DNA of 32,000 bases from Ktedonobacterales bacterium (lineage in GTDB: Bacteria > Chloroflexota > Ktedonobacteria > Ktedonobacterales > JADMIN01). The stretch is taken from positions 2,670,001 through 2,702,000 of the forward strand of contig CP126532.1 in NCBI GenBank assembly GCA_030167145.1, in the 5' to 3' direction. The position numbers and the translations under genes are program-made. The notes beneath the pieces are model-generated. The model was not told the DNA's origin. It ran no database searches and saw only the letters and a list, made by a program, of their open reading frames with translations. Positions 1-32,000 of the stretch are shown here, one piece after another (position 1 is the first letter of the stretch; each line of letters opens with the position of its first letter).

Positions 1-693
1 ACGATCCAGCGGGATACGCAGCAATGCGAACGCCCGCTCGCGCCGCCACGCCGCCAGCCCCAGAAAGGTGAAGCCGATACACAGCACCACCAGCACCGAC
101 AGCAGCAAGAACCACAGCGGTCCACTCAGCCGGAACGGCAAGAACGGCAGGATAATCACCAGCACCACCGCTGGCAGCAGATCCATCATCTTATCCGCAG
201 CCACCGTGGGCAGCGAATCGCTCATCGGGATCTCGTCCAGCCGCTTGAGCAGCAGCCCCTTGACGATCTCGCCGCCCCGCAGCGGCAACAGCCAGTTCAC
301 GAACGTAGCGACCTGATAGATCAGAATCACCTGCACCACGCCCACCGGATGCGGCTTCAAGAAGACACGCCAGCGCAGCGCCCGCACCACATACGCCGCC
401 AGGAAGACCACGCCGCAGAGCAGCGCCAGCGGAATGTTGAGATGTTCGAGATGCACGAACGCGCCCCGCAGGCTCACCACCCGGCTGAACGTAGCGACCA
501 GCACCACCGCCGCGAACGCGCCAATGATAATGCGGATCACCTGGCCGTTCAGTCGCCGCGACCGCTTCTTTCTCGCCGTGATAACCCCATCCGGCGCGGA
601 AAGCGCCTGTAGGGGCGCACGGCGGGCGCACGTCCGGGCGCACGCGCCATCTGCAGGCGTGTATGCGGTCTGCCCACCCATCTCCTGATCCAT
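1..693 (-). CDS. UPF0104 / lysylphosphatidylglycerol-synthase-TM-like ('flippase-like') integral membrane protein; 3' end lies outside the window
   Basis: Own minus-strand translation from the ATG at 693-691 gives MDQEMGGQTAYTP...RRLNGQVIRIIIGAFAAVVLVATFS...ALRWRVFLKP...FVNWLLPLRGGEIVKGLLLKR...VAADKMMDLLPAVVLVI... The frame is open for 231 codons to position 1. It is absent from the ORF track because it has no stop in the window. It has several hydrophobic helices plus the RW and N.LLP.RGGE motifs typical of this family. A GGAGGG lies about 10 nt upstream. Confidence 0.7.
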   Translation of the reverse strand, partial: MDQEMGGQTAYTPADGACARTCARRAPLQALSAPDGVITARKKRSRRLNGQVIRIIIGAFAAVVLVATFSRVVSLRGAFVHLEHLNIPLALLCGVVFLAAYVVRALRWRVFLKPHPVGVVQVILIYQVATFVNWLLPLRGGEIVKGLLLKRLDEIPMSDSLPTVAADKMMDLLPAVVLVIILPFLPFRLSGPLWFLLLSVLVVLCIGFTFLGLAAWRRERAFALLRIPLDR

Positions 694-727
694 GTGCTGG
701 TATCCCTCCTGGTATCCTTCCACGCTG

Positions 728-1297
728 CTATGCCGCCGCGATGCCGAGCGCGCCATGCGCGCCGGGTGCGATGATGCCGCCCTCCTGAGCATGCGCCTGT
801 TCGTGGCAGACGCCGCAGAGGCTGATAAAGTGCTCCACGCGATACGACGGCAGCAGCGGCGGCTGCCGCCACAAATGCGCCACCACCGTGCGGTCGCGTG
901 CGCCGCAGCGCTGACACGTGTAGGCGTCGCGTGCTAGCGCTGCCTTGCGTGCGGCGCGCGTGCGGTGCGTATGGAAGGCATCCAGCGCCACATGGAACGC
1001 GAAGCCCAGCAGGGTCAGCCGCGCCCAGCGCCAGCGCAACCCCAGCAGGCCCAGCGCCGCCAGGGCTTCAGGACTATGCAGGCAGCGGATGCCGTCGTGC
1101 TGCGGTGGCATCGCCTGCGCGAAGAAGCGCACCGCGCCACGTGGGCTAAGCTGGCGCTGCTTTACGCAGTACCAGGCGTAGTGGTCAACATCTATCAGCA
1201 GGCTCGCCGCCCACGGTGCCAGCGCCGCGCGCCCCATGCGGGGGGCCAGCAGCGTCGCCGTCGCGCTCGAAAGCAGCAGATGATCGCGGATTCTCAC
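728..1297 (-). CDS. Hypothetical small membrane protein with a C-terminal HNH-nuclease-type zinc motif
   Basis: This is ORF 728..1318. I prefer the GTG at 1297, which is preceded by GGAGG at a 7-nt spacing. The N-terminal half is hydrophobic with His/Asp motifs (DHLLL, IDVDHY, HVALDAFHTH). The C-terminus reads CQRCG...VAHL...SLCGVCHEQAH, a CxxC...H...CxxCH HNH-like pattern. Confidence 0.55.
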   Translation of the reverse strand: MRIRDHLLLSSATATLLAPRMGRAALAPWAASLLIDVDHYAWYCVKQRQLSPRGAVRFFAQAMPPQHDGIRCLHSPEALAALGLLGLRWRWARLTLLGFAFHVALDAFHTHRTRAARKAALARDAYTCQRCGARDRTVVAHLWRQPPLLPSYRVEHFISLCGVCHEQAHAQEGGIIAPGAHGALGIAAA

Positions 1298-1308
1298 CCC
1301 GGCGCCTC

Positions 1309-1358
1309 CTTCGCGCACTCAACTTCGCGCACTCAACTTCGCGCACTCAACTTCGCGC
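1309..1358. repeat. 14-bp tandem repeat (cttcgcgcactcaa), 3 perfect copies plus a partial fourth
   Basis: Read directly from the sequence. Copies lie at 1309-1322, 1323-1336 and 1337-1350, with a partial copy at 1351-1358. The array spans the stop codon of the epimerase gene (1347-1349) and the gap to the next gene. Confidence 0.9.
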
Positions 1359-2372
1359 GAGCGCCTGTGGCGCTTCGCTCACTCGCGCGGGCGGCAGATA
1401 CCCCTCCGCGCGATACCAGTCCGCCGCGCGCCCGATGCCCACAGCCAGCGGCGTATCGGCGCTGAAGTCGAGCCGCTCGCGCGCTTTGGCCACGCTATAC
1501 ACACGGCTATGCGTCAGAAAATCGAGCCGGCTGCTGGTCAGCGGCGCGGACTGGCGCAGCCGCGCGGGCAGCGCATCGCAGGCCGTCGCCACGGCGCGTG
1601 CGGCGGGCAGCGGAATGTGGCCGCGCGGTGGCGGCACATCCAGCGCACCAGCGATAGTCGCGGCCAGCGTGTCAATGGTCACCGGCTCACGTCCCGCGAT
1701 GTGAAAGCACTCGCCCACGGCGCGCGGATCGCTGCCGCACCGCACGAACGCCTCGATCATGTCGTCCACATAGATTGGGTGGAACCACACCGTCTCGCGC
1801 CCAATCGGGCGGAACAGCCGCCGCTGGATCGCCTTGAAGAAGCCCAGCAGGTGCAGATCCCCCGGCCCGTAGACCAGCCCCGGCCGTACAATCACCGCCG
1901 GAAAGCCGTTCCAGGCCTCCTCGCGCACCAGCACTTCCGCGTCGCGCTTGGTCGCCTCGTAGGCGTTGGTCGGCGCGTAGGGCGCGACTTCCGCCGCTGG
2001 CGTCGCGCCGGTCGCGCCGAGCACGCCCGTCGTACCGCAATGCACGAAGCGCGTCAGCCCTCGTTGCGCGCGGCAGGCGGCGAGCATCGTGCGCGTGCCC
2101 TCCACGTGGATGCGCTGATACTCAGACGCGGGCACGCCGGAGACATACAGCTTGCCCGCCAGGTGATAGACTACCGCAACGCCCGCTACCGCCGCGCGCA
2201 CCGCCGCCGCGTCGGTCACGTCACCCTCGATGAGTTCCGCGCCGCGCGCCACCAGCGGGGCCGCTTTGCTGCGCGAGCGCGCCAGCACGCGCACCTCGTC
2301 GCCCTCGTCCAGCAGCCGTCGGGCGAGGGCCGTGCCCAGGAAACCAGTTGCGCCCGTAATCAACACACGCAT
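1347..2372 (-). CDS. NAD-dependent epimerase/dehydratase (extended SDR family)
   Basis: This is ORF 1347..2393. The likely start is M8 (MRVLITGATGFLGTALARRLL, a Rossmann GxxGxxG), with GAGGTGG 6 nt upstream. A YxxxK-type motif is present (YEATKRDAE). The length of about 340 aa is typical of sugar epimerases and dihydroflavonol-reductase-like SDRs. Confidence 0.85.
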   Translation of the reverse strand: MRVLITGATGFLGTALARRLLDEGDEVRVLARSRSKAAPLVARGAELIEGDVTDAAAVRAAVAGVAVVYHLAGKLYVSGVPASEYQRIHVEGTRTMLAACRAQRGLTRFVHCGTTGVLGATGATPAAEVAPYAPTNAYEATKRDAEVLVREEAWNGFPAVIVRPGLVYGPGDLHLLGFFKAIQRRLFRPIGRETVWFHPIYVDDMIEAFVRCGSDPRAVGECFHIAGREPVTIDTLAATIAGALDVPPPRGHIPLPAARAVATACDALPARLRQSAPLTSSRLDFLTHSRVYSVAKARERLDFSADTPLAVGIGRAADWYRAEGYLPPARVSEAPQALARS

Positions 2373-2382
2373 ACGCGCCACC

Positions 2383-3615
2383 TCACTTCCCATGCGTCCC
2401 GTGCGCTGCCACCGGCCCCGCCGCGCCGCTCATCCCCTTCACGCTGATCGCGCCTTCGGGGCAGGCTTCGTAGCAGAGCAGGCAGCGCTGGCAGGTGCGC
2501 GGATTCACCTGAAGCGTGTCGAGATTGATGACATTGGGCAGCGGGCAGGCCTCCACGCAGATACCGCAGTGCGTGCAGGCCTCGGCGGAGATCTGGGGCC
2601 GCGTGCCCACCAGTCCTGTGCTATACAGCGCGGTGCAGAGGTGTGTGCCCGTGAGCCGCGCGAAGGGATAATCCAGCGGATACATCAGCCAGAACGCGAA
2701 GCGATACAGCGGCTTGACCTGCGGCAACTCGAACCGCGAGAGCGGGGCGATCTCATCGCCGAGCAGGTGAGGCCGCCGCCGCCCCATCTGCTGCTCGCCG
2801 AGCCGCAGATGCCCAATAGTATGGGGGTCCACGTTGACCAGGCGGCAGCAGACCAGATCTACCGCGAGACTATCCCGCCCCGCGACCAGCACGCCCAGGT
2901 TGGCCTGCCGCCCGTAGAGCGGACCGTCGCCGTCCTGGCCGACACTGCCATCCACGATGTTCAGGTCGGGGCGCAGGCCCAGGTTCATATCCACGATGCA
3001 CTGCTGAATGCCCAGCGTGTGCATTGTGCGGCGGTCTTCGCGCGGCAGCAGACCCATCAGGTTCTTCATTGCCACGCTCATGCCGGAGACGACGTGCGTC
3101 TTCAGCACGGGCAGGTTGATGAGGCAGGCGTCATCGAGAATAGCTGGTTTCGAGAAGTGCTTCAGCCGCCGCGCGCCAGGGGGACGCAGCGCGGTCCACG
3201 AATCTACGCGCCCCACCATGCCGATGTCGTGCTCGCGGCAGAAGTCCGCGATGCCAAGGATGGTGTACGTGGATGCGTCGTCGAACTCCGTGCCGGAGGA
3301 CTCGCACAGGTAGGGTTGCGCCCCCGCCGCATGCACCTCGGCGGCGACAGCGGCTAGCAAGTCGAGGTTCGTGGTCGCGCCGGTGCGTGCGGGCCGTCCG
3401 GCGACGAAGTTCGGCTTGAGCACGGCGATGGTGCGCCCAGCGAGGATCGCGCGCATGCCGCCAAGCAGTTCGATGGCGTGGTGCGCGGCGGCGGCGATAT
3501 CGCCCCGCGTGTGCAGCGTGACGACCTCCTGGCCGCCATATTCCCGTCTGGCGGGGAGCGTCGCCGGTGCGGCGGGTTGTGCCATAGTGCCCTCGCTTTC
3601 TTCCTTATCATTCAT
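2383..3615 (-). CDS. DUF362 domain protein with a C-terminal 2x[4Fe-4S] ferredoxin domain
   Basis: 410-aa ORF. The N-terminal and central region (IAVLKPNFV...GATTNLDLL...INLPVLKTH...MKNLMG) matches the DUF362 pattern. The C-terminus carries two CxxCxxCxxxCP clusters (CTHCGICVEACP and CQRCLLCYEACP). An alternative start at M11 (3585) is possible. Confidence 0.75.
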   Translation of the reverse strand: MNDKEESEGTMAQPAAPATLPARREYGGQEVVTLHTRGDIAAAAHHAIELLGGMRAILAGRTIAVLKPNFVAGRPARTGATTNLDLLAAVAAEVHAAGAQPYLCESSGTEFDDASTYTILGIADFCREHDIGMVGRVDSWTALRPPGARRLKHFSKPAILDDACLINLPVLKTHVVSGMSVAMKNLMGLLPREDRRTMHTLGIQQCIVDMNLGLRPDLNIVDGSVGQDGDGPLYGRQANLGVLVAGRDSLAVDLVCCRLVNVDPHTIGHLRLGEQQMGRRRPHLLGDEIAPLSRFELPQVKPLYRFAFWLMYPLDYPFARLTGTHLCTALYSTGLVGTRPQISAEACTHCGICVEACPLPNVINLDTLQVNPRTCQRCLLCYEACPEGAISVKGMSGAAGPVAAHGTHGK

Positions 3616-3762
3616 CCTCTATCTGGCGTTCGGGCGTGCGGGGGTAGCCGCTCCCGTTCGCCAGCGTCGCGCGTATTGTGTACCTGCGTCGGGTCGTGGC
3701 GTAGCGGCGAAGGTATCATTCGCGCCAGTCTCTGGTATCAGTGGTGGGGAATAGAAGGAGCC

Positions 3763-6069
3763 TCAGCCGCCGAGGGCCTGCGCACGCCGCTCCGCCTCGC
3801 GCGCCTCGCCATTGCGCCCCAGTGCGCGCAATGCGACAGCCTTGTTGCGCAACGCCAGGGCAAAGGTTGGGTCGAGGGCCAGTGCCCGGTCGTAACAGGA
3901 AAGCGCCTCACCATAACGATTGAGGTTGAGGAGCGCGTTGCCTTTGTTGACCCAACTGGGGACGTAATTGGGGTTGAGCGCCAGCGCACGATCATAGGCC
4001 CCAATCGCCTCGTCATAGCGATGAAGTTCGAGGAACGTGTTACCCTTGTTGTACCAGGCAAGGGCATACGTGGGATCGAGAGCGATGGCGCGGTCATAGG
4101 CAGCCAGACCTTCGCTGTTGCGATTGAAGCGGGTGAGCATATTCCCTCTGCCGTTCCATGCTTCCACGAACGTCTGGTCAATGGCCAGGGCGCGGTCGAA
4201 GTCGGCCAGCGCTTCACTGTTGCGCTGAAGCATGGCGAGCACATTGCCCTTGTTGACCCAGGCAGGAGCGTAGTTAGGATCGAGGGCGAGTGCGCGGTCA
4301 TAGGCGGCGAGCGCTTCGCTGGTTTGCTGGATATCGCGTAAGGTGTTGCCCTTGTTGTACCAGACGGGAACATCGTTCGGGGTCAGGCTGAGTGCGCGGT
4401 CGTAGGCGGCAATCGCCTCGTTATAGCGCCGGAGGTCGGTCAGCGCCGCGCCTTTGTTGCTCCACATCGGCCCATTGTTCGGGTCCAGCGCCAGCGTCCG
4501 GTCGTAGGCGGCGAGCGCTTCCGCAGGGCGATTGAGGCCGAGAAGCGCATTGCCCTTGGCACCCCACGTGTCGGCGTTATTGGGATCCAGCGCCAGCGCG
4601 CGGTCGAGCATGGGCAGCGCTTCAGTGTAGCGCTGAGCCTTGTTGAGCGTGTTGCCCTTGTTGTACCACACCATCGCGCGATTGGGATCCAGCGCCAGCG
4701 CGCGGTCATACGATAACAGCGCCTCATCATAGCGCTGGAGGTTGGTGAGCGCGAGACCCTTGACATTCCAGGCGTCAACGTAGGCAGGGTCAATGGAGAG
4801 GGATTGTTCGTTGGCAACGACCGCCTCAGCGGGACGGTTGAGCCGGAGGAGCGCGCTCCCCTTATTGTACCAGGCGAGTTTGTTGTCGGGAGCGAGAGTA
4901 CAGGCGCGCTCAGCTGCGGCCAGCGCCTCGTCATAGCGGTGGAGATCATTGAGGGCAGAGGCCTTGTTGTTCCAGGCAGCGGCGTAGGCAGGGTCGAGCG
5001 TGGTAGCGCGCTCGTAGGCGCTGAGCGCCTCGTCATAGCGATTCAGTTCATTGAGCGCGGTGCCCTTGTTGTACACGGCGAGCGCACTGTTCGGGTCGAG
5101 GTCAAGAGCATGATCGTAGGCGGCGATAGCCTCGTCGGTGCGTTTGAGGCTGAGGAGGGCGGTGCCTTTGCTAATCCAAGCAAACGCATAGGTTGGATCA
5201 ATAGTGGTGGCATGCTCGCCAACGGCGAGGGCTTCCTCGTGACGGTTGAGACTATCGAGGATAGCGGATTTATTGTTCCAGGCGACGGCAAAATTGGGGT
5301 CGAGCGCGATGGCGCGTTCGCTGGCGGCGAGCGCCTCATCATACCGCTTCAGGCTATAAAGCGCGAAGCCTTTGTCGGCCCAGGTTACCGCGTCAGTCGG
5401 CCGGAGAGCTAGTGCGCGGTCGTAGGCTTCGAGCGCCTCATCATACCGCTTCACCGCATCGCGCGCATAGCCCAGATTGAACCAGGCGCTGAAGTTCTTG
5501 GAAGCGAGGCCAGTAGCCTGCTCGAAAAGCGGGATAGCCTCCTCGTAGCGATTCTGCGCGCCAAGCGCCTTGCCGCGCTCGATCAAATCCGAGACCGCCT
5601 CGGCGCTCGCGGCGGGCTGAGGAGCAGTTGCGGGTGCTTCGCCCGGCGCGGTGAGCGCGAGCATTCGCAGCGTGCGCGTGATCGCCTCCTGCGGCGGGAA
5701 CGGCTGGTAGTTCGCCCGATCCACGCGACGAAAGTCTTCAAGGTAGATCAGATTGTCGAGATCGTCCGGATCCAGTTGCGCCGCGATGATCGGCAACACG
5801 ATGCGACTGGGGTCGCGCGTATAGAACTTGTACGCCCACGAACATTCGCGTGGCACCCACTCTGAGGCGACCGCCGCTTTCGAGAGCACCACCACGAAGA
5901 CGGGTCGCAGGCGTATCTGGCGCGTGATCTCGCTGAGCAGTTCGCCCGCGCCCAGGCTATGTTCGTCGTACCAGACATCCGCGCCCGCCGCGCGCAGCGC
6001 GCGCACCACGGCGTCAGAATATGCCTTATCGGCGGAGCTATGGCTCAGAAAGATCTGCATCTGGCTCAT
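3763..6069 (-). CDS. TIR domain protein fused to about 18 tetratricopeptide repeats (TIR-TPR, long paralog)
   Basis: 768-aa ORF with GGGAGG upstream of the ATG. Residues 1 to about 125 read MSQMQIFLSHSSADK...GADVWYDEHSL...VFVVVLSKAAVASEWVPRECSWA, a TIR_2-like pattern with Glu75 in the W..xE motif (nt 5845-5847). An Ala/Pro-rich linker follows. After it I count 17 full and 2 partial consecutive 34-aa units of the form YDEALAAYDRALALDPNxAxAWxNKGxALxxLxR. Confidence 0.85.
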   Translation of the reverse strand: MSQMQIFLSHSSADKAYSDAVVRALRAAGADVWYDEHSLGAGELLSEITRQIRLRPVFVVVLSKAAVASEWVPRECSWAYKFYTRDPSRIVLPIIAAQLDPDDLDNLIYLEDFRRVDRANYQPFPPQEAITRTLRMLALTAPGEAPATAPQPAASAEAVSDLIERGKALGAQNRYEEAIPLFEQATGLASKNFSAWFNLGYARDAVKRYDEALEAYDRALALRPTDAVTWADKGFALYSLKRYDEALAASERAIALDPNFAVAWNNKSAILDSLNRHEEALAVGEHATTIDPTYAFAWISKGTALLSLKRTDEAIAAYDHALDLDPNSALAVYNKGTALNELNRYDEALSAYERATTLDPAYAAAWNNKASALNDLHRYDEALAAAERACTLAPDNKLAWYNKGSALLRLNRPAEAVVANEQSLSIDPAYVDAWNVKGLALTNLQRYDEALLSYDRALALDPNRAMVWYNKGNTLNKAQRYTEALPMLDRALALDPNNADTWGAKGNALLGLNRPAEALAAYDRTLALDPNNGPMWSNKGAALTDLRRYNEAIAAYDRALSLTPNDVPVWYNKGNTLRDIQQTSEALAAYDRALALDPNYAPAWVNKGNVLAMLQRNSEALADFDRALAIDQTFVEAWNGRGNMLTRFNRNSEGLAAYDRAIALDPTYALAWYNKGNTFLELHRYDEAIGAYDRALALNPNYVPSWVNKGNALLNLNRYGEALSCYDRALALDPTFALALRNKAVALRALGRNGEAREAERRAQALGG

Positions 6070-6138
6070 CGCGGGCTACCTCCCAGGCGGGTGCGGCTCG
6101 TTCGCCGCAATGTGGGATTGGGCATGCTGTGCGGCGTG

Positions 6139-7647
6139 TCAGCTATTTACTGCCCGGGCACGCCGCTCGGCCTCTTGCGCCTCGGCGTTGCGGCCCAGCC
6201 CACGCAAAGCGACGGCCTTATTTTGCATGGCCAGGGCAAGCGTGGGGTCGAGCGTGAATGCCTGGTCATAGCAGCCAATCGCTTCATCCCGGCGTTGGAG
6301 ATCCATCAGCGCATTGCCCCGATTGCACCAGGCAAAGGCGTAGGTGCGATCAATCGCAAGGGCGCGATCAAAGGTGGCGAGGGCTTCCGCTGGGCGCTTG
6401 AGGCTGCGCAGCGTATTGCCTTTGCAATTCCACGTGGCAATTTGCGTCGGGTTGAGCGCCAGCGCGCGGTCGTAGGCGGCCAGCGCCTCCTCATAGCGGC
6501 CAAGGTTGTCGAGCACAAGACCTTTGTTGCTCCATGCCGCGTCGAAAGTGGCGTCAATAGCCAGCGCACGGTCGAAGGTGGCGAGCGCCTCTTCATAGCG
6601 ACCAAGAGAGTTGAACAGGTTCCCTTTGTTGTATAGGGCGATAGCGTCATCCGGTTCAATGGCGATGGCGCGGTCATAGGCGGCGATGGCTTCCTCGAAG
6701 CGTCCCAGGTCAACCAGCAGACTTGCCTTGCTACTCCATGCTGCGGCATGGTCGGGCTTGAGCGCCAGCACGCGGTCGAAGGCGGCCAGCGCCTCATCAT
6801 ACCGCTCACGTTGGGTGAGGACGATGCCTATGTTGCTCCAGGTGTTGGCGTCGTTGGGGTCAATAGCGATGGCATGCTCAAACGAGGCGTAGGCATCGTC
6901 GAACAACCCAAGTTTGCCGAAAGTGATCCCTTTGTTGTTCCAGGTGCCCACAGCATCAGGCTTGATGGCGAGGGCGTGGTCATAGGCGATCAGGGATTCG
7001 GCCAGGCGGTTGGCATATTCGAGTGTTCTGGCGAGATTATTCCACGCACGGAAGCTATTGGGATCGAGGCGGATAGCCTGCTCAAAGAGCGGAATGGCCT
7101 CAGCGTAGTTTTGCTGCTCGCTCAGCGCCCGACCACGCTCGACAAGCTCATCCGCGGCATTCGCGGGCTGTGCAGGCTGCTCGGATGCGCTGGCGGCTGT
7201 GGCCGCTGCGGAAGCCGCGCTCCCCGGCGCAAGCGCTAATAGTTGCAGCGTGCGCGCGATAGCCTCATCCCGTGGAAACGGCTGGAAGCCAGGGCCATCT
7301 ATGCGGCGGAAATCATCCAGGAAGACTACCTGATCGAAATCGCTGGGTTCCACCTTGGTAGCGGTGACGGGCAGGATGACACGGCTCGTGTCGCGCGTAT
7401 AGAACTTGTACGCCCAGGAGCATTCGCGCGGCACCCACTCGGAGGTGAGCGCGGCTTTGGAAAGCACGACGACAAAGACCGGCCGCTCACGAATCTGCTT
7501 GGTGACTTCATCGAGCTGCTCACCGGTTCCAACGTTATGCTCGTCGTACCAGACATCCGCGCCCGCCGCCCGCAGGGCAGAGGCCAGGGCATCGGCGAAG
7601 GACTTGTCGGAAGGGTTGTAGCTGAGAAAGATCTGCATCTGGCTCAT
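6139..7647 (-). CDS. TIR domain protein fused to about 10 tetratricopeptide repeats (TIR-TPR, short paralog)
   Basis: 502-aa ORF. Its N-terminal roughly 140 aa are collinear with the neighbouring gene and by eye about 70% identical to it, including MSQMQIFLSY..., DVWYDEH, VFVVVLSKAALTSEWVPRECSWAYKFYTRD. Glu75 lies at nt 7423-7425. I count 9 full and 2 partial TPR units. The C-terminal cap (NKAVALRGLGRNAEAQEAERRA) is shared with the long paralog. Confidence 0.85.
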   Translation of the reverse strand: MSQMQIFLSYNPSDKSFADALASALRAAGADVWYDEHNVGTGEQLDEVTKQIRERPVFVVVLSKAALTSEWVPRECSWAYKFYTRDTSRVILPVTATKVEPSDFDQVVFLDDFRRIDGPGFQPFPRDEAIARTLQLLALAPGSAASAAATAASASEQPAQPANAADELVERGRALSEQQNYAEAIPLFEQAIRLDPNSFRAWNNLARTLEYANRLAESLIAYDHALAIKPDAVGTWNNKGITFGKLGLFDDAYASFEHAIAIDPNDANTWSNIGIVLTQRERYDEALAAFDRVLALKPDHAAAWSSKASLLVDLGRFEEAIAAYDRAIAIEPDDAIALYNKGNLFNSLGRYEEALATFDRALAIDATFDAAWSNKGLVLDNLGRYEEALAAYDRALALNPTQIATWNCKGNTLRSLKRPAEALATFDRALAIDRTYAFAWCNRGNALMDLQRRDEAIGCYDQAFTLDPTLALAMQNKAVALRGLGRNAEAQEAERRARAVNS

Positions 7648-7723
7648 TGCGGCGCTGGCCTCCCATGGGGGTGTGCTCGTTCGCTGGCGTGGTGGAATAT
7701 GGACTGCGCGCGTATCGTGCGGA

Positions 7724-7733
7724 CATTATAGCA
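7724..7733 (-). promoter_or_regulatory. Candidate extended -10 promoter (TGcTATAAT on the minus strand) for the TIR-TPR genes
   Basis: The reverse complement of 7722-7733 reads gcTATAATgtcc, preceded by TG. This sits about 78 nt upstream of the start at 7647. I found no convincing -35 element. Confidence 0.3.
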
Positions 7734-7906
7734 TATGGCGGGCGGGGGGAGTGCTAGACTGCGGGGGAGCCGTTACACACGATGTGCCCCTGCGAAAATG
7801 GGGGATGGGTGCATCGAGAAGTAGACGCATTATGGTAGCATACGCATGAGTTTCATGTGGTACGATCAAGTGTGCCCTGTTGCTGGATGCGTCCCCGCGC
7901 CGCGTG

Positions 7907-7934
7907 GTTTCGTGAGGTAGGTTTCGTGAGGTAG
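7907..7934. repeat. 14-bp tandem duplication (gtttcgtgaggtag x2) directly upstream of the HAD hydrolase start
   Basis: Read directly from the sequence. Copies lie at 7907-7920 and 7921-7934. Each copy contains a GAGG Shine-Dalgarno-like core. The ATG is at 7939. Confidence 0.85.
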
Positions 7935-7938
7935 TAGT

Positions 7939-8793
7939 ATGGTCTTTTCCCCAGACGACGCTGACGTATCAGCCGCGCCGCATCCGCTGGAGCGCGCCCG
8001 TCCGCGCGTGATCGCGCTCGACCTGGATGGCACGTTGCTGCGCAGCGACAAAACCATCTCCCCGCGCACGCTCGCCGCAGTGAGCGCCTGCGCCGCCAGC
8101 GGCATCCGCCCCGTGATCGCCAGCGCCCGCCCGCCGCGCTCCGTCCGCGCGCTCTTGCCAGATAGCTTCCCCGCATCCACGTGGATCTGCTACAACGGCG
8201 CCGAAACCTGGGAGCATGGCCGCCGCGCCTGGCACGACGCGCTCGCTGCGCAGCATGCGCTCGTCCTCATCGCTGCGCTGGCCGCGCTTGCCCCCGCCGC
8301 GATGATCGCCATCGAGGTGGACAACCACATCTACGCCAACCAAACGCTCACTTACCCCTGGCTGCAAGAGTCATACGACGTGGTAGACCTCGCCAGCGCC
8401 ATCACCTCGCCCATTTCCAAGATCCTCTTCGATGCCACCGCCTTCGCCGATGCGGTTGCCGACCCAGATGCCCTCTGCGCCAGCCTGCCAGTCGCGTGCA
8501 GCCTCGTCGTCACCGACTCCGGCAGCCTCGGCCACATCATGGCGCACGGCGTCACCAAGGCGCGTGGCGTCGGCGCATTGGTCGAACGCTGGGGCCTCAG
8601 CCTCGCCCATGTAGCCGCCTTCGGCGATGACAGCAACGACCTCGAACTGATCGCCGCCTGCGGGCTGGGTATCGCCATGGGCAACGCCTCAGACACGCTC
8701 AAAGCCGCCGCCGCGCATGTCACGCTCACCAACGACGAGGACGGCGTCGCCATCGCCCTAGAGCGTCTCCTTGCCAATACATCTGCGTTGTAG
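7939..8793 (+). CDS. Cof-type HAD-IIB family hydrolase (sugar-phosphatase-like)
   Basis: 284-aa ORF. HAD motif I is VIALDLDGTLL. The C-terminal motif is AFGDDSNDLELIAACGLGIAMGNA. The cap region has the length typical of Cof/YbiV-like enzymes. Confidence 0.8.
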   Translation: MVFSPDDADVSAAPHPLERARPRVIALDLDGTLLRSDKTISPRTLAAVSACAASGIRPVIASARPPRSVRALLPDSFPASTWICYNGAETWEHGRRAWHDALAAQHALVLIAALAALAPAAMIAIEVDNHIYANQTLTYPWLQESYDVVDLASAITSPISKILFDATAFADAVADPDALCASLPVACSLVVTDSGSLGHIMAHGVTKARGVGALVERWGLSLAHVAAFGDDSNDLELIAACGLGIAMGNASDTLKAAAAHVTLTNDEDGVAIALERLLANTSAL

Positions 8794-8893
8794 GATTGCC
8801 CGCGCCATCCCACCCCTTCCCACCACTGGTACACTGGATGCCACAAGGCGGCCGCAACGCCGGGAACCCTATAGTTTGGAGCGCGTGTATCGT

Positions 8894-10399
8894 ATGAGTG
8901 TCTCGACACCGACAACAGGCGCAACGGAAGCAGCGGGCGGGCTGCGCCGCGTGCTGCCCTTCCGCACCATCGTCTCCGCCAGCACCGGGCTGGCCTATGC
9001 CGCCATCAGCCTGCTCAGTTGTGTGCAGCTTGCCGCGTTCCTCGCTGGCGATTCCGCCTGGATTGCGCTGCTCATCGCCGGCGCGCTGGCGCTGCTGGCG
9101 GCGCTCTGCTTCTCCGAGCTGAACGCCCTCTATCCCTCGGCGGCGGCGATCCGCCAGTATATCCGCGCCGCTTTCAACGAACGCTCCTCGCTCACCATCA
9201 CCTACGGCTACGTCCTCACCATCATCGCCGTCATCGCCGCCGATAGCTACGTCGTCGGTCGCGCCATCACCTACGTCACCGACTACTTCCATCTCCCTGG
9301 CGTTCCGGTGCTGGTCTGGATCTTCCTGCTGCTGGCGCTGGCGGCGTTCGCCAACCTGCTCGGCATCAAAATCGCCGGACTGCTGCAAGACGTGACCACC
9401 TTCGCGCTGCTTATCTCGCTGGCGGCGATGTCGCTCATCGCCCTGGCCCACGGCGGCTTCCAGTTGCATCAGCCGTTCGCCGCGCTGCACCAGCCGGGCA
9501 ACCTCTTCAACGCCGTCGCCGTCGGCGTCTTCACCTTCTCCGCCTTCGAGTGGGTCACGCCCCTCTCCGAAGAAGTCAACGACACCCGCCAGATTCCGCG
9601 CGGCATGTTCGTCTCGCTGGGGCTGCTCTTCATCTCCTACGCGCTCTTCACCGTCGCCTGCACCAATCTCATCGGCATCCAGCATCTCTGCGCGAACATC
9701 GGCGCGGACAACCAGATTTGCAGCGCCGTGCCGCAGATGCAGCTAGGGCAGGCCGCGCTGGGATCCGTTGGCGTCGTCTGGATGCTCGTCGCCACCCTCT
9801 TCACAGGCGTCATGACCTTCAACGGCGGCTTCGCCACCGCCTCGCGCTTCCTCTACGCCGCCGCCCGCGAAGCGACCCTGCCCGACATCTTCGCGCGGCT
9901 CAGCGACCGCCTCGTGCCCTGGGTGACGGTCGTGGCGCTGGCGGCCTCCTCGGCGCTGATTGCCGTGCTCGTTGACCTCACGCAGTCGTACAACACGCTG
10001 ATCCTGGTCGGCGCGGTCCTCGAAGGGCTGATCTACGCCGCCGCTGGCCTCTGCGTCATTCGCCTTCGCCGCCGCGCGCCTGATGCCCCGCGCTCGTTCC
10101 GCATCCCCGGCGGCTGGACTGTGCCGATCCTTGCTATCCTCATCTTCTCCGCGCTGGCCCTGGCCGCCGCGCTGAACATCTCGCCCTCCGGCGCGATACA
10201 ACCCCTGCCGCTACTGATCACCCTGCTGGTCTTCGCGCTCTCGTTCATCTACGTGCAGACCGTCGTGCCCCGGCTGAAGGCGCAGGCCGAGGCCAAGCGC
10301 CGCGCGCTAGGGTCGCGCCGCCCCCGCCGTCCGCCGCCCGCGCCAGCCGCGACCGAGGAAACTACAACGACAGAAGACACACCTGGCGGCGAAGCGTAA
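8894..10399 (+). CDS. APC superfamily amino acid/polyamine permease
   Basis: This is ORF 8771..10399. The likely start is M42 (MSVSTPTTG...). The protein has about 12 hydrophobic segments. The opening is typical of the family (LRRVLPFRTIVSASTGLAYAAISL) and an FEWVTPLSEE motif is present. The tail is Pro/Thr/Glu-rich. Confidence 0.8.
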   Translation: MSVSTPTTGATEAAGGLRRVLPFRTIVSASTGLAYAAISLLSCVQLAAFLAGDSAWIALLIAGALALLAALCFSELNALYPSAAAIRQYIRAAFNERSSLTITYGYVLTIIAVIAADSYVVGRAITYVTDYFHLPGVPVLVWIFLLLALAAFANLLGIKIAGLLQDVTTFALLISLAAMSLIALAHGGFQLHQPFAALHQPGNLFNAVAVGVFTFSAFEWVTPLSEEVNDTRQIPRGMFVSLGLLFISYALFTVACTNLIGIQHLCANIGADNQICSAVPQMQLGQAALGSVGVVWMLVATLFTGVMTFNGGFATASRFLYAAAREATLPDIFARLSDRLVPWVTVVALAASSALIAVLVDLTQSYNTLILVGAVLEGLIYAAAGLCVIRLRRRAPDAPRSFRIPGGWTVPILAILIFSALALAAALNISPSGAIQPLPLLITLLVFALSFIYVQTVVPRLKAQAEAKRRALGSRRPRRPPPAPAATEETTTTEDTPGGEA

Positions 10400-10491
10400 A
10401 ATGTGGTGAACTGAGACAACCTCACGGCGCTACATCGTGAACCGCAAGCTGAACAGGGACATGCCCTGACGACCGAGACAGGAGCCAGCCC

Positions 10492-11163
10492 ATGACGAAC
10501 GGCACATCCGGCAGCATCAAGATCATCGGCGCGGGTTTCGGGCGCACCGGCACATTCTCGCTCAAGAACGCGCTCGACGACATCGGCCTCGGCCCGTGCT
10601 ATCACATGTCCGAGGTCTTCGGGCGGCCGCAGGATGTGGACGTGTGGGAGGCAGCCGAAAAAGGCGAAGCCGTAGACTGGCACGCGCTGCTGGCGGATTA
10701 CCGCGCCATCGTAGACTGGCCAGGCTGCGCCTTTTACGCCGAACTGCTGCGCGCCTACCCCGACGCCAACGTCATCCTGACCGTACGCGACCCCGAACAA
10801 TGGTACGAAAGCGTCTGCGCCACAATTCGCCCCGCCAGCTATTCATCTGGCCCTGAGGATGAAGAGCGCTCCACCCCCGAAGACAAGCGCCGTGGCCAGA
10901 TGGTCCGCGCGATCATCTGGGAGGGAACGTTCGGCGGCAGATTCGACGACAAGGCGCATGCCATCGCGGTCTACAATCAGCATATCGCCGAAGTGAAAGA
11001 GCGCGTGCCAGCCGAAAAGCTGCTCGTCTATGACGTGAAACAAGGCTGGGAGCCGCTCTGCGCCTTCCTCGGCATCTCCGTGCCCGCCACACCGTTCCCA
11101 TACCTGAACCAGCGCGACGAGTTTATCGGCAGGATGTTGCGCGAAAAGAGTCAGGAGCCGTGA
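10492..11163 (+). CDS. Sulfotransferase family protein (Sulfotransfer_4-like), copy 1
   Basis: 223-aa ORF. The N-terminus IKIIGAGFGRTGTFSLKNALDDIGLGPCYHM matches the PAPS-binding P-loop-like opening of this family. An RDPEQWYES motif is also present. Confidence 0.7.
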   Translation: MTNGTSGSIKIIGAGFGRTGTFSLKNALDDIGLGPCYHMSEVFGRPQDVDVWEAAEKGEAVDWHALLADYRAIVDWPGCAFYAELLRAYPDANVILTVRDPEQWYESVCATIRPASYSSGPEDEERSTPEDKRRGQMVRAIIWEGTFGGRFDDKAHAIAVYNQHIAEVKERVPAEKLLVYDVKQGWEPLCAFLGISVPATPFPYLNQRDEFIGRMLREKSQEP

Positions 11164-11357
11164 TGCAGCATGATGCTGAGGTTGCCCAGTACTATGCGCT
11201 GAGTCCCGCCGCATACAGCGAGCTAGAGGTATTTGAACCGCGACAGGCGATTCCCACTGCTGATCCGCCGTCCCCCGCCAGCAGCGCATCAGCGGCGGAT
11301 GATACCAGCGCGGCAGACAACACACCTGGCGGCGAAACGAAAAATGTGGTCAACTGA
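11160..11357 (+). pseudogene. Duplication relic: 65-codon ORF whose 3' part is a copy of the permease C-terminal tail
   Basis: The ORF ends ...PPSPASSASAADDTSAADNTPGGETKNVVN, whereas the permease ends ...PPPAPAATEETTTTEDTPGGEA. The DNA block acacctggcggcgaaRcgWaaaatgtggtSaactgagacaacctcRcggcgct occurs at both 10378-10430 and 11325-11377. It is probably not a functional gene. Confidence 0.5.
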
Positions 11358-11435
11358 GACAACCTCGCGGCGCTGGCGCATGCGGCCCCGGACGAGCGCC
11401 GAACCACCCTACGACAAGCACGACAGGAGCAACCC

Positions 11436-12107
11436 ATGAGAGGCGGCACATCTGGCGGCGTGAAGATCATCGGCGCGGGCTTCGGGCGCACCGGCACATT
11501 CTCGCTCAAGAACGCGCTCGACGACATCGGCCTCGGCCCGTGCTATCACATGTTCGAGGTCCGCCAGCGGCCGCAAGACTCCGCCGTCTGGGAGGCAGCG
11601 GGCAAGGGCGAAGCTGTAGACTGGCACGCGCTGCTGGCGGATTACCGCGCCATCGTAGACTGGCCGGGCGCAGCCTTCTACGTGGATCTGATGCGCGCCT
11701 ACCCCGACGCCAATGTCATCCTGACCCTCCGTGACCCCGAACAGTGGTACGAGAGCGCCAGCACGACCATCTATCCCCGCAGCAATCCATCCGCCGAGGA
11801 ATTGGCGGAGCGCAGTCCTGAAGACCGCGACCGGGCGCATATGATCCAAACTGTTGTCTGGCAGAACACCTTTGGCGGCAGGTTTACAGACAAGTCTCAC
11901 GCGCTGGCGGTCTACAACGCCCACATCGAAGACGTGAAACAGCGCGTGCCACCCGACAAGTTGCTGATGTACGATCCGCGCGACGGCTGGGAGCCGCTCT
12001 GCGCCTTCCTCGGCATCCCCGTGCCCGCCACACCATACCCCTATCTCAACTCCCGCGACGAATTCCTTGGCCGTCAGTTGCGCAACAACGCCCAGGATAA
12101 GGCATGA
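11436..12107 (+). CDS. Sulfotransferase family protein (Sulfotransfer_4-like), copy 2 (tandem paralog)
   Basis: 223 aa, the same length as copy 1, collinear with it and by eye about 70% identical. The motifs VKIIGAGFGRTGTFSLKNALDDIGLGPCYHM and RDPEQWYES are conserved. Confidence 0.7.
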   Translation: MRGGTSGGVKIIGAGFGRTGTFSLKNALDDIGLGPCYHMFEVRQRPQDSAVWEAAGKGEAVDWHALLADYRAIVDWPGAAFYVDLMRAYPDANVILTLRDPEQWYESASTTIYPRSNPSAEELAERSPEDRDRAHMIQTVVWQNTFGGRFTDKSHALAVYNAHIEDVKQRVPPDKLLMYDPRDGWEPLCAFLGIPVPATPYPYLNSRDEFLGRQLRNNAQDKA

Positions 12108-12161
12108 TGCAATAGAGAGAAGAATCTATGTCTGCCTTCAGACTCTGATGAGGTACAGCGT

Positions 12162-12593
12162 ATGCCCCGCGTAACCACCCGTATTCGCGTCCCCTTCGCC
12201 GATGTGGATAGCAGCCAGCGCATCCACTTCACCGCCATGTTCCGCTACTTCGAGATCGCCGAGCACGCCCTGATGCGCAGCCTTGGCTTCCCCTACGCCA
12301 CCACCCTGCAAGAGAGCGCCTTTCCGCGCGTCCACCTCGCCTGCGACTTCCACGCCGCCATCACCTATGACATGCTGCTCGATGTCGAAGCCTCCGTAGA
12401 TCGCGTCGGCTCCTCCTCCTGGACCATCGCCTACACTGTGCGCCGCGCCCCGGACGACACCGCCGCCCTCCCTGGCGCCGCCGCTGGCGCCGTCGTCGCC
12501 AGCGGCCGCATGACCATCGTCGCCATGAACCCCACCACCGAACGCTCCCAGCCCATTCCCGACGACCTCCGCCGCGCCCTCACCCGCGACTGA
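12162..12593 (+). CDS. Acyl-CoA thioesterase, hotdog fold (4HBT/YbgC-like)
   Basis: 143-aa ORF. The opening RIRVPFADVDSSQRIHFTAMFRYFEIAEHALMRSLG is typical, with the catalytic Asp in the V.y.D.D context. The size is typical of the family. Confidence 0.75.
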   Translation: MPRVTTRIRVPFADVDSSQRIHFTAMFRYFEIAEHALMRSLGFPYATTLQESAFPRVHLACDFHAAITYDMLLDVEASVDRVGSSSWTIAYTVRRAPDDTAALPGAAAGAVVASGRMTIVAMNPTTERSQPIPDDLRRALTRD

Positions 12594-12640
12594 CTATGCA
12601 CAGGCGCAGGATGACAGATAGCAGCGATGCCCGCATCCCC

Positions 12641-12910
12641 CTACGGATGGGCAATGAATTTGTCATAGTCGGCATGCGTGCCGATCCAGAACCACACCAG
12701 ATCGTCACCGTCTTTGTAGCCAAGCACGCGGTAGCGCAGGCCTACGCGCGCCGAATAATAGCTAGTACGACCAGTAATCTGCTTGAAGTGTAGGCTCGGA
12801 TGGTGAGGATCGTGCTGAAAGAGCGCGTACGCCTCATCCGCCTGCTGCTGCACCTGCGCTGGCAGCGCGGCGAGCAATTGGCGAAAGTCTTTGGTGACGC
12901 GCGACCTCAT
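12641..12910 (-). CDS. Type II toxin, ParE/RelE superfamily
   Basis: 89-aa ORF. The motifs ...AYALFQHDPHHPSLHFKQI...YSARVGLRYRVLGYKDGDDLVWFWIGTHADYDK match the ParE/RelE-like 'plasmid stabilisation' toxin pattern. Its ATG overlaps the stop of the upstream small ORF in ATGA (12907-12910). Confidence 0.7.
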   Translation of the reverse strand: MRSRVTKDFRQLLAALPAQVQQQADEAYALFQHDPHHPSLHFKQITGRTSYYSARVGLRYRVLGYKDGDDLVWFWIGTHADYDKFIAHP

Positions 12911-13128
12911 TGCGGATCACGCAGCGTATCGTAGACTTCGCCGCGTGCGACCTGTTCCTCGGCCCGCCTCACCAGTTCATCCAGCGCCGGACCAGAGCGC
13001 GGATCGGCAAACGACGCCTCCCACTTGGCTTCTTCCAATTCTTCTTCCCAGCGGGCGGCAAGGGCCTCTTGTTTCTCTTCCGAGAGATGTTCCGCCTGCT
13101 CGAATACGGCGCGCAAACGCTCGATCAT
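12907..13128 (-). CDS. Putative cognate antitoxin (small acidic protein)
   Basis: 73-aa ORF rich in Glu (LSEEKQEALAARWEEELEEAKWEASF). It has a 4-bp translational-coupling overlap with the toxin gene. The assignment rests on position and size only. Confidence 0.55.
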   Translation of the reverse strand: MIERLRAVFEQAEHLSEEKQEALAARWEEELEEAKWEASFADPRSGPALDELVRRAEEQVARGEVYDTLRDPQ

Positions 13129-13329
13129 AAGACGATCACCTCTGCGTATGAAATCCGCGCGGCTAGCGCGGAAGGCACATACCAGCGCTCTGTTGCACTA
13201 TATCATACGGCGAGATCATGCGCGTAGGGGCGATGGCTGCATCGCCCTCTCGGCCCGTCTCTGCCGTACAGTTGGGGTAGAGGAGGATATGTGCCAGCGA
13301 CAGATTGTTCATGAGTGCGCTGTGATATG

Positions 13330-13364
13330 CTTATTATCGGTTAGTGCCGCCTACCGATAATAAG
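13330..13364. promoter_or_regulatory. Perfect 12-bp AT-rich inverted repeat (cttattatcggt N11 accgataataag); candidate operator
   Basis: Read directly from the sequence. The arms lie at 13330-13341 and 13353-13364. A third half-site, accgataataa, recurs at 13384-13394. Confidence 0.6.
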
Positions 13365-13389
13365 TGAGGCAGTTATGAGCGAAACCGAT

Positions 13390-13428
13390 AATAACGACAA
13401 TAACGACAATAACGACAACAACGACAAC
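13390..13428. repeat. 9-bp tandem repeat (aataacgac), about 4.3 copies
   Basis: Read directly from the sequence. Copies lie at 13390-13398, 13399-13407 and 13408-13416, with a variant aacaacgac at 13417-13425 and a partial copy after it. Confidence 0.9.
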
Positions 13429-13451
13429 CATCAGGGGCGAGCGGGTTCCTA

Positions 13452-13495
13452 TATCCATCATGTATCCATCATGTATCCATCATGTATCCATCATG
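13452..13495. repeat. 11-bp tandem repeat (tatccatcatg), 4 perfect copies
   Basis: Read directly from the sequence. Copies lie at 13452-13462, 13463-13473, 13474-13484 and 13485-13495. The array ends 20 nt before the HicB-like start codon. Confidence 0.95.
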
Positions 13496-13515
13496 CCAGC
13501 TAATGGAGGTCGCCC

Positions 13516-13707
13516 ATGAAACAGCAATTTACCGCAAGCATCTGACGTGAGGGCGAGTGGTTTGTTGCCCAATGCCTCGAAGTAGATGTCGCCAACCAGG
13601 GCACGACGGAGGATGAGGCGCTCACCAACCTGCGCGAAGCCCTGGAACTCCCTTTCACGCCACCTGCTGCCACGATACCACCCCGCATCTGCTCCGAACG
13701 CGCCTAG
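13516..13707 (+). pseudogene. HicB-family (UPF0150-like) antitoxin gene interrupted by an in-frame TGA at codon 10
   Basis: Own translation, with GGAGG 5 nt upstream of the ATG at 13516, gives MKQQFTASI*REGEWFVAQCLEVDVANQGTTEDEALTNLREALELPFTPP... The REGxxxVAxCxExDVAxQGxTxEEAxxNLxEAxEL pattern is characteristic of small HicB antitoxins. The stop lies at 13543-13545. It is absent from the ORF track because it is split. Confidence 0.6.
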
Positions 13708-13962
13708 CCCACCCCCGACTGAGCCGTCCCACGGCCAGCGGGCGACGTGGACGTCATCCCTACAGCCGGGCAAGCGGTGAGCGCGGAGCGCGCGCCAACA
13801 TAGTGCTGCTCTCATCATCCCCCTTGCCTATCTCGAACGCATGTCCTATACTCACCACAGACCTACTACTCCCACGGTCAGCCAGAACACGGCGCCGCTC
13901 CCTCCCACACCCCAGAGGAGCGGCGTCCTCCATTTCCAACACAAACGGCCAACAATCACATG

Positions 13963-14215
13963 CGGCGAAAACGGCGAAAACGGCGAAAACGGCGAAAAAA
14001 TGGGAAATCGAAAAATGGGAAATCGAAAAATGGGAAATCGAAAAATCGGCAGAATCGGCAACTGCACTCCTGCGAAAAACCGGCCAAATCGGCAACTCCG
14101 GCAACTGCCTCGATGCGAAATTACGGCGAAAACGGCGAAAAATCTCCCCCACTTCCAGTCAATACCCGTCATTCGCTCCCACCCAACCGCAAAAATCGGC
14201 AGAATCGGCAACTGC
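13963..14215. repeat. Composite short-tandem-repeat region: 9-bp x4, 15-bp x3 and a 25-bp exact duplicate 150 bp apart
   Basis: Read directly from the sequence. The unit cggcgaaaa occurs 4 times at 13963-13998 and twice more at 14124-14141. The unit aaaatgggaaatcga occurs 3 times at 13997-14041. The 25-mer aaaaatcggcagaatcggcaactgc occurs at 14041-14065 and 14191-14215. The motif cggcaact occurs 4 times. Confidence 0.9.
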
Positions 14216-14554
14216 CATCTCGCGAAATCGCCCATTTCGGCCACCGCATTCCGGACGGAATTACCCGCGGCCTTCAGGCCGAGAGCCTCCTATACCGCCC
14301 CTCCCGCCCTTCGTGCGTACCTCCGGCATTCATGCCCTTACGCCTGTGCTCCAGCCATGTATGGCCGAGGCGTGTGCGCCACGCGCGGTTGTGCGGCAAG
14401 CGTATACTGCGAGAGTGATGAACGTACAGCGTTGGTGGCATGGGACACGCTATGTATGTAGGTAGGTGTTTCACGTGCAACCACTTTGGCCGCCACGGCG
14501 TAGTTGTTTTCGAAATCATGACACCGGGCCAGGAAGCATTCTGGGGAGCGAGCG

Positions 14555-16744
14555 ATGCAGACGCAGATGCGCAAGTGTAAGTCGTGCGGCACCGACAACC
14601 GCGACGACGCGATATACTGCAATGCTTGCGGCTACCGCATGGACGGCACAACCCCCACCCCTGGCCCCGGCGCATACGGCGGCATCCCCTACGGCAGCGC
14701 GAGCGCGCTCAACGCCACCGGACGCTTACCTCCGCAGTCGCGCCTGGGCGGCTACCAGATCCTGCGCAACGTCGGCCAGGGCGGCATGGCCGCCGTCTAC
14801 AAAGCCATCGAGGTGCGCTCCGGCAAAATCGTCGCCATCAAAGAGATGAGCCAGGTGGGCCTCTCGCCCGACGAACTGAAAGAAGCGCTGGATAGCTTCC
14901 GCTTCGAGGCGCAGGCGCTCAGCAAACTCTCGCATCCCAATCTGCCCAAGGTCTACAAATACTTCTCCGAGAACACCCGCCACTATCTGGTGATGGAGTT
15001 CATCGAAGGCAAAACGCTAGAGCAAAAGCTCGCCGATGCGCGCGGCGTGGCCCTGCCCGAAAACGACGTCCTTGCCTGGACCCGCCAGATCTGCGACGTC
15101 CTCAGCTACCTGCATCGCCAGCGCCCGCCGATCATCTTCCGCGACCTCAAGCCCGCCAACATCATGGTCACCGCCCAGGGGCAGGTCAAGCTGATTGACT
15201 TCGGCATCGCCCGCGTCTTCGCGCCCGGCCGCAGCCGCGACACCCAGGTGCTCGGCACGCCAGGGTTTGCCCCGCCCGAACAGTATGGCAAAGCGCAGAC
15301 CGACCCGCGCGCCGACATCTACGCGCTCGGCTGCACCCTCTACCAGCTCCTCACCGCCTACGACCCCGCAACCTCGCCCTTCAAGCTCCCGCCGATGCGC
15401 ACCAAAAATCCGGCGGTCTCCGCGCGCACCCAGCACGCCATTGAGAAAGCCACGCAACTCGACCGCGACGCCCGCTACGCCACCGTAGAAGACTTTGCAC
15501 ACGATCTGCCGCCAGCGGCAAACGCCAGCGCCAGCGCAGCGCGGGGGGGATGGTGGTCCGGCCAGAGCCAGACGGCGCAATCGCCGCGTGTCACTAACCA
15601 GCACCCCGTCACCAAGCCGTCAGCCGCCGCCCCAAAAGTCGCGGCGAAAGCCAGCCCGCCCACCATGGCGGCGGTGGTGGTCGCCGTACCCCACGAGGTA
15701 GATTTCGGCGCCCTGAACGCGGGCCAGCGCGGCGAAGTCGCCATCACCATCAGCGGGCAGGGCGGCATCCCCGTCAAAGGTGAGATCAAGCCACTCGCGC
15801 ACTGGCTGCGCGCCGAACCGAGCCGCTTCGACGGCAAGAGCACGGTGGTGCGCATCATCGCCGATACCGCGCTCACCAACCAGACGGGCAACATAAAAAG
15901 CGAAATCCAGCTCGTCTGCGATGGCAAGCAGATGTATCTGCCAGCGCGCGTGCAGATCAAGGGAACAGCCCAGGGCAAGCCAGCGAACGCCAAACCGTCC
16001 AGTGCGGCCAAGCCCGGCGGCGCTGGACCGCAGCGCGCCCCCAAGACAAAACCCGCATCGGCGCGGCCCATCCCGCGCAAGGTGCGCTTCGTCCTGGGGC
16101 TGGCCGGCGGCATCGGGCTGGCGGCGGGCACACTCGTCTTGTTCCAGCGGCTCTTGGAGACACACGCCCTGCGCCTGCCGCTCACCGCGCCCCTGGCGCT
16201 GGGGGCGCTGCTGCTCGCCAGCATCCTGGCAGGGATCGGCGCGCTGCTCTTCAGCGGCAGCGCACGTGCGGGCCGCTTCGGCACCAGCCTCTTTGGCGCG
16301 CTCACCGGCTTTATCCTCATCCTCTTCGGCTACGGCAGCGGCTGGTTCTGGCACGGGCTGGCAAACGCCCCATTCCTGCTAGAGCAAACGACGACTATCC
16401 CTCTGCCCGTGCAGATCGGCGTACCGCTGGCGGCTGGGCTGGGCGGCGCGATTGGCGCGGACCGGCGCATCGGCCCGTGGATGCAGGCGGTAGGGGAATG
16501 GTTCTGGCGCAATATCCGCCCATTTCTCGCGGCGGCGCTCATCTTTGGCGGCGGCTGGCTCGGCTTCAGCATCACCCAGGGCACAGGGGCTTTCGCCGTC
16601 TGTTTGACGCCCCTGGCCGTCATCGCTGGCGTCGGTCTGGGCATCTGGATCGCCCTCACCTTCAACCTGCTTTCCTTCCGTCGGCGCCTGCGCACTCCCC
16701 GCTACCCGCGCTATCCCCAGGGCGGCGCGCGTCCCTGGCCATAG
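14555..16744 (+). CDS. Ser/Thr protein kinase with an N-terminal zinc ribbon and a C-terminal multi-pass membrane region
   Basis: 729-aa ORF. The zinc ribbon is CKSCGTDNRDDAIYCNACG. The Hanks kinase motifs are GQGGMAAVYKA, VAIKEM, FRDLKPANIM, DFGIAR and GTPGFAPPEQ. A beta-rich segment follows, and then about 6-7 hydrophobic helices. Confidence 0.9.
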   Translation: MQTQMRKCKSCGTDNRDDAIYCNACGYRMDGTTPTPGPGAYGGIPYGSASALNATGRLPPQSRLGGYQILRNVGQGGMAAVYKAIEVRSGKIVAIKEMSQVGLSPDELKEALDSFRFEAQALSKLSHPNLPKVYKYFSENTRHYLVMEFIEGKTLEQKLADARGVALPENDVLAWTRQICDVLSYLHRQRPPIIFRDLKPANIMVTAQGQVKLIDFGIARVFAPGRSRDTQVLGTPGFAPPEQYGKAQTDPRADIYALGCTLYQLLTAYDPATSPFKLPPMRTKNPAVSARTQHAIEKATQLDRDARYATVEDFAHDLPPAANASASAARGGWWSGQSQTAQSPRVTNQHPVTKPSAAAPKVAAKASPPTMAAVVVAVPHEVDFGALNAGQRGEVAITISGQGGIPVKGEIKPLAHWLRAEPSRFDGKSTVVRIIADTALTNQTGNIKSEIQLVCDGKQMYLPARVQIKGTAQGKPANAKPSSAAKPGGAGPQRAPKTKPASARPIPRKVRFVLGLAGGIGLAAGTLVLFQRLLETHALRLPLTAPLALGALLLASILAGIGALLFSGSARAGRFGTSLFGALTGFILILFGYGSGWFWHGLANAPFLLEQTTTIPLPVQIGVPLAAGLGGAIGADRRIGPWMQAVGEWFWRNIRPFLAAALIFGGGWLGFSITQGTGAFAVCLTPLAVIAGVGLGIWIALTFNLLSFRRRLRTPRYPRYPQGGARPWP

Positions 16745-16795
16745 GCGCGCACGTGCGGACCGCTAAGTCGTGGAGAGATGCGAGGAGAGCGAGCG

Positions 16796-17587
16796 ATGCC
16801 AGCGAAACCGGACTATCTGGGCCAACATTTTGGCGATGCGTTTCAAGACGGCGATGTGGCGGCGGCTTATCAGTATCGCGCGCCCTATCCCGCCGCGACC
16901 TTCGCCCTGCTGGCCGATCTGATGCAAGACGAGCCACGCGCGGCGCTAGATGTGGGCTGCGGGCGCGGCGAGATCGCGCGCAACCTGCTGCCCCACGTCA
17001 CGCAGGTAGACGCGCTGGACCCATCGGCGGCGATGATCGCGGCAGGCAGAGCCGAGCCGGGCGGAGATGACCCCCGCCTGCGCTGGATCGTGGGCTACGC
17101 CGAGGATGCGCCGCTCGCGCCGCCCTACGCGCTGATTACCGCCGGGCAGAGCCTGCACTGGATGGACTGGGATGTGGTGCTGCCGCGCTTCGCCGCCGCG
17201 CTATCGCCGCACGGCAAGCTGGCGATAGTCTCGACGGATGAAACGCCGCCACCGTGGGCGGACGGCTTGCGCCAACTGATTGCGCGCCACTCTACGAACC
17301 AGGCGTATCAGCCAGTGGACCTGATCGGCGAACTCGCGGCGCGCGGGCTATTCGTCCGCGAGGGCGAGGCGCGCACACCGCCAGAGCCGTTCGCCCGCAC
17401 GGTTGAGGCCTACATTGCGATGTTCCACTCGATGAGCAGCCTCAGCCGCCAGCGCATGGGCGCGGAGGCAGCGACGGCGTTCGATAGGGAGCTGCGCGCG
17501 CTGGTCGCGCCATTCGCCACGGAGGGCACGCTGCCGCTGGAGGTCGCGGGCTGGGTGACCTGGGGCCGCCCGCTGGTGGGAACATAG
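16796..17587 (+). CDS. Class I SAM-dependent methyltransferase
   Basis: This is ORF 16778..17587. The likely start is the ATG at 16796, after GAGGAG. Motif I is ALDVGCGRGEIA, with the post-I motif VDALDPS. The size is typical of the family. Confidence 0.75.
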   Translation: MPAKPDYLGQHFGDAFQDGDVAAAYQYRAPYPAATFALLADLMQDEPRAALDVGCGRGEIARNLLPHVTQVDALDPSAAMIAAGRAEPGGDDPRLRWIVGYAEDAPLAPPYALITAGQSLHWMDWDVVLPRFAAALSPHGKLAIVSTDETPPPWADGLRQLIARHSTNQAYQPVDLIGELAARGLFVREGEARTPPEPFARTVEAYIAMFHSMSSLSRQRMGAEAATAFDRELRALVAPFATEGTLPLEVAGWVTWGRPLVGT

Positions 17588-17608
17588 TTTCCCGTCTGTT
17601 TCGCAGCC

Positions 17609-17640
17609 AGCAGCCCTCCGAGCCGTTCCGAAGAGGGGGG
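17609..17640. repeat. Small palindromic (REP-like) element, single-unit form
   Basis: The sequence gcagccctccgagccgttccgaagagggggg has complementary ccctc/gaggg arms. It is closely related to the core of the element embedded at 23034-23146. It lies in the intergenic region after the methyltransferase stop. Confidence 0.6.
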
Positions 17641-17723
17641 TCCGGCGGACGCCCGTGATCCGGTGCGGTGGGGCGGACATTCCTGTCTGCCCGGCGCGCC
17701 CGCTAGAATCCGTTCCGCCAATT

Positions 17724-17732
17724 TGCTATACT
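17724..17732 (+). promoter_or_regulatory. Candidate extended -10 promoter (TGcTATACT) for the zinc-ribbon membrane protein gene
   Basis: The sequence ttTGcTATACTatc lies about 44 nt upstream of the ATG at 17776. The -35 is weak (tagaat at a 17-nt spacing). Confidence 0.3.
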
Positions 17733-17775
17733 ATCGCTCGACTAGACGCACTAATCTGTGAAAGTGAGAGCGATC

Positions 17776-18549
17776 ATGGCATCTTCGACCTGTCCAAATT
17801 GTAGGCAGCCGGTAGCGGCGGGGCAGAGCGCTTGCCCGGCGTGTGGCTACCCGCTGAGCAGTGGTTCCAGCAGCGCGCTCGCATCGGTGCTAGCGCCGCT
17901 GCCAGTGCGCAAGCAGCGCCGCCAGTTTCCGGTGTTGTTCGTGGCAATCGCGCTGATCGTGGTCTGTGTACTGGGGTCGGGCGGTGTGCTCGTCTATAAC
18001 GTGATCCAGAACAGGAATGTGTTGTATTCGAATGCGATGACGGGGCTGGCAAACGACGCCTCCACCTGGCCAGACGACGCGAACTGCTTTGGCCGGTCGG
18101 ATGGCTACCACATCACTGCGGCGGATGCGTGCTTTCCCTTGCAATCGCCGTATCAGGATGAGAACATTTCGGTGGACGTGAAGCGCATCAGCGGGGATGG
18201 CGAGGGCTTCTTTGGCATCGCCTTTCGGCTGCTCGATCCAGCGCAATACGGCAAGGGCAACTACTACTTCTTTGGCATAGACACCAGCGACGACTGGTCC
18301 GTCTCCAAAGTGGTCAACTCAACGCCGTCGTATCTGCTGCATCCAACCGCCAGCGACGCCATCCATACCGGCGCGAACAGCGTCAACCATCTGGAAGTGC
18401 GCGTCCATCTCGACACCTATCAGTTCTTCATCAACGGGCAGAAGGTCGGCCAGACCGAAGACTCCACGTACCTGCTGGGCCAGTATGGGCTGGTGGGCGC
18501 GGATGGCATGGAGGTCGTCTTCACCGACTTCCAGGTCACGCGCGGCTAG
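17776..18549 (+). CDS. Zinc-ribbon, single-pass membrane protein with a beta-rich (lectin/DUF1080-like) C-terminal domain
   Basis: This is ORF 17758..18549. The likely start is MASSTCPNCRQPVAAGQSACPACG, a double CxxC ribbon. A TM helix (FPVLFVAIALIVVCVLGSGGVLV) follows. The C-terminal part reads GFFGIAFRL...YYFFGID...NHLEVRV...YQFFINGQKV. The fold call is weak. Confidence 0.6.
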   Translation: MASSTCPNCRQPVAAGQSACPACGYPLSSGSSSALASVLAPLPVRKQRRQFPVLFVAIALIVVCVLGSGGVLVYNVIQNRNVLYSNAMTGLANDASTWPDDANCFGRSDGYHITAADACFPLQSPYQDENISVDVKRISGDGEGFFGIAFRLLDPAQYGKGNYYFFGIDTSDDWSVSKVVNSTPSYLLHPTASDAIHTGANSVNHLEVRVHLDTYQFFINGQKVGQTEDSTYLLGQYGLVGADGMEVVFTDFQVTRG

Positions 18550-18569
18550 CGAGAATTGCAGCGGAGGAT

Positions 18570-19532
18570 ATGACAGAGCAGACAATACCCTTGCTGGCGC
18601 TGGTGGGGCCGACGGCGGCGGGCAAGACGGCGCTGGCGGTGAGGCTGGCCCAGCGGCTGCGCGGGACATGGTTCTGTGAGGCGGTCTCAGCGGATTCGCG
18701 GCAGATCTACCGGCTGATGGACATCGCCACCGCCAAGCCCACCGCCGAGGAACGCGCGCGGCTGCCGCATCACCTGCTCGATATGGTCTGGCCGGATGAG
18801 CGCTATACGCTGGCGCAGTATCAGGCGGACGCGAACGCGGCCATCGCGGAGATCGCGGCGCGCGGCGGGCTGCCGCTGCTGATCGGCGGCACCGGCCTCT
18901 ATCTGCGCGCCGTAGTGGATGGGCTGGCGATACCCCAGGTAGCGCCCTCGCCGGAACTGCGCGCCGAACTGGAAGCCGAGGCGGCGGCGCACGGCCCGGC
19001 GGCGCTGCGCGAGCGGCTGGCGGCGCTCGATCCCGTGGCGGCGGCGCACATTGACCCACAGAACGTCCGGCGGCTGGTGCGCGCCTTAGAGGTCTGCATC
19101 CTCAGCGGGCGGCCCTTCTCCGAACAGCAAGGCACACGCCCCACGCCCTACCGTCCGCTGCTGCTGGGACTGAATATGGAGCGCGCGGCGCTCTACGCAC
19201 GGGCCGATACACGCATTGACGCGATGCTGGCGGTGGGGCTGGTGGAGGAGACGCGCGGGCTGGTGGCGCGCGGCTACGGCTGGGAACTACCAGCGATGTC
19301 GAGCCTGGGCTATCGCGAGATTGGCGCGTATCTGCGCGCCGAAATCACGCTGGACGCGGCGATAGAGCGCTTCAAGCTGGCGACGCATGGCTACATCCGG
19401 CGGCAACTCACCTGGTTCCGCTCAGACGCGCGCATCACCTGGCTAGATGCCGCACTGCCGCCAGAGACACTGGCAGAGCAGGCGATGGCGCTGATTGAGC
19501 CATGGCTGGCTGCTAACACAGCGGCGGAATAA
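18570..19532 (+). CDS. miaA: tRNA dimethylallyltransferase
   Basis: 320-aa ORF. The P-loop is LVGPTAAGKTALAV, followed by SADSRQIYRLMDIATAKPT, and later LIGGTGLY and RRQLTWFR. Confidence 0.9.
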   Translation: MTEQTIPLLALVGPTAAGKTALAVRLAQRLRGTWFCEAVSADSRQIYRLMDIATAKPTAEERARLPHHLLDMVWPDERYTLAQYQADANAAIAEIAARGGLPLLIGGTGLYLRAVVDGLAIPQVAPSPELRAELEAEAAAHGPAALRERLAALDPVAAAHIDPQNVRRLVRALEVCILSGRPFSEQQGTRPTPYRPLLLGLNMERAALYARADTRIDAMLAVGLVEETRGLVARGYGWELPAMSSLGYREIGAYLRAEITLDAAIERFKLATHGYIRRQLTWFRSDARITWLDAALPPETLAEQAMALIEPWLAANTAAE

Positions 19533-19665
19533 GAACCGCACACACCCTGGCGGCATATGACTTGCGGGCGCATATCCACGGCCATGTCGGGCACTCATCG
19601 CAATGTGCGGTGTTTCCCAGTAGGGCAAGGACAATGTTTCGCTCAGCGAAAAGGAGCAACAGATC

Positions 19666-19899
19666 GTGGATGAATTGATCAACCAGGTGACACAGAAGAC
19701 CGGCATCTCGCAAGACCAGGCGCGCGGGGCGGTGCAGACCGTTGTCGGCTACCTGAAAGGCAAACTTCCCCCGCCGGTGGCTGGCCAGCTCGACAATATA
19801 CTGGGCGCCCAGGGCGGCGGCCAGAGCAGCGGCGGCATGATAGATCAGGCGAAGGGCATGCTCGGCGGGCTAGGCGGTGGCCAGCCAAATCAGCCCTAG
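19666..19899 (+). CDS. Small hypothetical protein (helical N-terminal half, Gly-rich tail)
   Basis: 77-aa ORF with a GTG start and AAGGAG 9 nt upstream. I did not recognise a family. Confidence 0.4.
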   Translation: MDELINQVTQKTGISQDQARGAVQTVVGYLKGKLPPPVAGQLDNILGAQGGGQSSGGMIDQAKGMLGGLGGGQPNQP

Positions 19900-20021
19900 C
19901 AGAGCGTTGCGCGCCGCCAATATGCGGCGGTGATGTACACTATCGGGGTGGCCCGGCGCGCAGTCGGACCACCTCAGACTATAGGTGTGCGACAACGTAT
20001 GGATGACACGGGAGCAGCATC

Positions 20022-20708
20022 ATGCAGGCGGTGGCGCGGACACGTGTGAAGATCTGCTGTATCAGCGCGCCGGATGAAGCGGCGCTGGCAGTGCGCTACG
20101 GAGCATCGGCGCTGGGGTTGGTCTCGGCGATGCCCAGCGGGCCAGGGGTCATCGCGGAGGAGACGATTGCGGAGATCGCGACGCGCGTGCCCCCAGGAAT
20201 CGCCTCATTCCTGCTCACCAGCCTGCAAGATGCCGACGCGATCATCGCGCAACAGCGCCGCTGCCGAACCAATACGCTGCAACTCGTGGATCGAGTGGAG
20301 GTGAGCGTCTATGCGCGGCTGCGCGCGGCGCTGCCCGGTATCGGCCTCGTGCAGGTGATCCACGTGAGCGGCCCGGAATCGCTGGATGAGGCCTGCGCCA
20401 TCGCGCCGCATGTTGACGCGCTGTTGCTGGATTCGGGCAATCAGTCGCTGGAGGTGAAAGACTTGGGTGGAACAGGGCGTGTGCATGACTGGCGCGTCAG
20501 CCGGGCAATCCGCGAGGCAGTGGATGTGCCGCTGTATCTGGCGGGTGGCCTGACGCCACTGAACATCGGCGAGGCAATACGGCAGGTGGGGCCATTCGGG
20601 CTGGATATGTGTAGCGGCGTGCGGACGAATGGGCGGCTGGACGAAGCGAAGCTGGCGCAGGTGATGGCGGCGGTGCGAGGCGAAGAGAAAGTGTGGGAAG
20701 CCCAATAA
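20022..20708 (+). CDS. trpF: Phosphoribosylanthranilate isomerase
   Basis: 228-aa ORF. The motifs are RVKICCISAPDEAALAVRYGASALGLV, LQLVDR, LLDSG...GGTGRVHDW, LAGGLTPLNI and GLDMCSGV. Confidence 0.85.
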   Translation: MQAVARTRVKICCISAPDEAALAVRYGASALGLVSAMPSGPGVIAEETIAEIATRVPPGIASFLLTSLQDADAIIAQQRRCRTNTLQLVDRVEVSVYARLRAALPGIGLVQVIHVSGPESLDEACAIAPHVDALLLDSGNQSLEVKDLGGTGRVHDWRVSRAIREAVDVPLYLAGGLTPLNIGEAIRQVGPFGLDMCSGVRTNGRLDEAKLAQVMAAVRGEEKVWEAQ

Positions 20709-20989
20709 TGACGTTCCCACGGGAATGAGCAGGATTCCGGCGCGACATAGCAGGCTGCGTCCCTGTGCCGCGCCATGGAACCCTGACACGTACCTCTACA
20801 TCATAGAACAGGTCATGTAGAATTCGCGTACCGCGCCGAGTCCGTGCGCAGACACCCCCGAATGCCCATATATTCGGCGCTCAGGCCCATGTACGACCGG
20901 CTTCCGCATACGTAGTGCGTACATGTATTCGTCAGCGTATGCGTCAAGTTTCACCGTCATGATCGCGCATGCCAGCGCTGAAACATCGC

Positions 20990-23900
20990 TCAGCGCTCGC
21001 GGATGCCTGGACGTATCTCCGCGCGGCTCATCTCGCGCACCAGCTCGCGCCGCCCCTCCCATGCGGCTATCGCTGCTTCGCGCGACGAGACACCGAGCTT
21101 GGCGTAGATATGACCCATGTGCGTATCTATGGTGCGCTCAGACCTGTCAAATCGCGTGGCGATTTCTATTTTGCTCAAACCCTGGCGCAACAGGTGCAGA
21201 ACCTCCCGCTCTCGCGGCGTCAGGGGTTGAGAGAGCAACTCGCTACGGCCCTTCGCACGCCGCTGCGTGGCCCGCTCGTTGGCGGACGCGACCTGGGCAA
21301 CGAGCGCGTGTGCGGCGGCGACGGCTTCATCCAACGGCAGCGCGCGTCCACTGGCATGCATGCCGATAAAGTTCGCGGCGCCGAGCCGTTTGCGCAGTGT
21401 CGCCACCAGGGGCGCGTACCAATCATCATCCATTTGATGTCGCGGCGCAGCCATTGCCGAGCGCTGCCCGTCCGCCGCGCCGAAGATGTGCGCCGCCTGC
21501 GCAGGCTGGCCCATCGCCGCGATGACATGCGCAACGCCTTCCAGCGACTCGACGACCAAAATCCGGCACTGGGCACGCGCGTAGATCTCCGCCGCCTCGT
21601 CATAGCGCGCCAGCGCGCCGATGTAATCGCGCTGCGCATAGGCAACCAGGGCGCGCGTGGCGAGGGCGTCACCCATCCCACGCAGGTCTTCGAGCGCGCG
21701 GAAGCGCGCCGCGCTTTCTTCCAGATTTTGTATTGCGAGCGCGGCGTGCCCAAGCCGGTGGGAGGTGCGGCCCAGATTGGTCTGCGACATGGCGATACCG
21801 CGCAAATCTTCTATGCCGTGGAAGAGCGCCAGCCCTTCGGCATAGAGCGCTTCGGCACGCGCCAGGTCATGCTGTTTCGCCAGCACATCGGCGAGATTGC
21901 TCAGCGACAGGGCAATACGCCGCTTATCCTCGGGCCGGTTGCCAAGCTGGCGCGCGAGCGCCAGCGACAGTTCAAGCAGCTTGAGCGACTGCGGCAATTG
22001 ATCGCGATATTCCGCGACACCGCCAAGCAGCGAGTAGGCGTCGCTCATGCTCAGGCTGTCGCCCAGCCTCTCGGCGAGCGCCAGACACTCCTCACCGGCG
22101 GTCTGCGCGACATCGAGATCGCCGCGCACCATGGCCAGATGTCCGGCCGCATAGAGCGCCGCAATGCGTGCGCGACGGTAGTCGAGGCTGGCGCCTGGTT
22201 CGCGAGCGAGCATCGCTTCAAGCCAGGTATATCCCTCGCTCAATTGGCCGCGATTGTACCACAATCGCCACATGGCGCTCGCCAGCCACAGCCCCACCTC
22301 GGCAGAACAATGGGTGTATGTCCAGCGCAACGCCGCCAGCAGATTGCCGTACTCCGCTTTCAGTCGTAGCAGCCAGGTCTGCTGTTGCGCGCTGGTCAGA
22401 TGCGGCCTAGCGCGCTGGGCGAGCGCCTGAAACCAGGTCGCATGCCGCTGGCGTAGCCGGTCGGCCTCACGTGCTTCGCGCAATTTCTCGTCCGCATACT
22501 GCCGGATCGGCTCAAGAAAACGATAGCGCCGCTCAGCGTTCTGTGTTTCAACTTCGACCAGCGCCGCATTGACCAGCAATTCGAGCAGGCGCAGGACGTG
22601 CGAGCGCTGGATGCCGTAGCCAGCGCAGATCGCTTCCGCTGCCTCGATATCCCAGCCACCCGCGAAAATCGCCAGCCGCCGGAAGAGAACACGCGCTTGC
22701 CCCTTGAGCAGTTCGTGGCTCCAGCCAATCGTCTCGTGCAGGGTTTTCCGGCGTGGCAGCCGCCCGGAGCGCGTGGGCAGCAGCGCAAAGCAGTCGTCAA
22801 GACGGGCGGCGATACGCGCGACATCCAGCAGCTTGACACGTGTGGCCGCCAGTTCGATGGCGAGCGGTATCCCGTCGAGCCGCGCGCAGATCTCCGCCAC
22901 TGAACGCGCGTTCTCCTGGGTGAGGGCGAAACCGGGCTGGCTGAGCGCGGCGTGTTCGCAGAAAAGCCGCACCGACTCATTTTCACGCAAGTGCGAGAGC
23001 GTGGGCAGCGGGTCCAGAGTGGGCAGCGCCAGCGAGGGCAAGCGGAGCGCAGCCCCTCCGAGCGCGCAGCCCCTCTGAGCGCGCAGCCCCTCTGAGCCGT
23101 TCCGAGGAGGGGTTCCGAAGAGGGGTTCTGAGGAGGGCAAGCGGAGGTTCGCGCCAGGCTCATCGCTGGCAGGCCCACGACTGGTGATCAGGATGCCGAT
23201 TCGTGGGCAAGCGCCGAGCAGTTCGCTGCCAAGCTGCACGCAGGCATCTATCAGATGCTCACCGTTATCCAGTATCAGCAGCAGGCGTTGCCTGCCCAGC
23301 CAGGTCGCCAGCGATGTGGTAAGCGCGCGTCCTTGTTCTTCATGGATGCCAAGCGCCACCGCCACTGCTTGCGGTATCTGCGATGGCTCGGAGACTGTCG
23401 CCAGTTCGACGATATGTATCCCATCGGGATAGGATGCGCGCAGATCGTCGGCCACCTGAATGGCAAGCTGTGTCTTGCCGCTGCCGCCCGCGCCCCAGAG
23501 CGTGAGCATACGCGCCGCGGTAAGCGCCTGACACGCGGCGGCGCGTTCGTGTACGCGGCCAATGAACGGGGTGCGCCGCTCCGCCAGACGCCGGTCCAGA
23601 CCACGCCAGCGCGGGGAATCATCATGAGCGGTTGCCGCTTCCGCTTCCGGCGCCGCTGCTGTTGCCACTGCTTTGCGCCGTCGTATAGACGTGCGTGGCG
23701 CGGCGCTGGCGGTGGGGTGCGCGCTCGTTGGCTTCGGCGTGGGAGCGACAGGATGTGATGTGCGGATCGGCCTCGGCTTCGGCAGCACCTTTCCTCCCAC
23801 GATATCCTCGTATAAGCGCCTGGTCTCCGTCGCCAGTTCGGCACTGGACAACTCCGGCCCCGCTGGCAGCTCCATCACATCGTATTGGTTCACGCGGCGC

Positions 23901-24634
23901 AGCGCCTCAACCAACTGGTGATACTGGCCTCGCGCCTGATCTGGCTTGCCGTCGAGCGCATACAGGCGCATCAAATCTCTCCGCGCCGTCTGGCGGGTGG
24001 CATCCCGCGCGATGGCCTCGTGCAGGCTCGCGATAGCCTCATCACGCTCGCCATGTTTTTCTAAGAATGCCGCTTGCTGCTCAAGCAGGTGGAGGTATTT
24101 GTCGTGCAGTGTGGTACGGTCGTATCGGGTCAGCACCGCCATCGTTCCGTCGTGCGCGTCTTCGGGCAGCAGATCGCCGGTGTAGAGATCGCGTGCCGCA
24201 CGATAGGCATCGCGGCTGGGGTGTAGATGTGCCCTGTCGCAGGCCTTCGCAAAGGCGGCGACATCGGTCCAGCAGGGATATGCGCTGCTGCCCAGAACTA
24301 AAATGCCCTCGTGTTCCACGCGCAGATACATCCAGGGAGTTCCTCTGCGATGTCCTGGCTCAAGCACGCGGCGCAGATCGCCTTTGACGCCGTTCAAGCT
24401 ATTCTCTCGGTCCGAGACCGCATGGTCGCCTTCCTCGGGCCAGAGCCAGGCGCTCGCCGTATCGCGGCTCAGCCGGTAGTGGCGGGCCAGCGCCAGAGCC
24501 TTGAGCAACGTTTTCGCATTGCGCTGACGCCAGGTCGCACCTTCGATCACCCGCGACCCCACACACACCCGCAAGCCACCGAGCAAATAGATACGCAGCG
24601 TCTTATCATCCTGGGGAAGGGTAGCCACCGCCAT
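20990..24634 (-). CDS. STAND-class transcriptional regulator: OmpR/SARP winged helix + BTAD + NB-ARC ATPase + TPR + C-terminal LuxR HTH
   Basis: 1214-aa ORF. The N-terminus is LRIYLLGGLRVCVGSRVIEGATWRQRNAKTLLKALAL (SARP), followed by a BTAD-like helical region. The Walker A is LWGAGGSGKTQLA, the Walker B is LLLILDNGEH, and the sensor motif is ILITSR. A long TPR-like helical repeat region follows. The C-terminus is LTPREREVLHLLRQGLSKIEIATRFDRSERTIDTHMGHIYAKLGV (LuxR/FixJ HTH). Confidence 0.85.
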   Translation of the reverse strand: MAVATLPQDDKTLRIYLLGGLRVCVGSRVIEGATWRQRNAKTLLKALALARHYRLSRDTASAWLWPEEGDHAVSDRENSLNGVKGDLRRVLEPGHRRGTPWMYLRVEHEGILVLGSSAYPCWTDVAAFAKACDRAHLHPSRDAYRAARDLYTGDLLPEDAHDGTMAVLTRYDRTTLHDKYLHLLEQQAAFLEKHGERDEAIASLHEAIARDATRQTARRDLMRLYALDGKPDQARGQYHQLVEALRRVNQYDVMELPAGPELSSAELATETRRLYEDIVGGKVLPKPRPIRTSHPVAPTPKPTSAHPTASAAPRTSIRRRKAVATAAAPEAEAATAHDDSPRWRGLDRRLAERRTPFIGRVHERAAACQALTAARMLTLWGAGGSGKTQLAIQVADDLRASYPDGIHIVELATVSEPSQIPQAVAVALGIHEEQGRALTTSLATWLGRQRLLLILDNGEHLIDACVQLGSELLGACPRIGILITSRGPASDEPGANLRLPSSEPLFGTPPRNGSEGLRAQRGCALGGAALRLPSLALPTLDPLPTLSHLRENESVRLFCEHAALSQPGFALTQENARSVAEICARLDGIPLAIELAATRVKLLDVARIAARLDDCFALLPTRSGRLPRRKTLHETIGWSHELLKGQARVLFRRLAIFAGGWDIEAAEAICAGYGIQRSHVLRLLELLVNAALVEVETQNAERRYRFLEPIRQYADEKLREAREADRLRQRHATWFQALAQRARPHLTSAQQQTWLLRLKAEYGNLLAALRWTYTHCSAEVGLWLASAMWRLWYNRGQLSEGYTWLEAMLAREPGASLDYRRARIAALYAAGHLAMVRGDLDVAQTAGEECLALAERLGDSLSMSDAYSLLGGVAEYRDQLPQSLKLLELSLALARQLGNRPEDKRRIALSLSNLADVLAKQHDLARAEALYAEGLALFHGIEDLRGIAMSQTNLGRTSHRLGHAALAIQNLEESAARFRALEDLRGMGDALATRALVAYAQRDYIGALARYDEAAEIYARAQCRILVVESLEGVAHVIAAMGQPAQAAHIFGAADGQRSAMAAPRHQMDDDWYAPLVATLRKRLGAANFIGMHASGRALPLDEAVAAAHALVAQVASANERATQRRAKGRSELLSQPLTPREREVLHLLRQGLSKIEIATRFDRSERTIDTHMGHIYAKLGVSSREAAIAAWEGRRELVREMSRAEIRPGIRER
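23034..23146. repeat. 99-bp palindromic repeat element embedded in-frame in the regulator gene, bounded by 14-bp direct repeats
   Basis: Read directly from the sequence. The direct repeat gagggcaagcggag lies at 23034-23047 and 23133-23146, exactly 99 bp apart. Between the copies are a 3 x 17-bp array gcgcagcccctcYgagc (23047-23097) and a 3 x 13-bp array ttcYgaRgagggS (23100-23138). The two arrays carry complementary cccctc and gagggg cores. Confidence 0.85.
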
Positions 24635-24916
24635 CAGCCTACCTCTGCTTTTCTATGGCAATTCTATGACCGTACTCCCCATGTGCTCAACTACGTTGAC
24701 GCTACACCATGGCGCTTCCACTCGACCGTGGCATCAGTCGCGGGCGCAATTCATTATATCAGACTACGATTTGTTGCTTCCACCAATCAGTGTAGCACTA
24801 AACCGTCTGGGTGCTGTAGACTAAAATGCGTAATGATAGGTGGGTGAGACAGGCTGGCATGAACGCTGCCTGTCGGCCCACGCAGAGACTTCACGATGAA
24901 ATTGCGTCCCACCCGT

Positions 24917-24946
24917 TTGACAGCCTGCGGTAGGCCCAGGTATACT
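24917..24946 (+). promoter_or_regulatory. Sigma-70-type promoter candidate for rpmH-rnpA
   Basis: TTGACA lies at 24917-24922 and TATACT at 24941-24946, separated by an 18-nt spacer. The -10 element is 40 nt upstream of the rpmH ATG. Confidence 0.5.
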
Positions 24947-24985
24947 GATTTGGTACATCTTGTCGGAAGGGATTTGAAGTAGACC

Positions 24986-25123
24986 ATGAAGCGAACGTGG
25001 CAGCCAAAACGCATCCCGCGCAAGCGTGAGCATGGCTTTATGAAGCGAATGGCGACACGCTCTGGCCGCAGAGTGCTCAAGGCGCGTCGGCTCAAGGGCC
25101 GCTGGCGTCTGACCGTCGTCTAG
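24986..25123 (+). CDS. rpmH: 50S ribosomal protein L34
   Basis: Own translation gives [45 protein letters not shown]. This is a canonical L34 sequence. It is too short to appear in the ORF track. Confidence 0.95.
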
Positions 25124-25329
25124 ACAACAGCGCCTCTCGCGTGTTGCGTCACAGTGCGTCTCGCCCCGGTTCGCGCATGGCTTCGTTGCCAGAGCCGGAT
25201 GCGAGGCGCATTCTGTGTACCCGTTGAGTTATGTCGTCGTATCCTGGTGTAGTCTTTTGTATATCGTCTCGCGTGGCGGGGAACTCGCCCTATGTCACCG
25301 GTTTAGCTGTATGCCGTCTGGGCCACCGC

Positions 25330-25746
25330 GTGGAACATGATGAACGCGCCAAACGTATTCCCAGTAATCAGCGCTTTCGGCAGGGTCAGCGGCTGCGCTC
25401 ATCACGAGACTTTCAGCGCGTGCGCCGCCAGGGTCGCCATCTGAGCGGCGAATGCCTTACGCTTGGCTATGCGCGCCAGGGCAAAGACGCCGGAGAGACG
25501 CGGGTTGGCTTCTCGGTGAGCAAGCGGGTCGGCAATGCGGTCGTGCGAAACCGCGTCAAGCGGCGGCTGCGCGAAATCACGCGCCGTATGCTTGCTGATC
25601 TGCCGGCGGGGTGGGATATCGTGTTCAGCGCGAAACCTGCCGCGGCGGCAGCGGACTACGCGACGTTGGCTGCCAGCATCGGCGATCTCTTTCGCCGCGC
25701 CGGCTGGCGGAACGAAGCGCGGGTATCACAGACAATGGTGAAGTAA
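25330..25746 (+). CDS. rnpA: Ribonuclease P protein component
   Basis: This is ORF 25231..25746. The conserved core reads RLRSSRDFQRVRRQG...VGFSVSKRVGNAVVRNRVKRRLRE. I place the start at the in-frame GTG at 25330, giving about 138 aa. The start is uncertain and could be as far upstream as 25231. Confidence 0.85.
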   Translation: MEHDERAKRIPSNQRFRQGQRLRSSRDFQRVRRQGRHLSGECLTLGYARQGKDAGETRVGFSVSKRVGNAVVRNRVKRRLREITRRMLADLPAGWDIVFSAKPAAAAADYATLAASIGDLFRRAGWRNEARVSQTMVK

Positions 25747-25758
25747 TCGAGGCATGTC

Positions 25759-25971
25759 GTGAAATATGTAGGCATGGGGCTGATCCGAATCTATCAGCGC
25801 ACCTTTTCGGTGATCTTGCCACCGAGTTGCCGCTTTACGCCTTCGTGCTCGCAGTACGGCTACGAAGCCGTCGAGAAGTACGGGTTGTTGCGCGGCGGTT
25901 GGATGGCGATCAAGCGTATCGGACGGTGCCATCCGTTTTATCATGGGAATCTCTACGACCCCGTCCCCTAA
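25759..25971 (+). CDS. yidD: Membrane protein insertion efficiency factor YidD
   Basis: 70-aa ORF. The sequence [53 protein letters not shown] is the canonical YidD motif set. Confidence 0.9.
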
Positions 25972-26189
25972 CCAAGAGGACGACATGCGAGCGGCGCCTG
26001 GTCGCGGCGCGGGATGTGATGTGATGTACAATGCGCAGCATCATCCTCTGCCGTGGCATCTGGAACGAGCGCAGGGAGGTGGCGCGCCGGCGAGGCGCGC
26101 GAGTTCGAGCAATTGACGCGCCGGCGCGTCGCGCAGTGCGTGGGGAGGCAACCCGCGCGAGCAGACGCCGCAGGGGAGGATAGACATCC

Positions 26190-27668
26190 GTGGCATTCTT
26201 ACAGCCAATAGGCGATTTGTTTCACGTCCTATTTTACGAGCCGATCTTTAACGTCCTCATGCTCATCAACTGGACGGTAGATCACATTATCCCTGGCATC
26301 TCGTTTGCCATCCCGATCATCATTCTGACGCTGCTGATGCGCGTCTGCCTCATTCCACTCGTTCGCAAGCAGTTGCGCTCGCAGAAGGTGATGCAAGAGC
26401 TACAGCCCAGGCTCGCCGAACTCAAGCGCCAGTATGCGGGCGATCAGGCAGGCATGCTTCAGGCGCAGCAGGCGCTCTTCAAGGAGCATGGCTATAGCCC
26501 GATTTCGGGGTGTCTGCCGCTGCTCATTCAGATGCCCTTCCTCTATGCGCTCTACTATTCACTGTTTGAGGTGCTCAATAAGAACCCCGCGACTGAGACC
26601 GTCGCGCATCATATCCAGCGTATCAACAATGACATCTATCCGTTCCTGCCACACGTCACCGTCTTGCCGCCGACGCACTTCCTCTGGATGAACCTCAGCG
26701 CCCCCGATCCGTTGCACATCCTGCCCCTGCTCGCTGGCCTGCTGACCTTCGTGCAACTCCGCATGGCGATACCGCACCGCAAGAAGCCCGCGCCCGGCAC
26801 GCCAACCGACGCGACCTCGCAGGCGACGAAGATGACGCAATACCTGATGCCGGTTATGACCTTCATCTTCGGCCTCAACTTCCCCGCTGGTCTGCCGCTC
26901 TACTGGTCCGTCAGCACCGGTTTCTCGGCCGTGCAGCAGTATTTCATCGGCGGCTGGGGATCGCTCTTCGTCGGCATCCCCGGTATGGAACGCTTCGTCC
27001 CCGAACCGAAGGATGCCCTGCCGCCGCCCGCGTCACGCGCCCGCCCCGGCACCGCCGCAGCGATTCGCGCAAGCACAGCGGGAGCCGCACCGCCACCAGC
27101 CCAGGCGGATTCTGGTGGCGGCGGGTTCTTCAAGCGCCTGCGCGACCAGATGTCCGCCGCGCAACAGGTGGCCGTCGCACAGCAGCAGGCGCGCGAACAA
27201 GGCGCGGGCGGCAAGAATGCCAAAAATGGCACTGGTGCGGGTGGGCGCGGTGCGGTGATCGTGGACAGCACCGCAACGGTGAGCGGCAATGGCAACGGCG
27301 CGACGCAGCCGAAAGCCGCGCCACGCCCCAAACGCAGTAGCGCACGCGATAGCGGTCCAATGCTGGTGAAGCCCTCACAGAGCAGCGCCACGAGCGCCAA
27401 GAAGGAACTGCCCGAACAGGCAATTGCGCGCGATGCGGTGGATGCGACGCCGGATGTTGGCAGCGAGCGGCCGGAAAAAGAGGTCGTGCGCGCCGCCAGT
27501 GGCGCAGGCTCTGCCAGCACAGCCAAAGGCAGCAGCGCCGGGCGCGTCTCGTCCAGCCAGAATACGCGCCCTGCGGCGCAGCCCGCGCGCAAAGGCCAGA
27601 ATCAGGGCCAGGCCAAGGGGTCAGCATCCGCGCGTAATCGTAGCGGTCGCCCGAAGGGAGGCAAATAA
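26190..27668 (+). CDS. yidC: YidC/Oxa1-family membrane insertase (short form) with a long low-complexity basic C-terminal tail
   Basis: 492-aa ORF. The core motifs are LLMRVCLIPLVRKQLRSQKVMQELQPRLAELKRQY, GCLPLLIQMPFLYALY and PAGLPLYWSVSTGFSAVQQY. A tail of about 230 aa rich in A/G/S/P/K/R follows. Confidence 0.9.
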   Translation: MAFLQPIGDLFHVLFYEPIFNVLMLINWTVDHIIPGISFAIPIIILTLLMRVCLIPLVRKQLRSQKVMQELQPRLAELKRQYAGDQAGMLQAQQALFKEHGYSPISGCLPLLIQMPFLYALYYSLFEVLNKNPATETVAHHIQRINNDIYPFLPHVTVLPPTHFLWMNLSAPDPLHILPLLAGLLTFVQLRMAIPHRKKPAPGTPTDATSQATKMTQYLMPVMTFIFGLNFPAGLPLYWSVSTGFSAVQQYFIGGWGSLFVGIPGMERFVPEPKDALPPPASRARPGTAAAIRASTAGAAPPPAQADSGGGGFFKRLRDQMSAAQQVAVAQQQAREQGAGGKNAKNGTGAGGRGAVIVDSTATVSGNGNGATQPKAAPRPKRSSARDSGPMLVKPSQSSATSAKKELPEQAIARDAVDATPDVGSERPEKEVVRAASGAGSASTAKGSSAGRVSSSQNTRPAAQPARKGQNQGQAKGSASARNRSGRPKGGK

Positions 27669-28532
27669 GTGGAAGGCGCAGTCGAAGCTTCGGGAAAATC
27701 TATCGAAGACGCGATTCTCCAGGCGCTGGCGCGGCTGGGGCGCAATCGCGATGAGGTCGAAATACAAGTGTTACAGGAACCGAGCCGCGGCACCCGTGGC
27801 ATGGGCGCGCGTGAGGCACGTGTGCGCGTCTATCCCAAGGCAGGCCGCGCTGCTCGCCCCGCGCCAGAGCCGCTCGCCGACGCGGACGACTATGCGGACG
27901 ACTACACACCAGAGGACGCTCGCGATGAAGAGACGCTCGACGCGGAGTATGCCGAGGGCTACGAGGCCGACGCCGATGCCTATCCGGTGATCGAAGAACT
28001 GACGATCACACCTCTGCGCGAGCTTCTGCCAGAAGACGCCAGCATCGAAGAATTCGCCGTCGAAGCGCTGCGGCAAATCCTCGGCCATATGGGCGTGCGT
28101 GCGGCCATCGAGGTCAACGAACCGCCGGAAGGCGAAGAAGAAAATGAAGATACGCCGCTGATTCTAAACATCCGTAGCGACGATCAAACCACCCTTAGCC
28201 TCTTGATTGGGCGGCGCGGCGAAACACTCGCGTCGCTGCAATTGCTGGTCAATCTGGTGGTCAGCAAGCAAACTGGGCATCGCGAGCATGTCATCGTGGA
28301 CGCCGAAGACTACCGCGTGCGTCGCGAACATAATCTGCGCTCGATGGCGCTGCGCGTGGCGAATCAGGTCCGGCGCTCAGGCCATCCCATCACGCTTGAG
28401 GCCATGCCGCCCAATGAACGTCGCATCATCCATATGGTGCTGGCCGAGACTGGCGACATCGCCACCGAAAGCACCGGCGAAGGCGACCAGCGCCGTGTGG
28501 TCGTCTCGCTGAAGCGTCCGGTTCGCGCGTAG
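27669..28532 (+). CDS. jag: RNA-binding protein Jag/KhpB (Jag_N + KH + R3H)
   Basis: 287-aa ORF. The GTG start directly abuts the yidC stop. The N-terminus is EASGKSIEDAILQALARLG (Jag_N). The KH-like segment is LIGRRGETLASLQLLVN. The R3H motif is MPPNERRIIHMVL. Confidence 0.85.
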   Translation: MEGAVEASGKSIEDAILQALARLGRNRDEVEIQVLQEPSRGTRGMGAREARVRVYPKAGRAARPAPEPLADADDYADDYTPEDARDEETLDAEYAEGYEADADAYPVIEELTITPLRELLPEDASIEEFAVEALRQILGHMGVRAAIEVNEPPEGEEENEDTPLILNIRSDDQTTLSLLIGRRGETLASLQLLVNLVVSKQTGHREHVIVDAEDYRVRREHNLRSMALRVANQVRRSGHPITLEAMPPNERRIIHMVLAETGDIATESTGEGDQRRVVVSLKRPVRA

Positions 28533-28572
28533 CGGGGGAGCCAGCCGTCCCCGTTCGTTCGGAGGTGGTTGC

Positions 28573-29457
28573 GTGGAAGATGCGGGAGATGCGCCGGAGT
28601 TTCTCGCCATTGGGCATGCCACGCGCGACCTGCTGCCCGATGGTAGCTGGCGGCTTGGCGGCACCGTCACGTTCGCCGCGCTCACCGCGCAGCGCCTCGG
28701 ACTGCGTGCCGCCATTGTCACCAGCGGCCCGCCCGAGATCACAGCCGCGTTGCGTGCCGCGCTGCCGGACGTGGCGCTGGCCATCGTCCCCTCACCCTCC
28801 GCCACCACCTACGAGAATATCTACCAGGATGGCGCGCGCCGCCAGTATCTGCGCGACCGCGCCGCGCCGCTTCGTCCCGCCGACATTCCCGCCGCCTGGC
28901 GCGCGGCTCCCGTCGTCTTGCTCGCGCCGCTGGCCGGCGAGGTGGCCCCGGAGCTTGCGGCTGCATTCCCCAGCGCGTTGGTCGCGGCGACACCCCAGGG
29001 ATGGCTGCGCCGCTGGGATGCCGCTGGCTACATCACCCCTGGCCCTCTCGAAGACGCCCATACCCTGCTCCCCGCGCTGCGGGCGCTGATCCTCAGTCGC
29101 GACGACCTCGCACCGCCGTCCAGTTCCGCCGCCGCGCTGACCGCCGCCACCGACCAGATCGCCGCATGGGCAAGCGCCGTCCCGCTGGTGGTGGTGACAC
29201 GTGGTCCGGCTGGCGCGCTGCTGCATAGCGCAACGGCGATACCAGAAGCGTTCGCAGGCTACCCTGCGCGCGAGGTAGACCCCACCGGAGCGGGCGATGT
29301 CTTCGCCGCTGCATTCCTCTGCGAGTTGCATGCGACAGGCGATGCTCGCGCCGCCGTAGACTTCGCCAATCGCGTCGCCGCACTCTCGGTGGAGCATCCC
29401 GGCGCGAGCGGCATCCCCACACGCGCCGACGTAGCCACGCGCTTTCCGGCGCCATGA
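28573..29457 (+). CDS. PfkB-family carbohydrate kinase (ribokinase-like)
   Basis: 294-aa ORF. The N-terminus is FLAIGHATRDLL...GGTVTFAALTAQRLG. The C-terminal anion-hole/ATP motif is DPTGAGDVFAAAFL. Confidence 0.8.
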   Translation: MEDAGDAPEFLAIGHATRDLLPDGSWRLGGTVTFAALTAQRLGLRAAIVTSGPPEITAALRAALPDVALAIVPSPSATTYENIYQDGARRQYLRDRAAPLRPADIPAAWRAAPVVLLAPLAGEVAPELAAAFPSALVAATPQGWLRRWDAAGYITPGPLEDAHTLLPALRALILSRDDLAPPSSSAAALTAATDQIAAWASAVPLVVVTRGPAGALLHSATAIPEAFAGYPAREVDPTGAGDVFAAAFLCELHATGDARAAVDFANRVAALSVEHPGASGIPTRADVATRFPAP

Positions 29458-29461
29458 ACGG

Positions 29462-29493
29462 CGCGGCGCTCCCAATGCATTGGAAGCGCCGCG
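29462..29493. terminator. Long palindromic hairpin between convergent genes; candidate bidirectional terminator
   Basis: The two halves cgcggcgctcccaatg and cattggaagcgccgcg form a 16-bp stem with one mismatch. The hairpin lies between the PfkB stop (29457) and the yceD stop (29531). The plus-strand downstream sequence is T-rich (tatgtatgtgaatatgtat). There is no clean U-tract. Confidence 0.45.
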
Positions 29494-29530
29494 TATGTAT
29501 GTGAATATGTATACGTCGCTGGCTATCTCA

Positions 29531-30067
29531 TCACTGCCCCTGCTGCTCCAGCAACTCGCGCAGCGCGGAGAAGCGATCGTCCACTGGTTCCGGCGGGCAA
29601 TCGCATGGGCCGTCGTTGAGATTGCGCCCGCAGGTGGGGCAGAGGCCCGCGCAGTCGTCTTTGCAGAGCGGCTTGACGGGCATCGCCAGCACCAGATTCT
29701 GCCGAATCGCCTCCCGCAGATCCAGCAGGTGATTGCGGTCCAGCGGGAACGCCAGATCATCGGCAGGAGGCGCGACGGGCACGCCAGTATTGACATCAAT
29801 TGTCGGATAAAATTGCTCGCGCAACGGAAATCGCAGCGTCGCCACGAACGGCTCCAGGCAGCGGATGCACTCCATCTCCACAGGCACTTCGACATAGCCA
29901 TCGGCGAAGATGCCCTGGTTGGTGCGATGCAGCTTCACCTCACCTTCCACCGGCCCCATGAGTTCGGCCTCGTTATCCTGTAGCTCCAGGTTGTCTTCGT
30001 CGTCGAGCGTGACCCGCTGCACGGTGCCAGTGGGCGCTTTCAGCAATTGCGCAACATTGTAGATCAT
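29531..30067 (-). CDS. yceD: YceD-family (DUF177) protein
   Basis: 178-aa ORF. The opening is MIYNVAQLLKAPTGT...V.L. The family-typical motifs are ECIRCLEPF and CKDDCAGLCPTCGRNLNDGPCDC. Confidence 0.85.
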   Translation of the reverse strand: MIYNVAQLLKAPTGTVQRVTLDDEDNLELQDNEAELMGPVEGEVKLHRTNQGIFADGYVEVPVEMECIRCLEPFVATLRFPLREQFYPTIDVNTGVPVAPPADDLAFPLDRNHLLDLREAIRQNLVLAMPVKPLCKDDCAGLCPTCGRNLNDGPCDCPPEPVDDRFSALRELLEQQGQ

Positions 30068-30266
30068 CGTGGTAATACCCCTTGCGCCGCCGCGTTATTC
30101 CTGGGGCGACACACCCCTAGTATCGAATGCCCCGCCACTCTATGTCAAGCGAGCTGTGATGAGCAAATGCCCTGTCAGCACAGGCATCAACACAGGCGCT
30201 TGCGCCTCTAGCCCGCCTGTCCGCCAGAGTTGACAGCAGTGCGCGCCCATCGGTAGACTGGTCGGA

Positions 30267-31268
30267 GTGGGCGGAGATGGCAAAGAGGGAGCAATGGGGG
30301 CGCGCATGACGCAGGGACGGACCGGCGAGCGACACCAGCGCGGCGTAAGTTCGCGCGCACTGCCGCCATTGCTGATCGCCGTCCTCTGGCTGGTGATGCT
30401 CCTCTTCGCGTGCGGCGGCGTGCAGGTCGCCTCAGCCTTCTCCCACTCCAGCAGCAACATCCCGCTGCCAAGTACTCCTTCTAATACGCCGACCAGCACA
30501 TCCGATCCCAGTCCGACCGCCACCTCCACGCCAAGCAAAGGCCCGCCGCCGACGCGCACGCCACCACCGGGCACCGCGACGCCGAGTACGACAACGACGC
30601 CCACTGGCACAGCCATTCCGCCGACGGCGACCGCGCCGCCATCTGGTGGCGGCAACAATGGCGGCGGTGGCCCGATTGGTCCCCAACCAACCAAAGTAGT
30701 GTTTACGCAACCGACCGCCGCCGCTGGCGCGAATGGTCCGCTTCAGGGCCTCGCGTCGGGAACGTTCGCCTCGAACGGCCTGCTGCTGGCCACGACCTCC
30801 GGCTGCATCGTCGCGCTGCTGGGCGTCATCATCGCCGCCATCGCGCTGATGGTGTTGCTGCGCGACGGGTACGGTCCTTTCCTGCGCGTGCTGCTGCTGG
30901 ACAAGCGCGCCAAGGCATCATCCCCGGCGGGCGCTGATCCGTCCGATAGCGGCATGAACGGCATGAATGGCGCGAATGGCATGATGGGCAGCGGCGCGCT
31001 ATGGGAGGGCGACCCGCGCGTCGGCTACGATGATCGCCCCTATAGCTCATCACGGCAGCCAAGCGCACGACGCCCGGCCTACGACGACCAATACGACCAG
31101 GATGACCGCTATGATCGCGGCAGTGGCACCGGCAGATACCCCCGCACACCCGCGCCCCCCGCACGCGGACCATCCAGCGGGCGCACCCCCCCACCGCCCG
31201 CACGAAACCGTCCCGCCAGCGGGCGCACCCCCCCGCCGCCCCCGCGCCGCCGCGACAACTGGCGCTAG
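30267..31268 (+). CDS. Hypothetical Pro/Thr-rich membrane-anchored protein (possible lipoprotein signal, second TM helix, Pro/Arg-rich tail)
   Basis: 333-aa ORF with an uncertain start (ATG at 30294 or 30306 is possible). A signal-like helix reads LLIAVLWLVMLLFACGG. It is followed by a PT-rich linker, the TM helix LLLATTSGCIVALLGVIIAAIALMVLL, and a disordered tail with the repeated motif SGRTPPPP. The low complexity lowers my confidence. Confidence 0.5.
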   Translation: MGGDGKEGAMGARMTQGRTGERHQRGVSSRALPPLLIAVLWLVMLLFACGGVQVASAFSHSSSNIPLPSTPSNTPTSTSDPSPTATSTPSKGPPPTRTPPPGTATPSTTTTPTGTAIPPTATAPPSGGGNNGGGGPIGPQPTKVVFTQPTAAAGANGPLQGLASGTFASNGLLLATTSGCIVALLGVIIAAIALMVLLRDGYGPFLRVLLLDKRAKASSPAGADPSDSGMNGMNGANGMMGSGALWEGDPRVGYDDRPYSSSRQPSARRPAYDDQYDQDDRYDRGSGTGRYPRTPAPPARGPSSGRTPPPPARNRPASGRTPPPPPRRRDNWR

Positions 31269-31448
31269 GCCAGCGCGTACTGGCGCTCGTGGTGTGATAT
31301 GGCTGTGAACCTCGCGGCGCGTGCCATGCAAATACCTGCACGTGGCATACTGGAATCGTAGTGTGCCCATTGTGCCCACGCGCTCTGTATTCGGGCCGCT
31401 CCCATTGTTGTGAGCCTGCCCCGCGAGACGAGAGAAAGGACCATCCGC

Positions 31449-32000
31449 ATGGTGCCGACACGCCCCACCCACCCGTTCTGGATGTATGAGGAGATGCAGG
31501 CGACGCCCGCCGCGCTGGACCATGCCCTCGCGCCCAGCGCCGCCGAGCGCAGCGCACGCGAAGAACTGGCGACGCGGCTGGCCACGGCCCGGCGTGTCTA
31601 CCTCACCGGCTGCGGCACCGCGTACCATGCCGCGCTGGTGGGCGCGGCATTTCTGCGCGACTTCACCGCTGGGCAAGTAGACGCACGCGCCGTGCAATCG
31701 TTCGAGCTGGCGCATTACGCGCAGCCCGGCCCCGGAGCCAACGACCTGCTCATCGCGCTCAGCCACAGCGGCAAGCCCACCGCGACCAATGCCGCGCTCG
31801 CTCGCGCCCACGGCGCCGGCGCTTACTGCCTCACCATCACCGGCAACCCCACCAGTCCCGCCGCCCAACTCGCTCAGGCAGTGATCGAGTACGGCTACGC
31901 CGAGGCGAAGTCATTTACCTACACCATCAGCTACAGCCTGATGCTCGCCGTCCTGGCCGATCTCGCTGCGCACACTGCCACCCATATACACGGCGCCGGC
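31449..32000 (+). CDS. SIS-domain sugar isomerase/aminotransferase-like protein (GlmS C-terminal / FrlB-like); 3' end lies outside the window
   Basis: Own translation from the ATG at 31449 gives MVPTRPTHPFWMYEEMQATPAALDHAL...RVYLTGCGTAYHAALVGAAFL...LIALSHSGKPTATNAALARAHGAGAYCLTITGNPTSP... The frame is open to the window end (184 codons). It carries the SIS motifs GCGT.YHA and SHSG.T. Confidence 0.8.
   Translation, partial: MVPTRPTHPFWMYEEMQATPAALDHALAPSAAERSAREELATRLATARRVYLTGCGTAYHAALVGAAFLRDFTAGQVDARAVQSFELAHYAQPGPGANDLLIALSHSGKPTATNAALARAHGAGAYCLTITGNPTSPAAQLAQAVIEYGYAEAKSFTYTISYSLMLAVLADLAAHTATHIHGAG

Follow-up and report, generated by a model that had tools for sequence, protein, structure and literature searches.

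Small palindromic repeats that have colonised genes in-frame are documented mainly in Rickettsia. The Rickettsia palindromic elements (RPEs) of this alphaproteobacterial parasite are about 100–150 bp long, fall into some ten families, and account for dozens of genic insertions per genome. They are found both between genes and in-frame within unrelated protein-coding genes, where the encoded peptide fits the host fold (PMC10969869). RPEs are the closest analogue of the insert described here, which lies within a regulator gene in a 32,000-nt stretch of Ktedonobacterales DNA (the window, meaning the whole stretch analysed) and whose motif is likewise palindromic and both intergenic and, in-frame, genic. 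As with RPEs, the host frame is kept and the added peptide is absent from homologues. The motif core is about 30 nt, however, with a single known genic insertion, in a Chloroflexota soil bacterium, and each arm of the motif has been amplified into a tandem array of its own. A case of this kind in a free-living Chloroflexota soil bacterium would extend the known in-frame palindrome inserts well beyond Rickettsia, and would give a concrete example of non-coding repeat DNA, selfish or accidental, becoming a protein loop. Knowledge of STAND regulators as such is unaltered by it.

Three other classes of repeat share some of its features. REPs are extragenic by definition, have a conserved GTAG head, and occur in tens to hundreds of copies per genome; they are not known to leave a duplication when they insert. 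The motif resembles REPs and BIMEs in being a short GC-rich imperfect palindrome, within the 20–40 nt size range, that occupies sites 3' of genes or between convergent gene pairs and clusters with other hairpins, but its focal copy is inside an ORF and flanked by a 14-nt repeat, and it starts with GCGCAG rather than the REP head (GT[AG]G), the GTAG heads seen nearby belonging to another palindrome family. MITEs are usually 50–400 bp long, with terminal inverted repeats and 2–10 bp duplications. Members such as Correia, ERIC, BOX and Nezha are flanked by direct repeats, vary in presence between close relatives, and now and then lie in-frame within genes (PMC10969869). All three properties have counterparts here, in the direct repeats around the focal insert, its in-frame position, and the polymorphism of the motif family between close relatives. 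In contrast to MITEs, the 30–32 nt core falls short of the usual length and has no terminal inverted repeats, its only inverted repeat being a 7–9 bp stem, and the intergenic copy has no duplication. Finally, the units of coding VNTRs are normally multiples of three, and those of contingency loci are 1–7 nt long. Copy-number change within a coding region under a reading-frame constraint is common to these and the present locus, which differs from them in having two adjacent arrays, of 17- and 13-nt units, that must change together for the frame to be kept.

The host protein is identical to NCBI OJF49_002579, from a Ktedonobacterales MAG. An N-terminal BTAD/SARP region is followed by a P-loop NB-ARC-type NOD, HTH_77 and TPR, with LuxR/GerE at the C-terminus; the precomputed Pfam families are PF03704, PF13401, PF25872, PF13424 and PF00196, and homologues carry PF00931. 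The NOD motifs GAGGSGKT, LLLILDNGEH and ILITSR are all present in the translation, and the domain has the Walker A, Walker B and sensor I arrangement of a STAND/NB-ARC P-loop NOD, followed by helical ARC/winged-helix parts. A PDB sequence search with residues 339–745 gave no match, so a fold search was needed; with Foldseek, the AF2 model of these residues matches Apaf-1 (TM 0.61), ZAR1, NRC2 and MalT. The features considered below are as follows.

20990–24634, minus strand: host gene, STAND regulator of 1214 aa (from translation)
23034–23047, no strand assigned: direct repeat copy 1, GAGGGCAAGCGGAG, whose coding strand encodes the second LRLPS
23047–23097, no strand assigned: A array, three 17-nt units, GCGCAGCCCCTCYGAGC (TRF period 17, 3.0 copies, 97% matches)
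23081–23112, no strand assigned: central canonical hairpin motif, GCGCAGCCCCTCTGAGCCGTTCCGAGGAGGGG, made up of the last A unit and the first B unit
23099–23137, no strand assigned: B array, three 13-nt units, GTTCYGARGAGGG (TRF period 13, 3.0 copies, 88% matches)
23133–23146, no strand assigned: direct repeat copy 2, GAGGGCAAGCGGAG, encoding the first LRLPS
17588–17695, plus strand: 108-nt intergenic segment directly after the stop codon of a methyltransferase gene, containing the motif at 17609–17640
17609–17640, plus strand: single-unit intergenic relative, CAGCAGCCCTCCGAGCCGTTCCGAAGAGGGGG, with 23/25 identity to 23088–23112
17636–17654, plus strand: second hairpin abutting the motif, GGGGGTCCGGCGGACGCCC, one mismatch from a GTAG-headed palindrome family

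The anatomy given in a preliminary description of this DNA stands. Sequence reading, a repeat search and TRF together recover the two copies of the 14-nt direct repeat, 99 nt apart from start to start, and the three 17-nt and three 13-nt units between them; translation through the insert reads ...GANLRLPSSEPLFGTPPRNGSEGLRAQRGCALGGAALRLPSLALP..., in-frame inside the ATPase domain of the regulator. The direct repeat exceeds chance, since a first-order Markov model predicts 0.045 occurrences per window of an exact 14-mer recurring within 150 nt. At either end, arrays and direct repeat overlap by 1 to 5 nt, with the GAGGG of the last B unit doubling as the first 5 nt of copy 2. One unit of each kind together form a 32-nt hairpin motif, GCGCAG-CCCCTCC-GAGCCGTTCCGA-GGAGGGG (core 30–32 nt), to which the A unit contributes the left flank, the left stem and the first loop bases, and the B unit the last loop bases and the right stem. 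Part of the array is independently confirmed by Logan contig L034 (run SRR22113990), a separate assembly with the same three 13-nt units, which ends exactly at the A/B junction.

That this is an insertion, as had been proposed, is borne out by comparison with homologues. All 18 distant homologues aligned (34–41% identity) have a clean 33-residue gap exactly at the insert, so that the 33 codons are not ordinary conserved sequence, and removal of one direct-repeat copy plus the insert gives TSRGPASDEPGANLRLPSLALP, equal in length to the family sequence TSREALGVAGEVRWRVPSLSLP. The only close orthologue, L002 (89% aa and 92% nt identity, dS 0.18), retains both direct repeats intact but has 2x17 + 2x13 nt between them rather than 3x17 + 3x13, and is 30 nt shorter. 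The insertion thus predates the split of the two lineages, while the copy number differs between them. The loop GAGYCGTTCCGA is kept in both genes. Two routes between the alleles were considered and rejected. After a single contiguous 30-nt deletion of the inner hairpin layer the loop would read GAGCGGTTCC, but the canonical GAGTCGTTCC is retained in the orthologue; and template switching at a quasi-palindrome, which would keep the arms equal, does not account for B units that are not complements of the A units. Passage from 2+2 to 3+3 needs two separate events with an out-of-frame stage between them, an awkward route when the gene is under selection.

With a and b the numbers of 17- and 13-nt units, only combinations with a = b (mod 3) read through; all others meet a stop at residue 534–751, before the TPR and LuxR output domains. 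The gene reads through because both halves together add whole codons (17 + 13 = 30). For the gene, dN/dS against the orthologue is 0.27, indicating purifying selection. This value and the frame rule agree with the earlier proposal that the insert was tolerated because it is in frame, and the AlphaFold model agrees with its placement in a surface loop: residues 489–524, between the ILITSR strand and the strand of the second LRLPS, have pLDDT < 50. The second LRLPS (direct repeat copy 1) occupies the native beta-strand in the AF2 model, and the first (copy 2) falls in the predicted disordered loop. On this prediction the insert extends a disordered loop that follows the sensor-I strand, at a surface site where the structure would permit extra residues. 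The two alleles show the element at different sizes, and its arm-wise growth imposes an unusual rule, in which 17 and 13 must add up to 30.

The description of the array as a nested hairpin former was not upheld. When the 141-nt array was folded as RNA and as DNA, it did no better than dinucleotide shuffles (z = +1.19 and +0.66, respectively). A single A+B unit forms a 7–9 bp stem with a 12-nt loop at -12 to -19 kcal/mol (z between 0 and -2.2), and the central motif at 23081–23112 a 9-bp stem at -15.3 kcal/mol; hairpin energy relative to shuffles is not exceptional. Rfam had no match at the gathering threshold in the whole window, and at E <= 1 a search of both loci and seven motif-bearing contigs returned only a meaningless mir-1910 row (E = 0.87). 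No promoter or terminator signal was found in the insert.

The simpler intergenic relative noted earlier is also present, 17614–17638 matching the A|B junction at 23088–23112. Its 108-nt surroundings are absent from a close relative (L039), whose flanks are about 95% identical by pairwise alignment, and comparison of the window with L039 shows no duplication of empty-site sequence around the segment. An outgroup with the gene order kinase, methyltransferase, miaA, trpF lacks the 220-aa gene, so this comparison is uninformative as to gain or loss of the segment. Within about 41 kb of the 5.07-Mb contig of the source genome the motif is found twice, and two copies of the GTAG-headed palindrome family lie just outside the window in the same genome. 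The motif is not unique to the two loci from which it was originally described: it is also found in three soil-metagenome contigs (L017, L021 and L024), in which, for the GCGCAG-prefixed form, 9, 9 and 8 of 10 extra bases are matched; the chance of at least 8 of 10 is 0.0014 per site. All non-focal copies sit in intergenic spacers. Together with the composition of the motif (one A plus one B unit) and the 2+2 orthologue, these copies fit the idea that the insert is an expansion of a simpler element. The one contig tested, L017, looks Ktedonobacterales-like, all organism-named homologues of its SBP protein being from the Ktedonobacterales; the kinase on L021 is only 40% identical to that in the window, which gives no taxonomic information. 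Presence/absence polymorphism at orthologous sites is seen twice, between the window and L039 and between L017, which has the motif, and L035 and L037, whose syntenic spacers are without it.

Broader searches returned less. A pattern scan of genome contigs with CCTCNGAGNCGTTCCGANGAGG gave four matches, about the number expected by chance and none from the source genome, of which one (L005) resembles the motif. The metagenome scan gave 26 loci, the source genome not among them; six represent one conserved coding gene, and most of the others have no motif similarity beyond the scanned pattern. Viral contigs yielded nothing, and a look-up of the ORF at the left edge (1347–2393) found no entry. 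The motif, the GTAG palindrome and the 108-nt segment were all absent from 17 related Chloroflexota/Ktedonobacterales loci totalling ~150 kb, many of them redundant, which makes the family a patchy one. The 38-aa insert peptide had no match among 1.84 billion cluster representatives, a search that would miss single units (~10 aa) and insert-bearing members of clusters with an insert-free representative. The locus flags an undescribed 32-nt hairpin motif, absent from Rfam, and a GTAG-headed palindrome family in this lineage.

The reading preferred here, with a probability of roughly 0.7, is that a dispersed REP/MITE-like hairpin was inserted in-frame, grew by slippage within its arms, and was tolerated. 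On this account a hairpin repeat of about 30 nt, GCGCAG-CCCCTCC-GAGCCGTTCCGA-GGAGGGG, would have been copied into the coding sequence of the STAND regulator from a dispersed, mostly intergenic family of some Ktedonobacterales, landing in the nucleotide-binding domain where a loop joins the sensor-I (ILITSR) strand to the strand that follows. Ancestrally, 39 nt (13 codons) would have been added, comprising 25 new bases and the 14-nt target duplication. The duplication may have arisen when an incoming copy ending in GAGGG was joined to the closest GAGGG upstream in the gene; the 5-nt overlap suggests a template switch or repair event guided by microhomology, and not a staggered cut by a transposase. 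Replication slippage would then have lengthened the two hairpin arms independently, each between its own pair of short bracketing repeats, GAGC...GAGC giving 17-nt steps and GTTCC...GTTCC 13-nt steps. Duplication of arms is seen in other copies of the motif too: L005 has an extra A-like half at a period of 26, and L014 an extra A-like arm. Since a single step shifts the frame and the gene is under purifying selection, only alleles with equal unit numbers (mod 3) would remain, 2+2 in one lineage and 3+3 in the window gene. The loop made by the 33 encoded residues would be disordered, exposed at the surface and functionally dispensable. Counted against this reading were the presence of just two copies in 41 kb, the patchiness of the family, the lack of another cluster representative with the insert peptide, the two-step passage between the 2+2 and 3+3 alleles, the reliance of the template-switch step on a 5-nt overlap, and the unexceptional hairpin energy.

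The same direct repeats could be read as a true target-site duplication, left by a genuine MITE- or REP-like element whose transposase or RAYT is encoded elsewhere, with arm amplification secondary. They lie exactly at the borders of the insert and both lineages retain them, the family is polymorphic at orthologous intergenic sites, and GTAG-headed REP-like palindromes lie nearby in the same genome. Transposition is nevertheless considered unlikely, given that the 108-nt intergenic segment has no duplication of its empty site, that the 30-nt core is smaller than known MITEs while 14 nt is long for a target-site duplication, that REP/RAYT insertion of the IS200/IS605 type produces no duplication, and that the repeat shares its first 5 nt with the element's end, as rejoining at microhomology predicts. 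A purely local origin, by slippage in or duplication of sequence already within the gene, with a secondary or coincidental intergenic resemblance, was already disfavoured and is quite improbable. It would explain the 1 to 5 nt overlap of the arrays with the direct repeat at both ends and the CTC/GAGGG shared by units and target, and the many other perfect short tandem repeats in the window point to a slippage-prone genome; yet none of the 25 unique inserted bases can be derived from flanking gene sequence, and the 32-nt A|B junction motif recurs, far beyond chance, in unrelated contexts in the same genome and on three metagenome contigs, where it lies in intergenic spacers and not in fragments of paralogous STAND genes.

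Unit lengths that are not multiples of three raise the question of a function, either as a contingency locus in which unit slippage toggles the frame, single steps truncating the protein at residue 534–751, or as hairpins serving as an mRNA or DNA binding or processing site. Copy number does differ between lineages, and k-mer assembly breaks at the array, but the only two alleles known both keep the frame; neither an out-of-frame allele nor variation within a population was seen, and the insert has neither promoter or terminator signal nor Rfam match, so that such a role seems very improbable. That assembly or sequencing of a GC-rich repeat produced the structure as an artefact, as the MAG source and the Logan contig ending inside the array might suggest, is scarcely credible in view of the identical protein in JGI and NCBI records, the three identical B units in the separate assembly from SRR22113990, and a different MAG with the same architecture, in frame.

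A more far-reaching version of these ideas, and a long shot, would make the 30-nt hairpin an undescribed mobile or self-copying Ktedonobacterales element that enters DNA through template switching guided by the hairpin and enlarges one arm at a time, its 17- and 13-nt arrays in this gene acting as an on/off frame switch for the regulator within populations.

The regulator gene carrying the repeat array lies on a 5.07-Mb contig of a Ktedonobacterales MAG (JGI 3300045419 Ga0494333_323; NCBI locus tag OJF49_002579). It encodes a BTAD/SARP N-terminus, a P-loop NOD, HTH_77, TPR repeats, and a LuxR/GerE C-terminus. Directly adjoining it are rnpA, yidD, yidC, and jag (25231-28532), a cluster found near the replication origin in many bacteria. 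Reading the sequence confirmed the coordinates of the array exactly as first described, and a single-unit relative noted between genes at 17609-17640 also proved real:

20990-24634, minus strand: host gene of the insert, encoding a 1214-aa regulator
23034-47 and 23133-46: two copies of the direct repeat GAGGGCAAGCGGAG, 99 nt apart
23047-97: A array, three 17-nt units (97% matches)
23099-137: B array, three 13-nt units (88% matches)
17614-17638: intergenic motif copy, 23/25 identity to the A+B sequence, 27 nt past the stop codon of a methyltransferase gene

An exact 14-mer is expected to recur by chance within 150 nt just 0.045 times per window. An assembly origin for the array is improbable, since a Logan contig from run SRR22113990 has the identical three 13-nt units, ending exactly at the A/B junction, and a second MAG has the same array architecture.

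In an alignment with 18 homologues (34-41% identity), all 18 have a gap of exactly 33 columns at this site, between TSRxxxG and the xxGExxWxVPxLSxP strand. Removing one repeat copy and the insert yields TSRGPASDEPGANLRLPSLALP, equal in length to the family's TSREALGVAGEVRWRVPSLSLP. The comparison thus bears out the reading of the 33-residue segment as an insertion. Among the matches listed in a full-length search of a 5.8-billion-protein collection, the only close orthologue is P0002 (89% aa identity; GCA_035277445.1, contig DATEKM010000206.1). Its gene, 92% identical in DNA (dS 0.18, dN 0.05), has both 14-nt repeats but two 17-mers and two 13-mers, making it 30 nt, or 10 codons, shorter. The insertion is therefore older than the split of the two lineages, and unit number has altered since. 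The dN/dS of 0.27 shows that the regulator gene is under purifying selection.

With a A units and b B units, the insert is 9 + 17a + 13b nt long and is read through only if a = b (mod 3); all other combinations lead to a stop at residue 534-751, ahead of the TPR and LuxR domains. Both observed alleles, 2+2 and 3+3, satisfy this rule. A single contiguous 30-nt event was considered for the difference between them, but such a deletion would give the junction GAGCGGTTCC, while the A|B junction loop GAGYCGTTCCGA is kept in both. We therefore read the difference as two separate steps, one of 17 nt and one of 13 nt, flanking this loop.

An AlphaFold model of residues 339-745 (40-sequence alignment, mean pLDDT 83.7) resembles Apaf-1 (TM 0.61), ZAR1, NRC2, and MalT. 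Residues 489-524 have pLDDT <50 and no secondary structure; the ILITSR (sensor I) strand precedes them, and a strand at 528-532 that includes the second LRL copy follows. The model thus agrees with the surface-loop placement proposed in the preliminary description, and suggests that, of the two target copies, the downstream one fills the structural role, with the upstream copy and the element looping out. The nested hairpin proposed there did not hold up in folding: shuffled sequences fold just as well as the complete 141-nt array (z = +1.19 as RNA, +0.66 as DNA). Single units reach -12 to -19 kcal/mol (z 0 to -2.2); the hairpin is real yet not extraordinary at this GC content.

One A and one B unit form a 32-nt hairpin, GCGCAG-CCCCTCY-GAGCCGTTCCGA-RGAGGGG, and public collections were scanned with its core pattern. 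Among species-representative genomes the sole match similar beyond the pattern is a locus binned as Micromonosporaceae (L005), between convergent ORFs. Metagenomes gave 26 loci. In three of these, all from tropical forest soil samples (L017, L021, and L024), the match continues upstream into ten bases that the pattern left free, 9, 9, and 8 of which agree (8/10 or better has a probability of 0.0014 at a random position within these loci), and pairing of the GCGC prefix with a GCGY further downstream gives an 11-bp interrupted stem. The motif is thus not confined to the two loci first noticed. In L017 it is downstream of a solute-binding-protein gene, the organism-named homologues of which are all from Ktedonobacterales, and in L021 it is in a spacer between genes. 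Half-units duplicate in other copies too, with an additional A-like half at period 26 in L005 and an additional A-like arm following the motif in another locus (L014). The family is patchy: no copies were found in ~150 kb of other related contigs or in IMG/VR, and Rfam has nothing for the motif.

The motif behaves as an indel. A close relative's Logan contig (L039), in which the methyltransferase is 90% identical and the promoter region downstream of it ~95% identical, is without the 108-nt segment 17588-17695, which holds the motif together with a second palindrome abutting it. Likewise, two related contigs have no motif in the spacer syntenic to that of L017.

Such presence/absence behavior is common to MITEs, but the element differs from them in size and terminal repeats, and from REPs in location and GTAG head; true transposition of either type seems unlikely. 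Three observations fit a staggered transposase cut less well than a template switch. Copy 2 of the direct repeat starts with GAGGG, the five bases with which the element's right stem ends, there is an overlap of one to three bases at the left junction, and comparison of the 108-nt segment with the empty site in L039 revealed no empty-site duplication around the intergenic copy. Most likely, we infer, the hairpin was copied in through a template switch during replication or repair, and synthesis rejoined at the nearest upstream GAGGG, which would create the 14-nt duplication. Short direct repeats bracketing each arm (GAGC...GAGC at 17 nt, GTTCC...GTTCC at 13 nt) could then serve as substrate for slipped-strand duplication or deletion, and selection for an intact regulator would filter alleles for a = b (mod 3). 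In its testable parts, the original interpretation is supported.

The closest analogue in behavior is the Rickettsia palindromic element, a palindromic repeat that occupies structurally permissive sites, in-frame, in many genes (PMC10969869). The present element is five times shorter, from a different phylum, known from a single genic site, and shows arm-wise tandem amplification. We file the insert as a variant of a known phenomenon, a small palindromic repeat placed in-frame within a gene: an evolutionary curiosity with an uncommon frame constraint rather than a new system.

A 220-aa gene (17887-18549, start MASSTCPNCRQ...) sits between the methyltransferase gene and miaA, also in L039. It is missing from more distant relatives (L040, L042-L051), where 12 nt separate the methyltransferase gene from miaA and the STAND gene likewise does not adjoin trpF. 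Four of these contigs (L042, L043, L049, and L050; e.g., L042 9080-10384) have a 434-aa RRXRR/HNH-domain gene between miaA and trpF; given its absence from L040 and the window, this gene resembles a mobile insertion of the HNH-endonuclease type.

Another palindrome family carries a GTAG head like that of REPs (GTAGGGGCGTCCG(CC/GT)GGACGCCCGT) and has three copies in 41 kb, each located downstream of a minus-strand gene, in a short spacer; two are in L033, the source-genome stretch reaching past the window:

17633-17657, plus strand: degenerate copy
L033 17351-17375 and 19739-19763 (window-scale 37644-37668 and 40032-40056), plus strand: GTAG-headed palindromes

Exact short tandem repeats are unusually abundant across the whole window. 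Adjacent arrays of CGACAATAA (x4.7, 93% matches) and TATCCATCATG (x4.0, perfect) occupy 13386-13495, an AT-rich stretch within a called 42-aa ORF. An iteron-like cluster at 13963-14141 (CGGCGAAAA x4 and AAAAATGGGAAATCG x3.4, both perfect, then CGGCGAAAA x2 again) is inside a called 206-aa ORF (13841-14461) with no Pfam match. Perfect 14-nt tandem repeats are found at 1309-1358 (CTTCGCGCACTCAA x3.6) and 7906-7934 (GGTTTCGTGAGGTA x2.1). Finally, 4397-5351, within a minus-strand ORF (3763-6069), has repeats of 102-nt period with exact 14-27-mers common to the units; as this period equals three 34-residue units, the ORF may encode a repeat protein of the TPR type in which units were duplicated recently.
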